From contig CASDSK010000038.1 of the NCBI GenBank assembly GCA_949283525.1, positions 30,970 to 94,969 of the forward strand: a DNA stretch of 64,000 bases. Reading direction: 5' to 3'. Positions 1 through 64,000 of the stretch are shown here, one piece after another. Position 1 is the first letter of the stretch. Each line of letters opens with the position of its first letter. The translations under genes and the position numbers were made by a program. The notes beneath the pieces were generated by a model. It was not told where the DNA came from, did not search any database, and worked only from the letters and a program-made list of their open reading frames with translations. The stretch is from an uncultured Eubacteriales bacterium (GTDB taxonomy: Bacteria > Bacillota > Clostridia > Christensenellales > UBA1242).

Positions 1-281
1 AAAACTTTAACTCTCTTAATTTCTAACTCATAGATAGTTTTGGCACTAGTTTCAATTTCTTTAGCAGTTTCAACAGCAACAACTAATGCATTAGAAATTT
101 GGTCATCTTTATTATGATAAGAATCTAATTCTATTTTGGTTTGCATTAATTCTGCTTTTGTTTGCATTGACTCTTGTTTTAGTTTATCAATTGCTTGTTC
201 ATATTGCATTTTTATATTTGCAATATAATCATCAACTTCTTGTTTACTATACCCTTTTCTTTCAATATTAAAATTATTCAT
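1..281 (-). CDS. DivIVA-domain protein (partial; C-terminus beyond window edge)
   Basis: Minus-strand ORF not in the track. ATG at 279-281 is preceded by GGAGAA. Translation MNNFNIERKGYSKQEVDDYIANIKMQYEQAIDKLKQ... shows the DivIVA N-terminal motif (F..RKGY...EVD.Y) followed by coiled-coil-like sequence. Confidence 0.7.
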   Translation of the reverse strand, partial: MNNFNIERKGYSKQEVDDYIANIKMQYEQAIDKLKQESMQTKAELMQTKIELDSYHNKDDQISNALVVAVETAKEIETSAKTIYELEIKRVKV

Positions 282-292
282 TTTTTCTCCTT

Positions 293-697
293 CTAAAATA
301 TGTATGCTAAGCAACTTAACCCTATTATAATTAATGAATATAGAAATAACTTAAGATAAAGTTTGTTTTTATAACAGAAATATACAACAATAAATCCAAT
401 AGAAATGCTTGATACTATTAATGGTAAAATGTATAAAAACGACAAAACATAAATATCTCTAATCAAAAAAACTACGCTTAATAAAATTAACGTTATGCCT
501 GCAAAAACTGATGAGTCTATTTTAAATAAAATTCCTCTTGTTAGGACTAAAATGCCCATTATACAAAGAAAAATTTGAAACCAAAATAACTCTACAAAAG
601 CAAACTGTTCAATCCCACATAAGTTTAAAATTAGAAATATTAAATATATTGTTATACAACTTATAAATATTATATTATAAATATTAATTTTTTTCAA
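293..697 (-). CDS. hypothetical polytopic membrane protein (134 aa)
   Basis: Long ORF in AT-rich DNA. Sequence is almost entirely hydrophobic helices. No recognisable family. Confidence 0.45.
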   Translation of the reverse strand: MKKINIYNIIFISCITIYLIFLILNLCGIEQFAFVELFWFQIFLCIMGILVLTRGILFKIDSSVFAGITLILLSVVFLIRDIYVLSFLYILPLIVSSISIGFIVVYFCYKNKLYLKLFLYSLIIIGLSCLAYIF

Positions 698-701
698 GTT
701 T

Positions 702-1661
702 TTATTCCTCTTTTTTATCTATTTTTGCTATTTTGTTATCATTATCTATTTCATTAATTTTATTTCTAGGGTTATTCAAGTAATCTTCTTGAATTAAATT
801 TTCTTTATCTTCAATTATTATATTTTGACTTTGTAAAGTTAAATTGGCTTTATTTAACATTAATTTATTAATTTTATTTTGGACTTGTTTCCTTTCCATC
901 CAGACTATTGCAATTAGTAAAAAAATACCTGCTATTACAAATAAAATACTAACGACTTGAGAAACTGGAACATTTGAACTACCTATAAATAATATTTCGC
1001 TTTCTTGTCGCATTCCTTCAAGAAAATATCTTTCAGTTCCATACAAAATCAAATAAAGACTTGTAACTATCCCAAATTTTTGAGTTTTTTTGAATACAAA
1101 CATCAAAACAACAAATATTCCTAAACAAATCATGCTTTCATAAAAAAATGTTGCATAATGCCATTCTCCAAGCCTATCAATATAAACAGAAAATGGAAAC
1201 CATTGTAAATTAGGGTCTTGCACTACTTTACCAAAAACTTCTTGATTAGCAAAATTGCCCCACCTACCTATTGATTGTGCTATTACAAGACTTGGCGCCA
1301 CCAAATCAGTTACTTTTAACAAATTTTGATTTCTAATAATTGCAAACAATATTAAACCAATTAAACCACCAATTATGCCACCATAAATAGCCATACCACC
1401 ATTCCAAATTGAAATGGCTTCCACAAAAGTATAGGATTGTCCTGAAAAGATTATGTAATAAATTCTCGCTCCAACTATTGCTAATGGAAAGCACCATAAA
1501 AGGATTTCATAAGGAAAATCATTTGAATATTTTTTTTGTTTAGCATTATAACAAGCAACCAAAACAGCGACAAGAACACCTGTCGCTATTATTATACCGT
1601 ACCATTTTATTTGTAATCCAAAAATTTCAAATGCTAAACCTGCTTCCAACAAAAATGTCAT
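702..1661 (-). CDS. lgt: prolipoprotein diacylglyceryl transferase, with a low-complexity C-terminal extension
   Basis: Lgt signature GRWGNFANQE, IKWYGIIIATG and multiple TM helices. The ~55-aa K/N/E-rich tail is extra. Confidence 0.9.
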   Translation of the reverse strand: MTFLLEAGLAFEIFGLQIKWYGIIIATGVLVAVLVACYNAKQKKYSNDFPYEILLWCFPLAIVGARIYYIIFSGQSYTFVEAISIWNGGMAIYGGIIGGLIGLILFAIIRNQNLLKVTDLVAPSLVIAQSIGRWGNFANQEVFGKVVQDPNLQWFPFSVYIDRLGEWHYATFFYESMICLGIFVVLMFVFKKTQKFGIVTSLYLILYGTERYFLEGMRQESEILFIGSSNVPVSQVVSILFVIAGIFLLIAIVWMERKQVQNKINKLMLNKANLTLQSQNIIIEDKENLIQEDYLNNPRNKINEIDNDNKIAKIDKKEE

Positions 1662-1734
1662 TGTTTTTCTCCGTTGTTTAATTTTATAAATTATACCATA
1701 ATAATAACAAAATTCAAATAGATTTTATTAGTTA

Positions 1735-2391
1735 TTATGAAACAAAAAATTTTTCTTCTATATTATCGTTATCAAAAGTATTCAACGCAATTTTATTGAT
1801 TGAAATTTCATATGCAATCTTGTTTTCAATATTATCATCATCAATTTTCTTTTGATATTCACGGCTTTGAACACGCCCTTGTAATATTACTTTTTCTCCT
1901 ACATTAATTGATTTTACAAATCTTGCATTTCTCCCCCACGCAATACAAGGAATATAGTCTGACTTATTGTAGGCTCTATTTACTGCAATTAAAACATCAC
2001 AAATTTCTCTATTAAAAGGAGTCGTGCGATATATAGGTTCTTTACAAATATATCCAGAAAGTTCAATCACATTTGTAGGATAATTTTCAATTTTTGGTAC
2101 TATTTCACGCACAAAAATAGTTAAATCAAGTTTACTTTTGCCTTCCACTTGCTTATTATAACTACGGAATTGCCCTTTTAATGCGACCATATCTCCTACT
2201 TTGATTCCTTCTTCACGAAGTATTCTTTCTGAAATTGTTATAGGAATGAAATCGCATTGGCTTGATAATCGTTCAATTTTAATTATCATATTATAGAAGC
2301 CTTCTCCATAAACTTCATGGCTAAATTCAGCATTGCTTACAATTTGACCATAAACATAAACTTTATTATTGTTCATTTGCTCGTAATTCAT
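1735..2391 (-). CDS. SSB-like protein with two tandem OB-fold halves
   Basis: Two repeated halves resemble SSB OB folds (NKVYVYGQIV...GDMVALKGQFRS and NVIELSGYIC...AVNRAYNKSDYIPCIAWGRNA...GRVQSREY). Start moved to the ATG preceded by GGAGGG (track start 2403). Confidence 0.5.
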   Translation of the reverse strand: MNYEQMNNNKVYVYGQIVSNAEFSHEVYGEGFYNMIIKIERLSSQCDFIPITISERILREEGIKVGDMVALKGQFRSYNKQVEGKSKLDLTIFVREIVPKIENYPTNVIELSGYICKEPIYRTTPFNREICDVLIAVNRAYNKSDYIPCIAWGRNARFVKSINVGEKVILQGRVQSREYQKKIDDDNIENKIAYEISINKIALNTFDNDNIEEKFFVS

Positions 2392-2409
2392 TTTTCCCTC
2401 CATTGTACA

Positions 2410-3177
2410 TTATGAATTTTTGCTTTGAATACCTTGACTATTTATACTGTAGTTGTCTTGATAAACTAAATCTCCAATATTAGTTATTTCAAAACCTTTC
2501 TTTTTTAATCTGTCAAGAACTAATGGCAATGCATCCAAAATATGATCTGAATTATTATGACAAAGTATGATGCTTCCATTTTTAACATTATTGACAATTC
2601 TCATTGTTATCTCATCGCTAGAAAGACCTTTCCAATCTAATGAATCAACATCCCATTGAATAGTTTTTAAATTTAATTTTTCTGCCTGCTCAATTAAAGA
2701 GTTGTTATATGCTCCATATGGAGCTCTAAACAATTCTACTTTTTTATTGGTTATTTTTTCAATTTTTTCAATAGATATTTCCAATTCTAATTTTTGGTTT
2801 TCTGCACTTAATTTTGTCATATCAGGATGTGTATTACTATGAGTACCTATTTCAAACCCTTCTTCATTAATTTTTTTCACGAGTTCAGGATATTCATCGA
2901 CCCAAAAACCTACAAGAAAAAATGTTGCTTTAACATTATACTCATTACAAATTTTAATAATTTCTTCAGTTTTGTCTGCACCCCATGCTGCATCAAATGA
3001 AATTGCTACTTTAGGCTTATCAGTATTAACTGCATAAATAGGCACTTTGCGAATTGTTTGGCCTAAAAAAACCCCTGCTACTCTACCACCATCAAGGTTA
3101 ATACACAACATTGCTAATAATGCAAAAACTAAAATCAATTTTTTAATAGAATTTAACCTAAATACAATAAATTTCAT
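2410..3177 (-). CDS. polysaccharide deacetylase (NodB-homology domain, PdaA/PdaB-like) with N-terminal membrane anchor
   Basis: Motifs SFDAAWGAD, HSNTHPDM and RAPYGAY. N-terminal hydrophobic segment. Confidence 0.8.
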   Translation of the reverse strand: MKFIVFRLNSIKKLILVFALLAMLCINLDGGRVAGVFLGQTIRKVPIYAVNTDKPKVAISFDAAWGADKTEEIIKICNEYNVKATFFLVGFWVDEYPELVKKINEEGFEIGTHSNTHPDMTKLSAENQKLELEISIEKIEKITNKKVELFRAPYGAYNNSLIEQAEKLNLKTIQWDVDSLDWKGLSSDEITMRIVNNVKNGSIILCHNNSDHILDALPLVLDRLKKKGFEITNIGDLVYQDNYSINSQGIQSKNS

Positions 3178-3360
3178 TTAAGCACCTCAATTATATAATT
3201 AATAAAATTAAAAAAATTTGCAATAAATGTCGAATAATAAATCTATATACAAAAATTTATCATATATAATATTGCTTATTAATTTTATGTCTTAAAATAT
3301 TTTTTTAGAACAATTTAAAAAAAATAGTTACACAAATAAATAATTTTGAATAGTATGTAA

Positions 3361-3423
3361 TAGGTTCTTTGCTTCTTCCCTACAGCATTGAACCTGACTT
3401 TTGACCAGCAAGGATAAAATAAA
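3361..3423 (+). promoter_or_regulatory. candidate structured 5' leader upstream of ABC transporter (class unresolved)
   Basis: A locally GC-richer stretch in an AT-rich spacer: TAGGTTCTTTGCTTCTTCCCTACAGCATTGAACCTGACTTTTGACCAGCAAGGA. It contains the hairpin TAGG/CCTA, a GAACCTGA box like the 3' half of the THI-box, and a pyrimidine tract (CTTCCCT) that could pair with the AAGGA Shine-Dalgarno. Confidence 0.25.
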
Positions 3424-4167
3424 ATGAGTTTATTACAATTAAAAAATATAAGTCTTAATTACCATTCTCCAAAAGGTGAAACATTAGCACTCAAAAATAT
3501 TTCATTCGATGTAAATGAAAATGAATTTATTGCTATAGTTGGACCAAGTGGATGTGGTAAAACTACAATTTTGTCACTTATATCTGGAATATTAAAACCA
3601 AGTTCAGGTGAAATCATTACACATGATGAAACTGAGAATTTTATAGGTTATATGTTCCAACGAGACCATTTATTCGAATGGCGCACAATTTGGCAAAATG
3701 TAATTTTAGGCCTTGAAATACAAAAGAAAAAAAATCAAAAAAATTTTGATTATATTGAGAATTTATTAAAAAAATACGGATTGTACGAATTTAAAGATAA
3801 ATTTCCAAAAGAATTATCAGGCGGAATGAGACAAAGAGTAGCACTTATTAGAACATTAGCACTTAATCCAAAAATTCTATTGTTAGATGAACCCTTCTCT
3901 GCTCTAGATTATCAAACTAGATTAAATGTTTGTGATGATGTTAGTAATATTATCAAAAGCGAAAGAAAAACTGCAATATTAGTAACTCACGATATTTCGG
4001 AGGCTATCTCAATGGCAGATAGAATCATCATTTTGACTCCCCGTCCTGCCGAAATTAAAAAAATAATTTCTTTAGATTTACAAAAATATGGAACCCCTTT
4101 CCAAAGACGTGAATGTAAGGAGTTTTCAAAATTGTTTAATGAAGTTTGGAAGGATTTGGAGAATTAA
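3424..4167 (+). CDS. ABC transporter ATP-binding protein (NitT/TauT/ThiZ-like family)
   Basis: Walker A GPSGCGKTT, signature LSGGMRQRVAL, Walker B ILLLDEPFSALD, H-loop VTHDI. Confidence 0.9.
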   Translation: MSLLQLKNISLNYHSPKGETLALKNISFDVNENEFIAIVGPSGCGKTTILSLISGILKPSSGEIITHDETENFIGYMFQRDHLFEWRTIWQNVILGLEIQKKKNQKNFDYIENLLKKYGLYEFKDKFPKELSGGMRQRVALIRTLALNPKILLLDEPFSALDYQTRLNVCDDVSNIIKSERKTAILVTHDISEAISMADRIIILTPRPAEIKKIISLDLQKYGTPFQRRECKEFSKLFNEVWKDLEN

Positions 4168-4170
4168 ATA

Positions 4171-4983
4171 ATGAAACATTCAAAAGAAAACTACTCAAAA
4201 GAACATTTAAATTATTTAAAAAAAAGAAAAAACAATCTTATAATTATTTTATCAAGCCAAATAGGTATACTTGTTATATTTATATTTTTGTGGGAACTTC
4301 TAGCGCAGATAGGTGCAATAAATTCGTTTATTACAAGTTCACCTTCAAAAATCATAAAGACCATGGGCGAACTGTGGGCAAGTGGCGACTTATTTATGCA
4401 CATGGGAGTTACATTAGTTGAAACTATAGCAGGTTTTTTAATTGCTTCATTTCTTGGAACGTTCATAGCCATTTTACTATGGTGGAGTGAAAAAGCAAGA
4501 AAAATTTTAGAGCCATATTTAGTAGTATTAAATAGCTTACCCAAAATAGCTCTTGGCCCATTAATTATTATATGGGTCGGCTCGGGCACAAGTGCTATTA
4601 TTACAATATGTGTACTAATATGTATCATTATTACTACAATAACAATGTTAAATGCTTTTTTATCGTGTGACGAAGATAAAATATTGTTAATGAAATCTAT
4701 GGGTGCCAATAAATTAAAAATTTTAATAAAACTTGTGTTACCTTATTCTGCTCCTAATTTTATATCTATGTTAAAAATTAATGTAGGTATGAGTTGGGTC
4801 GGCTCAATAATGGGTGAATATTTATCAAGTAGTGCTGGACTTGGATACCTAATTGTATATGGGTCACAAGTATTTAGGCTCGACTTAGTTATGACAAGTA
4901 CGGTTATACTTTGTATACTTGCAGGAATAATGTATTATTTAGTCGCTCTTTTAGAAAAATACTATAACAAAAAGCATAGATAA
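4171..4983 (+). CDS. ABC transporter permease (NitT/TauT/ThiX-like family)
   Basis: Six predicted TM helices and a BPD-type loop (MGANKLKILIKLVLPYSAPNF). Starts 3 nt after the ATPase gene. Confidence 0.85.
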   Translation: MKHSKENYSKEHLNYLKKRKNNLIIILSSQIGILVIFIFLWELLAQIGAINSFITSSPSKIIKTMGELWASGDLFMHMGVTLVETIAGFLIASFLGTFIAILLWWSEKARKILEPYLVVLNSLPKIALGPLIIIWVGSGTSAIITICVLICIIITTITMLNAFLSCDEDKILLMKSMGANKLKILIKLVLPYSAPNFISMLKINVGMSWVGSIMGEYLSSSAGLGYLIVYGSQVFRLDLVMTSTVILCILAGIMYYLVALLEKYYNKKHR

Positions 4984-5060
4984 ATATATTTAATTAGTTA
5001 AACTAAATAAGAACGATTATACAAAAGTCAATTTTTATCCAATAAAATGGTGTTCAAAAA

Positions 5061-5121
5061 AGAAACCTTATTGTGAAGTGAACCCCGAAGGGGTCACTTC
5101 AATTGTAGGTTTCTTTTTTTT
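5061..5121. terminator. long GC-containing hairpin flanked by an A-run and a T-run (bidirectional intrinsic terminator)
   Basis: AGAAACCT...GAAGTGAACCCC GAA GGGGTCACTTC...AGGTTTCT followed by T8, with an A-run on the 5' side. Confidence 0.7.
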
Positions 5122-5170
5122 GTTGGAAAAATAAAAAAGACTGCAAAAAATTTATGCAATCTTCTAAATT

Positions 5171-6346
5171 TTATTTATCATTATGACAACCACAATTGCA
5201 ATGTGAATCACCACATCCACAATCACAATCATCTTCGCATCCACAGTTACATCCGTGATAATCGTTAGGGTCGATTTCTACGACTGAAAATGCTTGAACA
5301 AATTGTGCTCTTGGCATTTTTTCAGTAGTAGTAAAGCCTGCTTCTGCTTCAAGAACATCTAACAATCTATTTACAATAGTTGCACATGTCAATTCAACTG
5401 TACGAGGTCTTTCAACAGTTATAGTTGTATTAGGTTCTCCTTCTATAGTCCAAACATTGCTGTCAAAATCTTCAGGAGCATAAACCATACCTACACATTG
5501 TGTTTCTAATATAATTCCTTCTTCAGTTTCTGTAGTAACTACAGCACTCATTCCACGTGCATCACCTGCTTTGATAATCATACCTAGTGTTGAAGAATTT
5601 AAATCTTTATCATACACTTGTGGGACACATTTTTGAGTCTGTTTTTTTACAGTTAACCCTAATTGTGAACATAACCATCCATTAGTATTCCACATATATG
5701 AAGGTGCAAATTTTCCACTATTTATAAGTTTTTGTCTTTCAGACTCTGAAATATTATCTATAGACGCAACTTGTTCATCAAATTGTTTTAGATTAAGACC
5801 AGCACCATGCACTTGTGCAAGTGCTATACCATAATCTTCTACATTATAACTAGTACGCCCTGTTATTTTTTTTATTGACTGTGTAGCACCAGCTAATGTA
5901 GTAATTAAATTTCCCCAAAATACGTCTTGATAACCTGACCCACAAATCGTACATCCGTTTTCTTTAGCTAATGCGTCAATTTCTGAAGTTAATTCTGGGT
6001 TTGAATTCCAAGGGTAAAATGCTTCTTCACAAGTTGTAATAGCATTGACTCCACACTCAGCACAAATTAACAAAATATCTTTTAAATCATTTAATAAACT
6101 CATTGTTGCAACAATACAAATATCTGGTGTCGTTTGTGCGAAAATTTCTTTTACCTTTTTTGCGTCTTCTATTTGAACATTATAGTTTTTACCGTCATTT
6201 ATAATTTCTCCAATGTCCTTACCAAATTTACTTTTGTCAATGTCAAAGGCACAAACAATTTCTCCGCCTTTTTCATAAACATATCTCATTAAGTATTGTG
6301 ACATTTTCCCACAACCATACATTGCTACTTTTAATTTTCTTTCCAT
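5171..6346 (-). CDS. NAD(P)-binding dehydrogenase (DapB-like / amine-dehydrogenase / 2,4-diaminopentanoate-dehydrogenase-like) with Cys/His-rich C-terminal tail
   Basis: N-terminal Rossmann motif KVAMYGCGKMSQ with GGAGG RBS. The family call is from overall resemblance only. The tail HGCNCGCEDDCDCGCGDSHCNCGCHNDK was read directly. Confidence 0.6.
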   Translation of the reverse strand: MERKLKVAMYGCGKMSQYLMRYVYEKGGEIVCAFDIDKSKFGKDIGEIINDGKNYNVQIEDAKKVKEIFAQTTPDICIVATMSLLNDLKDILLICAECGVNAITTCEEAFYPWNSNPELTSEIDALAKENGCTICGSGYQDVFWGNLITTLAGATQSIKKITGRTSYNVEDYGIALAQVHGAGLNLKQFDEQVASIDNISESERQKLINSGKFAPSYMWNTNGWLCSQLGLTVKKQTQKCVPQVYDKDLNSSTLGMIIKAGDARGMSAVVTTETEEGIILETQCVGMVYAPEDFDSNVWTIEGEPNTTITVERPRTVELTCATIVNRLLDVLEAEAGFTTTEKMPRAQFVQAFSVVEIDPNDYHGCNCGCEDDCDCGCGDSHCNCGCHNDK

Positions 6347-6423
6347 TTAAAACCTCCAAAAGAACAATAATATTTTAACTATTAATAATATTTTTGTCAA
6401 ATAAAATAAAACTATTCTTAAAA

Positions 6424-7575
6424 TTAATCGAAAGAAAGATAACCAAAGCCTTCAACATTTCTATCTTTAACAATTGGTTTACAATTATGCAAAAGCAATG
6501 TTTTTATTTGATTAGGTGTAATTTTCTTTTTGTATTTTTGCAAAATTAAACAAGAAACTCCAGCTATTAAGGGCGCACTAACACTAGTACCACTCATTTT
6601 AGTGTAGTTCTTATCAATTGAACAGGAAGTTAAATTTACTCCTGATACTACTAAGTCAGGCTTATAAAATTCAAAAGCTGGCCCTCTAGAAGAAAAATCT
6701 GCTATCACAAAATCGCTAGCATTATATAAGCCATTCTCTTTTCTTTTATCATCCATGGAGCCTACAGTAATAATTTTTCTACTAGCCCCTGGAGATTTTA
6801 TAGTATTTTTTTCAGGTCCACTGTTACCAGCAGCAGCAACAACCACTATCCCACTATCCCACAACTTTTCTGCACCTTTCATTAATGGGTCAACTTTTGA
6901 GGTAGGCATAGCGCCAAAACTCATACACACAACATCAATATTATACTTATCTTTATTTTCAAAAACCCATTGCATAGCTTCTAACATTTCAACTGATGAA
7001 GATTGCCCCTCACCATCAAGTGCTTTTAGAATATATAAACTACAATTTGGGGCGACGCCAGCAAATTTTTTTCCTTCGCTTATTCCATTAGATGCGATAA
7101 CTCCTGCAACAAATGTACCATGTCCATTATCATCGTATATTTTATTATCACTTTTTTTGCTAGTAAAATCTTTAAAAAATTTTACCCTATTATATGGATA
7201 CAAAAAGTCTAAATGTGGACAAATTCCAGTATCAATAATAGCTACATTAACCCCATGTCCTGACAGTCCATTCATATAAAAATTATCTAGATTAATAATC
7301 TTTTTTGCTACATTAACTTGTGCAAAAACTTTGGTCTGTGATGACACAAAATTAACATAATTAGATTTTATGACTTTATTCAAATCCTTAATGTTAATTT
7401 CAACACAAATAGCATTAATAAATTTGAAAACTTTAACAATCTTAAAATTATTTGATTCAAAATACATTATTGCTTTATCAATGTCTTTAACGTAAACAAT
7501 AACTGATAGTGTAGTTTCGGTATTTTGTTGTGCTTTTACAATTCTAAATAATGATAAATCTAATTTATTTAACAT
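6424..7575 (-). CDS. S8 (subtilisin-like) serine peptidase with N-terminal I9-like propeptide and no obvious signal peptide
   Basis: Catalytic triad contexts AIIDTGI (Asp), HGTFVAG (His), GTSVSAP (Ser). The N-terminal ~90 aa are beta-alpha propeptide-like. Confidence 0.85.
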   Translation of the reverse strand: MLNKLDLSLFRIVKAQQNTETTLSVIVYVKDIDKAIMYFESNNFKIVKVFKFINAICVEINIKDLNKVIKSNYVNFVSSQTKVFAQVNVAKKIINLDNFYMNGLSGHGVNVAIIDTGICPHLDFLYPYNRVKFFKDFTSKKSDNKIYDDNGHGTFVAGVIASNGISEGKKFAGVAPNCSLYILKALDGEGQSSSVEMLEAMQWVFENKDKYNIDVVCMSFGAMPTSKVDPLMKGAEKLWDSGIVVVAAAGNSGPEKNTIKSPGASRKIITVGSMDDKRKENGLYNASDFVIADFSSRGPAFEFYKPDLVVSGVNLTSCSIDKNYTKMSGTSVSAPLIAGVSCLILQKYKKKITPNQIKTLLLHNCKPIVKDRNVEGFGYLSFD

Positions 7576-7589
7576 AAAAATTCACTTTC

Positions 7590-7629
7590 AAAATATGGTG
7601 TATTATAAAAATTGAATACACCATATTTA
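7590..7629 (-). terminator. palindromic hairpin terminator, copy 1 of a repeated element
   Basis: AAATATGGTGTATT-loop-AATACACCATATTT immediately after the stop of the 7631-7951 ORF. Arms are near-identical to the hairpin at 55409-55448. Confidence 0.6.
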
Positions 7630-7630
7630 G

Positions 7631-7951
7631 TTATTTTATTAAATTTATAAGTTCTTCCATTTTTTGTTTTTGTTCTTCATTTAACAATGGTTTAATCATT
7701 TCAGCAAGTTTGTCAATTTCGCTTGGATTAAAAGTTCCATTTCTCTTTTTTTCATTTATAATTTTAAATATTTCAGTTATTAGTTCTGCCTCACTCATAT
7801 TTTGAAACTTTGATATTAAATCTTCAATTTGAGACCCATATTGTTCTTTTAAGTCATTTAAAGCAGTTTCTTCTTTTGGTGTTAAATTATCATTTTGTAC
7901 TTTATTCACAAAATCTTTTACATTTACTTTATTATAATCTTTAATATCCAT
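7631..7951 (-). CDS. hypothetical small acidic helical protein (106 aa)
   Basis: ORF with GGAGAAG RBS. No family recognised. Confidence 0.5.
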   Translation of the reverse strand: MDIKDYNKVNVKDFVNKVQNDNLTPKEETALNDLKEQYGSQIEDLISKFQNMSEAELITEIFKIINEKKRNGTFNPSEIDKLAEMIKPLLNEEQKQKMEELINLIK

Positions 7952-8028
7952 TAACTTCTCCTTATTCGCTTTGCGAACATTATATAATATGCAAACATAA
8001 AATATTTTGACAAAAAAATGAGGTATAT

Positions 8029-8319
8029 ATGGATAACTTAAATAATTTATACTCAGTTATAAAATCATTTTTACCAATAGCAGACAAATATCTAATTAAT
8101 TCTCCTCTAGAACCATATCTACCTCAAATTGAAAGTATAATAAATACTATAGATTCATTTGGTGGTATAGAAAAAATAAATTCATTATTAAGTGGTTTAA
8201 ACATTAATAAACAACAATTTATAGATAATAACAACAATTCTAATATTTCAAAAGTTAATACAACAAACAATTATGTTAATAAAAATATAAAAAAAATTGA
8301 TGAGTATACAAAAATTTAA
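8029..8319 (+). CDS. hypothetical protein (96 aa) with N-rich C-terminus
   Basis: ORF with TGAGGT RBS. No family recognised. Confidence 0.45.
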   Translation: MDNLNNLYSVIKSFLPIADKYLINSPLEPYLPQIESIINTIDSFGGIEKINSLLSGLNINKQQFIDNNNNSNISKVNTTNNYVNKNIKKIDEYTKI

Positions 8320-8331
8320 TTAAATAATATG

Positions 8332-8889
8332 TTAAAATCTACATTCAAAACGAGTAGCATATCTATCAATATTTTTTATAACATCCCTTGCATATTTGTT
8401 CGTTTCTTTGTACGGGGTTGTTTTTAATATAACATTATTTATAGAATAATAATTATTCTTTAACCAATTTCGTACAGTACCTTCTCCAGCATTGTATGCA
8501 CATAGTGTAGTGTAATCATCATCAAATCTTTCAAATAAATATTTTAAATAAAATGTGCCCATATTAATATTAAATTGTGCATCATATAATTGGTTGACGT
8601 TATAGTTTTCTATACCCATTCTAACTGCAAGCCATTCTGCAGTTTGTGGCATAATTTGCATTAACCCTATCGCCCCACTTCTAGATACACAAAGATTATT
8701 AAAACTACTTTCTTCATTTATTACACTTGCAATAAATGCTGGCTCTATACCATATATATAACCGGCAGTTTTTATTTCTTCGTAATATTTCAATGGATAC
8801 ATTACATTGAAATAAATAACGTAAATTACGCTAGACAAAACCAATACTATAACAGAAAGAGATATTGATAATACTTTTATTTTGTTCAT
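8332..8889 (-). CDS. membrane-anchored lytic transglycosylase (SLT domain)
   Basis: Motifs EESSF, GLMQIMPQTAEW and AYNAG. N-terminal TM helix. Confidence 0.85.
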   Translation of the reverse strand: MNKIKVLSISLSVIVLVLSSVIYVIYFNVMYPLKYYEEIKTAGYIYGIEPAFIASVINEESSFNNLCVSRSGAIGLMQIMPQTAEWLAVRMGIENYNVNQLYDAQFNINMGTFYLKYLFERFDDDYTTLCAYNAGEGTVRNWLKNNYYSINNVILKTTPYKETNKYARDVIKNIDRYATRFECRF

Positions 8890-8974
8890 AATTTATTTTA
8901 TGTCATTTTGTTTTCTTTATACTATAATCATCTACAACTAGAATATTAAATAAGTTATATTCATAAAATTTTAT

Positions 8975-9979
8975 ATGAATAAAATAAAAATAAAAGGCTT
9001 TAGAACAATGATATTTTGTTCTATATTTACTTTAATAATTATATTATTTTTAATAATTAATCCAAACAAATATATTAACTCAGCATTTAATGGAATTTTA
9101 ATATGGGCTAAAGCAGTATTACCTTCACTATTTCCCTTCTTCTTTTTAACAAAACTTTTAACTGAATTAGGTGGAATTAAAATTTTAGCCAATTCATTAC
9201 AGAAATTTATGCAAAAATGCTTTCACGTAAATGGAATAGGCAGTTATGTATTCCTAACGAGCATAATGAGTGGATATCCAGTTGGGGCTAAAATTACAAG
9301 TGAACTATATGAGAAACAAATGATTACTTCAAGTGAGGCAAAAAGATTAATAACTTTCACGTCTACTTCTGGTCCATTATTTGTAGTAGGCACAGTTGGA
9401 GTCGGTATGTTTGGAAGCACACTAATGGGCTTTGTTATATTAATTTCGCATTTTTTAGGTGCTATTATTAACGGATTATTATATAGAAATTACTCCTACA
9501 AAAAAAATGAAAAAACACAATTTAACCGTTTTACTTTTGAAGGAATAAACGAAAATATATTAGAAAAGTCAATGTTAAGTGCTATAAACTCAATACTAAT
9601 CGTTGGTGGGTATATCACGATTTTCTTTATTTTGATTGACATTCTATCCGATATAGGTTTGTTAAATATTTTAAATATATTAATATCCAATTTCTTTAAT
9701 TTTATCGGTATTTCATCTCAATATTCTAATGGAATTTCTACTGGTATACTTGAAATGACTCGAGGATGTTATGAGATATCAATGAATTTTACAGATTTAA
9801 AAATTGCCACAATCTTAGCAACTTTTATAATTAGTTTTGGTGGTTTATCCACACATTTACAAGCAATGACTTTTTTGCAGAAATGCAATATAAGTATTAA
9901 ATTTTTCCTTTTACAAAAAACAACACATGCCCTACTAGCATGTGTCATATCAACTATAATATCAAGTATATTTATGTAA
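8975..9979 (+). CDS. YlbJ-like sporulation integral membrane protein (nucleoside-recognition/gate domain)
   Basis: N-terminal GILIWAKAVLPSLFPFFFLTKLL resembles the YlbJ family. Polytopic membrane protein. Confidence 0.6.
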   Translation: MNKIKIKGFRTMIFCSIFTLIIILFLIINPNKYINSAFNGILIWAKAVLPSLFPFFFLTKLLTELGGIKILANSLQKFMQKCFHVNGIGSYVFLTSIMSGYPVGAKITSELYEKQMITSSEAKRLITFTSTSGPLFVVGTVGVGMFGSTLMGFVILISHFLGAIINGLLYRNYSYKKNEKTQFNRFTFEGINENILEKSMLSAINSILIVGGYITIFFILIDILSDIGLLNILNILISNFFNFIGISSQYSNGISTGILEMTRGCYEISMNFTDLKIATILATFIISFGGLSTHLQAMTFLQKCNISIKFFLLQKTTHALLACVISTIISSIFM

Positions 9980-10702
9980 TTATATTTCTTCCCAAATATA
10001 CAAAAATCTTTCATACAATCCTTTTAATGATTTTATTTTCTCTATTTTATCCAAAATTACTTTGCTTAAACTAAAAATTATTTTTTTATTATTTATACTC
10101 AAGGCTTCTAACAAAGCATCAACATACTCTTTTATTTCTTCTTCTTTATCTTCTTTAATTTTGTAATCAGATTCTACAACTTTAATTATATCATTACAAA
10201 TAACCTTGAGTTTATTTATAAAATCTTGATGTACTTTATTATCTACGTTTATTTCTTTCCTTACTTCATTATCAATTTGAATTTTTTTTGTATTCTCCAA
10301 ATTAAGCATTGCATTTCGAAATGGTAAAATAAAATAATGCCCAAAATTTTGATAAATATCGTTTATAGTACCATCATAAACAAAATGTTTATTTGTAAAA
10401 GCCTCATAGTCAATTTGATTTAATGCTATTTGTTGTAATATTAAATAACATAATGCCACAATCTTCTCATTTTCTTTTGGCATTACAAAGTCTTTTGGCT
10501 TATTTTGATTAGCAGAAATTGCTATTCCAAGTTCAGTTGTAAAGTCAAAGTTATTTATACATTTTTTTACAATTTCTCTTAATGAAGTATCATTATTAAT
10601 GCTTTCTAATAGTTTAACTATATTATTCCCTAGCATAATATATTTTGCATCAATAAAATTATTGCACAATTGAATAAATGGGCGTTGCTCTTTAGCTTCC
10701 AT
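9980..10702 (-). CDS. hypothetical protein (240 aa)
   Basis: Long ORF with GAGGTG RBS. No family recognised. Confidence 0.5.
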   Translation of the reverse strand: MEAKEQRPFIQLCNNFIDAKYIMLGNNIVKLLESINNDTSLREIVKKCINNFDFTTELGIAISANQNKPKDFVMPKENEKIVALCYLILQQIALNQIDYEAFTNKHFVYDGTINDIYQNFGHYFILPFRNAMLNLENTKKIQIDNEVRKEINVDNKVHQDFINKLKVICNDIIKVVESDYKIKEDKEEEIKEYVDALLEALSINNKKIIFSLSKVILDKIEKIKSLKGLYERFLYIWEEI

Positions 10703-10840
10703 ATTTTCACCTCAAACAAAAAGATTATAACATAATTAAATAATTAAAACAAATATTTTAGTAGATTAATATAAAATAGTTGGCAAATTTTAAATTTTAT
10801 GATAAAATACATCTATGAAAATTTTAAGGAGGCAAATTAA

Positions 10841-11386
10841 TTGAGCACTCAATTTGTCGCTGATGAAACAGAAAATAAATTAATTTTACTGTTTATACTT
10901 GATAAAATGGAAATTCCTCTAACAGAAAACTCAATTATGGATATAGCGACCAGTCGCAATAATTGGCTTTCATATATGGATTGTAAAGATATTTTGTGGC
11001 AGTTAGTTAAAGCCAAATTTATCTACTTTGACCAAAATCCAAACAATAAAGATGAGGGGCTTTATTCCATTACTACGGAAGGAAGAGATTGTTTATCTCA
11101 TTTTTTTGCTAAAATCCCTCAATCTATTCGTGAAGACATTTCAAATTTTTGCAAACAAAATCGTATAATATTCAAAAGAGTACAAGAATATGTAGCAGTG
11201 TATCATAAAAATAATGATGGCACCCACACTATTGTTTTGAGAATAAATAGTCCTAAAGGTTTTCAACCTATATTAAAATTACAGCTTAAGGTAGACTCTA
11301 GGAGAAGTGCAATAAATGCTTGTAAGAAATGGCAAGATAAAGCACCAATTATCTATGAAAAAATAATAGAAGATTTGCTTGATTAG
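10841..11386 (+). CDS. DUF4364-like winged-helix protein (TTG start)
   Basis: GGAGG lies 8 nt upstream of the TTG. The N-terminus NKLILLFILDKMEIPLTENSIMD resembles DUF4364/PadR-like proteins. Confidence 0.55.
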   Translation: MSTQFVADETENKLILLFILDKMEIPLTENSIMDIATSRNNWLSYMDCKDILWQLVKAKFIYFDQNPNNKDEGLYSITTEGRDCLSHFFAKIPQSIREDISNFCKQNRIIFKRVQEYVAVYHKNNDGTHTIVLRINSPKGFQPILKLQLKVDSRRSAINACKKWQDKAPIIYEKIIEDLLD

Positions 11387-11395
11387 GAGGAACAT

Positions 11396-11761
11396 ATGAC
11401 AAATAAAATTAAACCACAATCTTTTAAGCCACAAGGAATTTGTTTTACTCAATTCGTACTTAATTTTGAAGTTGACCAAGACAATGATTTAATTTGTAAA
11501 GAAATAAGAACATTAGGGAATGGATGCAAAGGCGTAATTTCTATATTAAATCAAATAACAGTTAATAAAAAAGCTAAAGATGTAGTAAAAGAGTTAGAAA
11601 ATTCTCAAATTTGTAAAAATAATACTTCGTGTGCATTAGAATTAGTTAAAGCACTTAATGAAGCAATTTTAGTTCACAATGGCGTGGACATTTCCCAATT
11701 ACATTCAAAACGAAAACCCCCTATTACAAATATAGGTTTATCAATTCAGTCAAAAAAATAA
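11396..11761 (+). CDS. TSCPD-domain protein (TIGR03905-like) with C-terminal extension
   Basis: GICFTQFVLNFEVD...GNGCKG...NTSCALELVKAL matches the pattern of the small TSCPD family. AGGAGG RBS. Confidence 0.6.
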   Translation: MTNKIKPQSFKPQGICFTQFVLNFEVDQDNDLICKEIRTLGNGCKGVISILNQITVNKKAKDVVKELENSQICKNNTSCALELVKALNEAILVHNGVDISQLHSKRKPPITNIGLSIQSKK

Positions 11762-11797
11762 AGTGGAATTCTAATAAATTAGAACCCACTTTATTTT

Positions 11798-12787
11798 TTA
11801 TGCAGCCATTTTTGATGTTACAATATTTGCGATTGAATTATCTACAACTTTACTAAATTCAACATCTGTAGTTAATTCCCCTGCGTGCTTTATTATGTCC
11901 AAAAGATTTTTATAAGCAGTTTCTTTCATAACAGGACTTTCTACCCAAGCATCAATCTCTTTATAACTTATAATTCCATTTTTTATTGATGTTCTAGTAC
12001 TACCTGTAAATGATGGCATTAGTGAATCAACAACTTTTTCTATGTCAGCAGTCATCAAAAATTGATAACCTTTCATAACAGCAGTTAAGAATTTTTCTGC
12101 TTTATCATTATTCTTTTTTAGCCAATTCTCAGTAGCCATAAATGCAGTATATGGCACTTCACCACTCTCCTGCCCAATTGAAGCTACTTTATATCCTTTA
12201 CCTGCAGAAATATAGTCGCTAGCAACAGGTTCAAACATTGTACAATAATCACCTGTTCCATTTTCAAATGCACTAACCATTAAATCAAACGCAACATCAA
12301 GGTTGACTTCTGCAGTATCACCAACTCCGTTTTTATCTAAAACATATTGTAATGTCATCGCAGGCATACCACCCCTACGCCCTCCTAAAATTTCTTTGCC
12401 AGCTAAATCTGACCATTGAAAATTTGGTTCTTCATTTCTCCCAACTAATAATGTTCCATCTCTTTTTGTTAACTGACCAAAAATTATAGGTTGATTTGTA
12501 CTGTTTTGTGCTGCAACATAAACAGCTGTCTCAGGGCCTAACAAAGCTATTTGTGACTGCCCAGAGATTAATGAAGTCATTGATTTGTCAGAACCACCGC
12601 CATTAATTAACTCAATCTCTAAGCCCTCATCTTCAAAATAGCCATTATTTATTGCAATATAAAGTGGAGCATAGAAGATGCTATGTGTTACTTCATTTAA
12701 TTTAATTTTGTTTCCAGAATTACCACATCCACTAAATGCTACAACAATTATTAAAGCCATTGAAATAAGTATATTAATTGTCTTCAT
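11798..12787 (-). CDS. ABC transporter substrate-binding lipoprotein (NMT1/THI5/SsuA-like)
   Basis: Signal peptide with lipobox (VAFSGCGN). NMT1-type fold motifs (HSIFYAPLYIA, GGGSDK). Confidence 0.8.
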   Translation of the reverse strand: MKTINILISMALIIVVAFSGCGNSGNKIKLNEVTHSIFYAPLYIAINNGYFEDEGLEIELINGGGSDKSMTSLISGQSQIALLGPETAVYVAAQNSTNQPIIFGQLTKRDGTLLVGRNEEPNFQWSDLAGKEILGGRRGGMPAMTLQYVLDKNGVGDTAEVNLDVAFDLMVSAFENGTGDYCTMFEPVASDYISAGKGYKVASIGQESGEVPYTAFMATENWLKKNNDKAEKFLTAVMKGYQFLMTADIEKVVDSLMPSFTGSTRTSIKNGIISYKEIDAWVESPVMKETAYKNLLDIIKHAGELTTDVEFSKVVDNSIANIVTSKMAA

Positions 12788-12938
12788 ATTTCCTCCGTAA
12801 ATTGTATAAATGATAATTATACATTTTATTATATTCTTAAAATTAATTTCCTGTTAATTTCATTCGACATTTTATCAAAAATTATTACATTTAATTGTAT
12901 TATATAAAAAAATATGCTATAATACGCGTAGGTGAAAT

Positions 12939-13457
12939 ATGAATATAAAATATGTACCAAATATTTTAAGTTTTATTAGGCTACTATTAGTTCCTTTTTT
13001 TATAGTATCATTTTTTTTGATAAATAAATATTTAGCACTTGCGATTTTTATCATAGCGTCAATAACTGATTTAATAGATGGTTATATTGCCCGTAATTAT
13101 AACGCTGTTACTGAATTTGGAAAAGTATTAGACCCTTTCGCTGATAAATTTATGAAAATATCGGCTTTAATTTGTTTGACTTTTGCTGATTTAATTCCAT
13201 TATGGATAACAATTATAATGGTAGTATGTGATTTAGCAATGATAATTAGCGGTATATGTTTATACAAAAAAAATATAACAATACAAAGTAATTGGATAGG
13301 TAAATTAGGGACTTTAATAATAAGCTTAGGTGTAATTCTTAGTTTTTTTACAGAATGGATAGGCAACGCTAACATATATGTAATTTACGCTGGAATAATT
13401 ACGGCAATAATTGCTGGTTTAAATTATGTTTATATTTTCTTTACAAAAAAAAAATAA
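12939..13457 (+). CDS. pgsA: CDP-diacylglycerol--glycerol-3-phosphate 3-phosphatidyltransferase
   Basis: CDP-alcohol phosphatidyltransferase motif DLIDGYIARNYNAVTEFGKVLDPFADK. Four TM helices. Confidence 0.85.
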   Translation: MNIKYVPNILSFIRLLLVPFFIVSFFLINKYLALAIFIIASITDLIDGYIARNYNAVTEFGKVLDPFADKFMKISALICLTFADLIPLWITIIMVVCDLAMIISGICLYKKNITIQSNWIGKLGTLIISLGVILSFFTEWIGNANIYVIYAGIITAIIAGLNYVYIFFTKKK

Positions 13458-13550
13458 ATATTCACAAAAATAATAAAGAAGTTATGGAAGAAAAAAAAGA
13501 AATTAATGAAAATACGAAGAATTAGTTATAACTAATTTTAGCAAAATTTA

Positions 13551-13579
13551 TTGACAATGTTCCATCATTATGATATAAT
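13551..13579 (+). promoter_or_regulatory. consensus sigma-A-type promoter
   Basis: TTGACA, a 17-nt spacer, then TGATATAAT (extended -10). Confidence 0.6.
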
Positions 13580-13596
13580 TATTTAGAGGTATGATT

Positions 13597-13848
13597 ATGG
13601 TAAGCACATTAATTTTAGGCGCAACATTTGGTGAATGGATATCAACTTGGTATCACATTGTTGCAATAGTTTTAATCGTAATTGGCATTGCTACATTTAT
13701 TTTATCAAATAGGCTAGCAATGGTAATAAAAAAACAAGATAAAGTAGAATACAACGATAAATTAGTAATAATTTTAAGAACCGTTGGATTAATCCTTTTT
13801 GTTGTTGGAATTATTTTATTTTGTTTGCCACCAAAAGGAATGAATTAA
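13597..13848 (+). CDS. small two-TM membrane protein (83 aa)
   Basis: ORF behind AGAGGT. The second ATG is chosen for RBS spacing (track start 13591). Confidence 0.5.
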   Translation: MVSTLILGATFGEWISTWYHIVAIVLIVIGIATFILSNRLAMVIKKQDKVEYNDKLVIILRTVGLILFVVGIILFCLPPKGMN

Positions 13849-13869
13849 TTGTACAATTTTGTACAATAT

Positions 13870-13945
13870 GCTCTCATCGTCTAGTGGTCTAGGACGCTAG
13901 CCTCTCACGCTGGTAACACGGGTTCAAATCCCGTTGAGAGTACCA
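13870..13945 (+). tRNA. tRNA-Glu (anticodon CUC), CCA encoded
   Basis: Cloverleaf folded by hand: acceptor GCUCUCA/UGAGAGU (G1-U72 wobble), D arm GUCUAGUGGUCUAGGAC, anticodon stem CUAGC/GCUGG with loop CUCUCAC, T arm ACGGGUUCAAAUCCCGU. Confidence 0.9.
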
Positions 13946-13955
13946 TTTTAACTAT

Positions 13956-13988
13956 AAAAATGTCTTTTTGAGTAAAGACATTTTTTTT
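13956..13988 (+). terminator. intrinsic terminator after tRNA-Glu
   Basis: AAAAATGTCTTT-loop-AAAGACATTTTT followed by a T-run. Confidence 0.7.
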
Positions 13989-14041
13989 ACAAAAAATTTG
14001 CAATTATTTTTCGTTCATATTATATTTAGTTAGAGGATAAA

Positions 14042-14704
14042 ATGTATAAAGATGTAAAAATAAAAATTTGTGGAATAAAAAATAAAGAGGATGCACTCTT
14101 ATGTGTAAATAACGGCGCAAATGCAATAGAAATGCTTGTTGGGCAAAAACACTTTAGTACAGATTTTATTTCTAAAGAAATTGCAAAAGAAATTGTTGAT
14201 GTCTTACCACCCTTTTGTAGCAGTGTTATAGTTACTCATAGCGAAGTTGCTGACGAAATTATATCAATTTGTAAATTTGTAAATAACACAACAATTCAGT
14301 TGCATTCTATAATTAACGAAGATGAAGTTAAAAAAATTAAAGAATCGTTGCCATATATCAAACTTATAAGACTAATTCATATTTTACGTGATGGTGATAT
14401 TATAACAGACTATAAATCAATGAAATATGCAGATGCATATTTATTAGATAGTTTTAATCTAAAAACAAACCAAGTAGGCGGAACTGGACTAACTCACAAT
14501 TGGAATTCTAGCAAAAATTTAATACAAGAATTAAACAAACCAGTAATTCTTGCTGGGGGCTTAAACCCTTATAATATTGTTGATGCTATAAATATAGTCA
14601 ATCCTTGAGGTGTTGATGTCAATACTGGACTTAAAGCACAAAATGGCCTTGAAGATTATAAAGCAGTTGTAAAATTTATTAATAATATTAAAAATACAAA
14701 ATAA
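14042..14704 (+). pseudogene. trpF: TrpF-like phosphoribosylanthranilate isomerase interrupted by in-frame TGA (14606-14608); either a pseudogene or a recoded/read-through CDS
   Basis: VKIKICGI...EDA...LPPF...QLH...GGTG..W..ILAGGLNP.N matches PRAI. After the TGA the frame stays open for 31 codons (GVDVNTGLK...FINNIKNTK) and matches the conserved VDVSSGVE C-terminal segment. Confidence 0.75.
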
Positions 14705-15035
14705 ACAATTTTATATTTTAAAAAAAATTGTGGCAAATTTAAATCAAATAAAATTATGGAATATATTTATAGAAAAACTAAAATTTCATAAACTGAAATA
14801 AAAAAATAAGAATAAGAATAAGTAATTAGTATTAATATAAATTTTTATTTTATAAAATATAATAATTTTAAGTAAAAACAATGAAAACACATCAGAATTA
14901 TATAATCTAATGTGTTTTTATATTTTGTTTATTAATTATTTTAAATTGTTATAAAAATTTCTTTATCAAATAAATTGTAGTAACTACAAAAAGACCATTA
15001 AATATGGCCATTTTTATATTAATTATTAAATATTA

Positions 15036-16670
15036 TTATTCGACTGAAACTACATAATAATATACAGGTTGCCCACCATAAATGGCAGTAACTTCACAAT
15101 TACTAAATTTTTCTGCCAATTTATCTTGCATTTCAATAGCTTTCGCTTCTTCAACCCCTGCTCCATAGAATAATGTTATATTAACAGATTCTTCACTTAC
15201 TAAAGCGTTCACCAAATCCTCTAAAGTTTGTTCAATAGTTTCGCCTTTTGCTCTAATATGAGATTCATCTAATCCAATTATTTCGCCCTCTTTAATGTCA
15301 AAGCCATCTACACTTGTTGTTCTAACAGCATTTGTTATCGAACCACTACGCACAATTTGACTGCTTTCTTTCATATTTTGTATGTTTTCGTCTTTGTCAG
15401 CGTCAGGATTAAAAGCCAAAATTGCTGATATGCCTTGTGGAACACTAGTTGTCGGTATGACATATACCTGTTTTTGAGATAGTGCTTTAGCCTGCTCAGC
15501 AGCTAAAATTATATTTTTATTGTTAGGGAACACATAAACAGTTTTTGATGGGACAGCTTCAATTGCTTGAGCGATATCATCTGCACTTGGATTCATAGTT
15601 TGCCCACCTTCAATTATGTGATCAACACCCAAATCTTTAAATACAGCACTTAACCCATCACCAGCACAAACTGAGACCATACCATATGGCTTTTCATTTT
15701 TATTTTCAGCAAGTTTTCTTAACTCTCTATTTTGCTCACGCATATTTTCAATCTTAAGATTATATAACTCACCTAATTCCAAAGCGTAACCTAAAGCCTT
15801 ATTAGGCTCATTTGTATGCACGTGAATTTTAACTAATGACAAATCCCCTGTGCAAATTACAGAATCACCTATTGACATTAATTTTTCTCTTAATTTATCA
15901 ATATCAGATTCCGTTGTTTTCTTAAACATATGAATTATCATAAACTCGGTACAATAACCAAATTCTATATCGGCAAGTGCCTCTAAATTAACGTGAAATT
16001 CTTTAATATTATCTAAAGTTTTAGCAATGTCAGTCATTTCAAATTCAAATGTTTCATCATTAATTATTACTTTATAGAAACCTTGGAAAATGACCATTAA
16101 AGCGCGCCCACCAGCATCTATGACTCCTGCTTTGGCTAGGACAGGCAACATTTCAGGAGTTTTTTGAAGAATTTCTTCACCCTTATCAATAACATATTTT
16201 AAGAAGTCCTCAAATTCAGTCATTTTCTTACATGCAGTCCCTGCTTCTTCTGCCATTGTTCTAATAACTGTTAAAATTGTTCCTTCCTTAGGTTTTGTTA
16301 CTGCTTGATACGCTATCGCTGAACCTTCTTTCAATGCTTTAGCAAAGTTCTTAGTTGTTATTTCTGTACAAGTTTTTGTAACTTGCGCAATACCTTTAAG
16401 AATTTGCGAAAGAATAACACCACTATTACCTCTTGCACCACGCAAAGCACCCTTTGACAATGCGTTGCTTAAATCTTCTAAATTGTTTGACGTGCAATTA
16501 TTAATTTCGTTTATTGCCGATTTTAATGTTAAAAATGTATTTGTACCAGTATCTCCATCTGGAACAGGAAATACATTTAATGAATCGACATATTTTTTAT
16601 TTTTCTCCAAATTGCTGCAACCTGCAAAAAGCATTTTTCTAAAGGTTGCACCATTTATTGTCTTAGTCAT
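15036..16670 (-). CDS. yloV: DAK2-domain protein YloV / fatty-acid kinase FakA family
   Basis: DhaL motif PDGDTGTN, 544 aa, located next to an Asp23-family gene as in B. subtilis yloU-yloV. Confidence 0.8.
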   Translation of the reverse strand: MTKTINGATFRKMLFAGCSNLEKNKKYVDSLNVFPVPDGDTGTNTFLTLKSAINEINNCTSNNLEDLSNALSKGALRGARGNSGVILSQILKGIAQVTKTCTEITTKNFAKALKEGSAIAYQAVTKPKEGTILTVIRTMAEEAGTACKKMTEFEDFLKYVIDKGEEILQKTPEMLPVLAKAGVIDAGGRALMVIFQGFYKVIINDETFEFEMTDIAKTLDNIKEFHVNLEALADIEFGYCTEFMIIHMFKKTTESDIDKLREKLMSIGDSVICTGDLSLVKIHVHTNEPNKALGYALELGELYNLKIENMREQNRELRKLAENKNEKPYGMVSVCAGDGLSAVFKDLGVDHIIEGGQTMNPSADDIAQAIEAVPSKTVYVFPNNKNIILAAEQAKALSQKQVYVIPTTSVPQGISAILAFNPDADKDENIQNMKESSQIVRSGSITNAVRTTSVDGFDIKEGEIIGLDESHIRAKGETIEQTLEDLVNALVSEESVNITLFYGAGVEEAKAIEMQDKLAEKFSNCEVTAIYGGQPVYYYVVSVE

Positions 16671-16719
16671 TAATATCCTCCAAAAATTTGCTTAAACAAG
16701 CAAAAGAAGGCATACAAAG

Positions 16720-17070
16720 TTAAACTTTGACGCCCATTATATTTACGTTTATAGATTCTACAATCATACCTGTAAAATCTTCAACATTATACTTCACAGA
16801 TTTTTTTAAACTGTCGGCAACAGCATTGATTGAAACGCCATATTTTAATATTACACTCAAATCTAATAAAATCTTATTATCGTGTGTAGTAACTTTAACT
16901 CCACGTTTGTAATTTCTTTTTTTGAATAACTCTGCTAAATTATCAGTAAGACGTCTTGGAACTAAATCTACAACGCCATAGCATTCCAAAGCAAAATATC
17001 CTGCTACATTTGCTATTGCTTCATCACTGATAGTTATTCTCCCATTTTTATTTGATGTATGTACTGCCAT
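16720..17070 (-). CDS. yloU: Asp23/Gls24-family protein
   Basis: ISDEAIANVAGYFALECYGVV is typical of Asp23. Synteny with yloV. Confidence 0.8.
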   Translation of the reverse strand: MAVHTSNKNGRITISDEAIANVAGYFALECYGVVDLVPRRLTDNLAELFKKRNYKRGVKVTTHDNKILLDLSVILKYGVSINAVADSLKKSVKYNVEDFTGMIVESINVNIMGVKV

Positions 17071-17305
17071 TGCAATCTCCTACTTTTAGCTGTAAATCGA
17101 CATTGATATTGTACTATATATTCAAAAAAAAATCAACCATATTTATAAATTTTATAAATAGATTTATAAAAATACTTGATTTTTTTTGTATTTTATTGTA
17201 TCATATACGAGTATGAAAACAATTGTTTAATATTTATGCAATTCTACATTTATATTTTATACAAATGTTTATAGAATATTACAAAATTTTATTGGAGGTG
17301 TTATT

Positions 17306-17497
17306 ATGCCAAAAACTTGTAGTATATGTGGCAAAGACAAATTGAAAGGCAATAAAATTGCTCATTCACGCTCACACGTTAGTGGTAGAACAATTAGAAC
17401 TTTTAAACCTAATTTACAAAAAGTTAGATTAGAAGATGAAAATGGTACAGTAACTACACAATATGTTTGTACTAAATGCTTAAAAAAAGTTAACTAA
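17306..17497 (+). CDS. rpmB: 50S ribosomal protein L28
   Basis: MPKTCSICGK...HSRSHVSGRT..FKPNLQKV. GGAGGTG RBS. Confidence 0.9.
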   Translation: MPKTCSICGKDKLKGNKIAHSRSHVSGRTIRTFKPNLQKVRLEDENGTVTTQYVCTKCLKKVN

Positions 17498-17501
17498 AAT
17501 T

Positions 17502-17528
17502 TCCTGCCTATATGCAGGCTTTTTTTTT
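17502..17528 (+). terminator. intrinsic terminator after rpmB
   Basis: CCTGCC-TATAT-GCAGG followed by T9. Confidence 0.75.
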
Positions 17529-17578
17529 GGAATGTACATAATTTATATTTTTATCATATAATTTATTAGGGGGTTGTT

Positions 17579-17653
17579 ATGAAAATAATATGTATAAAAG
17601 CACCAAAATTGTTAAGAGGAATTTTAAAATTATTTTTTAAACCTAATAAATAA
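17579..17653 (+). CDS. spoVM: SpoVM-like 24-aa amphipathic sporulation peptide (absent from the ORF track)
   Basis: AGGGGG RBS 6 nt upstream of the ATG. Peptide MKIICIKAPKLLRGILKLFFKPNK compared with B. subtilis SpoVM MKFYTIKLPKFLGGIVRAMLGSFRKD (from memory). Lies directly downstream of rpmB, as in B. subtilis. Confidence 0.6.
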   Translation: MKIICIKAPKLLRGILKLFFKPNK

Positions 17654-17748
17654 ATATAAATATTAATAATTTTTGCAACTAAAAAAATATAAAAGAATGA
17701 AGTCCACTTACGACTTTATTCTTTTTTTGAATACAATATTAATATAAT

Positions 17749-19440
17749 TTATTTTTTAACTATATCCACTCCCCCATTATTACCATTTACTAAAATCCTA
17801 TCGTATTTTGCCAATTCCAAAAGATTATCTTCACCAATACCTGTAACACATGGTAGTCCAAGTTCTCTAGCAATTATAGCTGTATGACAAAGAAAGCCAC
17901 CTTCAGCCGTTACAATTGCTTTAGCTTCTATCATCGCATCAACCCAATCGGGATCAGTATAATAAGTTAATAAAATAGAACCTTTTTTAAATAAATTTAT
18001 TTCATTAGAGTCTTCTAAAAAACAAACATTTCCTTCTACAATACCTTTTGATGCAGGAGTGCCAACTATTTGAGATTTCACATTTTTCGACTCTTTTGCA
18101 ATTATTTTAGTTACGGGGCGATATTGAAGCATATAAAATTTATCATCTTTAATACACCACTCAAAATCACAAATTGCACCTAATGTTTTTTGGTGTTTCT
18201 TCAAAATATCACCTACTAATTTGCCCTTAAATTTAATCCCGTCAACCTTTTGATTAAGTTCAAATTCTTCTGATATAGGAGTTACTTTTCCAGATACTAA
18301 CTTTTCACCACCACCATTAACCCATTCTAAAATCCCAGTTTTTTTACTTTTACCAAGCCAAACACCTGAAATATCCGCATCTATAAATTCTTGTATGACA
18401 ACTGACATATTAGGATGTTTTAATCCAAACTTTGAAATGTATGACTTTACTCTAGAGCAGTTACACGATTCTTTAACTTTCTTTATTGAATCAAGAATAT
18501 CTTCTTTTTTAATACCAATAACAGACAAGAAAAGTCCTGCAAACGAATTATTTTTACTATCCTCACAATTAGCAGAACTTCTAACTGCAAATTTCATATC
18601 GCTTGGTAGTAAAGATAACTTTTCTTTATGCAATTTATTATTTATTGGCAAAATATAAGTTTGAGGAATCATTATATCTTTACTTCTAAGCATTGCTAAG
18701 CCATAATTTTTACCACCAATAATGGATGGTAGTTCATTAATACCAACATCTATAAATTCAGCAATAGTATCAACATTAATGATGCCATTTTGTTCTATTA
18801 ATGTTAACGCTAACATTTCTCTAGCATTTATTTTACTTTCTGGAAATTTAGTTAAAAAAAATTTTACAAATTTATCCCTGCATTTTGAAAACACTGGATA
18901 CAATTTATTATTATGATAAATATTTTGGTTATCCTGCCATTTTTTTAACATTAAATATTTTGTTACAGTCATATTATCGATATTAATATCACTAGCATTT
19001 CCCTTAAAATTTGTAAGAGATGAAGGAAAAATTTTGTCTAATTCTTCTATTTTTTGCAAATAATCAACGCCATAGATTTTACAAAGTTCTTTAGGCATTT
19101 CTTCACTATAAGTAGAACCTTCAGTAATAACTTCTCCTATCCCGTAATATGCATATGCCTCTCTAGCTAATCTCCATGCCAAAATAGTGTCCTTCTCAGC
19201 TTTAGCTTTATTAATATTCTTTATGCTTGCCTTTCTTATAAATGACAAATATTTATTTACGCTAAAGGCATCAGGTTTTTTATCAAAAAATTCAATTGTT
19301 TCATTAACAATTTTTGCAACATTTTTATTTAATAAACTATCAAATAAAATCGTTTCTCGCCATTGTTTGTCTAATACAAAATTATTAAATTTTTGTTTAA
19401 AAATTTTATATTCTTCCCACTTTATATTTTCAAAATACAT
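17749..19440 (-). CDS. PEP-utilising-enzyme-family phosphotransferase: unknown N-terminal domain, ATP-grasp (PPDK_N-like) domain and swivel phosphohistidine domain; no PEP/pyruvate TIM-barrel domain
   Basis: VRSSANCEDSKNNSFAGLF (ATP-grasp). TDPDWVDAMIEAKAIVTAEGGFLCHTAIIARELGLPCVTG (mobile His domain). The first ~235 aa were not recognised. Confidence 0.7.
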   Translation of the reverse strand: MYFENIKWEEYKIFKQKFNNFVLDKQWRETILFDSLLNKNVAKIVNETIEFFDKKPDAFSVNKYLSFIRKASIKNINKAKAEKDTILAWRLAREAYAYYGIGEVITEGSTYSEEMPKELCKIYGVDYLQKIEELDKIFPSSLTNFKGNASDINIDNMTVTKYLMLKKWQDNQNIYHNNKLYPVFSKCRDKFVKFFLTKFPESKINAREMLALTLIEQNGIINVDTIAEFIDVGINELPSIIGGKNYGLAMLRSKDIMIPQTYILPINNKLHKEKLSLLPSDMKFAVRSSANCEDSKNNSFAGLFLSVIGIKKEDILDSIKKVKESCNCSRVKSYISKFGLKHPNMSVVIQEFIDADISGVWLGKSKKTGILEWVNGGGEKLVSGKVTPISEEFELNQKVDGIKFKGKLVGDILKKHQKTLGAICDFEWCIKDDKFYMLQYRPVTKIIAKESKNVKSQIVGTPASKGIVEGNVCFLEDSNEINLFKKGSILLTYYTDPDWVDAMIEAKAIVTAEGGFLCHTAIIARELGLPCVTGIGEDNLLELAKYDRILVNGNNGGVDIVKK

Positions 19441-19540
19441 TTCAATCCTTTTTTAGTCTATATCATTAACTCTTGACTAGACATACAATATAAAAATTTT
19501 CAAATTTTTTATTAAATTAAACTTACTGTAAAAATAAATT

Positions 19541-20212
19541 TTAATACTTATGGTTTTTATTTATTTTAAGAGATTGTACAGCTAATTCAGTATTATTAGC
19601 ATTAGCTACATAACTTCCAGATACAATAATATCAGCTCCAGCATTTATACATTGCTCTACGTTTGTATTATTTATACCACCGTCAATTTCAATCAAGTAT
19701 TTATGATTATTTTCTTTTCTTAAATTCGATAACTCTATAATTTTATTAACTGCACAACTGTTAAAATTTTGTCCACCTGCTCCTGCTTTAACACTCATTA
19801 CTAAAACTAAATCAACTATATCTAAAACAGTATTTATCTCGTTTACATCAGTATTTAAATCTATTGAAATTCCAACCTTTAAATTTTGATTTTTCATATA
19901 AATTAAAGCATTTTTTAATTCTGTTTCATCTTTAAATGCTTCATAATGTATGGTTAAAAAATAGGCATATTTATGTAAAATATCTATATACTGAATTGGG
20001 TTATTTACCATTAGATGAATATCTAAAGGTAATTTTATTTTTTCTGCTAACTCAGCAAGCATTTGTGGAGTATAAGTTTTGTTCTCTACAAAATTTCCAT
20101 CCATTATATCACAATGCAAAAAATCTACCCCATAATTTTTTAATACCATACTTATACTCGGTAGTTCTTCAAATTTAAATGGCAATGTAGATATTGATAC
20201 TTTATTTGGCAT
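19541..20212 (-). CDS. rpe: ribulose-phosphate 3-epimerase
   Basis: HCDIMDGNFVEN, DIHLMV and a C-terminal GAD..V.GS motif. Synteny with rsgA. Confidence 0.85.
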   Translation of the reverse strand: MPNKVSISTLPFKFEELPSISMVLKNYGVDFLHCDIMDGNFVENKTYTPQMLAELAEKIKLPLDIHLMVNNPIQYIDILHKYAYFLTIHYEAFKDETELKNALIYMKNQNLKVGISIDLNTDVNEINTVLDIVDLVLVMSVKAGAGGQNFNSCAVNKIIELSNLRKENNHKYLIEIDGGINNTNVEQCINAGADIIVSGSYVANANNTELAVQSLKINKNHKY

Positions 20213-21095
20213 ACTTCTTTTTGTCCTTTATAATTTTATTTTTTAGTCTAATAAATCTATTATATCTATCAATATTAATTTCACCTTTATTTAAAGCTTT
20301 TATAACTTCACACCCTTCATTATTTGGCAAATGTGAACAATTTGGGAATTTACACTTTATTGCATAGTTCCTAATATCTACAAAATAATGAGTAAATTCA
20401 TTAACTTCTAAGTCATCAATATTTATTGCCTTAAACCCTGGTGTGTCTGCAACTAATGCACCATAATCAGTTAAATATAAATGACAATTTTTTGTAGTAT
20501 TCTTGCCTCTTGTTAATTTATTTCCAACTCGTTTTGCCATAATATCTGTCTTAATATTTTGTATGCCTAATGCATTTAATAATGAAGATTTACCAACTGC
20601 TGACTGTCCTATTAAAACAGAAATTTTATCCTTAGTTAAATTTATAAACTCATCTAGACCTTCTTTTGTATATGAACTTAATACAATAATTTTGTTTACA
20701 CATTTATTGTACTGCAACTTCACTAATTCAATAAAATCATTTGAAATAATATCACTTTTACTAATAATAATATAAGGTTCTATTTTTTCTATCCCTAATG
20801 AAATTAAAATCTTATCTACAACAAAAAAGTCTGGTTTAGGAACTTCACTAATTGTAATGAAAGCGTTATCTATATTTGAGATATTAGGTCTATCAATGTG
20901 ATTTTTTCTTTCTAATAATTTTGTTATTAAATTATTATCTAATGAAGCATCATAAATAAATTCAACATTATCTCCAGCACAAAGTCCTTCTAATTTAATT
21001 TGTTTAGGACATAAGGCATCTAACTTTTTACCATTAGAAGACAATAATACGTTAGCACCGACAACATTTAACACTTTGCCAATATTATTCATCAT
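20202..21095 (-). CDS. rsgA: ribosome small-subunit-dependent GTPase A
   Basis: GQSAVGKSSLLNAL, DTPGF, and zinc knuckle CKFPNCSHLPNNEGCEV. Confidence 0.85.
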   Translation of the reverse strand: MMNNIGKVLNVVGANVLLSSNGKKLDALCPKQIKLEGLCAGDNVEFIYDASLDNNLITKLLERKNHIDRPNISNIDNAFITISEVPKPDFFVVDKILISLGIEKIEPYIIISKSDIISNDFIELVKLQYNKCVNKIIVLSSYTKEGLDEFINLTKDKISVLIGQSAVGKSSLLNALGIQNIKTDIMAKRVGNKLTRGKNTTKNCHLYLTDYGALVADTPGFKAINIDDLEVNEFTHYFVDIRNYAIKCKFPNCSHLPNNEGCEVIKALNKGEINIDRYNRFIRLKNKIIKDKKKYAK

Positions 21096-22119
21096 TCTCC
21101 TCCTTCAATTGTTTTCTGCGCAATTGTCCACACGCTCCTTCTATCTCACTGCCTAAAGATTTTCTTATTGTTACAGAACGTCCCATTTTACACAAATATT
21201 CTTTAAACTTTTCTATGTTTGTTGAATTTTTAAGACCTCTTTCTTTAACATAATTAAGTGGAATTAAATTTATATGACATCTAATGCCGTATGTTATTTC
21301 GTATAATTTTTTTGCGTCTACAATAGTATCATTAACATCGTTAATTAATGTATACTCAAAAACTACTCGCCTACCAGTCTTTTGTTCGTAATGTTTTACA
21401 CTTTTCATTAAAGTATCTATATCATATTTATTAGCAATTGGCATTATTTCTTGACGTTTATTTTGAAAAGCACTATGCAAAGAAATTGTTAGTATAATAC
21501 CTGAGAAATCTTCTGCAAGTTTATAAATTTTATCTGCTATACCACAAGTTGATAAAGAAATATTTCTTCGTGAAAAATTAAAGCCATTTTCATCCGTTAG
21601 TATTTCTAGAAATTTAATAACATTATCATAATTATCAAGAGGTTCTCCACTTCCCATCAATACAATATTAGTAATTTTGCGATTTTTAATGTCGCCACCT
21701 AAAAATTTGTTTACAGCGACAACTTGTCCTAATATTTCCCCACAAGATAAATTTCTAACAAGCCCATCCAATGTAGAAGCACAGAATTTGCAACCCATTC
21801 TACAACCAACTTGTGTGGAAACACACAATGTATTTCCATACCTATTATACATAACAATTCCTTCAATAATATTGTCATCGTATAATTTATACAAAAATTT
21901 TGTTGCACTATCGCCTTCGTAAGTTTTATAAATTTTTATAGGCGACCAAACATAATTTAACAAACTTTCTTTAAGGTGTTTAGGCAAAGTTGTATTTTCA
22001 TCTAGTTCAATCCCAGAAAGTAAACTATTATAAATTTGTTTAGCACGAAATTTTGATTCATTCATTTCAACTATCTTTTTTTCAAGCTCATTTAAGTTAT
22101 AATCAAGTAAAATGTTCAC
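21085..22119 (-). CDS. rlmN: 23S rRNA/tRNA A2503 methyltransferase (radical SAM)
   Basis: GCRMGCKFCAS, MGSGEPL and a C-terminal GACGQL motif. Confidence 0.9.
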   Translation of the reverse strand: MNILLDYNLNELEKKIVEMNESKFRAKQIYNSLLSGIELDENTTLPKHLKESLLNYVWSPIKIYKTYEGDSATKFLYKLYDDNIIEGIVMYNRYGNTLCVSTQVGCRMGCKFCASTLDGLVRNLSCGEILGQVVAVNKFLGGDIKNRKITNIVLMGSGEPLDNYDNVIKFLEILTDENGFNFSRRNISLSTCGIADKIYKLAEDFSGIILTISLHSAFQNKRQEIMPIANKYDIDTLMKSVKHYEQKTGRRVVFEYTLINDVNDTIVDAKKLYEITYGIRCHINLIPLNYVKERGLKNSTNIEKFKEYLCKMGRSVTIRKSLGSEIEGACGQLRRKQLKEENDE

Positions 22120-22128
22120 TTTATCTCC

Positions 22129-24324
22129 TTAACTCAAATTTTGTTGATTAATTTCTACAAATAATGAAACTTTATTGTCTTTATTTTCATCAACTATATC
22201 ATAAATTTTTTGTATAATTTCATTATGTAAATTTTCTTTATACCTTAACAAAATTTGGTATCTATATTTATTTTGAATTCTCTTGACTGGCGAATTCATT
22301 GCTCCCACGTAGTAAATATCATTTCCATATTCTTTAAGTAAAGATTTAACTTTAAAGAAAATAGTTGTTAAATATTCTTTTACTCTTAACTCATCACCAC
22401 CAACAAACAACAACCTTACAATTTTTGAAAAAGGTGGAAAATTTGTTATTTGCCTTAAATTAATTTCTTTATTATAAAAACCTAAATAATCATTCTCTAC
22501 TGCTTTTTTGTAAACGAAATGTTTAGGCGAATAAGTTTGTAATACAACAATTCCATTTTTCTCAGCACGTCCACTTCTTCCTGCTACCTGAGTTATTAAT
22601 TGATATGTCCTTTCGTTACTTCTAAAGTCAGCAAAATGCAAACTTAGGTCAGCATCAATTATTCCAACAAATGAAACATTAGGAAAATCGTGCCCTTTGG
22701 CAACCATTTGCGTGCCTACAAGTATACTAGGTAAACATTCACTAAATTGCTTTAAAATATTAAAATGTGCATTTTTTGTTTTTGTAGTATCGTTATCCAT
22801 TCTAAATATTGGGACATTTGGAAAAGCTTTTTGCAGTTCTTCAACTACTCTTTCAGTTCCAATAGCTCCCTGCTTTATTTTGTCACTACCACAAATAGGA
22901 CATTTATTTAAAACTCTAAATCTTTTTCCGCAAAAATGGCATTTTAATTGACTATCTTCCTTGTGTAAAACTAAAGACACATCACAATCTGTACATTTAG
23001 CAACATAACCACAATCAACACACCTAACGAATGAAGAATAGCCTCTGCGATTAATAAATACTATTGCTTGATTATTCGAATCTATACATTTTTTTAGTTC
23101 GTCTTGGAATTTATATGAAAAGGGAGATGCATTACCTCTAGATAATTCTGCACACATATCTACAATATGTATTTTAGGCATTTGTTTTTTGTTTACCCTT
23201 TCCTTAAGTTCTAATAATTTTAATTTACCTGATTGTGCCTTTTGATAGGTTTCAAGACTAGGAGTAGCACTCCCAAGTATAAAATTTGCATTATTTATTT
23301 TGGCTCTAAACTCAGCAACTTCGTGCGTATTATATCGTGGATTACTTTCACTAATGTAACTGGAGTCGTGCTCTTCATCAATAATTATAGCACCAATATT
23401 TTCTAAAGGTGCAAATATTGCAGAACGCACGCCAACTGCTATTTTTGCTTTGCCAGTTTTTAGACGTTGCCATTCGTCATAACGTTCTCCAGATGAAAGC
23501 CCACTATGTAAAATAGCAACTTTATCCCCAAATCTTGATGTGAAATTCGATAATACTTGACTTGTTAATGAGATTTCAGGTACCAACATTATGGCAGATT
23601 TACCTTGTTTTAAACAATTTTCAATAACTCTCATATAAACTTCAGTTTTACCACTTCCAGTTACGCCGTGTAATAAGAACTGAGAATTTTCGCTACTAAT
23701 AATTTTATCTAATACATATTTTTGCCCTTCATTAAGAGTTACATCTTTTTTTTCTAACTGCAATACTACGGGTCGTCTTTCTACTATTTTCTCACAAATA
23801 TTAATTATGCCTTTTTTCTCTAATGCCATAACAGCACTTCGTGAGAACATTTCACATATCTTTGAAAAATCAGCGACGTGATTGGCTCTCATATAGCACA
23901 AAAGATTTTTTTGTTGATAAGCATTTTTTTTGAATTCAATTGTAGGCTCTTCATCATAAAATTTTTCATCTAAAACAATATAATTTTTGTATTTTTCCCT
24001 AACTTTACCCCCACGCATTTCTGCAGGTAAAAAAAGTCTTAAAATATCTACCATACGCAAGTGATATGTACTTTTCATAAAACTTGCTAATTCAAACATT
24101 TGCTGACTAATTACAGGTGCAACAGTTAAAATTTTTTCAACAGTTTTTAACTTATCAACTGGAACTTCAGTAGTATCTTTAATAGATATACAAAATCCTT
24201 CAATTACTTTATTGCCAAAAGGGACTAACACCATTTGTCCTGCTTGCAGTCCCTCTATCGTTTTATAATCAAATATTTTATCAACAGACTCATTCGATAA
24301 GTCGACAATGATTTCTGCTATCAT
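22129..24324 (-). CDS. priA: primosomal replication-restart helicase PriA
   Basis: GVTGSGKTEVY, DEEHD, and Cys4 zinc fingers (CVDCGYVAKCTDCD...CHFCG...CPICGS). Confidence 0.9.
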   Translation of the reverse strand: MIAEIIVDLSNESVDKIFDYKTIEGLQAGQMVLVPFGNKVIEGFCISIKDTTEVPVDKLKTVEKILTVAPVISQQMFELASFMKSTYHLRMVDILRLFLPAEMRGGKVREKYKNYIVLDEKFYDEEPTIEFKKNAYQQKNLLCYMRANHVADFSKICEMFSRSAVMALEKKGIINICEKIVERRPVVLQLEKKDVTLNEGQKYVLDKIISSENSQFLLHGVTGSGKTEVYMRVIENCLKQGKSAIMLVPEISLTSQVLSNFTSRFGDKVAILHSGLSSGERYDEWQRLKTGKAKIAVGVRSAIFAPLENIGAIIIDEEHDSSYISESNPRYNTHEVAEFRAKINNANFILGSATPSLETYQKAQSGKLKLLELKERVNKKQMPKIHIVDMCAELSRGNASPFSYKFQDELKKCIDSNNQAIVFINRRGYSSFVRCVDCGYVAKCTDCDVSLVLHKEDSQLKCHFCGKRFRVLNKCPICGSDKIKQGAIGTERVVEELQKAFPNVPIFRMDNDTTKTKNAHFNILKQFSECLPSILVGTQMVAKGHDFPNVSFVGIIDADLSLHFADFRSNERTYQLITQVAGRSGRAEKNGIVVLQTYSPKHFVYKKAVENDYLGFYNKEINLRQITNFPPFSKIVRLLFVGGDELRVKEYLTTIFFKVKSLLKEYGNDIYYVGAMNSPVKRIQNKYRYQILLRYKENLHNEIIQKIYDIVDENKDNKVSLFVEINQQNLS

Positions 24325-24528
24325 CTAATCCTCACTTGGCACTATAATACCTGCTTCAATTTCTTCTAAAGCCTGAGTAATTTCTTTTTTGTCAACAGGA
24401 GTTTCCACTCCTTCAAAATATCTTTTGCTTGCTATTTCCTTTGCTCTTTTTTCAGCAACAATACAAAGTTTGTATTTATTATAATTTGTATTTTTTAATA
24501 ATGATTCAATTGGTGGCTCAATCATCAT
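24325..24528 (-). CDS. rpoZ: RNA polymerase omega subunit
   Basis: 67 aa. N-terminus PPIESLLKNTNYNKYKLCIVAEKRAKEI. Directly abuts the priA start. Confidence 0.8.
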   Translation of the reverse strand: MMIEPPIESLLKNTNYNKYKLCIVAEKRAKEIASKRYFEGVETPVDKKEITQALEEIEAGIIVPSED

Positions 24529-24540
24529 AATAATTTTCTC

Positions 24541-25974
24541 CTAATTATCTAAAATCTCTTTAATAATTTTACTTGCAATTTGAGGGTTTGCTTTCCCTTG
24601 TGTTTTTTTCATTAATTGTCCAATAAAGAAAGACAATGCTTTAGTATTACCTGATTTGTAATCTTGAACTGACTGTGGAAATTCTTTTATTAATTCTAAC
24701 ACCTTATTTTTGATATCGTCCTCATCATTGTTTTGTGTTAATCCACGCTCAGCAACAATCTTTTTGCAGTCTTCATCTGTTTCCCAAATCTCGTCAAATA
24801 ACTCCCTACATATTGCTTGACTTATTTGTTTAGACTCATACATACTCAAAAGGTTTGCAAAATTTTCAGCACTTATTGGAACAACTAAATCATCACTACT
24901 ATCATCTTTAACTTTCTTTAATAGTGTTGTCAAAATAAAGTTACAAACAAATTTAGGTTTATAAAAATAAGAAATAACTTTATCAAAATATTTAACTAAA
25001 TTTAAATCATTTGTTAGAACTTCAGCATCGTAATTGCTTAAACCTAATTCATCAACATAATATTTAATTTTTTGCTCTCTTAATTGTGGCATTGATTTTT
25101 TAATTTCATCAACAAAAATTTTTTCAATTTTAAATGGTAATAAATCTGGGTCAGGAAAATACCTATAATCTTGAGCGTCTTCCTTTTTGCGCATTGAAAA
25201 ACTTCTATTTCTAGCATCATCCCATCTTCTTGTTTCCTGAACTATCTTTTCCCCTTCATCAAGAAGTCTGCTTTGACGTTTTATTTCATATTCTATAGCC
25301 CTAGCAACTGAACGGAATGAATTTAAATTCTTCATCTCTGCTCTGACACCTAATTCCTTAGAGCCCTTTGGCTTTAAGGAAATATTAATATCACATCTCA
25401 AAGACCCTTGTTCCATTTTACAATCTGATACTTCAATATACTGTAAAATGTTTCTTAATTTAGCCAAATATTTAACTGCTTCTTCAGCACTAGACATATC
25501 TGGTTCACTCACAATCTCGATTAAAGGAGTTCCACCTCTATTATAGTCTATCATAGTTCCACCTATTTTGTGGTTATGAATTAACTTAGCAGCGTCTTCT
25601 TCTAAATGAATTCTATTTAATCTTATAAATTTTTTGTTTCCATCTTCCGTATCTATTTCTATTCCACCACCGACACAAATAGGTCTAACGGCTTGAGATA
25701 TTTGATAAGCCTTCGCCAAATCCGGATAAAAATAATTTTTTCTTTCGAATATAGCAACATCATTAATTTGACTACCTACAGCAAGCCCTGCTTTAATAGT
25801 CATTTTCACTGCTTCTTTATTTGGAATTGGTAAAGATCCCGGTAATCCAATACAAACAGGACAGCAGTGAGTATTAGGTTCTCCACCAAACTCGTTTAAA
25901 CATCCACAAAAAACTTTTGACTTTGTTTTAAGTTCGGAATGAACTTCCAGCCCTATAACAACATCATATTCCAT
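24541..25974 (-). CDS. gatB: Asp/Glu-tRNA amidotransferase subunit B
   Basis: GLEVHSELKTKSKVFCGC and the full-length GatB pattern. Confidence 0.95.
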   Translation of the reverse strand: MEYDVVIGLEVHSELKTKSKVFCGCLNEFGGEPNTHCCPVCIGLPGSLPIPNKEAVKMTIKAGLAVGSQINDVAIFERKNYFYPDLAKAYQISQAVRPICVGGGIEIDTEDGNKKFIRLNRIHLEEDAAKLIHNHKIGGTMIDYNRGGTPLIEIVSEPDMSSAEEAVKYLAKLRNILQYIEVSDCKMEQGSLRCDINISLKPKGSKELGVRAEMKNLNSFRSVARAIEYEIKRQSRLLDEGEKIVQETRRWDDARNRSFSMRKKEDAQDYRYFPDPDLLPFKIEKIFVDEIKKSMPQLREQKIKYYVDELGLSNYDAEVLTNDLNLVKYFDKVISYFYKPKFVCNFILTTLLKKVKDDSSDDLVVPISAENFANLLSMYESKQISQAICRELFDEIWETDEDCKKIVAERGLTQNNDEDDIKNKVLELIKEFPQSVQDYKSGNTKALSFFIGQLMKKTQGKANPQIASKIIKEILDN

Positions 25975-27428
25975 TATTTAACCTCTCTTATAGAAAAGCA
26001 ATTTTTCTCAAAATAATCACCTAAATTATATAATTTACTTTCACTAAACCTATCGCCAATAAGTTGTAGCCCTAACGGCATTCCATTTTTGTCTACGCCA
26101 CAAGGGATAGACAAAGCCGATAATGTAGCAACATTTACAGGCACAGTATAAATATCATTTAAATACATTTCCAAAGGATTATTAACTTTTTCGCCAATTT
26201 TAAAAGCAGATGACGGAGTTGTAGGAGAAATGATAACATCGCATTTAGAAAACGCATTCTTAAATTCACTAATAATTAAATTTTGAACGGCCTTAGCCTT
26301 ATTATAATAAGCATCAAAATAACCACTAGACAATACAAAATTGCCAAGCATAATACGTCTTTTGACTTCTTTACCGAATCCTTTTGTTCTAGATTTAATA
26401 TAAAAATCTACTATATCAGCAAACTCATCAGTAGGCACTCCGTATTTAATACCATCAAAACGTGCTAAATTCGACGCTGCTTCAGCACTAGACAAAACAT
26501 AATAGACTGCGAGTGCATCTTTAATATGAGGTAAACTTATCTCTATAATTTCTGCACCATTTTGTTTGAAAAATTCAATAGCATTTGTACAACTTTTTAT
26601 TACTTGTTCATTTTCTAATAAATCAAAGAATTCTTTTGCAATTCCTATTTTTAATCCTTTAATACTATTATTAAAACTATCTTTGTAATAATTTTCTTTC
26701 TTCACATCACAACTTGTAAATTCTTTGTTATCATAACCAGCTATCGCGTCAAGCATAATAGCATTATCTCGAACAGTTTTAGTTATTGGCCCTACTTGGT
26801 CAAGTGAAGATGCAAAAGCAACTACACCATACCTAGATACTAAGCCGTAAGTAGGTTTCAAACCTACGACGCCACAAAATGCAGATGGTTGTCTAATAGA
26901 TCCACCTGTATCAGTTCCTAGAGAAGCAAAACATTGATTACCTGCTACAGTTCCAGCAGACCCTCCAGATGACCCTCCGGTAACATATTCAGGATTGATA
27001 GGATTATGAACAACTCCAAACGCACAATTTTCACTAGAACTTCCCATTGCAAATTCATCCATATTCGCTTTGCCAATTATAATTGCTCCTGCTTGTATTA
27101 ATTTATCAACAACTGTAGCATTATAAGGAGAAACATAATTAGCCAAAAACTTCGATGAACAAGTAGTCAATGTGTCTTTCATATTAATATTATCTTTGAT
27201 AATTATAGGAACTCCAGATAATGGGGTTAATTTTTCACCTTTTGTTCTTTTTTCATCAATGATTTGTGCAACATCTAATGCTTGTTCATTATAAGTTTCA
27301 CGCAATAAATTCAAACTTTTTGTTTGTTCAATTTGCTTTAAACTTTCTTTCACTAATTCAACTGAACTAATTTGTTTATTATTAAGTAAATTAGATACAT
27401 TTTCAATTGTTTCTTTCATTATTTCCAT
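25974..27428 (-). CDS. gatA: Asp/Glu-tRNA amidotransferase subunit A
   Basis: Amidase signature GGSSGGSAGTVA. Confidence 0.95.
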   Translation of the reverse strand: MEIMKETIENVSNLLNNKQISSVELVKESLKQIEQTKSLNLLRETYNEQALDVAQIIDEKRTKGEKLTPLSGVPIIIKDNINMKDTLTTCSSKFLANYVSPYNATVVDKLIQAGAIIIGKANMDEFAMGSSSENCAFGVVHNPINPEYVTGGSSGGSAGTVAGNQCFASLGTDTGGSIRQPSAFCGVVGLKPTYGLVSRYGVVAFASSLDQVGPITKTVRDNAIMLDAIAGYDNKEFTSCDVKKENYYKDSFNNSIKGLKIGIAKEFFDLLENEQVIKSCTNAIEFFKQNGAEIIEISLPHIKDALAVYYVLSSAEAASNLARFDGIKYGVPTDEFADIVDFYIKSRTKGFGKEVKRRIMLGNFVLSSGYFDAYYNKAKAVQNLIISEFKNAFSKCDVIISPTTPSSAFKIGEKVNNPLEMYLNDIYTVPVNVATLSALSIPCGVDKNGMPLGLQLIGDRFSESKLYNLGDYFEKNCFSIREVK

Positions 27429-27429
27429 A

Positions 27430-27726
27430 TTATTCCACCACCGTTGGGGCTATGAAATAGCCATCTTTATTTTTTGGTGCATTACCTACAATCTCATTAT
27501 TTGGCAATGACTCTTTTACTTCATCGTCTCTTAATTCTTCAAAATTTTTTATAGTAGTATTATCTACAATATTTGAGGTATCTATTTTTTGTAATTGGTC
27601 AACATATTCAATTATTGAATTCAAGTCTACAATGAAATTTGAAATTTCATCTTCATTAAATTCAAGTCTCGACAAAGAAGCCAAATGTTTAATTTCTTTT
27701 TCTGTAACTTTCATATTAGTCTCCAA
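27430..27726 (-). CDS. gatC: Asp/Glu-tRNA amidotransferase subunit C
   Basis: 98 aa, HLASLSRLEFNEDE motif, first gene of gatCAB. Confidence 0.85.
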   Translation of the reverse strand: METNMKVTEKEIKHLASLSRLEFNEDEISNFIVDLNSIIEYVDQLQKIDTSNIVDNTTIKNFEELRDDEVKESLPNNEIVGNAPKNKDGYFIAPTVVE

Positions 27727-27750
27727 TGTTTTTTAGTATACCATAAAAGC

Positions 27751-27784
27751 AAAAAAAATTCAAGCAAATTAAACAATGCTTGAT
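27751..27784 (-). terminator. intrinsic terminator after ligA
   Basis: Minus-strand RNA UCAAGCA-loop-UGCUUGA followed by a U-run. Confidence 0.6.
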
Positions 27785-27822
27785 ATTTTTTATCAAATAT
27801 GTTCTTAGACTTTATGATATCT

Positions 27823-29790
27823 TTATAAATCAAAACTATTTTTTTTGAGTATATTAATAAAATCTTGTTCATTTAATATTTTTATACCCAATGATATGGC
27901 TTTGTCATATTTTGAACCAACGCTTTCTCCTGCTAAAACATAAGAAGTTTTCTTTGATACGCTAGAAGAAATTTTGCCTCCCCTTTTTTCTATTTCTTGT
28001 CCTGCTTGTTCTCTTGTAAAGGACTTAAGCGTACCTGTTAAAACAAACGTTAAATCATTAAAAATACCTGAGTCATTTTTATTTATAGATTGTGGAGATA
28101 TTCCCCTTATAAATAGTTGTCGTATTATTTCAATATTTTGTTTATCTTCAAAATATTCTACAATACCTTGAGCGATTATTTCGGCAATCTCTTCTACTTT
28201 CATTAACTCGTCAAAAGTTGCATTTTGAAATTTATCAAAAGTTTTAAAATAACTAGCCAAATCTTTAGCCGTTTTTTTGCCTATATTTTTTATTCCTAAA
28301 GCATATATAAATTTGTCTAATGTTGGAGATTTAGAATTTTGAATATTATTATAAATATTCTGCGTCTTTTTGTCTTTAAATTTATCTAATTTAATTAAAT
28401 CTTCTTGTGATAAATCATATAATTGATAAGGGTACTGAATGTTAAAATTTTTACAAAACGCTCCTACTGTTTTATCTGAAACGCCTTCTATATTCATAGC
28501 ATCTTTACTGCAAAAATGTACTAAACGCTTTTGAATTTGTGCAGGACATCCCCAGTAGTTAGTGCAAAATGTTTCTATTTCATCTTGCTTTAACTTTTGA
28601 CCACAACTTGGACAAATTTCTGGCATTATGACATCTTTACTTTCTGGCGTGTCTTTGGCTAATCCAATAATTTCAGGGATAACTTCATTGCTTCTCCTAA
28701 CAAAAACATAAGAGTTTATTTTAATGTTTTTCCTTCTTATATCACTATAATTATTTAAAGTCGCCCTTTGTATTGTAGCGCCTGATAAAAAAATGGGTTC
28801 TATAATTGCTAAAGGCGTTATTTTGCCCGTTCTCCCAACTTGAAATTTAATATCTAACACTTTACTTGTCAGTTCTTGTGGTGCAAATTTATATGCCATA
28901 GCGAATTTTGGGAAGCGTGAAGTATGCCCTAATTCTTGGCAAATCTTAAAATCATTTATCTTAATAACTACTCCATCAATTAATATGTCAAGTTTTTCTT
29001 TTGTATTATCAACTTCATCAATTAATTGATTAATTTCCCCAAAATTATCCACAATTTTATTAAAATTATGAACCTTAAATTTGTTGTCTTCCAAAAAATT
29101 AAATACATCTTGTTGCGAACTTAACACTTTACCTTCAATGTATGGGACAGCATAAAAATACATATCTAGATTTCTAGATTTTGTTACTTGTGGATTAAGA
29201 TTTCTGATAGCACCTGCTGCTGCATTTCTAACATTTTTAAGTTGTTCATCGTTATTTTTGTTGTATTTAACCAATTCCGATTTCAGCATTATTGCTTCAC
29301 CTTGAACTATAACTTTATTTTGATAAGGAATTGACAACGGAATACTTTTGATTGTCTTAACTTGATTAGTAACTACTTCACCGACAATACCATTACCTCT
29401 AGTCATTGCCTTTTTGAAAACACCCTTATCATATAAAATTGTTATAGTTAATCCATCAAATTTATATTCAAATGAAAATTTTGTATTTGGATAATCTAAT
29501 AAAACATCATTTACCCATTGTTGAAGTTCTTCTTTTGATTGTCGCTTGTCAAGGCTATATAACGGAACTATATGTTTCTCTTTTTTAAAATTTGATAAAA
29601 CTTCTGCACCTACTCTTTGACTAGGTGAGTCGTCAAAAACAAAGTTATGTTGTTTCTCGAGCAACATTAACTCGTCAAGTAATTTATCATACTCAGCATC
29701 ACTAATAGTAGGATTATCCAAAATATAATAATTATAATTATGTTGATTAATCTCATCAATTAATTGACGCATACGTTTTTTGTAGTCCAT
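27823..29790 (-). CDS. ligA: NAD-dependent DNA ligase
   Basis: Adenylation motif EYKFDG, Zn finger CPSCGQKL...C, C-terminal BRCT. Start moved to the ATG (MDYKK) behind GAGG; the track start is a TTG overlapping the pcrA stop. Confidence 0.95.
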   Translation of the reverse strand: MDYKKRMRQLIDEINQHNYNYYILDNPTISDAEYDKLLDELMLLEKQHNFVFDDSPSQRVGAEVLSNFKKEKHIVPLYSLDKRQSKEELQQWVNDVLLDYPNTKFSFEYKFDGLTITILYDKGVFKKAMTRGNGIVGEVVTNQVKTIKSIPLSIPYQNKVIVQGEAIMLKSELVKYNKNNDEQLKNVRNAAAGAIRNLNPQVTKSRNLDMYFYAVPYIEGKVLSSQQDVFNFLEDNKFKVHNFNKIVDNFGEINQLIDEVDNTKEKLDILIDGVVIKINDFKICQELGHTSRFPKFAMAYKFAPQELTSKVLDIKFQVGRTGKITPLAIIEPIFLSGATIQRATLNNYSDIRRKNIKINSYVFVRRSNEVIPEIIGLAKDTPESKDVIMPEICPSCGQKLKQDEIETFCTNYWGCPAQIQKRLVHFCSKDAMNIEGVSDKTVGAFCKNFNIQYPYQLYDLSQEDLIKLDKFKDKKTQNIYNNIQNSKSPTLDKFIYALGIKNIGKKTAKDLASYFKTFDKFQNATFDELMKVEEIAEIIAQGIVEYFEDKQNIEIIRQLFIRGISPQSINKNDSGIFNDLTFVLTGTLKSFTREQAGQEIEKRGGKISSSVSKKTSYVLAGESVGSKYDKAISLGIKILNEQDFINILKKNSFDL

Positions 29791-29801
29791 AATTACCTCT
29801 A

Positions 29802-32057
29802 TCAAATAAGTGTGAGTGGTGACACATTAAAAGTTAAATTTTTAACGCCAACATCTTCAAACTCTACGCTAATTAAATTTGCTGATTGCAATTTGGATGT
29901 GTCTATAATAACACCTACTCCAAATTTCGGGTGTTCCACCTTAGCCCCCACAACAAAACCATCAAATGACTTGTCTTCCATATTATAAGCCATAGTTTGA
30001 ATTATTGATTTTATAAAATTATTTTCTTGATTTACACTTCTATAAGTAGAATTAGAATTTTGATTATAATTATTATTAGCAAAATTATAAGATTTATCAA
30101 GGTTATAACCTAGATTAAAATATACTTTTTTGATATTACGATTATCTTTAAGTTCATTAAGAAATCTAGAAGTAATAAAACGTTTGATTTGCCCAAACTT
30201 GAATCTACTTTCGCATCTAGATAAATATAACCTTTCTTTTGCTCTTGTTACTGCGACATAAAAAAGTCTTCGCTCTTCTTCTATGTCATCAATCTCATTA
30301 TTACGCAAAATTGGAAAATTTTCTTCCTCTAACCCAACGACAAAAACAGCCCTAAATTCCAATCCTTTAACGGCGTGAATTGTAGCCAAAATAACAGTAT
30401 TATTAGCATCATCTTTGTCATCTGCATCGCTCAAAAGCGTAATAGCTTGTAAATATTCAAATAATGTATCATTAGGATAAGTCTTTGAATAAGCGTAAAT
30501 AGATGTTACTAACGATTCAATATTCTTTATTCTATTCGCATCTTCTTCAGTATTTTTATCTGCATACATTTCACGAATTTTAGTTTTCTCAATAACTTTT
30601 TCAACAGTTTCTACTAATGAACTTGTTTCTGCATATTGTTGTAGTTCTATTATCAATTCTTTGAAATGAATTATCTTTGTTTTTAACGCATTAGTTAAAT
30701 TATCCGAGTGTTCCATAATATACTCAAGCATACTTAAGTTATGTTCATCAGCCATACTCTTTAAATTATTAATTGATGTTTGACCTATTCCCCTTTTTGG
30801 AAAATTGATAATTCTTATAAGGCTTTCATTGTCTTGATGATTAACTATTACTTTCAAATACGCTAAAATATTTTTTATCTCTGCTCTTTCATAGAACTTC
30901 ATACCACCCAAAACTTTGTATGGAATGTTTGCAGTCAAAAGACTTTCTTCTATAGGTCTACTTAATGCATTATATCTCATTAGTACGGCAATGTCTTTAT
31001 ATTGATAACCTTCACTAACTAACTGTTTAATTCTTCTTGAAATAAATTCTGCTTCCTGAACATCATTTGCACCAACAAATAATTCAATAGGTGCTCCGTC
31101 TTGATTATTAGTAAAAAGAACTTTATCCAAACGCTGTTCATTATTTTTGATTACACAGTTAGCAATGTCAATAATACTTTTGGTACAACGATAATTTTGT
31201 TCTAACTTATAAATTTTAACATTATTAAAATCATATTGAAAATTTAGTATATTTTCAATATTAGCACCACGCCAACCATATATACACTGGTCTTCATCTC
31301 CTACCACCATTATATTCCCATATTTTGAAGATAATATTTTGGCAATATCATATTGTACTTTGTTAGTATCTTGAAATTCATCAATTAAAATGTACTGAAA
31401 TCTATCTTGAAATTTTTCTCTCGCTTCTTGGCAATTCAAAAGCAATTCATACGTTTTGATTAATAAATCGTCAAAATCAAAAGCATTACTAACAAAAAGT
31501 TCTTTTTGATATTGCTCATAGACCTTACAAATATTGTCAATATCTTGTACAAAAGCATATTCTTTCTTATATTCTTCAACAGATAAATTTTGATTTTTGG
31601 CGTTACTAATATGATAAACAAAAGTTTTTTTCTTGTCTTCATCAATATTTAATTCGACCAAAATTCGTTTGACAATATTTTCCTTCTCTTGTTCTCCATA
31701 AATAGAGAAACTTTTGGAAAACCCTATTCTGTCAGCAAATTGTCTTAAAATTCGAACACATAGTGAATGGAAAGTACATATCCACATATCCTGAGTGTTT
31801 TCCACTAATTGTTCGACACGTTCCTTCATTTCTTGTGCTGCCTTGTTTGTAAAAGTTATAGCCAAAATATTATAAGGTGAAACACCTTGACTAATCAAAT
31901 ATGCTACTCTATGCGTCAAAACTCTAGTTTTACCACTTCCAGCACCAGCAGTTACCAAAACTGCACCTTCTGTTTGTAAAACTATTTTTCTCTGTTGTTC
32001 ATTTAAAGTATTAATTAAATCTAATTTATCCATAGCGTTATTATAACACAATTTCAT
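29802..32057 (-). CDS. pcrA: ATP-dependent DNA helicase PcrA (UvrD family); the true start may be the ATG at 32033
   Basis: AGAGSGKTRVLTHR, DEFQDT, and a C-terminal Tudor-like GAKVEHPKFGVGVI segment. Ends TGA-TAG. Confidence 0.9.
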   Translation of the reverse strand: MKLCYNNAMDKLDLINTLNEQQRKIVLQTEGAVLVTAGAGSGKTRVLTHRVAYLISQGVSPYNILAITFTNKAAQEMKERVEQLVENTQDMWICTFHSLCVRILRQFADRIGFSKSFSIYGEQEKENIVKRILVELNIDEDKKKTFVYHISNAKNQNLSVEEYKKEYAFVQDIDNICKVYEQYQKELFVSNAFDFDDLLIKTYELLLNCQEAREKFQDRFQYILIDEFQDTNKVQYDIAKILSSKYGNIMVVGDEDQCIYGWRGANIENILNFQYDFNNVKIYKLEQNYRCTKSIIDIANCVIKNNEQRLDKVLFTNNQDGAPIELFVGANDVQEAEFISRRIKQLVSEGYQYKDIAVLMRYNALSRPIEESLLTANIPYKVLGGMKFYERAEIKNILAYLKVIVNHQDNESLIRIINFPKRGIGQTSINNLKSMADEHNLSMLEYIMEHSDNLTNALKTKIIHFKELIIELQQYAETSSLVETVEKVIEKTKIREMYADKNTEEDANRIKNIESLVTSIYAYSKTYPNDTLFEYLQAITLLSDADDKDDANNTVILATIHAVKGLEFRAVFVVGLEEENFPILRNNEIDDIEEERRLFYVAVTRAKERLYLSRCESRFKFGQIKRFITSRFLNELKDNRNIKKVYFNLGYNLDKSYNFANNNYNQNSNSTYRSVNQENNFIKSIIQTMAYNMEDKSFDGFVVGAKVEHPKFGVGVIIDTSKLQSANLISVEFEDVGVKNLTFNVSPLTLI

Positions 32058-32079
32058 TAACTAACAAAACATTTTATTG

Positions 32080-32490
32080 CTAATAAGCTATGTCAAATTC
32101 TTTTTTGTGCTCATTATCGTATCTTTCTTTAAGTTTTACGTATTGTTCAGATAATTTTAATATGTAAGATTGTTTAGCATTTTCATTTAATTTATCATAA
32201 ATATCGTGATTAATTAATTTTGATAAAGGATTAAGCAAAACTTCATTGGAACTCATAATTTCACAAACTTTTTTGTACATAATATCTTCTTCAGACAAAT
32301 CATTTGTTTTATTCATTTCTCGTATTTTATTGATAATTCTTCTTTTGCAAAATTCATTAACAACCTTGATATCTTGACCATTTTTTGTAGCATTTTCAAT
32401 AATATTTCTTCTTTCTATAATAATATCATTCCAAAAACCTTTACGCAATCTAGTTCTTGCCTCTTTGGCTTCTTTTCTAAACTCATCCAT
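32080..32490 (-). CDS. hypothetical helical protein (136 aa from the RBS-supported ATG)
   Basis: ATG (MDEFRKEAKE...) preceded by GGAGGG. The track ORF extends to 32592. Confidence 0.45.
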   Translation of the reverse strand: MDEFRKEAKEARTRLRKGFWNDIIIERRNIIENATKNGQDIKVVNEFCKRRIINKIREMNKTNDLSEEDIMYKKVCEIMSSNEVLLNPLSKLINHDIYDKLNENAKQSYILKLSEQYVKLKERYDNEHKKEFDIAY

Positions 32491-32674
32491 AATTCCCTCC
32501 ATAACGTAATTAATTTTAGCAATTAATTTATAAAAAACAAAATGATTTTTGCCAAAATTTGGCAATCGACAAAAATTCCCATAATACGACATAAGTTATG
32601 TTATATTAATACAAGTATAATAAAAAAAACTGTAGTTTAATCTACAGTTATAATAAAATCAAAAATATTAAATA

Positions 32675-32854
32675 TTAATTTTTTCTCATACGCTTTCTTG
32701 CAGCTTCTTCTTTCTTTTTACGCTTCTCACTAGGCTTCTCGTAAGCTTCTTTTTTACGAATGTCGCCAATGATACCATCTTTTTGACATTTGCGTTTAAA
32801 ACGTTTTAAAGCACTGTCTAAAGATTCGTTAGCACCAACTTTAACTGAAGTCAT
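32675..32854 (-). CDS. rpsU: 30S ribosomal protein S21 (absent from the ORF track, 59 aa)
   Basis: [69 protein letters not shown]. Confidence 0.9.
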
Positions 32855-32940
32855 CTATTTCACCACCTATTTTTTAAGATAAAATAATATATCATATTAT
32901 ATTCTAAATGTCAACAAAATTATACAATTTTATTTCTTAT

Positions 32941-33267
32941 TTAAAGTTGAATTTTCAAAGTCATTGCAATATCCCCTTCACAATTTATGGTGTAGGAATT
33001 ATCAGTGCTATTAATTGGTGTAACGTTTTCTAATCTCGTTGTGTAATTTCCACCTACCACATAAATAACGCAATTTTTTTGTGGTGTTATCTTAAACGTA
33101 TAAACCTTCGTCCCATTATTTATTTTAAAAGTCGCAATGCTCTCAGCATACTTAAATACTACTAATACATTATCAATTGTTTCATTCGTAATTGTAAAGT
33201 TAATATTTATTTTACTTTTCTTCCATTGCACTGATAATAAAATAATTTTGTTTATGCTGGGTTCCAA
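32941..33267 (-). CDS. hypothetical beta-rich protein (108 aa, TTG start overlapping the hit stop)
   Basis: A 327-nt ORF is unlikely by chance in this AT-rich DNA, but it has no ATG start, a weak RBS and no recognised family. Confidence 0.4.
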   Translation of the reverse strand: MEPSINKIILLSVQWKKSKININFTITNETIDNVLVVFKYAESIATFKINNGTKVYTFKITPQKNCVIYVVGGNYTTRLENVTPINSTDNSYTINCEGDIAMTLKIQL

Positions 33268-33590
33268 GCCATTTCTTTGCCACCTAAAATATGTATATGT
33301 AAGTGTGGAACAGTTTGTCCGGCATTATCGCCTTGATTAATTACTAATCTATATCCACCATTTAAGTTTAAAGTGCTTTCTGCTATTTCACTTATTTTTG
33401 CAAAAATTTTGCCTAAATTTTCTATATCATTTACACTCATTTCACTTAAATATTTAAAATGATTTTTGGGAATAGCCAAATAATGATATGGCGCTTGTGG
33501 GTTTATATCTTTAATAATATAAAACAATTTATCTTCATATACTTTTTGATTGTGTTCTTTAATAAATTTACAAAATAAACAATTCTCCAT
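33252..33590 (-). CDS. HIT-family (Hint-like) nucleotide hydrolase
   Basis: Histidine triad HLHIHILGG. Confidence 0.85.
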   Translation of the reverse strand: MENCLFCKFIKEHNQKVYEDKLFYIIKDINPQAPYHYLAIPKNHFKYLSEMSVNDIENLGKIFAKISEIAESTLNLNGGYRLVINQGDNAGQTVPHLHIHILGGKEMAWNPA

Positions 33591-33619
33591 TTTATTACCT
33601 CTAATTCATATTAGCAAAT

Positions 33620-34885
33620 TTATATTTTTTTAGCAAGCATTTCATTATCAATAATATTCAATAATTTAACATTTACAATAACAGAAGATTTAATTTCATT
33701 TTTTGGTAATAGAACTTTAATATATTCTTTTGTATAACCTGTTATGTAATCGCCTTTAATATTTTCAGTTAATACTTCAGCAGTTTTATCTATGTGTCTA
33801 GACATAAATTCATTATGAAGTTTGTGTTTTAATTGTAGTAATATTTGTTGTCTATGATTAACAACTTCACTTGCCAAAGGTTTAGCAATCTTTGATATTG
33901 CAGTGCCTACTCTATTCGAATAAGGAAATGCGTGAATATCACTAAACTGTGCTTTATTAATTGTATCTAATGTTTCTTCAAAATCTTTTTGAGTTTCGGT
34001 AGGAAAGCCAACAATTACATCAGTTGTTATTCCACAATCTCCAAAATGTTTTCTTATTAACTCTATTTTCTCCAAAAACTTTTCCTTAGTATAGTGTCTA
34101 TTCATATCCTTCAAAGTTTGGTTTGCACCACTCTGCAATGGCAAATGAAAATGTGGACAAAAATTTTTACATTGCTTTAACAATAACAATAGTTCTTCGT
34201 CAATTATATTACATTCTAAGGAACTAAATCTTAAACGAACTTCAATATCTTTAATAGATTTTATTAAATCTTTAAGTGTTTCGCCATTTTTTGTTTTATA
34301 ATTTGAAACATCAATGCCTGTAATGACTATTTCTTTTGACGACTTACTCGCTATTTCAATTTCACGCACAACATCTTGTAAATCACGAGAACGAGAACGC
34401 CCCCTTAAGTACGGGATAAGACAATACGAACAAAAATTGTCACATCCGTCTTGTATTTTTACAAAATGACGAGTTTTATTCATCTTAGGTACACAATAAT
34501 TATCATATTCTTTATTGATTTGGCAATTAACAAAAGGTAAGTTATCAAAATTTTGAAGATTATCTATTAACTTGATAATATCCAATTTATTCATACCAAA
34601 TACTGCTATTACGCCATTTTTTGTTATATATTGTTCAGCATTATTTTGTGAAGAACAACCACATACAATTGTTTTTATATTAGGATTAAGTTTATATATT
34701 TTAGACACCATTTGTCTTGATTTTGATTCTGCCTCGTTTGTAACAGCGCAAGTAAATACTATAGCGATATCGGCTAATGACACATTATTAACTTCATTGT
34801 GTCCTAAATTTGTTAGTTCTGTCATTATGCTAGACGCTTCATATTCATTTACTTTACATCCCATTTTTTTTATATAAATATTCAT
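33620..34885 (-). CDS. mtaB: tRNA threonylcarbamoyladenosine methylthiotransferase (MiaB-like, MtaB/YqeV)
   Basis: MGCKVNEYE N-terminus and radical-SAM motif CDNFCSYCLIP. Start moved to the ATG behind AGGTG (track start 34903). Confidence 0.85.
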   Translation of the reverse strand: MNIYIKKMGCKVNEYEASSIMTELTNLGHNEVNNVSLADIAIVFTCAVTNEAESKSRQMVSKIYKLNPNIKTIVCGCSSQNNAEQYITKNGVIAVFGMNKLDIIKLIDNLQNFDNLPFVNCQINKEYDNYCVPKMNKTRHFVKIQDGCDNFCSYCLIPYLRGRSRSRDLQDVVREIEIASKSSKEIVITGIDVSNYKTKNGETLKDLIKSIKDIEVRLRFSSLECNIIDEELLLLLKQCKNFCPHFHLPLQSGANQTLKDMNRHYTKEKFLEKIELIRKHFGDCGITTDVIVGFPTETQKDFEETLDTINKAQFSDIHAFPYSNRVGTAISKIAKPLASEVVNHRQQILLQLKHKLHNEFMSRHIDKTAEVLTENIKGDYITGYTKEYIKVLLPKNEIKSSVIVNVKLLNIIDNEMLAKKI

Positions 34886-34892
34886 AAAACAC

Positions 34893-35621
34893 CTAATTTT
34901 CAAATTTATTCATTACCAAAGCACTTGTAATAATTGATGCAGTTTCCGCTCTTAAAATTCTATTGCCAAGAGTAATACACCTAACATTTTGTAAATGCTT
35001 TAATTCTTCATATTCCTTGGTACTAAAGCCACCTTCACTTCCTATGATTATAGCAATGTTTTTGTATTCTCCAGATATCTCATTAATTTTACTGTCTTTT
35101 TGCCCTTCGTAAGCAAATATAACTAAATCATAGTCATTAAGTTTTTTTATCATATCAACAAAAAAAATTGGAGAAGAAATTTTTAACGGAATACTTCTTC
35201 CACACTGCTTTGTAGCCTCTATTGTGATTTTTTTTAACCTTTCTATTTTGTTTGAATTCTCTTTAATCTTTGATACACAAAATTCACTTTCGAATAAAAT
35301 GAATTCATTAATTCCTAATTCAGTAATTTTTTGAGTTATCAATTCTAATTTATCTGATTTTAACAACGCTTGAAATAATGTAACTTTAATTTTCGGATCT
35401 GCTTCATTTTTTTTTGTTTTAATTACTTTAGCAATAAAATTGTTTTTATTTATTTCTAAAATTTTACAGAAATAATCTAATCCATCTCCACAAAATGCAA
35501 CTAATTCATCATCTTTTTTGAGTCTCATAACACTATTTGCGTGCAATAATTCTTGATTAGAAAAAGTTATGGTATCATTTTCTAAGTCCTTTTTATCAAA
35601 ATAAAAGCGTTTTAATTTCAT
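34893..35621 (-). CDS. rsmE: 16S rRNA m3U1498 methyltransferase
   Basis: 242 aa, C-terminal IGSEGGFS...LG.RILRAETA. Synteny with mtaB (yqeU-yqeV). Confidence 0.8.
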   Translation of the reverse strand: MKLKRFYFDKKDLENDTITFSNQELLHANSVMRLKKDDELVAFCGDGLDYFCKILEINKNNFIAKVIKTKKNEADPKIKVTLFQALLKSDKLELITQKITELGINEFILFESEFCVSKIKENSNKIERLKKITIEATKQCGRSIPLKISSPIFFVDMIKKLNDYDLVIFAYEGQKDSKINEISGEYKNIAIIIGSEGGFSTKEYEELKHLQNVRCITLGNRILRAETASIITSALVMNKFEN

Positions 35622-36292
35622 TATTCACCCTTAAACCTGTTTTTCATAATATTATAATTTGCTTTTTCTTCAGTTTCTAATTTTTCAAGGTAATCTGCTA
35701 TTTCCTTAAATTCATTAGTATATAAATGCATATCATTTTGTAAAAATTGCTCACTTACTGTATCAAAACCATTATCAATTGCTTTTATCGTTCTCAAATC
35801 TTCAAAAAACCTATCTTCAACATTATCTATATCATAATGTCCTTCATACAATCTTGCTTGTAAATCGGCTTCTAATTTGTCGCATTGATGTGCAAAAATT
35901 GATTCTTTTGTTTGTCTATTTTCGTACTCTTCAATAATTTGTAAAAAATGGTTCGAATTAGGAAAGTCCTTAAAGATTGACAAAACTGCTTGTCGTCCAT
36001 CTTGTTTTTTTGTCTTCAGTTGTTCCAAGTCAAACATTGTTATATCTCCAATAATTATTTCTTCTGTTTCATGAAGCATAATCATTGTTATAACTTTATT
36101 TATGTCAATATCAGGTTTAGTTGTAGAATAAATTCCAACAGCAAGCATAGATGTTGCAAAAATATGTTCTGCTACACTTTCTATTCTATCCTCCGATACA
36201 CACCAATTTAACCACCCTTTCCTAAGTGTCTTTTTTAGCCTACAAGATAACTTATGTAAATTTATAATATTATTTATTTCTTCTATAGTCAT
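35621..36292 (-). CDS. HD-domain 5'-deoxynucleotidase (YfbR/HDDC2-like)
   Basis: RKGW...ESVAEH...LHETEEIIIGDI. Confidence 0.75.
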   Translation of the reverse strand: MTIEEINNIINLHKLSCRLKKTLRKGWLNWCVSEDRIESVAEHIFATSMLAVGIYSTTKPDIDINKVITMIMLHETEEIIIGDITMFDLEQLKTKKQDGRQAVLSIFKDFPNSNHFLQIIEEYENRQTKESIFAHQCDKLEADLQARLYEGHYDIDNVEDRFFEDLRTIKAIDNGFDTVSEQFLQNDMHLYTNEFKEIADYLEKLETEEKANYNIMKNRFKGE

Positions 36293-36372
36293 AATTCACC
36301 TAAAGTTAATTATATCAAATTTTTTTTAAAACAACAAACAAAAAAAACACATTAGCAAACTAATATGTTTAA

Positions 36373-36855
36373 TTAATCGTATAATCTAAAAATTTTAGCA
36401 GTTACGATACCTTCGTCATCAATGCTTATCATACCAAAAGTATTATTTTTGAGCATACCTTTTCCAAGACTACCAGGGTTAAGGACAATTACCCCATTAG
36501 ATAATTGAGTTTGAAATGCCATATGTGTATGACCAAAAACCAAGATATCTGCACCCATTTCCTCTGCTTTTCTAAATAATTTATTCATACCAAATCTAAC
36601 GCCGTATTTATTTCCATGAGTCATAAATATTTTTTTTGATTTCATTTCAATTAGCATATCATCATCATAATTAATGTTGCCATCACAATTGCCCTTAACG
36701 ATAAATAATTTGCCTTTCAAAATTTTATTAAATTGTAAAATGTCTAAAACATAGTCACCAAGAAATAAAACGTAGTCAAATTTTACTTCACTTAAAACTT
36801 TTTTTAAATTCGCCAAATTTTTGTGCGTATCCGAAATAACTAATATATCCATCAT
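36373..36855 (-). CDS. metallophosphoesterase (YfcE/MJ0936 family)
   Basis: ISDTH, GDY, GNCD, THGN, GHTH motifs in order. Confidence 0.8.
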   Translation of the reverse strand: MMDILVISDTHKNLANLKKVLSEVKFDYVLFLGDYVLDILQFNKILKGKLFIVKGNCDGNINYDDDMLIEMKSKKIFMTHGNKYGVRFGMNKLFRKAEEMGADILVFGHTHMAFQTQLSNGVIVLNPGSLGKGMLKNNTFGMISIDDEGIVTAKIFRLYD

Positions 36856-36864
36856 TGCTCACTT

Positions 36865-37098
36865 TTACCAATATATAACATAAAGTATAACGATAGCGAA
36901 AAATAAAATACTTAACATTATCATTCCAAACGAAAATGGTATTAATTTTTTATCTTTTTTGATAATAGATTTAGCAAAACACAAACAGCCTAATGCGAAA
37001 CACACTAAACAAATTATGCCCTTCGCATAATCTGGTAAATCTCTTATTAATGTATTTACTAGATTATTCCAAACATCTAACATTAAAGAAATATACAT
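36865..37098 (-). CDS. small two-TM membrane protein (77 aa)
   Basis: Hydrophobic ORF with GGAGGA RBS. Confidence 0.4.
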   Translation of the reverse strand: MYISLMLDVWNNLVNTLIRDLPDYAKGIICLVCFALGCLCFAKSIIKKDKKLIPFSFGMIMLSILFFAIVILYVIYW

Positions 37099-37149
37099 TT
37101 CATCCTCCGTTATGAAAATTATATAATAACTTTGTCATTTTGTCAATAA

Positions 37150-38661
37150 TTATTGGAATAAAAGGCTATTTTCATCCATTTCCTTGGGCTTATCTATCTT
37201 TAGTATTTCTAATATTGTAGGAGCAATATTACACAATGAAAATTCGCCATTTCTTAACTTATAACTTTTATCGCAAATAATAAAAGGAACATTATTTAAT
37301 GTGTGTGAAGTTATTATTTGTCCTTGTTTATTTCTCATTAATTCAGCATTGCCGTGGTCAGCAGTTATAATTAATTTGTAATTTCTTCTATTTTTATATA
37401 TTAATTTGAGTGCTTTATCTACAGATTTTACAGCTTTAATAGTTGCTTTTAGATTTCCAGTATGTCCTACCATATCTCCATTAGCCAAATTTAATACAAT
37501 CAAATCATATTTATTAGAATTTATTGCTTCAATAGTACTTTTTGTTATTTCAATTGCTTTCATTTTAGGCTTTAAATCGAAACTAGCAATTTTGTCTGAT
37601 TCGTGAAGTATCCTGTCTTCATTTTTGTAGGCAATCTCTTTCATTCCATTAAAAAAATAAGTTACGTGTGCATATTTTGTTGTTTCTGCAATCTTTAAAA
37701 CATTTCCACCATTTTTTGTTACGACTTCAGTTAAATTGTTTTTGACATTTTTCAAATCGAAGATATACTGCACCCCTTCTTCATTTAAATTTTTGTCATA
37801 ACAAGTCATTGTGTATAATTTATAATTATTTTTTGTATTAAATTTATTAAAATTTTTTATAGAAATTGCATATGATAACTGTCTAGCCCTATCGGCTCTA
37901 AAATTCGTGAATATGCACACATCTCCCTTTTTGAACCCTTTGTAATTATTTAAAACAATGGGTTTTATAAATTCATCAGTTTCACCTGATGATATTTTTG
38001 CTTTTACAGTACTTATTATGTCTGTCGTTTTCTCACCTTTCGCTAAAACAATAGAGTCATAAGCAATTTTTGTTCTATCATAATTACTTTCCCTATCCAT
38101 TGCATAATATCTACCAACTACAGAAACTATTTTTCCCACCTTTATTTCGTTAATATAATTCTGTAATTGCTCTATAAATTTATCTGCAATGTTAGGCAGT
38201 GTATCTCTTCCATCTGTTATAATGTGTATTAACACATTTTCAAAATTTTTGTTTTTGGACATTTTTAATAAAGCCTTTATATGCTCAATACTTCCGTGAA
38301 CACCACCATTAGATAAAATCCCTAGTATATGTAGAGTTTTTTTGCATTCAGCAATTTCATTAAACATTTTGCATAATTTTGAATTTCTAAAAAAACTTCC
38401 ATTTTGTATAGATTTATCTATTGTTAATAAATCTTGATAAACAATTCTTCCAGCCCCTATATTTAAATGCCCAACTTCGCTATTGCCCATTTGTCCATTT
38501 GGTAGCCCAACTTTTTCACCACTACAAATTAATTCAGTGTGTGGAAATATTTTCATTGCTTTCTTTAAAAATTTAGGTTTAGCCATCTTAACAGCATTTC
38601 CATACTTTTGATTGCTAATGCCTATGCCATCCATTATCGCTAAAATTACTTTATTATTCAT
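37150..38661 (-). CDS. gpmI: 2,3-bisphosphoglycerate-independent phosphoglycerate mutase
   Basis: MGNSEVGHLNIGAGR and ADHGNAE. Confidence 0.95.
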   Translation of the reverse strand: MNNKVILAIMDGIGISNQKYGNAVKMAKPKFLKKAMKIFPHTELICSGEKVGLPNGQMGNSEVGHLNIGAGRIVYQDLLTIDKSIQNGSFFRNSKLCKMFNEIAECKKTLHILGILSNGGVHGSIEHIKALLKMSKNKNFENVLIHIITDGRDTLPNIADKFIEQLQNYINEIKVGKIVSVVGRYYAMDRESNYDRTKIAYDSIVLAKGEKTTDIISTVKAKISSGETDEFIKPIVLNNYKGFKKGDVCIFTNFRADRARQLSYAISIKNFNKFNTKNNYKLYTMTCYDKNLNEEGVQYIFDLKNVKNNLTEVVTKNGGNVLKIAETTKYAHVTYFFNGMKEIAYKNEDRILHESDKIASFDLKPKMKAIEITKSTIEAINSNKYDLIVLNLANGDMVGHTGNLKATIKAVKSVDKALKLIYKNRRNYKLIITADHGNAELMRNKQGQIITSHTLNNVPFIICDKSYKLRNGEFSLCNIAPTILEILKIDKPKEMDENSLLFQ

Positions 38662-38670
38662 AAATTCCCT

Positions 38671-39372
38671 TTATAATTTTATTAAATCATAAAAATCATT
38701 TGGATTTAAACTTGCACCACCTACTAAAAATCCATCTAGACTGTCTATATTCTTAAATTCTTTGATGTTTCCTTTATTTACACTACCACCATATAAAACA
38801 TTTATATTAATATTAAATTTTTTTGAAAATAAATTTTTTATAAAATTTACAACTCTAGTTATATCATCTGTTGTCGGGGTAATGCCTGTCCCAATTGCCC
38901 ACACTGGTTCATACGCTACAATAAGTTTATCGATTTTATCTAATTCACTAATTGCACTCATTATTTGCTGTTCAATTATTTCAAAACATTTTTCACGTTC
39001 TTGTATTTTTTCGCCAACACAAAGCACTTTAAACACATTATAAGATTCCAAAAGTTTTATTTTTTTTGTAATAATTTCATTAGTTTCACCAAAAATATTT
39101 CTTCTTTCGCTATGCCCCACTAAAACATATTTTACTCCTAAATCACAAATTTGCTCAATACTTGTTTCACCTGTATAGGCACCAAACTTAACTTCTGCAA
39201 CATTTTGTGCACCTATATTATAATTAGAAAATTCTACTGCAGATTGAATTAATGGAGAAGAAACAAAGAAACATACTTCGTCATATATTGTGTCAAATTT
39301 ATTAAATTTTTGAAAATAATCTTGTAGTTCCTTAACGGTTTTGTTTAATTTAAAATTAGCAAAATATTTCAT
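38671..39372 (-). CDS. tpiA: triosephosphate isomerase
   Basis: VGHSERR and AYEPVWAIGTG. Confidence 0.9.
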   Translation of the reverse strand: MKYFANFKLNKTVKELQDYFQKFNKFDTIYDEVCFFVSSPLIQSAVEFSNYNIGAQNVAEVKFGAYTGETSIEQICDLGVKYVLVGHSERRNIFGETNEIITKKIKLLESYNVFKVLCVGEKIQEREKCFEIIEQQIMSAISELDKIDKLIVAYEPVWAIGTGITPTTDDITRVVNFIKNLFSKKFNININVLYGGSVNKGNIKEFKNIDSLDGFLVGGASLNPNDFYDLIKL

Positions 39373-39375
39373 ACA

Positions 39376-40566
39376 TTATTCCTTATCTTTGAGATTAACA
39401 AGCCCAGCCAATTCACTTCCTTCAAGCATAGCCAATGATGCACCACCACCTGTAGATACAAAATAAAAATCTTTTTCTAAATCAAAATTTCTAACTGCAG
39501 CAGCACTATCACCACCACCAACTACCATAATATTTTTATTCTCTGCCATAGCCTTAGCAATAGCCTGCGTTCCTTTAGAGAAACGTTTATATTCAAACAC
39601 ACCCATTGGACCATTCCAGTAAGCCATTTTGGCTTGAGAAATTACTTTAGAAAATAATTTAATTGTCTTAGGTCCAATATCCATACCTATTCCATCTTGT
39701 GGAAATTTAGCATTTGTATAAGTATCGTAATCAGCCAAAAATGAAAACTCTTTAGCAACTAGATGGTCAATTGGCAAATATATTTTAACTTTTTTGTTTT
39801 CTGCCTTTTCAAGTAATAACTTAGCATACTCTATTTTTGACTCGTCAACTTTACTCTTCCCTACATTATAACCTTCTGCACTTAAGAAAGTATAAGCCAT
39901 TGCACCACCTATAATTATGCAATCTACTTTATCTATTAGACTAGAAATTAGTTTAATTTTATCGCTAACTTTAGCCCCACCTAAAACTGCAACAAAAGGT
40001 CTTTGAGGTTCATTAATTAATTTAGTGAAAACTTCCACTTCTTTCGCCATTAACAAACCACAATAAGAAGGGATAAATTTTGTAACGCCGGCTATAGATG
40101 CGTGAGCTCTGTGTGCTGTTCCAAATGCATCGTCGCAATAAATATCTGCTAAATTTGCTAATTTCTTTGAAAATTCTTCATCATTTTTTTCTTCTTCAGG
40201 ATAAAAACGTATATTTTCTAATACCATTATGTCCCCATTTTTCATTGTTCTTAACATTTTCTGCATATGCTCAGAAAATAATTCCGTTTCAAACAATATG
40301 GGTTTATTTAGCAATTCTTTTAATTTTTCAACTACAGGTGCCAAAGAAAATTCAGGTTTTACTTTACCTTCCGGTCTTCCTAAATGTGAAACTATTATAA
40401 TTTTCGCACCTTTTTCCATCAAAAATTTTATAGTTGGCAATGCTTCAATAATTTTTTTGTCGTCAGAAATAACACCATTTTTATTAATTGGAACATTAAA
40501 ATCTTCTCTTAACAATACTTTTGTTCCTTCGAGATATTTATAATCAGTTATACTTGCTTTGTTCAT
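39376..40566 (-). CDS. pgk: phosphoglycerate kinase
   Basis: REDFNVP and VGGGDSAAAV. Start moved to the ATG behind GGAGT (track start 40605 would overlap the upstream gene). Confidence 0.95.
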   Translation of the reverse strand: MNKASITDYKYLEGTKVLLREDFNVPINKNGVISDDKKIIEALPTIKFLMEKGAKIIIVSHLGRPEGKVKPEFSLAPVVEKLKELLNKPILFETELFSEHMQKMLRTMKNGDIMVLENIRFYPEEEKNDEEFSKKLANLADIYCDDAFGTAHRAHASIAGVTKFIPSYCGLLMAKEVEVFTKLINEPQRPFVAVLGGAKVSDKIKLISSLIDKVDCIIIGGAMAYTFLSAEGYNVGKSKVDESKIEYAKLLLEKAENKKVKIYLPIDHLVAKEFSFLADYDTYTNAKFPQDGIGMDIGPKTIKLFSKVISQAKMAYWNGPMGVFEYKRFSKGTQAIAKAMAENKNIMVVGGGDSAAAVRNFDLEKDFYFVSTGGGASLAMLEGSELAGLVNLKDKE

Positions 40567-40579
40567 TTTATACTCCTTA

Positions 40580-42214
40580 TTAACAAATTTTAACGATTTG
40601 ACCATTGATGTAATTAATTATGTTTTCTAATGCTTGTATAATATAGAATAAATCTTCAAATTCTTGCATTCGATGTTTTTTGTTTTGTTTTGTTTTTGAT
40701 TTTACATCAAATCTTCTATATAATAACTTTCTAGTTTGAATTTTTAACAATGCTAATTCTTTATCATATGAGAATTCATCTTCCAATTCAACTTCGATAT
40801 TATCCAAAAGTTCTTTTTCTTTTATTTCATAAATAATCTCATATCCCTTGCTAATTTTTTGTATTAGTTTAAAATGCTCTCTAACACATTCTTTTTCGGC
40901 ATCAGTAAATTTTTTCATCTCATATGCTTTATTCATTACATTTAAACTTAATTCAGCGATATGTTCTGCTTCCAACAATGCACTACTATAATATTGTAAT
41001 GTTGGTAAATAATTAGACTCATCACTTACTTTAAGAATATTACTTTTAGTTTGCCCAATATTTGTACAAAATACATTTATTCTATTCAATAAATTTTGCT
41101 TTTTGCGTTTTGTTGGTTCTTTTAAATATGCTTCTACTTTCTCCAAAATATCTTTTTGCTCAATAGCCAATTCTTGCATACCCTTTAGAATTTGATGACT
41201 TACAATCGGCATATTGGAACTTAAATTTGGTTCAACAATGAAAATTTTTTGCTTCTCACTTTTATCCTTATCTGGAATTATTAAAATTAGCATTTTTGCT
41301 AGTGGTTTAATGAAGAATAAGTGCAAAAATGGATTAACTATATTCATAATTGATAACACTAAAACTATAATAAGAGATTCATTAGTTATGACATTATTAA
41401 GTGCTTGCGCTAGTGGCGTAAATGCTATAACTAAAGCCATAAGAATTGTTGTCGAAATAGATATATAAACATTAAATAACGCTGAACGCTTAGCATTAAC
41501 ATTAGATTTAAGACTTGCCAAAATTGATACAAAAGTAGTTCCAGTGTTTGCCCCTGCTAAAATGTAAAGCCCCGCAACTAAAGACATGGCATTATCACCA
41601 ATAGACATCAACGACACAATTAAGGCAGTTGTTCCCAAGCAATGCAAACCCATACCACATATTAACCCAATTAAAATTAACAAAAATGGATTAGTTAAAG
41701 AAGATATAAAATTTATTACATCAGGGTTTTGAGTTACTGCTTCCATACCAAGACTTGTCATTTTTAAACCACAAAACAATAAACCAAAACTAGTTAACGT
41801 TTTACCAATTTTTATTATTTGTGGATTTTTAGAAAATGAAAAAATCATAGCACCAATAAGTGTAAAAAGTCCAAAAAATTCTACTATATTGAAAGATTCA
41901 AAGCATAACAAGAATAAAACTATTGAAGACCCAAATTGAGCGCCCAAAAACAAAGGTAAAACTTGCATCAAAGTCAAAGCGCCAATATTTATTAACCCGA
42001 TATACATTATCGTAGAAACGGATGAACTTTGCACCAAAAAAGTACTGCCTATTCCTGACAAAAAGCCTATATATCTATTTCTTGATAATTTATTAATATT
42101 TCTTCTTATCGAACGACCTGCAACTGATTCTAACCCCTGCCCAACTCCTTGAATTCCATACAAAAGAACTCCTAAACCAGCTAACAAAAACAATAAACCA
42201 TAAAGCGCTTCCAT
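40580..42214 (-). CDS. Na/Pi cotransporter family protein with PhoU-like C-terminal domain
   Basis: N-terminal polytopic Na_Pi_cotrans-type repeats (GIGSTFLVQSSS, GANTGTT) and a helical C-terminal half. Confidence 0.75.
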   Translation of the reverse strand: MEALYGLLFLLAGLGVLLYGIQGVGQGLESVAGRSIRRNINKLSRNRYIGFLSGIGSTFLVQSSSVSTIMYIGLINIGALTLMQVLPLFLGAQFGSSIVLFLLCFESFNIVEFFGLFTLIGAMIFSFSKNPQIIKIGKTLTSFGLLFCGLKMTSLGMEAVTQNPDVINFISSLTNPFLLILIGLICGMGLHCLGTTALIVSLMSIGDNAMSLVAGLYILAGANTGTTFVSILASLKSNVNAKRSALFNVYISISTTILMALVIAFTPLAQALNNVITNESLIIVLVLSIMNIVNPFLHLFFIKPLAKMLILIIPDKDKSEKQKIFIVEPNLSSNMPIVSHQILKGMQELAIEQKDILEKVEAYLKEPTKRKKQNLLNRINVFCTNIGQTKSNILKVSDESNYLPTLQYYSSALLEAEHIAELSLNVMNKAYEMKKFTDAEKECVREHFKLIQKISKGYEIIYEIKEKELLDNIEVELEDEFSYDKELALLKIQTRKLLYRRFDVKSKTKQNKKHRMQEFEDLFYIIQALENIINYINGQIVKIC

Positions 42215-42340
42215 ACTTCTATTTTACCCTTATTGTTAGTATATATTTTTTTTTTTGTATAAAACAAGCAAATATGTACATATTTTCAAAATAAGTTAAA
42301 AAATAAAAATTCTCATACAAAATTGAAACATATTTAGTAT

Positions 42341-42369
42341 TTGACAAAGCAATAAAAAAATGCTATTAT
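42341..42369 (+). promoter_or_regulatory. sigma-A-type promoter placed for a leaderless dusB transcript
   Basis: TTGACA, a 17-nt spacer, then TGCTATTAT. The ATG lies 6 nt after the -10, with no SD. Confidence 0.55.
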
Positions 42370-42375
42370 GACTAT

Positions 42376-43293
42376 ATGTTAAATTTTAAATCTAATATAA
42401 TTTTAGCCCCTATGGCTGGATATACAGACAGTGCATTTAGAAAATTATGCACAGAATTTGGTGCTGGTTTGACCACTACAGAAATGGTGAGTGCTAAGGG
42501 ACTTTTGTATAATAATGTAAACACAAAAATGTTGTTGCTTCAAACAGGTGATAAGCCCAGTGCTGTGCAAATTTTTGGTAACGACCCAGACATAATGGCA
42601 GATGTTGTTGCGAGTGAAAGATTACAAAACTTTGATGTTATTGATATTAATATGGGTTGTCCTGTTCCTAAAATAGTCAAAAATAGCGAAGGAAGTGCCC
42701 TTCTATTAAATATGAAACTTGCTGAAAACATAATAAAGAAATGCGTCCAAAATAGTAGAAAGCCTATCTCAGTTAAATATAGAATAGGTTTTTATAAAAA
42801 TCAAGATATTTGTGTGGAATTTGGTAAAATGTGTGAAGGTGCCGGAGCAAGTTTTGTCACAATTCACGGAAGAACAAGAGAAGATTATTATAGTGGACAA
42901 GCGAAATTTGAAAGCATATTCAAAACTGCTGAACAAATTAAAATACCAGTTTTTGCTAATGGAGATATAAAGGATATTAAAGATTATAACTATATTATGA
43001 ATAACAGTAATGTTTATGGAGTTGCTATTGGTAGAGGAGCATTAGGAAATCCACAAATATTTAATTCATTACAAAACATAAAGCCTTTAGACAAAAAAGA
43101 AATTATTTTAAAACACTTATCATATCTTAAAGCGTATTTTGATGAATATTATGTATACACAAATTTTCGTAAACATTTAATATATTATATCAATGGGACG
43201 AAAAACGCTTGTGCAACAAGAAACCTTATTTTTACTTCAAAAACTATAGATGAAGCAGTTGAACACGCTTTATATGCTATAAACAACGGCTAA
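42376..43293 (+). CDS. dusB: tRNA-dihydrouridine synthase
   Basis: LAPMAGYTDSAFR, NMGCPVPKIVK, TIHGRT. Confidence 0.85.
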   Translation: MLNFKSNIILAPMAGYTDSAFRKLCTEFGAGLTTTEMVSAKGLLYNNVNTKMLLLQTGDKPSAVQIFGNDPDIMADVVASERLQNFDVIDINMGCPVPKIVKNSEGSALLLNMKLAENIIKKCVQNSRKPISVKYRIGFYKNQDICVEFGKMCEGAGASFVTIHGRTREDYYSGQAKFESIFKTAEQIKIPVFANGDIKDIKDYNYIMNNSNVYGVAIGRGALGNPQIFNSLQNIKPLDKKEIILKHLSYLKAYFDEYYVYTNFRKHLIYYINGTKNACATRNLIFTSKTIDEAVEHALYAINNG

Positions 43294-43392
43294 AAAATAT
43301 AATAAATTTTATACTTAATTATAAAAAGGACTATATTCATTTAATTATCACTAATAAGTTTACTTCACAATAAATTCATTTTTTAACAAATA

Positions 43393-43430
43393 AAATAAGA
43401 CTGTAAATATAATTATCTACAGTCTTATTT
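43393..43430. terminator. bidirectional hairpin terminator between dusB and hup
   Basis: AAATAAGACTGTA-loop-TACAGTCTTATTT. Confidence 0.7.
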
Positions 43431-43448
43431 GTATAATCTATATTTTAA

Positions 43449-43721
43449 TTATTGAATATCTTCTTTAAATTTCTTTCCTGCTTTAAATGAAGGTGCTTTG
43501 CAAGCTGATATTTCAATAGATTCGCCTGTTCTAGGGTTTACACCTTGTCTAGCTTCTCTACTGCGTACTTCCCATTTACCAATTCCAGAAATGGAAACAT
43601 CATCACCATTTTTTAAAGCTTCTGCTAAAACTTCATAGCAAGCCTCTAAAATTTCTCCACAGTCTTTTTTGCTGATACCAGTTTTGTTAGAAACTGCATC
43701 AATAAATTCTTGTTTATTCAT
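43449..43721 (-). CDS. hup: DNA-binding protein HU
   Basis: MNKQEFIDAV...GIGKWEVRSREARQGVNPRTGESIEISACKAPSFKAGKKFK. Confidence 0.9.
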   Translation of the reverse strand: MNKQEFIDAVSNKTGISKKDCGEILEACYEVLAEALKNGDDVSISGIGKWEVRSREARQGVNPRTGESIEISACKAPSFKAGKKFKEDIQ

Positions 43722-43812
43722 ATAATTAATCTCCTTGTTTAAATTTACAAGTTGATTATATCATAAAACACAATACAAAGTCTAGCATTTTGAGGTGTTT
43801 TAATTAAAAAAT

Positions 43813-44085
43813 TTATGCTACTTCATTTTTTAATTTAATTCCACTTTTGAAAATTGGAACTCTTTTTGCGTTATGTTTATCAAATCTTTTTTGAATAGGA
43901 TTGTAAACCATTCTTGCTTTTCTTTCAACTACTCTAAAGCAACCAAAGTTTATTAAGTTTACACTATCTCCCCTTTTTAACGCTTCCACAATGATGTTTT
44001 GAAATTCTTCAATAGCGTTTTTACTTTCTTTTAGTGTAAGATTAGTTTTTTTTGATAATTCTTCAATCAAGGTTCTTTTATTCAT
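43813..44085 (-). CDS. divergent HU/IHF-like DNA-binding protein (second paralog)
   Basis: MNKRTLIEELSKK...NFGCFRVVERKARMVYNPIQKRFDKHNAKRVPIFKSGIKLK. Start moved to the ATG behind GGAGG (track start 44097). Confidence 0.7.
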   Translation of the reverse strand: MNKRTLIEELSKKTNLTLKESKNAIEEFQNIIVEALKRGDSVNLINFGCFRVVERKARMVYNPIQKRFDKHNAKRVPIFKSGIKLKNEVA

Positions 44086-44138
44086 AATGTCCTCCAAATT
44101 AAGTTTTGACTAAATAAATTTTTATAAACATTAAATAA

Positions 44139-45707
44139 TTATATATCTTTTTTTCTTATAATTCTATTGGTAAATTCATAAATTTGTTGTATGTTATATT
44201 TTTCTCCATAAGTCATAATAGCATACACCAATAAATATATAATTCCACCACATACAAACATAAATGGCACCACTAATACACTATTTGATAATAAATACTT
44301 AACTAATCTCATAGTTGTAGCCATCATCACACTGGCTATAATAGGTAAAATTATGTCATACCTATAAGATAATTTTATCTTTACTTTTTTTAATAATACT
44401 CCAACATTTATTATCGAACAAATTAAATAACATACTAAAGAAGATATTATTGCCCCATATATGTTAACGTTTGGAATTAGAACTAACACTATTGTCAATA
44501 TAATTTTGATAGAACATCCAATAAAAAGACTGATAATAGGAATCTTAGATAAATTGATGGCTTGTAGAATAGTGGTAGATATTTGAACTATAGCAATAAA
44601 TAAAATACTGAAACTACCTATACTTAATAATTTTGATGCTACTTCAAATTCATTTATGCTTCCAATTTTTAATCCATTTCTAAAAAGAAAAGTAATTATA
44701 TCATAAGAAAAAAAATAGAAAATTATAACACAAGGTATAGCGATTAATAAAACTAAAGTAAATGCAGTACAACTTTTTTGCGACACTTCAACAAATTTGT
44801 TTTCATATTGCAATTTAGAAATAATAGGAATAGCCATAGTTGCGATAGACATAGACAAAACTACAGGTAAGTTTATTAATGAATTAACAACACCTGTTAA
44901 AATACCATACAAATTTGTGGCATCCTGAACAGAATAACCAATATGCTTTAATAAGTTAACTATCAAAAAACTATCTATGAGCAATGTGATTGGCATAATC
45001 ATACTACTAAAAGTGATAGGTAAAGCAATTTTTAATATGTTCGAAATTCTTATATTGCTTTTATGCTTACTCGTTATAACTAAGTTTTTTTTATAATAAA
45101 AAATAAATTCTATAAAAATAATTATTAAAGCAAAAAGTTCGCTAATAGTTACTCCTATAACTGCACCTAATGCACCATAAACAACCCCTTTATTTATTAA
45201 TAATTTTGAAAACAATAAACCAAATAACAGTTTAAATGTTTGCTCAACAATTAATGATAATGATGTGGGTACTATATTTTGTTTACCTTGAAAAAAGCCT
45301 CTAAAGACCGATAAAATTCCAACAAAAATTATAGCTGGTGCAATTCCTAAATAAACTATTGCTATATCGCTATTACCCTGCATTATTGCTATTTGTTTAG
45401 AAAAAAGTATTAATATAATAGAAAAAACAATAGATAATAATGTAAAGAATATTAAAGAAAGTTTTAAGACAGTTTTACAATCATCATTATCTTTTGTAGC
45501 AATAATTTTAGCTATTGCATTTGGAACTCCTGTAGAGCAAAAAACAAGTATTACTGAATATAGTGGAAATATTAATTGATATAGCCCTAGCCCTTCAGCA
45601 CCTAAAATATTTGTTAAAGGAATTCGATAAATAGCTCCAATAATTTTAGCAAAAAAACTTGCCAATGTTAAAAATAGTGCACCAATAATAAAATTTTGTT
45701 TTTTCAT
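44139..45707 (-). CDS. MOP-superfamily flippase (SpoVB/MurJ-like)
   Basis: 522 aa, ~14 TM helices, N-terminus LASFFAKIIGAIYRIPLTNILGAEGLGLYQ typical of SpoVB/polysaccharide-biosynthesis flippases. Divergent from spoVT. Confidence 0.65.
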   Translation of the reverse strand: MKKQNFIIGALFLTLASFFAKIIGAIYRIPLTNILGAEGLGLYQLIFPLYSVILVFCSTGVPNAIAKIIATKDNDDCKTVLKLSLIFFTLLSIVFSIILILFSKQIAIMQGNSDIAIVYLGIAPAIIFVGILSVFRGFFQGKQNIVPTSLSLIVEQTFKLLFGLLFSKLLINKGVVYGALGAVIGVTISELFALIIIFIEFIFYYKKNLVITSKHKSNIRISNILKIALPITFSSMIMPITLLIDSFLIVNLLKHIGYSVQDATNLYGILTGVVNSLINLPVVLSMSIATMAIPIISKLQYENKFVEVSQKSCTAFTLVLLIAIPCVIIFYFFSYDIITFLFRNGLKIGSINEFEVASKLLSIGSFSILFIAIVQISTTILQAINLSKIPIISLFIGCSIKIILTIVLVLIPNVNIYGAIISSLVCYLICSIINVGVLLKKVKIKLSYRYDIILPIIASVMMATTMRLVKYLLSNSVLVVPFMFVCGGIIYLLVYAIMTYGEKYNIQQIYEFTNRIIRKKDI

Positions 45708-45817
45708 AAAAATATCTTATGCAATTTTATTTTTTTTATCAAATTACAAAAATTTAAAAAAAACAAGTATATTTTTTGAAATATAACAAAATCTATTTTA
45801 ACACATAGGAGAAGAAA

Positions 45818-46333
45818 ATGAAAAAATCAGGTTTGATAAGAAGAATAGATGAGTTAGGAAGAATTGTCATTCCAAAAGAAATAAGAAAAACATTACATAT
45901 TAAAGAAGGAACACCATTAGACATAATTGTTGAAAATGGCGAGTTAATAGTCCTAAAAAAATTTTCACCTATTAAAGAAATTGAAAACAACGCTTTTGTT
46001 TGTGCCGAAATTTTATATGATGAACTACAACAACCAGTTATAATAACTGACTTAGATAAAACTGTAGTTTCAGTAGGTTTAAAAATTAATCACGATAAAC
46101 TTAATCCCAAAATTATAAAATTATTTAATAATAGAAAATTACAAATAATAGAAAACTTTAATGATATAATTGTCGAAAACGAAACAACATCTCATAAAAA
46201 TATTATAATTTCTCCAATTATAATAGAAGGCGATATCTTAGGTAGTATCATTGTTGACTACAAAATTTTAGATAATACAGCGTTATCGAATATTAGACTT
46301 TGTACAAACTTAATTTCTAAATTAGCATATTAA
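45818..46333 (+). CDS. spoVT: stage V sporulation regulator SpoVT (AbrB-type N-terminal domain plus GAF-like C-terminal domain)
   Basis: GLIRRIDELGRIVIPKEIRKTLHIKEGTPLDIIV, 171 aa. Confidence 0.8.
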   Translation: MKKSGLIRRIDELGRIVIPKEIRKTLHIKEGTPLDIIVENGELIVLKKFSPIKEIENNAFVCAEILYDELQQPVIITDLDKTVVSVGLKINHDKLNPKIIKLFNNRKLQIIENFNDIIVENETTSHKNIIISPIIIEGDILGSIIVDYKILDNTALSNIRLCTNLISKLAY

Positions 46334-46364
46334 AAAAAACTTTTGAATTCAAAAGTTTTTTTTT
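46334..46364. terminator. perfect palindromic terminator
   Basis: AAAAAACTTTTGAATTCAAAAGTTTTTTTT. Confidence 0.7.
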
Positions 46365-46413
46365 AGAATACACTATATATATTGTATTATAAGAAAATAA
46401 TACACTAAATATT

Positions 46414-47523
46414 CTATATAATACCTTCAACAAATTCATTTGCGTTAAAAGGCACTAAATCATCCATTTGTTCACCCACACCTACAAATTTAACAGGAAT
46501 TTCAAATTCATTACAGATGCTTATTACAATACCACCTTTTGCTGAACCATCTAATTTAGTTAAAATTATACCATCTAAATCAACGGATTCATTAAATTCT
46601 TTAACTTGATTAACTGCATTTTGTCCTGTAGTTGCATCTATAACAATTAAGCGTTCAAATTGTGCTTCTTGCCAATTTTTTGTTGCAACACGATTAACTT
46701 TCGCTAATTCATCCATTAAATTTACTTTATTATGAAGTCTACCTGCTGTATCAACTAAAACAACATCAAAGCCTTTGGATTTCGCAAAACTAATTCCATC
46801 AAAAACAACACTAGCAGAATCTGCCCCTTCCGTTTGTTTAATAATTTTAACATCAACCTTTTTTGCCCATTCATTAAGTTGGTCACTCGCTGCAGCACGA
46901 AAAGTATCTCCTGCTACAACTACAACTTTCTTACCTAAAGACTTATAATAATAAGCTAATTTGGCTATGCTGGTTGTTTTACCAACACCATTAACTCCAA
47001 CAATAATACACACTTTTGGATATGAAATCTCTTGTTCATCTTTAGTAAGCATTTCAGAGATAACTTCTCTTAACTTTTCTTTAACTTCTTCTGCAGTTTT
47101 TATTTTCTCTTTTTTTATCTTAATTTTCATTTGTTCAATTATATCACAAGAAGTCTCTACGCCTAAATCAGAAGATATTAATATATCTTCTAAATCTTCA
47201 AAAAATTCTTCATTTATTTCACCTTTACCAAATATTTGGTCAATTTTAGCTGAAATAGAATCTTTTGTCTTTTTAAGTGCGTTTTTTATTTTTTTAAATA
47301 GTCCTACCTTCTCTTTTGTTTTTGAAGAATTGTCTATTTCTTGCATTGTTGTTAAATTTGTTTGATTAATACTATTTTCTGCAACTTCATTTTCAATAGA
47401 ATTAGAATTATTTACATTTAGATTACCATTTTTTTTCTCTTCTATCTTCTGCTTTTTTTTATTAATCTTTTCTTGCTTTAATTGTTCTTTAAGTGCTTTT
47501 TTTTCTAATCTACTTATTTTCAT
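46414..47523 (-). CDS. ftsY: signal recognition particle receptor
   Basis: GVNGVGKTT, DTAGR, TKLDG. Confidence 0.9.
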   Translation of the reverse strand: MKISRLEKKALKEQLKQEKINKKKQKIEEKKNGNLNVNNSNSIENEVAENSINQTNLTTMQEIDNSSKTKEKVGLFKKIKNALKKTKDSISAKIDQIFGKGEINEEFFEDLEDILISSDLGVETSCDIIEQMKIKIKKEKIKTAEEVKEKLREVISEMLTKDEQEISYPKVCIIVGVNGVGKTTSIAKLAYYYKSLGKKVVVVAGDTFRAAASDQLNEWAKKVDVKIIKQTEGADSASVVFDGISFAKSKGFDVVLVDTAGRLHNKVNLMDELAKVNRVATKNWQEAQFERLIVIDATTGQNAVNQVKEFNESVDLDGIILTKLDGSAKGGIVISICNEFEIPVKFVGVGEQMDDLVPFNANEFVEGII

Positions 47524-47536
47524 TAACTAAACTCCT

Positions 47537-50500
47537 TTAGGCTTGAGAAGGTTCAGCAACTGTTAATGCCTCACTTAATTTTACTGATACTACTTTAGAA
47601 ACTCCCTTCTCTTCCATTGTAACACCATACAACGAATCAGCAAGTTCCATAGTAGGCTTTCTATGTGTAATAACAATAAATTGTGTTTCCTTAGAAAATC
47701 TATGCAAATATTTTGCAAATCTTTCAACGTTAGCATCATCAAGTGCTGCCTCTATTTCGTCAAGCAAACAAAATGGCATAGGTCTTAATTTTAAGATAGC
47801 AAACAAAATAGCAATAGCAGTCAAAGCTTGTTCACCACCACTTAAAAGAGTTAAATTGGTTACCTTTTTACCAGGTGGTTCAGCTATAATATCTACCCCT
47901 GCTTCTAATGAATCTTCGCTTTCAGTTAGAAGTAGACGTGCATTCCCTCCACCAAATAATTCTCTAAAAGTCTTTGTAAAATTATCATTTATTTTATTAA
48001 ACGCTTCATCAAACTTTTGAGTCATCTCAGTTGACAATTCTTTAATAATTTGCAATAAGTCTTCTTCGGCTTTTTTGTCATCATCCATTTCCTTTGTCAT
48101 TTCTTCATAACGTGTGGATAATTCTTTGATGTCTTCTATCGCAGACATATTGACATATCCTAATTTTGAAATCTCTTTTTTTATTTCATTTATTCTCGGC
48201 AAACTTTCTTGATAATTAAATTCACTATCTTTGTATATTTGACATCCATCATAATCTAACTCGTATTCTTCCAAAATTCTATCTGCCATAGAATTTAAGT
48301 CGTCATCAATCTTTTGAAGATTCATTTCTTCGTGTATCTTTTTTTCTTGAACTTTGCTATAATCACTGTTAATCATTACCCTTTCTTGCTCAATTAATTT
48401 TAAAGCAACTTGATGGTCTTGTTTAACCTTATTTAATTTCTCCAGATTTAACTTAGCGTTATCTAACTCATCTTTCAATTTATAATAATTAGAAGCATTA
48501 ACATCATCATTTGTTATTGTCTTTTCTTTATTAATTTCATCTTGAGCTTTGGCTAAATCAACAGTTATTAATGATATCCTTTCATCAAGAGTCAAAATAT
48601 CTTTATTTAAATTATTAACATCTTCTTTGTATGATTCAATTTCACTTTCTATTGTTGCTATTTGAACTTTTAAATTAGTATTATCTAAATTGTATTGTTC
48701 TTTTTTTGATTTCAATAAATCATATTGAGATTGTCTTTTGTTAATACACTCGTTAGCATTAATTTTGCTATTTTTTATAGTATTTTCTAATTCATCAACA
48801 CTATTTATCTCATCTTCAATAGCTTTCGCACGAGCATTAATTTCGTTAATTTCCAGTCTTAATAACTCAACTTCTTTTTGGGTTTCTTCAAACTCTAAAC
48901 TTGCTTTCTGGCTTACTTCTTTGTTTTTAGCAAATTCAATTTGACTTGTTACTAATTTTTTTTCAAACTCTTCTATTTTTTTGTTTGCTTCTTCTATCTT
49001 TAAGATTAATGCTTGATTTTCTTTTGACAAATTTAATAACTTATTCTGCTTTTTGTCAATTTCTATTTTTAGTGTTTCGATTTCCTTTTCTCTACCCAAT
49101 ATATTGCTAATTTCGGCTTTCTTACTACCACCAGTCATTGAACCACGTGGGTTAATAATGTCACCTTCAAGCGAAACTATCTTAAATGCAAATTTTGAAT
49201 TTTGTGCTAATTTTACTGCAGTATCTAAGTTATCTACCACAACAGTGCTACCCAATAAACTTTGAAAAACATTATCCAATTTTTTGTCATACTCTATTAG
49301 GTCGCTAGCCACTCCAAATACACTTTGCGCAGTCAAAAGCTTTTTGTATTCATTATTTAATACTGAAGGTTTCATTGATGTTATTGGTAAAAATGTTGCT
49401 CTTCCATACTTATTATCTTTAATATAATTAATAAGTTTTTTTGCATTATTTTCGTCTAAGGTAACAATATTTTGAACAGCGCTTCCAAGACTCGTTTCTA
49501 TTGCAGTTTGAAACTTTTCTGGTACTTTTATAAGATTAGCAACGACTCCTACAATTTTATCTTTTAACTCTTTATTCTTTTCAGCATCTTGCATCAACTT
49601 TTTGACGCTATATGCAAAACCTTCATAGTCAGTTTGCATTTCACTTAATAATTTATGTCTACTTACAAAACTTGCTAATGTAGTTTGCAAATCTTGATAA
49701 TCATCAACAATTTGTTGCTTTCTCTTATTATAGTCTAATAATTGTCTTTTGATAACTTCAAGTTTTATATTATTTTCATTTATTTGCGAATTTAATTTTG
49801 AAGTTGTTTCATCATATTCAATTTTAGATTTTTTAGCTAAATTATTCTTGTTTATCAAAATACTTAGACGATTTTGTTTATCAGCACTTGATGCAATTAA
49901 CGCTTCGTGTTCAGCTTTTAACCTTGATAAATTAGATTTAATGTCAGCTAATTTATCCATAGATTCTAATAAATTTCTTTGATTTTTATCAACTTCATCC
50001 TCATTTTCAGTCAATTCATCAACAACTTTAAGATACTCATTACTTAATCTATCAGCTTGAATTTGTAATTCTTTAAGTTTGCTTTCATTTAATTGTAATT
50101 TTTCTTGTTTTAATTGCAAATTTTTAAGAGTTTCAACTTTTTCAATATTAATTTGATTAAGTTCATTTTCTTTAGATTGAACTTGTTGAGCAAGAAAATT
50201 CATTCTTTCTTGAATAAGTTTTGTTTCTCCTGCTTGCTTTTCCATACTTACGGATAGTTCAACAACTTGTTCGTGAATTTTATCTATATCCCCATCAATT
50301 TTTTGTATTTCAGACATAGAATTATCGTATTTTTGATTACAACTTTGTAATTGTTGTTCTTTAAGATTTAATTCTTCTAAAATTGATTGTATCTTATCTT
50401 TAACTTCTTGACGTCTTGAATTGGCTGTTTCACATTGCACTAAATATGCATTAACTTCTAATACCCTTAATTCATCTTTTAACGCTAAACATTTCTTGGC

Positions 50501-51133
50501 ATCTTCTGCCTGTTTTCTCATTGGGCCTAATTGACGCTCTAGTTCAGTGGCAATATCCGATAATCTTGTCAAATGGTCGTGCACTCTTTCTAGTTTTCTT
50601 TCTGCTTCTATTTTTCTAGCCTTAAATTTTGCAATGCCTGCTGCTTCTTCAAAAATAGCACGACGATTTTCAGGCTTTGAATTAACTATTTCAGCAACTT
50701 TGCCTTGTCCAATTATTGAATATCCATCTCTACCCACCCCTGAGTCATGCAAAAGATTAACTACGTCTTTTAGCCTACAAGGTGTCCTATTTATTGCATA
50801 TTCACTTTCACCACTCCTATACAATTTACGAGTTATTATAATTTCATCATATTCCATATTTAAAGTATGGTCTGAATTATCAAAAACAAGTGAAACTTCA
50901 CAATATGATAAAGATTTACGACTTGCAGTTCCCTTAAAAATAACATCTTGCATACTGCTTCCACGCAAAGTTTTACTTGATTGTTCTCCAAGTACCCAAC
51001 GAACAGAATCGGCAACATTACTTTTACCACAACCGTTTGGACCAACTATCGCAGTTATTCCCGAATCAAAATCTATTTCTAATCTATCTGCAAATGATTT
51101 AAACCCAGCCATTTCTATTCTTTTAAAATTCAT
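47537..51133 (-). CDS. smc: chromosome partition protein Smc
   Basis: GPNGCGKSN, long coiled coils, hinge, LSGGEQALTAIA, LDEIEAALD; 1198 aa. Confidence 0.95.
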   Translation of the reverse strand: MNFKRIEMAGFKSFADRLEIDFDSGITAIVGPNGCGKSNVADSVRWVLGEQSSKTLRGSSMQDVIFKGTASRKSLSYCEVSLVFDNSDHTLNMEYDEIIITRKLYRSGESEYAINRTPCRLKDVVNLLHDSGVGRDGYSIIGQGKVAEIVNSKPENRRAIFEEAAGIAKFKARKIEAERKLERVHDHLTRLSDIATELERQLGPMRKQAEDAKKCLALKDELRVLEVNAYLVQCETANSRRQEVKDKIQSILEELNLKEQQLQSCNQKYDNSMSEIQKIDGDIDKIHEQVVELSVSMEKQAGETKLIQERMNFLAQQVQSKENELNQINIEKVETLKNLQLKQEKLQLNESKLKELQIQADRLSNEYLKVVDELTENEDEVDKNQRNLLESMDKLADIKSNLSRLKAEHEALIASSADKQNRLSILINKNNLAKKSKIEYDETTSKLNSQINENNIKLEVIKRQLLDYNKRKQQIVDDYQDLQTTLASFVSRHKLLSEMQTDYEGFAYSVKKLMQDAEKNKELKDKIVGVVANLIKVPEKFQTAIETSLGSAVQNIVTLDENNAKKLINYIKDNKYGRATFLPITSMKPSVLNNEYKKLLTAQSVFGVASDLIEYDKKLDNVFQSLLGSTVVVDNLDTAVKLAQNSKFAFKIVSLEGDIINPRGSMTGGSKKAEISNILGREKEIETLKIEIDKKQNKLLNLSKENQALILKIEEANKKIEEFEKKLVTSQIEFAKNKEVSQKASLEFEETQKEVELLRLEINEINARAKAIEDEINSVDELENTIKNSKINANECINKRQSQYDLLKSKKEQYNLDNTNLKVQIATIESEIESYKEDVNNLNKDILTLDERISLITVDLAKAQDEINKEKTITNDDVNASNYYKLKDELDNAKLNLEKLNKVKQDHQVALKLIEQERVMINSDYSKVQEKKIHEEMNLQKIDDDLNSMADRILEEYELDYDGCQIYKDSEFNYQESLPRINEIKKEISKLGYVNMSAIEDIKELSTRYEEMTKEMDDDKKAEEDLLQIIKELSTEMTQKFDEAFNKINDNFTKTFRELFGGGNARLLLTESEDSLEAGVDIIAEPPGKKVTNLTLLSGGEQALTAIAILFAILKLRPMPFCLLDEIEAALDDANVERFAKYLHRFSKETQFIVITHRKPTMELADSLYGVTMEEKGVSKVVSVKLSEALTVAEPSQA

Positions 51134-51141
51134 AATTCACC

Positions 51142-51834
51142 CTATTTATCCAAAAAGATTTTTAAAGCTTTCCCAGCACATAATTGTTCAGCTGAACGTT
51201 TAGATTGTGCCTCAGCCCTACTAATTTCTTGCCCATCAACATACAAAGCAACTAAAAAAGTAGGATTATGTGCTGGGCCTTGTTGTGAAAGTGTTTGATA
51301 ACAAAAATTTATAATACCTTTTGATTGCAAATACTCTTGAAGTCTAGTTTTTGAATCTGCCGTTTTTAATTTTGAAGTATTTATGGTATCTATGCTTAAA
51401 TCAATAAATTTATTTACAAACTTTTTTGACTCATCAATACCGCCGTCTAAATAAATTGCACCTAAAATACTTTCAAATAAATCAGCTTTAACATTATTAG
51501 GAAAACCCATTTTAATAACTTGTGTATTAACGCTATAAAATTTCTCTATATTCATTGAGTCAATTATTTTTGATAAATTTTGTGCAGAAACAAGGTTTGC
51601 ACGTATATGCGATAAATCACCTTCATCTTCTAGTGTTTTTAAATACAAAGTTTCAGAAACAATAAAACTAAGAATACTATCCCCAAAAAATTCTAGCCTT
51701 TCATTGCTTTCATACCCATATAAATTTGCAGTGGATGAATGTGTAAATGCTTTATCTAGTAATTCTTTATTTTTAAATTTATAATCTAGTATTTTTTCTA
51801 ATTCTTCTACTCCACTATTTGTTAAAACATTCAT
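51142..51834 (-). CDS. rnc: ribonuclease III
   Basis: ERLEFFGDSIL and a C-terminal dsRBD. Confidence 0.9.
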   Translation of the reverse strand: MNVLTNSGVEELEKILDYKFKNKELLDKAFTHSSTANLYGYESNERLEFFGDSILSFIVSETLYLKTLEDEGDLSHIRANLVSAQNLSKIIDSMNIEKFYSVNTQVIKMGFPNNVKADLFESILGAIYLDGGIDESKKFVNKFIDLSIDTINTSKLKTADSKTRLQEYLQSKGIINFCYQTLSQQGPAHNPTFLVALYVDGQEISRAEAQSKRSAEQLCAGKALKIFLDK

Positions 51835-51843
51835 ATTTCACCA

Positions 51844-52881
51844 TTATTTATTTTCAATTAATTTTTCACAAATATCTTGAGTTTCTTCAATTTGCTTTTC
51901 TATCTTATCATATAATTTATCATTATTAATTTGAATTACTTGTTCAATGCTAGCCAAAATACTTGGTGCAAAACTTGAACCATGAGATTTAATCAAAATT
52001 TTTTTAGCACCCAAAAATGGAGAGCCACCCCATTGTTCATAATCCATTAATTTTTTGACGGCTTTAAAAGATTTTTTCATAAACAAAGCCCCAATCATAC
52101 TCATTTTACGAGCCTTTATTTCATTTTTTAAAATACTCATCAAAGTTTGTATAGCACCCTCAGAAGCTTTTAGCAAAACATTGCCACTAAATCCATCGCT
52201 AACAACAACATCATATTTACCAGATAAGAAATCTCTTGCTTCCATATTTCCTACAAAATTAATTGGTAATTGCTTTAGCAAAGGAAAAGTTTGATGACAT
52301 AACTCATTCCCTTTTTTGTCTTCAACTCCAACATTCAAAAGTGCCACACGAGGATTTTCTATATTAAACATATTTTTCATATATGCTGAACCCATTAAAG
52401 CGAAATGACATAAATTAATTGGTTTACTATCCATATTAGCCCCACAATCAATTAGTAAGACTCGCCCCTTATTCTTTGTAGGAAGTAAAGGTGCTAATGC
52501 TGGTCTTGAAACTCCTTTCATACGTCCTATCTTCATAAATGCACCGGTTAAAACTGCACCGGTACTTCCAGCAGATACCAAACCACAAACATCTTCTCTT
52601 TCTTTAAGAATATTAAGTGCCACTACAAGTGAAGAATCTTTCTTACCCCTTATTGCTTCAGTAGGAGATTCGTCATTAATTATTATCTCTGTAGTATGTA
52701 CTATTTCTATTCTAGATTTGTCTATATCATAATTATCAAAAAGTTCTTCTAATTTATCTTTATCACCTGTGATAATAACATATAAATCACTATATTTTTT
52801 GATAGCTAGTGCCACTCCCTTAACAATTTCATCAGGAGAATTATCCCCACCAAATCCATCAACTACTATTTTCATATTCAC
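51844..52881 (-). CDS. plsX: phosphate acyltransferase
   Basis: VDGFGGDN, SAGSTGA, and length. Confidence 0.9.
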   Translation of the reverse strand: MNMKIVVDGFGGDNSPDEIVKGVALAIKKYSDLYVIITGDKDKLEELFDNYDIDKSRIEIVHTTEIIINDESPTEAIRGKKDSSLVVALNILKEREDVCGLVSAGSTGAVLTGAFMKIGRMKGVSRPALAPLLPTKNKGRVLLIDCGANMDSKPINLCHFALMGSAYMKNMFNIENPRVALLNVGVEDKKGNELCHQTFPLLKQLPINFVGNMEARDFLSGKYDVVVSDGFSGNVLLKASEGAIQTLMSILKNEIKARKMSMIGALFMKKSFKAVKKLMDYEQWGGSPFLGAKKILIKSHGSSFAPSILASIEQVIQINNDKLYDKIEKQIEETQDICEKLIENK

Positions 52882-52961
52882 TCCTTAACTTTATTAGTAT
52901 ACTACACTTTGTTTAATTTTCAAAACGAAATCATACAAAAAAGTGCTGTCTTCAGCACCAA

Positions 52962-53318
52962 TTATTTATGTTTAAGATTATTATATAAAATTATTAAAGT
53001 CTTGAGCGTAATAGCATCATCGAAATCTCTAATATTAAGACCTATTGCTTTATGTATTTTTTCTATTCTATAAACCAAAGTATTTCTGTGCATAAAGATT
53101 TTTTCGCTAGTAATAGCAATATTAAGATTATTATCAAAGAAAGCTTGTGCCGTGGCTATAAGTTCTTCATCTTCCATAACATCCATTACTTTTTTTGAAC
53201 TAAGCATAGAATAAAGACAATCTGGACATTCTCGCCCCATAGTATCCATCATAATATTTAATACACAAGAATTATCTCTTATTTTATTCTTATAAATCAC
53301 GATATCATTAGTTGTCAT
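52962..53318 (-). CDS. small PucR/CdaR-type C-terminal HTH protein (118 aa)
   Basis: SEKIFMHRNTLVYRIEKIHKAIGLNIRDFDD matches the PucR-type HTH pattern. A terminator-like hairpin (GTGCTG-AAGA-CAGCAC plus U-run) follows it. Confidence 0.55.
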   Translation of the reverse strand: MTTNDIVIYKNKIRDNSCVLNIMMDTMGRECPDCLYSMLSSKKVMDVMEDEELIATAQAFFDNNLNIAITSEKIFMHRNTLVYRIEKIHKAIGLNIRDFDDAITLKTLIILYNNLKHK

Positions 53319-53329
53319 AATTCCCTCTA

Positions 53330-53998
53330 CTAACTGATTTTTAATTTGTTGTTTTCAATTCTTTCTATAGCTCCTAACTTTAAATAAACAATTTTTTCAC
53401 ATATACTTTTTGCAACTTCTATATCTTTTGTCGCAAAAAAAACTGTTGTATCTTTCTTCATAAAAGATACCAAAATATCCAATATATTTTTTCTTTGTTT
53501 ATCTTCTAAATTTAATAAAATATCATCTACTAGTAATATATCTATTTTTTGTCTTATTGACAACATTGCAAATTGTAATAATCTTTTTTGATACAAAGAC
53601 AAATTTTTTATTCTTAGATTTTTACATTCTGTAAGTCCAAAATCTTCTAATATTTTATCAATTATATTTTTTCTATCAAGTCTTTTTACTTTTTTTATTT
53701 TAAGAACATAATCAATATTTTTTGCAGGTGTTGAATTAAGTAAAATAGGCTTATTTGCTATGTATGCGACTGATAAATCTTTAGAATAATCAATATTTTC
53801 TAATAATACATCATTGTAATAAATATCGCCAAAAGTAGGTTTCTCAAGTTTCGCTAAAAGCCTAAGAAAACTTGTCTTCCCGTCGTCTTGTTGCCCTATA
53901 ATAGCTACCTTTTCACCATTACCAACTTTTAAATTTAAATTATATAACGCAAAGTATTCCTTAACATATCCTAATTTAACATTAACAAATTCAATCAT
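53330..53998 (-). CDS. orphan ABC-type ATPase with degenerate signature and H-loop motifs
   Basis: Walker A GQQDDGKT and Walker B ILLVDD. The signature reads LSLYQ instead of LSGGQ, and the H-loop position reads ATKD. No permease gene is adjacent. Confidence 0.7.
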   Translation of the reverse strand: MIEFVNVKLGYVKEYFALYNLNLKVGNGEKVAIIGQQDDGKTSFLRLLAKLEKPTFGDIYYNDVLLENIDYSKDLSVAYIANKPILLNSTPAKNIDYVLKIKKVKRLDRKNIIDKILEDFGLTECKNLRIKNLSLYQKRLLQFAMLSIRQKIDILLVDDILLNLEDKQRKNILDILVSFMKKDTTVFFATKDIEVAKSICEKIVYLKLGAIERIENNKLKIS

Positions 53999-54197
53999 TC
54001 TTAACCTACCATATTTATTTTTTATATGATACTACATTTATAGATATTTATCAAGTGTTTTAAAAATAATAATGTATTTTTTATAAAAAAACATTTACTA
54101 ATATTTGGCATTTTAACTAAAATTAAAAAAAAATTTTTGATTTGTTTGCTTAATGTATGTAATTATGATATACTTTGTCCGTACAAGGAGAAAAAGA

Positions 54198-55385
54198 ATG
54201 GATTTATTTCAAAAATGTTACGATTATGATATCGCAAATAATGCCAGAGAAAAAGGCATTTATCCATATTTCCACGAACTAAATAGTGGACAAGACATAG
54301 TTGTACAAATGGAAAATCATAGGACAATTATGCTAGGTTCTAACAATTACTTAGGCTTAACATCACATCCAGCAGTAATTGAAGCAGGCGTTAAAGCTAT
54401 AGAAAAATACGGGTCTGGATGCTCTGGCTCTAGGTTTTTGAACGGAACTTTAGATATTCATAAACAGTTAGAAAAAGAAATTGCAGATTTTTTACATAAG
54501 GAAGACGCAATAACTTTCTCTACGGGATTTCAAACTAATTTAGGAATTATATCTGCCATTGCAGGTAGAAATGATGTAATAATTGGAGATAAAGAAAATC
54601 ACGCTTCAATTTATGACGCTTGTAGATTAAGTTTTGCTAAACTATATAGATATGAACATAATGATATGAATGATTTAGAAAGACAATTAAGTATGATTGA
54701 CGATTCTAAAGGCAAATTGATAGTAACAGACGGCGTCTTTAGTATGGGTGGAGATATTTGTAATTTACCTGAAATTGTAAGACTAGCCAAAAAATATAAT
54801 GCCAGAGTTATGGTTGACGATGCACACGGCTTGGGTGTGTTTGGTGAAAGAGGTGCTGGTACTGCCGAATACTATGGATTAGAAGATGAAGTCGATATTA
54901 TTATGGAAACATTTAGCAAATCATTAGCAAGTTTAGGTGGTTGTATGGCAGGCAAAAAGGAAATTGTAGATTATGTGCGTCATAATTCTCGCCCTTTCAT
55001 ATTCTCAGCGTCTATGCCACCAGCTAATGTAGAATGTGCTAGGATGGCTTTAAACCTTTTAAAACAAAATCCACAGATGGTAAAAAATTTACAACACATA
55101 AGTGATTATGTGCGAAAAGGTCTTAAAGAACGTGAAATCGATATAAGAGAGTCAGTAGCCCCAATCATTCCTATTAATACTTATCAAGATGAATTTACTT
55201 TTATTGCGTGCAAAAGACTATTTGAAAATGGTGTATATGTTAATCCAGTTATAAGCCCAGCAGTACCTGTCGGCGACGCAATCATTAGAACAAGTTATAC
55301 TGCTACTCATACCGAAAGCCTAATGGATGAAGCTATGGATATCATTCAAAAAACATTTAAAGAATTAAAAGAACAATTTAAATAA
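54198..55385 (+). CDS. alpha-oxoamine synthase, serine-palmitoyltransferase-like (PLP-dependent)
   Basis: GSNNYLGLT, GSGCSGSRFLNGT, FSTGFQTNLGIIS, HASIYD, DDAHGLG, PLP-lysine context ETFSKSLASLGG. Start at the ATG behind AAGGAGA (track start 54153). Confidence 0.85.
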   Translation: MDLFQKCYDYDIANNAREKGIYPYFHELNSGQDIVVQMENHRTIMLGSNNYLGLTSHPAVIEAGVKAIEKYGSGCSGSRFLNGTLDIHKQLEKEIADFLHKEDAITFSTGFQTNLGIISAIAGRNDVIIGDKENHASIYDACRLSFAKLYRYEHNDMNDLERQLSMIDDSKGKLIVTDGVFSMGGDICNLPEIVRLAKKYNARVMVDDAHGLGVFGERGAGTAEYYGLEDEVDIIMETFSKSLASLGGCMAGKKEIVDYVRHNSRPFIFSASMPPANVECARMALNLLKQNPQMVKNLQHISDYVRKGLKEREIDIRESVAPIIPINTYQDEFTFIACKRLFENGVYVNPVISPAVPVGDAIIRTSYTATHTESLMDEAMDIIQKTFKELKEQFK

Positions 55386-55408
55386 TTTTATTAAATTATA
55401 TTAAATAC

Positions 55409-55448
55409 AAAATATGGTGTATTACATAAAAATAATACACCATATTTT
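55409..55448. terminator. palindromic hairpin terminator, copy 2 of the repeated element
   Basis: AAAATATGGTGTATTA-loop-TAATACACCATATTTT between convergent genes. Arms match the hairpin at 7590-7629. Confidence 0.65.
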
Positions 55449-56419
55449 TATAATTTAGTAGTTAAATATAATATCAAATTGTACATAGCATTGTTCTCAG
55501 TTTGTTTTCCTGCCTTTATTTCATAGTCAGTTTCTAATATTTTGTTTAAGCAATTCATTAATGCCCCTTTTTTTAAATTATTGCTTTTTGATATGTTAAC
55601 TTGCATAATATAATCTGTTATTTTAAATGTATTTAAACACAATTGTTTATCACTTTTTGTTGCGTGTAAATAAAAATATCTTCTCATAAAAGTGGCTAAA
55701 GTGCTTAAAATGTATTGTGTGCTACCTTTTTTTGCTAATATATGCTCATACAATCTAATGGCATATTCGGTATCCTTCTCACAAATTGCATTGGCTAATA
55801 TATATACTTCATAATCAATTGTCTTAGCAACATTAATTTCTACTTCATCAGGAGTAATGACATCGCTACTGCTTATTATTGATAATTTTTTAATTTCATT
55901 TTCAATTCTACCTAAGTCGTACGAACAATACTCTAATAATTTATTGAGAGCATTAGTTGTTATCTGTTTACCATACTCCTTTAGCATTATGGGTACAAGC
56001 ATACCTAATGTTTTAGCATCCATAAAAGAACAATCTACTTCGTTTACACTAGAATGCAAACTTTTCAAAAATTCATTTTTTTCGTTTACACACATTATAA
56101 ATATAGTTGTTTTTACAGGACTTTTTATGTAGTCCTTTATTTGTTTTTTTTCTGAATCAGTTAGTTTATTAAAACAATCTCGCATAATTATTAATCTAAA
56201 ATTACTCATAAATGGTAAAGTTTGCGCTTGTTCTAACATTTGTTGAATATTTATATTTTCATCAGTAAAAATAGATTGGTTCATTTCTATATAATTATCT
56301 ATGCATATTTTTTTTATCATTTCTATGCTTTTATCTTGTAAATATCTATCTTCTCCATAAATCAAATAAACATTATCTATTTGTTTTTTTAAGTTTTGCT
56401 TCAATTCAACAAATTTCAT
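55448..56419 (-). CDS. holA: DNA polymerase III delta subunit
   Basis: 323 aa. N-terminus LKQNLKKQIDNVYLIYGEDRYL typical of HolA. Directly downstream of comEC, as in B. subtilis. Confidence 0.6.
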   Translation of the reverse strand: MKFVELKQNLKKQIDNVYLIYGEDRYLQDKSIEMIKKICIDNYIEMNQSIFTDENINIQQMLEQAQTLPFMSNFRLIIMRDCFNKLTDSEKKQIKDYIKSPVKTTIFIMCVNEKNEFLKSLHSSVNEVDCSFMDAKTLGMLVPIMLKEYGKQITTNALNKLLEYCSYDLGRIENEIKKLSIISSSDVITPDEVEINVAKTIDYEVYILANAICEKDTEYAIRLYEHILAKKGSTQYILSTLATFMRRYFYLHATKSDKQLCLNTFKITDYIMQVNISKSNNLKKGALMNCLNKILETDYEIKAGKQTENNAMYNLILYLTTKL

Positions 56420-56474
56420 AATTCACCTAATTTTAATTATAACATAAATAATTCTAATTTACAATTCTTTAGAT

Positions 56475-58613
56475 TTATTTTTCTATTATTTTTGGATACC
56501 CATTAAAGTACAAATAGTCTTCATTATCATAGCATAGAATGTTTACACTATTTTTAAGCATATTTTGAAGTTGGTAAGCTTGTGCCATATTCACATCAAA
56601 TATAAATGCATATTCAATGTTATCAATTACAAAAAGCATCGCCACTAACACTTCATTTACAAATAATGGATAAATATTTAAATTATTTATTTTTATGATG
56701 TCGTTATTTGGTATTATAGTAACTGCCCCATTCTTTAATGTTTCAAAAGCATACTTTGAATTTTCTTCTACATAAATATTTTTAATATCGCAAACTTTTT
56801 GTAAAGCTTCTAAATTTGTTCTTTGTATGTACATATCCACATTCGAATTTATTATAAATACTGCATCTAGTGAATATATTCTAGCACGTTGAATATTTTC
56901 TGTTAATTTATTTGTATCATATTTTCCACCTACTCCAACTAAAATTTTATCGTTTTCTTTAGATGTTAAGAGTACTGTGCTTATACTGTTATCAAAAACA
57001 ATCGCATCTGTATTTCTATATTTTTTAGGCAATATATCTATTATAAATAACGTTAATAGTGTTATAATCAAAATTATATTTATTGGCAATTTGATTTTAT
57101 CTTTAATCAATATAAACTGAGAAATAAAAGTAATAAATACATAGTATACAAAAGATAATAAATTTAATTCACTTACGTATAAATTCGCATATGGCAAATT
57201 AACAAATATACTAGGGAACCAATTTACAAAACTCAATACAACACTAGGCAGAAATAATGTAAACGCTAAAAATGGGAAAACTAATGATAATACAATAGTA
57301 GCAAACAATAAAATATAACCAAGTGAGAATATTGGTACTATAACAATATTTGCTGGTATAGAGTATAGCGAGAAACTATTAAAATATGTAGCCATTATTG
57401 GATATATGCCAATTTGTGCAGATACAGTCATTGCTATTGATGAAGATAAAAAATTAGGAAATTTGCAATTCTTGTGTAAAAAATTATTGATTGCATTACC
57501 AAAAAATACTATACCTATGACACTTGTAAAACTTAGCAAAAAGCCTACATCATATATTGACAATGGCCAAATGATACAAATAATTATACACGACAAACCT
57601 AAAGAAGATAATATATCCCCTTGTTTCCCGATAAATCTTGCAGATAATACTATAAGTGCCATTATTGTCGCCCTAACGACACTAGGCGTAAACGCACATA
57701 AGTAGCAATACCCTATTAAAACTAAATTTATTATAATAAACTTGATTAATTTTCTAATTTTTATAAATCTAAAAATAAAGAGTAAAAGTGATACAATAAT
57801 GACAACATTCATACCACTAACTGCTACTATATGTGCAACACCACTTATTTTGAATGACTCATTAGTAAAATCACTTAGATATGAACTATCTCCAAATAAT
57901 ATTGAGTAAGATAAATATGCAATATCAATAGGCATTTGAGAAATAAGCGTATCCAAGACTTTTTTGTGAATAATATCACTTGCACCCAATAAATTATTCT
58001 CTACTATTTCTAGATCACTTATATATTGTGCTTCATAGCGTATGTTATCTCTTATAGAATAATAATCTAACTCTCCATTCTTTATAGGATAATTAGAAGT
58101 TAAATTACCGACAAAATTAATTTTATCCCCTACTTCTATGTTTGACAATTCATTTTCATTTTCATAGAAAGTTAAACAAGTAATACCTTTTAGTTTTTCT
58201 TCTTTACCATCAAAAATAATTGTAACATTTTTAAGATACAATTTTTTACTAGAATAATATTCTTCGCTTGAATCAACAATTGCTGTAATCTCATATGTTT
58301 CTTCATCAATATTTGTCGTGTAGTAATTTATTTTATTATAAGCTAGAAGACCACCTAAGACATACATTATAAAACAAAAGAGTATAATTAATTTATTTAT
58401 TGCAAGGAATTTGATAAACACATTTACAAATCGACTTTTATCAAATACTGCAGTTATTAAAATTGTTAAAACTACAAATACTACGAAAATAAATAATGTT
58501 ATCACATAAAATAATATCACATCTTTTTCTAAGCAATTTACCATCACGTAAACACCTAAGCACAAAAATAATGCAACAAATACGAATGGCCTTCTAGCAA
58601 ATATCCTTATCAT
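56475..58613 (-). CDS. comEC: ComEC/Rec2 DNA-internalisation channel protein with degenerate C-terminal metallo-beta-lactamase-like domain
   Basis: N-terminal OB/DUF4131-like region and competence domain (ISGVAHIVAVSGMNV). The C-terminal ~190 aa contain no histidine. Confidence 0.8.
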   Translation of the reverse strand: MIRIFARRPFVFVALFLCLGVYVMVNCLEKDVILFYVITLFIFVVFVVLTILITAVFDKSRFVNVFIKFLAINKLIILFCFIMYVLGGLLAYNKINYYTTNIDEETYEITAIVDSSEEYYSSKKLYLKNVTIIFDGKEEKLKGITCLTFYENENELSNIEVGDKINFVGNLTSNYPIKNGELDYYSIRDNIRYEAQYISDLEIVENNLLGASDIIHKKVLDTLISQMPIDIAYLSYSILFGDSSYLSDFTNESFKISGVAHIVAVSGMNVVIIVSLLLFIFRFIKIRKLIKFIIINLVLIGYCYLCAFTPSVVRATIMALIVLSARFIGKQGDILSSLGLSCIIICIIWPLSIYDVGFLLSFTSVIGIVFFGNAINNFLHKNCKFPNFLSSSIAMTVSAQIGIYPIMATYFNSFSLYSIPANIVIVPIFSLGYILLFATIVLSLVFPFLAFTLFLPSVVLSFVNWFPSIFVNLPYANLYVSELNLLSFVYYVFITFISQFILIKDKIKLPINIILIITLLTLFIIDILPKKYRNTDAIVFDNSISTVLLTSKENDKILVGVGGKYDTNKLTENIQRARIYSLDAVFIINSNVDMYIQRTNLEALQKVCDIKNIYVEENSKYAFETLKNGAVTIIPNNDIIKINNLNIYPLFVNEVLVAMLFVIDNIEYAFIFDVNMAQAYQLQNMLKNSVNILCYDNEDYLYFNGYPKIIEK

Positions 58614-58720
58614 TTTTTTACCTTTATGACAAATTATACCAAAATTTTTGCAGATAATAAAATAAATTTTAATAATTTTAAGTAAATAATTAATAAATTG
58701 TTATTTTTTTAGTTTTGATA

Positions 58721-58749
58721 TTGACAAAAGTAACATATAATGATATAAT
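58721..58749 (+). promoter_or_regulatory. consensus sigma-A-type promoter
   Basis: TTGACA, a 17-nt spacer, then TGATATAAT. Confidence 0.6.
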
Positions 58750-58773
58750 TAATTTACTATCAGCGAGGTTTCT

Positions 58774-59403
58774 ATGATTGATATGAAAAGTCGAAATAAA
58801 GTAATTGATAAAATCGCAAAAATTGATTTTGAATTGCCTAAAATATCTAATTTTTCTAAGATTAATGTAATGCAAGTTCATTTACTATGTGAACGTCAAT
58901 TATCTTTAATCAAAAAACGTATAATTGAACAAATTTATATATTAAACAAATTATACGACAAATGGATAGTTTCAAACAAAATTAAATTTGATAATATTGT
59001 AAATTTTTATTGTGAAAATTTTAATCAATTAAATAAACAGTCTAATTATTTTAAATTGTTACAAAAAAATTATGAAAATTTAGCCCGTAAAATAAAAGAA
59101 TATAAGGCACTTCAAGACACAGCAAATCAAAACATTGATTTATACAAAAAAAATAAAGAATGTTTATTAAATTCATACATTAATTTTTACGACAAATCGT
59201 TAAAAGAAGGAAATAATACTGAAAAGATTTTAAAATATCAAGCAAAATTAGAGCCTTTTACATATACATTGCCTGATGTAACATATTGTCTTAATGATGT
59301 ACTAAAAAAACAAAATTATGTTAGCAATCTTATTAGACAAACAAATACTTACAAAATGAACAAAAATTATGAAGGAGAAGAAAATTATGAACAAACAAAA
59401 TAA
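58774..59403 (+). CDS. hypothetical coiled-coil protein (209 aa)
   Basis: ORF behind GCGAGG. N/K/Q/Y-rich helical sequence. No family recognised. Confidence 0.45.
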   Translation: MIDMKSRNKVIDKIAKIDFELPKISNFSKINVMQVHLLCERQLSLIKKRIIEQIYILNKLYDKWIVSNKIKFDNIVNFYCENFNQLNKQSNYFKLLQKNYENLARKIKEYKALQDTANQNIDLYKKNKECLLNSYINFYDKSLKEGNNTEKILKYQAKLEPFTYTLPDVTYCLNDVLKKQNYVSNLIRQTNTYKMNKNYEGEENYEQTK

Positions 59404-60040
59404 TTATATTCGTTACAAAAAAGTTAAAACTACTAACCCACTTTATTTTACTGCATTATCTTATGCTATAATCCCTACTTCTGCTGGGGCAAGAAATTAC
59501 TTTGTAACTTATCAAAAAACCTTAATTAAACCTAAGGCTGCAATAAAACAAAAAGCAAAGATAGAAAGGAAACAACACAACGTAGAAAGATTAGAAAAAT
59601 TATCTCAAAAAATAAAGAATGTGCCTAATCAAGCAAAAGAGACAAAAAATAAAATTGCAACTAAAAGCGTAGAAGTCAAAGACAAAATAGTTAATAAAAC
59701 TGTAGAAGTTAAAGACAAAACAAAAAACAATATTAAAAATACTGTAGAAATAGTTAAAAGCAAATTTAATAATCAAGAAAATGATACAGATTCTAAGACA
59801 AGCGAAAGAATTCAAAAATTACAATCATTTTTTGATAATGTTAAGGGGTATGCATACAAGGTAAAACAAAAAATAACTCAACCAGATGAACCTCAAGTAA
59901 TAGAAGAAGAAAAAATCAGCAAAAAAGAAATTGTAGTAAATAAACTAAGAAGAGTTTCAAATAAAACTAAACTATATTTTAATATAGCATGTAATAAAAT
60001 AAAATCTAAATTAGCAAAAAATAATGAAAACGAAAAATAA
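59387..60040 (+). CDS. hypothetical lysine-rich protein with one hydrophobic segment and 11-residue repeats
   Basis: Start at the ATG behind AAGGAG (track start 59369). Repeats AKETKNKIATK / SVEVKDKIVNK / TVEVKDKTKNN / IKNTVEIVKSK. Confidence 0.45.
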   Translation: MNKQNNYIRYKKVKTTNPLYFTALSYAIIPTSAGARNYFVTYQKTLIKPKAAIKQKAKIERKQHNVERLEKLSQKIKNVPNQAKETKNKIATKSVEVKDKIVNKTVEVKDKTKNNIKNTVEIVKSKFNNQENDTDSKTSERIQKLQSFFDNVKGYAYKVKQKITQPDEPQVIEEEKISKKEIVVNKLRRVSNKTKLYFNIACNKIKSKLAKNNENEK

Positions 60041-60105
60041 AATTATAGTTGTTATGCAATAAAAAAAGACGAAACACAAATACAAAATTATGTTCCGTCT
60101 TTTTT

Positions 60106-60342
60106 TTATATTTCATCATTATTATTTAAAGATTGATTGTTATTTTCTTGATTTGTTAATTCATTATATTCTTTATTTAAAATTTCAATTTTTCCTTTGG
60201 CATCATTTAATATACTATAACATTCTTTGCAGTCTTTCATAGCTTGCTCATATAATTTAACAGACTCATCAAGTGAAATATTTCCACTTTCTATTTTTTG
60301 TGTTATCTGTTCAATATTTTTTAATAGTTCTTCAAAATTCAT
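60106..60342 (-). CDS. xseB: exodeoxyribonuclease VII small subunit
   Basis: FEELLKNIEQITQKIESGNISLDESVKLYEQ. ATGA overlap with xseA. Confidence 0.8.
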   Translation of the reverse strand: MNFEELLKNIEQITQKIESGNISLDESVKLYEQAMKDCKECYSILNDAKGKIEILNKEYNELTNQENNNQSLNNNDEI

Positions 60343-61546
60343 ATTTCTTCTCCTTATCTATTTCATTAATTAATGCTTGAATTTGACCATCAATTAAATT
60401 TATGCTAATTTGTTGCCCTTTTTGAACTTGATTAATACTATTTATTTTCTTACCACTAATATCTTCTATCGTTGCAAATCCCCTTGACATTATAATTAAG
60501 GGATTAGATTTTTCTAACGCTTGACACAATAACTTATACTTATTATTTATATTAATTAAAAATTCGTTTTCATATCTTTCAAGTTTATTTAAGTTTATTA
60601 ATAATTTCTGTTTCACACTTTGTATATAATTAACTAAATATACATAATTTTTTTGTAAATCAATTTCGCACTCTCGTTTTTTTTGCATTATTTCTCTATT
60701 CAAAGATATATAAAGTCTATTCAATAATTTTGTCAATAGTTGAACTTGTTCCGTAACATTAGCAACTACTATTTCCGCTGCCGCTGATGGTGTAGGTGCT
60801 CTTTTATCAGCTACAAAATCAATTATTGTAAAATCGGTTTCGTGCCCTACTGCTGAAATAATAGGAGTTTTGCAATCAAATACAACTCTGGCTAATTTTT
60901 CTGAATTAAAGCAATCTAAATCTTCACTGCTTCCCCCTCCTCGAGCTACAATAATAACATCTAAATTTAATTTATCTAATTCTTTAATTGCTTCAATTAT
61001 CGTTTCGTCTGCCTTTAATCCTTGAACACGACATCCATAAACAAATAAATTTACACCAGCATTTCTTCGGTATGATACATTTTTTATGTCTTGCAATACT
61101 GCACCCTGTAAACTAGTTGCTACTCCTATATTAATTGCATTATTAGGGACTACTTTTTTATATTCTTCTTTAAATAGTCCTTCTTTTTCCAACTTTTCTT
61201 TTAATTGTAAAAATTTTAAATACAGAGCACCTTTACCGTATGCAATCATATTTTTTACATTAAAATTTAATTTTCCACCCTTAACATAATAATTAGGAGA
61301 ACCTTTAACAATCACACTTTCACCGATTTGTGGTTGAAAATCTAATTTATTAGCACCAAACATAACACAGTCAATGTTGGCTTCCTCGTCTTTGATTGTA
61401 AAATATGCTGTATCTCCCCTATACAACTTATAAGCAGAAATTTCACCAAAAATTGAGATGTTATGCAACATCTCCTCATTATCAAATATATTCTTTATGT
61501 AATTGCCTAATTGTGAAACGGTTATAAAATTTTGTTCTTCAATCAT
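60332..61546 (-). CDS. xseA: exodeoxyribonuclease VII large subunit
   Basis: N-terminal OB fold (TVSQLGNYIKNIF), ARGGGS motif, 404 aa. Synteny nusB-xseA-xseB. Confidence 0.85.
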   Translation of the reverse strand: MIEEQNFITVSQLGNYIKNIFDNEEMLHNISIFGEISAYKLYRGDTAYFTIKDEEANIDCVMFGANKLDFQPQIGESVIVKGSPNYYVKGGKLNFNVKNMIAYGKGALYLKFLQLKEKLEKEGLFKEEYKKVVPNNAINIGVATSLQGAVLQDIKNVSYRRNAGVNLFVYGCRVQGLKADETIIEAIKELDKLNLDVIIVARGGGSSEDLDCFNSEKLARVVFDCKTPIISAVGHETDFTIIDFVADKRAPTPSAAAEIVVANVTEQVQLLTKLLNRLYISLNREIMQKKRECEIDLQKNYVYLVNYIQSVKQKLLINLNKLERYENEFLININNKYKLLCQALEKSNPLIIMSRGFATIEDISGKKINSINQVQKGQQISINLIDGQIQALINEIDKEKKYEF

Positions 61547-61944
61547 TAATCACCTACAAATTGTGCAAGTATACCATTTATAAATTTTGGACTTTTTTCT
61601 GTCGAGTATTCCTTTGCTAACTCAATAGTTTCATTAATTATTACCTTTTGTGGAGTTTGTTTAATGTAATTCATTTCGCATATAGCAAGCATTAACAAAC
61701 ACTTATCAACCTTATATACTCTCTTCCATTCATATCCTTGTAATTTTAAACTAATACTACTTATGATTTCAGTTTCATTTTCGATAACTGTATTATATAA
61801 TTGGTTAATAAACTCCATATCACTTTGTGAAATACTTTCATCTGCAACTATTTCGTTTAAAGTAAGATTATAATTATTTTCTTTATTATCCAAAGAAGAA
61901 AATAATAATTTAAGTGCTACACTTCTACATTCACGTCTTGTCAT
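61546..61944 (-). CDS. nusB: transcription antitermination factor NusB
   Basis: MTRRECRSVALKLLFS...IINETIELAKEY...KFINGILA. Confidence 0.85.
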   Translation of the reverse strand: MTRRECRSVALKLLFSSLDNKENNYNLTLNEIVADESISQSDMEFINQLYNTVIENETEIISSISLKLQGYEWKRVYKVDKCLLMLAICEMNYIKQTPQKVIINETIELAKEYSTEKSPKFINGILAQFVGD

Positions 61945-62321
61945 TATTCTCTCTCCAAGTTAGAAAAGTCAACATCTACTATATACACATTTACTGCCTT
62001 AACTTTGATATTCATCATACTTTGAACACTAGTTCTAATGTTTTCTTGTATTCTCCAAGCAATATCTTTAACATTAGCATCAGAAAATATATTGATAAAA
62101 ACATCAACCTCTACTTCGTTACCTTTGTTAACAACTCTAACACCATTGTCATTTTTACCTTTCGCTAATTTTACTAAAACATTTTTTGTTGTCTTATTCA
62201 TACTAGCTACACCATTTATTTCTTTTGTCGCTAATGATACAATAGATTTTATAATGTCTTTATTAAACATTACTTTACCATTAGTTCTTTCTTCTTCTAA
62301 ATTTTCATTTATTTCTGCCAT
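61944..62321 (-). CDS. Asp23/Gls24-family protein (YqhY-like)
   Basis: Start at the ATG behind GGAGA (MAEINENLEE...). IIKSIVSLATKEINGVASM. Position upstream of nusB, as B. subtilis yqhY. Confidence 0.8.
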   Translation of the reverse strand: MAEINENLEEERTNGKVMFNKDIIKSIVSLATKEINGVASMNKTTKNVLVKLAKGKNDNGVRVVNKGNEVEVDVFINIFSDANVKDIAWRIQENIRTSVQSMMNIKVKAVNVYIVDVDFSNLERE

Positions 62322-62550
62322 AAATAAATCTCCTATTTCTCTTATTATATCATATAATATTACTTTTATCAAATAATTTTTGAAAATTATATGTAGTTTA
62401 TATTAAGTTTTTGTAATAGTTTCTTACAATTTCTCTTTAATTAATCTTAATAAAAAATATTAATTTTAAATTTATCAAAAAATTAAGTTTTAATCTTATA
62501 ATTTTGTATATTAGGCACAAAAATTTATTATTTTTACCTAAATTGTGCCT

Positions 62551-62610
62551 AAAACAAAAAAGAACACCATATATAGCGTTTTGATATTTCAAACTTACTA
62601 CATATAGTGT
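62551..62610 (-). terminator. intrinsic terminator after tRNA-Leu
   Basis: Minus-strand RNA ACACUAUAUGUAG-loop-CUAUAUAUGGUGU (13 bp, 2 G-U pairs) followed by UCUUUUUUGUUUU. Confidence 0.65.
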
Positions 62611-62620
62611 TTTTCATTTG

Positions 62621-62707
62621 TGGTGCCGAAGGTGGGACTTGAACCCACACGAAGTTGCCCTCGCAAGATTTTGAGTCTTGTGCGTCTGCCAATTCCGCCA
62701 CTTCGGC
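62621..62707 (-). tRNA. tRNA-Leu (anticodon CAA), class II with long variable arm, CCA encoded
   Basis: Reverse complement GCCGAAGTGGCGGAATTGGCAGACGCACAAGACTCAAAATCTTGCGAGGGCAACTTCGTGTGGGTTCAAGTCCCACCTTCGGCACCA. Anticodon loop CUCAAAA. Preceded by TTGCAA-17-TGATATAAT. Confidence 0.9.
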
Positions 62708-62855
62708 TTACTTTTTTATTATATCATAAATATTTTTATTTTGCAACTATTTTCAAAAAAATTACACAAAATAAATATATTACTAAAACACTAAATAATA
62801 TATTTATTTGTGTTTTTGATAATATTATGCTATAATCATATTTAGCGAGGTTATT

Positions 62856-64000
62856 GTGGATTTTATTATTATAGATGGTAATTCTCTTGCAAATAGAGCA
62901 TTTTATGCGATGCCACCATTAAAAAACAAAAACGGATTAGTATGTAATGCAATTTTTGGTTTTTGTAATATTTTAGTTAAATTAATAACAGAAAATAAAC
63001 CTAAATATTTAGCAGTTGCGTTTGATATGCACGCACCTACTTTTAGGCATCAACTATACCCTGAATATAAAGCTGGCAGAAATGCTATGCCTGAAGATTT
63101 GCTTGAACAAATGCCACTTATTCAAGAATTACTAAAGAAAATGAATATTCAAGTAATTATGAAAGAAGGAATTGAAGCAGATGACATAATAGGAACATTA
63201 ACAAAAAGGTTTAATGTTTCTAGTGTTATTGTATCTGGAGATAAAGATTTATTACAACTTATTGATGATAACACAACTGTATGGCTAACAAAAAAAGGCA
63301 TAAGTGAAATAGAAATATTTGATAATAGTCATTTCCAAGATATTTACGACTTTGAGCCCAAGAAAATAATAGATTTGAAGGCTATGATGGGTGACAATAG
63401 TGATAATATACCGGGTATAAATGGCGTTGGCGAAAAAACGGCTATGGAATTTATGCACCAATTTGGCTCACTTGACCAATTATACAATAATATAGACAAA
63501 CTAACGGGTGCTAAACAAAAAAAAGTCATAGAATCTAAAGATATGGCTTACTTAAGTTATGACTTAGCAAAAATTAATATCAATGCAGATATTGAATGTG
63601 ATTTAAGTTCCTTAACTTATGATTTTCCATTTGACGATGAAGTTAAAAATAAATTTAATGAATACGAATTTTCTTCATTATTAAAACGAGATATTTTTAT
63701 GTCCAATTCACAAACCAAAAATGAAGCCTTACAGCAATGCGATATTATTGAAATAACTAGCGTTAAACAATTAGATGAAATTTTAACAAAAATACAAAAC
63801 CCTAAAAGATTTTGTATGCATTATGAGAAATATTATGATGAATTTCATTTTGCTTTTGATACAAACACAAATTATTATTTTATTACAAATAAAGTTAAAG
63901 ATGACACTAATAAATTAATTGAAAAATTAATGCCTTATGCCATTAACAAAAATATTAATCAATGCTATTTTAAATATAAAAGGTTAAAACATTATTTGAG
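62856..64000 (+). CDS. polA: DNA polymerase I (partial; 5'-3' exonuclease domain and beginning of the next domain; GTG start)
   Basis: Open frame to the window edge, not in the ORF track. IIDGNSLANRAFYA, YKAGR, EADDIIGT, GDKDLLQL, GDNSDNIPGINGVGEKTA. GAGG RBS. Confidence 0.9.
   Translation, partial: MDFIIIDGNSLANRAFYAMPPLKNKNGLVCNAIFGFCNILVKLITENKPKYLAVAFDMHAPTFRHQLYPEYKAGRNAMPEDLLEQMPLIQELLKKMNIQVIMKEGIEADDIIGTLTKRFNVSSVIVSGDKDLLQLIDDNTTVWLTKKGISEIEIFDNSHFQDIYDFEPKKIIDLKAMMGDNSDNIPGINGVGEKTAMEFMHQFGSLDQLYNNIDKLTGAKQKKVIESKDMAYLSYDLAKININADIECDLSSLTYDFPFDDEVKNKFNEYEFSSLLKRDIFMSNSQTKNEALQQCDIIEITSVKQLDEILTKIQNPKRFCMHYEKYYDEFHFAFDTNTNYYFITNKVKDDTNKLIEKLMPYAINKNINQCYFKYKRLKHYL

Follow-up and report, generated by a model that had tools for sequence, protein, structure and literature searches.

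The closest described relatives of the gene considered here are the TrpF proteins (Pfam family PF00697, PRAI), among them the enzyme of Thermotoga maritima (PDB 1LBM and 1NSJ), in which we take Cys7 and Asp126 to be the catalytic residues. For a bacterial gene of this kind that is interrupted by TGA, the described systems that offer themselves for comparison are the young nonsense pseudogenes of bacterial accessory genes, the near-cognate reading of UGA by tRNA-Trp, and the reassignment of UGA to Trp in code 4 (Mycoplasmatales and some reduced endosymbionts). UGA is the leakiest of the stop codons and is misread by tRNA-Trp in Escherichia coli and Bacillus subtilis (PMC5289835), and bacterial variants of tRNA-Trp(CCA) in which the anticodon stem has 4 bp read UGA and are linked to a lower usage of UGA as a stop (PMC13092985). 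Reassignment of UGA to Trp within Bacillota has been reported by GTDB-based surveys for Mycoplasmatales only.

Here, we describe a TrpF-like gene with an in-frame TGA that lies in a 64-kb stretch of DNA (hereafter ‘the window’, meaning the whole stretch that was analysed) with a G+C content of 27.8%. The gene belongs to the PRAI/TrpF family of (beta-alpha)8 barrels, stands alone and is accessory. We consider it likely that the TGA is a recent TGG-to-TGA nonsense allele of this accessory gene in an organism that uses the standard code, and that the product is truncated and probably inactive.

Layout, family and genomic neighbourhood of the TrpF-like gene

Read directly from the letters, the open reading frame (ORF) begins with ATG at 14042 and meets TGA at 14606–14608, its codon 189, after 188 sense codons. 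As the original prediction had stated, the same frame then runs on for 31 sense codons (GVDVNTGLKAQNGLEDYKAVVKFINNIKNTK) to a TAA at 14702–14704. The features of the locus are:

13870–13945, plus strand: tRNA-Glu (CTC), 96 nt upstream of the TrpF-like gene and on the same strand
13998–14026, plus strand: promoter-like site of the TrpF-like gene (TTGCAA, 17 nt, TATATT), from a consensus scan only
14032–14037, plus strand: putative Shine-Dalgarno sequence AGAGGA, 4 bases upstream of the ATG at 14042, read from the sequence
14042–14608, plus strand: TrpF-like ORF under the standard code, 188 codons and TGA, spanning beta1 to alpha7 and containing the putative catalytic residues Cys10 (in KICG) and Asp136 (in LLDS), placed by the 1LBM alignment
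14606–14608, plus strand: in-frame TGA, codon 189, in the context AAT CCT TGA GGT
14609–14704, plus strand: post-TGA segment, 31 sense codons and TAA, with beta8, alpha8 and the C-terminal GVDVN(S/T)G phosphate-binding segment

The expression signals of the gene, as predicted by consensus scan and by reading, look intact. On the 3′ side of the tRNA-Glu gene, a perfect 12-bp AT-rich hairpin (13956–13985) followed by a run of T can be read from the sequence; the terminator scan did not return it because it holds too few G-C pairs. Directly 3′ of the TGA lies a cluster of GTG, TTG and ATG triplets, all in the +1 frame. None of these three triplets occurs in frame within the 31 post-TGA codons, for which reason a two-piece enzyme produced by internal restart was rejected, as was a frameshift, since the homology continues in frame 0 past the TGA.

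The PRAI-like family comprises 1054 proteins at E ≤ 1e-5, with a length of about 216 residues among the matches listed, and an alignment of 32 of its sequences contains 53 invariant columns. Asp136 is invariant and Cys10 nearly invariant in the subfamily, and both align with the catalytic positions of 1LBM. The likeness to TrpF includes a near-full profile match, a barrel model and the catalytic Cys and Asp, together with the C-terminal segment, in which G-VDV-N(S/T)-G of the window protein corresponds to AVDVSSG of TrpF. Unlike TrpF, the PRAI-like subfamily has invariant motifs of its own (LVGQ-H-S-DF and IQLHS) and stands alone in the metagenome-assembled genomes (MAGs) of gut Firmicutes, trp genes having been found neither in the 64-kb window nor beside the homologues; the window copy differs further in being interrupted by TGA. 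All NCBIfam TrpF equivalogs remain below their cut-offs, the best of them being NF002298 (139 bits versus 215). From these low equivalog scores, the separate motifs and the stand-alone context, it follows that the substrate may not be phosphoribosylanthranilate and that the family may act on another phosphoribosyl compound.

An arrangement of a NUDIX gene, the PRAI-like gene and a HAD hydrolase gene recurs in about 10 of 58 loci (L066 7399–9285, L067, L068, L003 and L011 among them), too few for it to be accepted as a defining cassette. In L066 and L067, this set lies between TnpV/serine-recombinase units, and some PRAI-like genes adjoin recombinases or have NUDIX and/or HAD hydrolase genes at their flanks. 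In two loci, a TIR-domain protein is encoded directly upstream, and in L061 (7307–10737) a PfkB kinase follows; L063 (5051–9285) is a further locus of this set of neighbourhoods. In five unrelated loci, the PRAI-like gene is preceded, at a distance of 36–96 nt, by a solitary tRNA gene of the same strand: tRNA-Glu-CTC in the window (13870–14042), tRNA-Arg-TCG in three loci and tRNA-Ser-CGA in one (L062 9856–10001, L022 9888–10001, L028 6559–6675 and L059 9849–10001). Such adjacency is far above chance and could reflect co-transcription or tRNA-linked insertion. The gene had originally been described as a possibly decaying stand-alone trpF next to a tRNA; it does stand alone and it does adjoin a tRNA, but because both are common features of the PRAI-like family, neither is a sign of decay.

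In the sister species (GatB 86% identical), no TrpF-like gene follows fakA, and a Mur ligase gene and spoVG are found there; synteny between the window and this species ends at about 14983. The only TrpF-like proteins above 62% identity in a collection of 15 billion proteins are this species’ own copies. A second accessory insertion in the neighbourhood is the gene at 17749–19440 (minus strand), between rpe and rpmB, which is without a counterpart in the sister species; it encodes a 563-aa relative of PEP-utilising enzymes that matches parts of the PEP synthase and rifampicin phosphotransferase models. Separately, a match to Rfam family RF03531 (a Clostridioides difficile sRNA ‘included into helicase gene’; 70.4 bits, 30209–30308, minus strand) lies inside pcrA and most likely reflects conserved pcrA coding sequence, not a separate RNA gene.

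Conservation of the sequence after the TGA

The PRAI profile PF00697 matches the 188-aa product with 69.0 bits over positions 1–164 of 193, and the product with the post-TGA extension with 91.3 bits over positions 1–192 (a gain of 22 bits; the cut-off is 22.7). The extension of 14042–14704 thus runs almost to the end of the profile, and the homologues do not end at the TGA column: all homologues of about 216 aa span the segment behind it. Residues 5–217 of the window gene align to residues 2–203 of T. maritima TrpF (1LBM) with E = 1.4e-27, and the residue opposite the TGA is the Phe in ‘VRPFAVDVSSGVE’. In the alignment of 32 family sequences, each of the six columns that are invariant behind the TGA (V191, D192, N194, G196, F212 and K217) is kept in the window copy, as are 13 of the 17 near-invariant ones; before the TGA, the copy keeps 45 of 49 invariant and 78 of 87 near-invariant columns. 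The intact homologue P0002 has the same before-and-after profile. By these alignments, the post-TGA segment is homologous to the PRAI family and not a chance match, and the original reading of the peptide as the conserved PRAI C-terminus is borne out.

An AlphaFold2 model of the window protein, for which 32 family members served as input, has a pLDDT of 90.9 and a pTM of 0.88 and consists of alternating strands and helices in a (beta-alpha)8 barrel. Strand beta8 (residues 190–193) and helix alpha8 (residues 206–217) both lie past codon 189 in this model, so that a protein ending there would lose its C-terminal segment, as had been expected.

At the TGA column itself, all of the 55 other family loci that were scored have a sense codon. 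The residue is Tyr (TAT or TAC) in 45 and occasionally Phe, His, Gly or Ala; Trp is limited to P0002, the closest homologue (62% identity), in which its codon is TGG. The column had been predicted to be aromatic and often Trp; in this subfamily it is mostly Tyr. The TGG of P0002 is one transition away from TGA, and the ancestral codon of the window gene was probably TGG as well.

Authenticity of the TGA and the genetic code of the host

The TGA is a real allele. The identical 188-aa product (P0001) is on record at both NCBI and ENA, and the MAG contig carries this TGA, as do ENA scaffold ERZ16268077:scaffold_29930 (L001) and the Logan assembly of ERR10610473 (L002), in the latter two of which the gene (window 14042–14704) occupies 2049–2711 and 349–1011. 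The strain in ERR10610473 differs from the window by one SNP, at 13373, which is seen in two contigs (L001 and L079). A sequencing or assembly error, with G as the true base and the gene intact, had been among the explanations first offered; in its favour, TGA is one base away from a sense codon here, and the sister species’ metagenome assemblies do contain single-site disruptions that may be errors. Because two distinguishable strains carry the TGA in independent assemblies, and as no TGG-encoded version of the window protein is on record, we regard such an error as highly improbable. A 220-aa protein with W at this position (P0121) is on record, but the underlying DNA (L001 and L002) carries TGA; P0121 has its W because gene callers applied code 4 to TGA-containing DNA. 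The annotation of the MAG gives the 188-aa P0001. It is through code 4 calling on short contigs that protein databases have come to hold an ‘intact’ sequence that is unsupported under code 11. The species is found in at least five samples, in three of which (ERR10610463, ERZ17292905 and ERZ16268251) the contigs end before codon 189. The TGA is accordingly seen in two nearly identical strains, the contigs of more diverged strains ending before that codon.

Within the window, the 47 long ORFs (17,344 codons) contain 70 TGG codons and no in-frame TGA, which agrees with the original statement that Trp is otherwise encoded by TGG, and the TGA of the TrpF-like gene is the only in-frame TGA in any credible window gene. 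Since the A-ending share of two-fold A/G codon pairs in these ORFs is 0.82, an established code with UGA as Trp should show mostly TGA. ORFs cover a fraction of 0.84 of the window in code 11 and of 0.85 in code 4, and 52 related loci likewise gain no coverage under code 4, none of them being code-4-like. No tRNA-Trp was found in the 64-kb window, which holds only tRNA-Glu(CTC) and tRNA-Leu(CAA), nor by a tRNA scan of 37 related loci; a release-factor GGQ motif (prfB) was likewise absent from the window. The credible window genes that end in TGA are, as had been noted, pcrA and xseA only (2 of about 64); two short doubtful ORFs, at 17052–17216 and 63149–63301, likewise end in TGA. The two credible cases served as comparators:

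29802–29804, minus strand: TGA stop of pcrA, immediately followed by TAG
60332–60334, minus strand: TGA stop of xseA, 12 residues past the end of the TIGR00237 match

XseA matches TIGR00237 up to position 387 of 389, and its homologues are 400–405 aa long. The TGA lies in an 11-nt overlap with the start of xseB (ATGAATTTTGA, 60332–60342, minus strand), and not in an ATGA overlap as originally given, a form that occurs in the sister species. Read in code 4, xseA would be extended by 25 residues, five of them Trp, and would run into xseB. A search with GatB found sister species at 79–87% identity, and one with XseA found the same species in another sample as well as sister species at 67–75%. In strain L076, which is about 1% diverged, the TGA stop of xseA stands at the same place with the same 11-nt overlap, and in the sister species (L073–L075) xseA ends with TGA in a 4-nt ATGA overlap with xseB, behind a different C-terminal sequence. 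The C-terminus of xseA is shifted between the species, with a TGA end in both. Because xseA ends at TGA across strains and species, TGA is a functional stop codon in this genus, and the earlier view that xseA is no strong test of TGA termination no longer holds.

Orthologues of window genes between 15 and 32 kb in sister-species loci (L069–L072) are without in-frame TGA, and aligned Trp codons are TGG in 37 of 37 cases. A single apparent in-frame TGA, in the sister orthologue of window 32080–32592, lies upstream of the true start and was dismissed. The TGA of pcrA aligns with GAA (Glu) of the sister species and is followed by TAG. As stop codons, TGA accounts for 1 of 30 in the sister-species loci, or about 3% in the genus, and for 76 of 777 long ORFs (about 10%) in the 52 related loci of the wider group; this depletion is modest and is not evidence of reassignment.

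A SpoVT/AbrB-like regulator is encoded at 45818–46333 (plus strand) of the window, and spoVG is present in the sister species (L070 19452–19736). Together with the cell-wall genes of the window (SLT, MurJ-like and polysaccharide deacetylase), which set it apart from mollicutes, these genes mark the host as a walled Firmicute and not a mollicute, despite a G+C content of 28% and the mollicute-style names of some related MAGs. The host is a low-GC, peptidoglycan-containing gut Firmicute of the poorly classified ‘Bacilli/Clostridia bacterium’ MAG group, and it uses the standard bacterial code.

Weighing the readings of codon 189 and their significance

Under the reading that we favour, a G-to-A transition would have changed TGG (Trp189) to TGA in this lineage, the ancestral TGG being deduced from P0002. 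Given the standard bacterial code, translation would in most cases stop at codon 189, and the 188-residue protein so released would be without beta8 and alpha8. Their loss would open the barrel and remove half of the phosphate-binding site, and the product is for this reason expected to be inactive. The event is probably recent, because the 31 codons behind the TGA have acquired neither a stop nor a frameshift and keep every invariant residue. At four columns that are otherwise invariant, the window copy also has changes of its own (D27N, G30E, L67S and I80V), of which two are non-conservative (G30E and L67S); they hint, weakly, at relaxed constraint along a long branch. A little full-length protein is possible through near-cognate reading of UGA by tRNA-Trp, although the data do not need it. 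The nonsense mutation that the original prediction had listed among its options is in this way supported by a real allele, a standard code and TGG in P0002.

Points that count against the nonsense reading are that no decay is detectable past the TGA, which can be explained by a very recent event or by translation that continues; that the allele is common to two strains from different samples and has hence persisted through some spread; and that the rarity of TGA stops in the genus is the background expected before a capture of UGA. With young nonsense pseudogenes in bacterial accessory genes, the locus shares one disabling substitution in an intact frame with intact-looking expression signals, the lack of the gene in the sister species and the occurrence of comparable single-site disruptions in related populations; nothing of substance sets it apart from them, the sharing of the allele by two strains alone deserving note. 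In contigs of the sister species, from different samples, such disruptions affect spoVG twice, once by a nonsense change (AAG to TAG) and once by the insertion of 1 nt, and fakA once, by a frameshift close to its 3′ end (L071 19430–19582, L069 19759–20044 and L072 11956–13580), and they are either common population variants or products of error-prone assemblies. Because single-site disruptions of conserved genes are frequent in the sister assemblies, a single nonsense allele among the roughly 65 genes of the window is nothing out of the ordinary.

The chief competitor holds that UGA189 is read at a low rate by normal tRNA-Trp (CCA) as a near-cognate codon, which would restore Trp in a gene that is still under selection; the position would tolerate Trp, and a low-demand accessory gene would need little of the full-length enzyme (NIVNPWGVDVNTG spans the stop). 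A Pro codon directly before UGA, as found here, is a poor termination context in E. coli. The fully conserved post-TGA segment, the intact look of the expression signals and the presence of the allele in two strains agree with such leakiness, and the inserted Trp would be the residue of the closest homologue, so that, as in the E. coli and B. subtilis systems, Trp would be placed where the ancestral codon most likely had it. Near-cognate reading is biologically plausible, since no stop codon is leakier than UGA and tRNA-Trp misreads it (PMC5289835), and the rarity of TGA stops in the genus recalls the tRNA-Trp(CCA) variants (PMC13092985). The window TGA, however, has no stimulatory context or structure that we could find: the predicted fold behind it is no more stable than that of shuffled sequence (z = +0.62), and the following base is G, whereas A favours misreading by tRNA-Trp (PMC5289835). 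The TGA is seen in the two nearly identical strains, the contigs of more diverged ones ending before the site; xseA in the same genus depends on TGA to terminate, and read-through at its usual rate, a few percent at most, would yield little enzyme. We therefore give the leaky stop a minor, though not trivial, probability. Insertion of selenocysteine at UGA189 likewise starts from an in-frame UGA with a conserved frame downstream, but no hairpin follows the UGA (minimum free energy −10.9 kcal/mol versus a shuffle mean of −12.5), no Rfam element was found behind it, and the family column is aromatic or small and never Cys. We know of no selenoprotein among TrpF enzymes. Because both RNA structure and Rfam element are missing past the TGA, we treat selenocysteine as excluded, its probability being next to nil.

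An early or ambiguous reassignment of UGA to Trp, in which TGA stops would have been purged, a UGA-reading tRNA-Trp would be present and the TGA of the TrpF-like gene would be among the first to be tolerated, could draw on the Trp that the closest homologue has in the column of the TGA, on the scarcity of TGA stops in the genus (about 3%, versus about 10% in the wider group), on the strong AT bias and on the immediate TAG that backs the TGA of pcrA. In its low G+C content, its in-frame TGA in the place of a relative’s Trp and its few TGA stops, this Bacillota genome resembles those with code 4. It differs in that the 70 other Trp codons counted in the window are all TGG in spite of the preference for A-ending codons, in that none of the sister-species orthologues has an in-frame TGA, and in that code 4 brings no gain in coding density. 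The TGA end of xseA in two strains and a sister species would, if read as Trp, produce an implausible Trp-rich tail over xseB; the TGA of pcrA replaces a Glu codon and not a Trp codon; and the GTDB-based surveys place UGA-to-Trp reassignment in Bacillota outside this group. Genome-wide decoding of UGA as Trp, which the original prediction had left as an option, is not supported, given the TGG counts, the sister orthologues and the conserved xseA stop, and an early or ambiguous form of it is very unlikely. There is a small chance that the genus is close to a capture of UGA, with UGA serving as a stop at xseA and being read as Trp often enough elsewhere, perhaps by an altered tRNA-Trp, for a TGG-to-TGA change in a conserved enzyme to be tolerated and to spread between hosts. 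If this were true, the genus would be a rare living intermediate of stop-to-Trp reassignment outside Mycoplasmatales.

The nonsense allele, to return to the favoured reading, is an event of a known and ordinary kind, a young broken and at most leaky gene, and one freshly disabled accessory gene in a MAG matters little as such. The case does provide a worked route for telling a nonsense allele from a code change by means of a 64-kb window and sister-species loci, and it illustrates how ‘intact’ W-containing proteins arise from TGA-containing DNA on short contigs when metagenome gene callers change to code 4. Separately, the stand-alone PRAI-like family is highly conserved in gut Firmicutes, with no trp genes found beside it.
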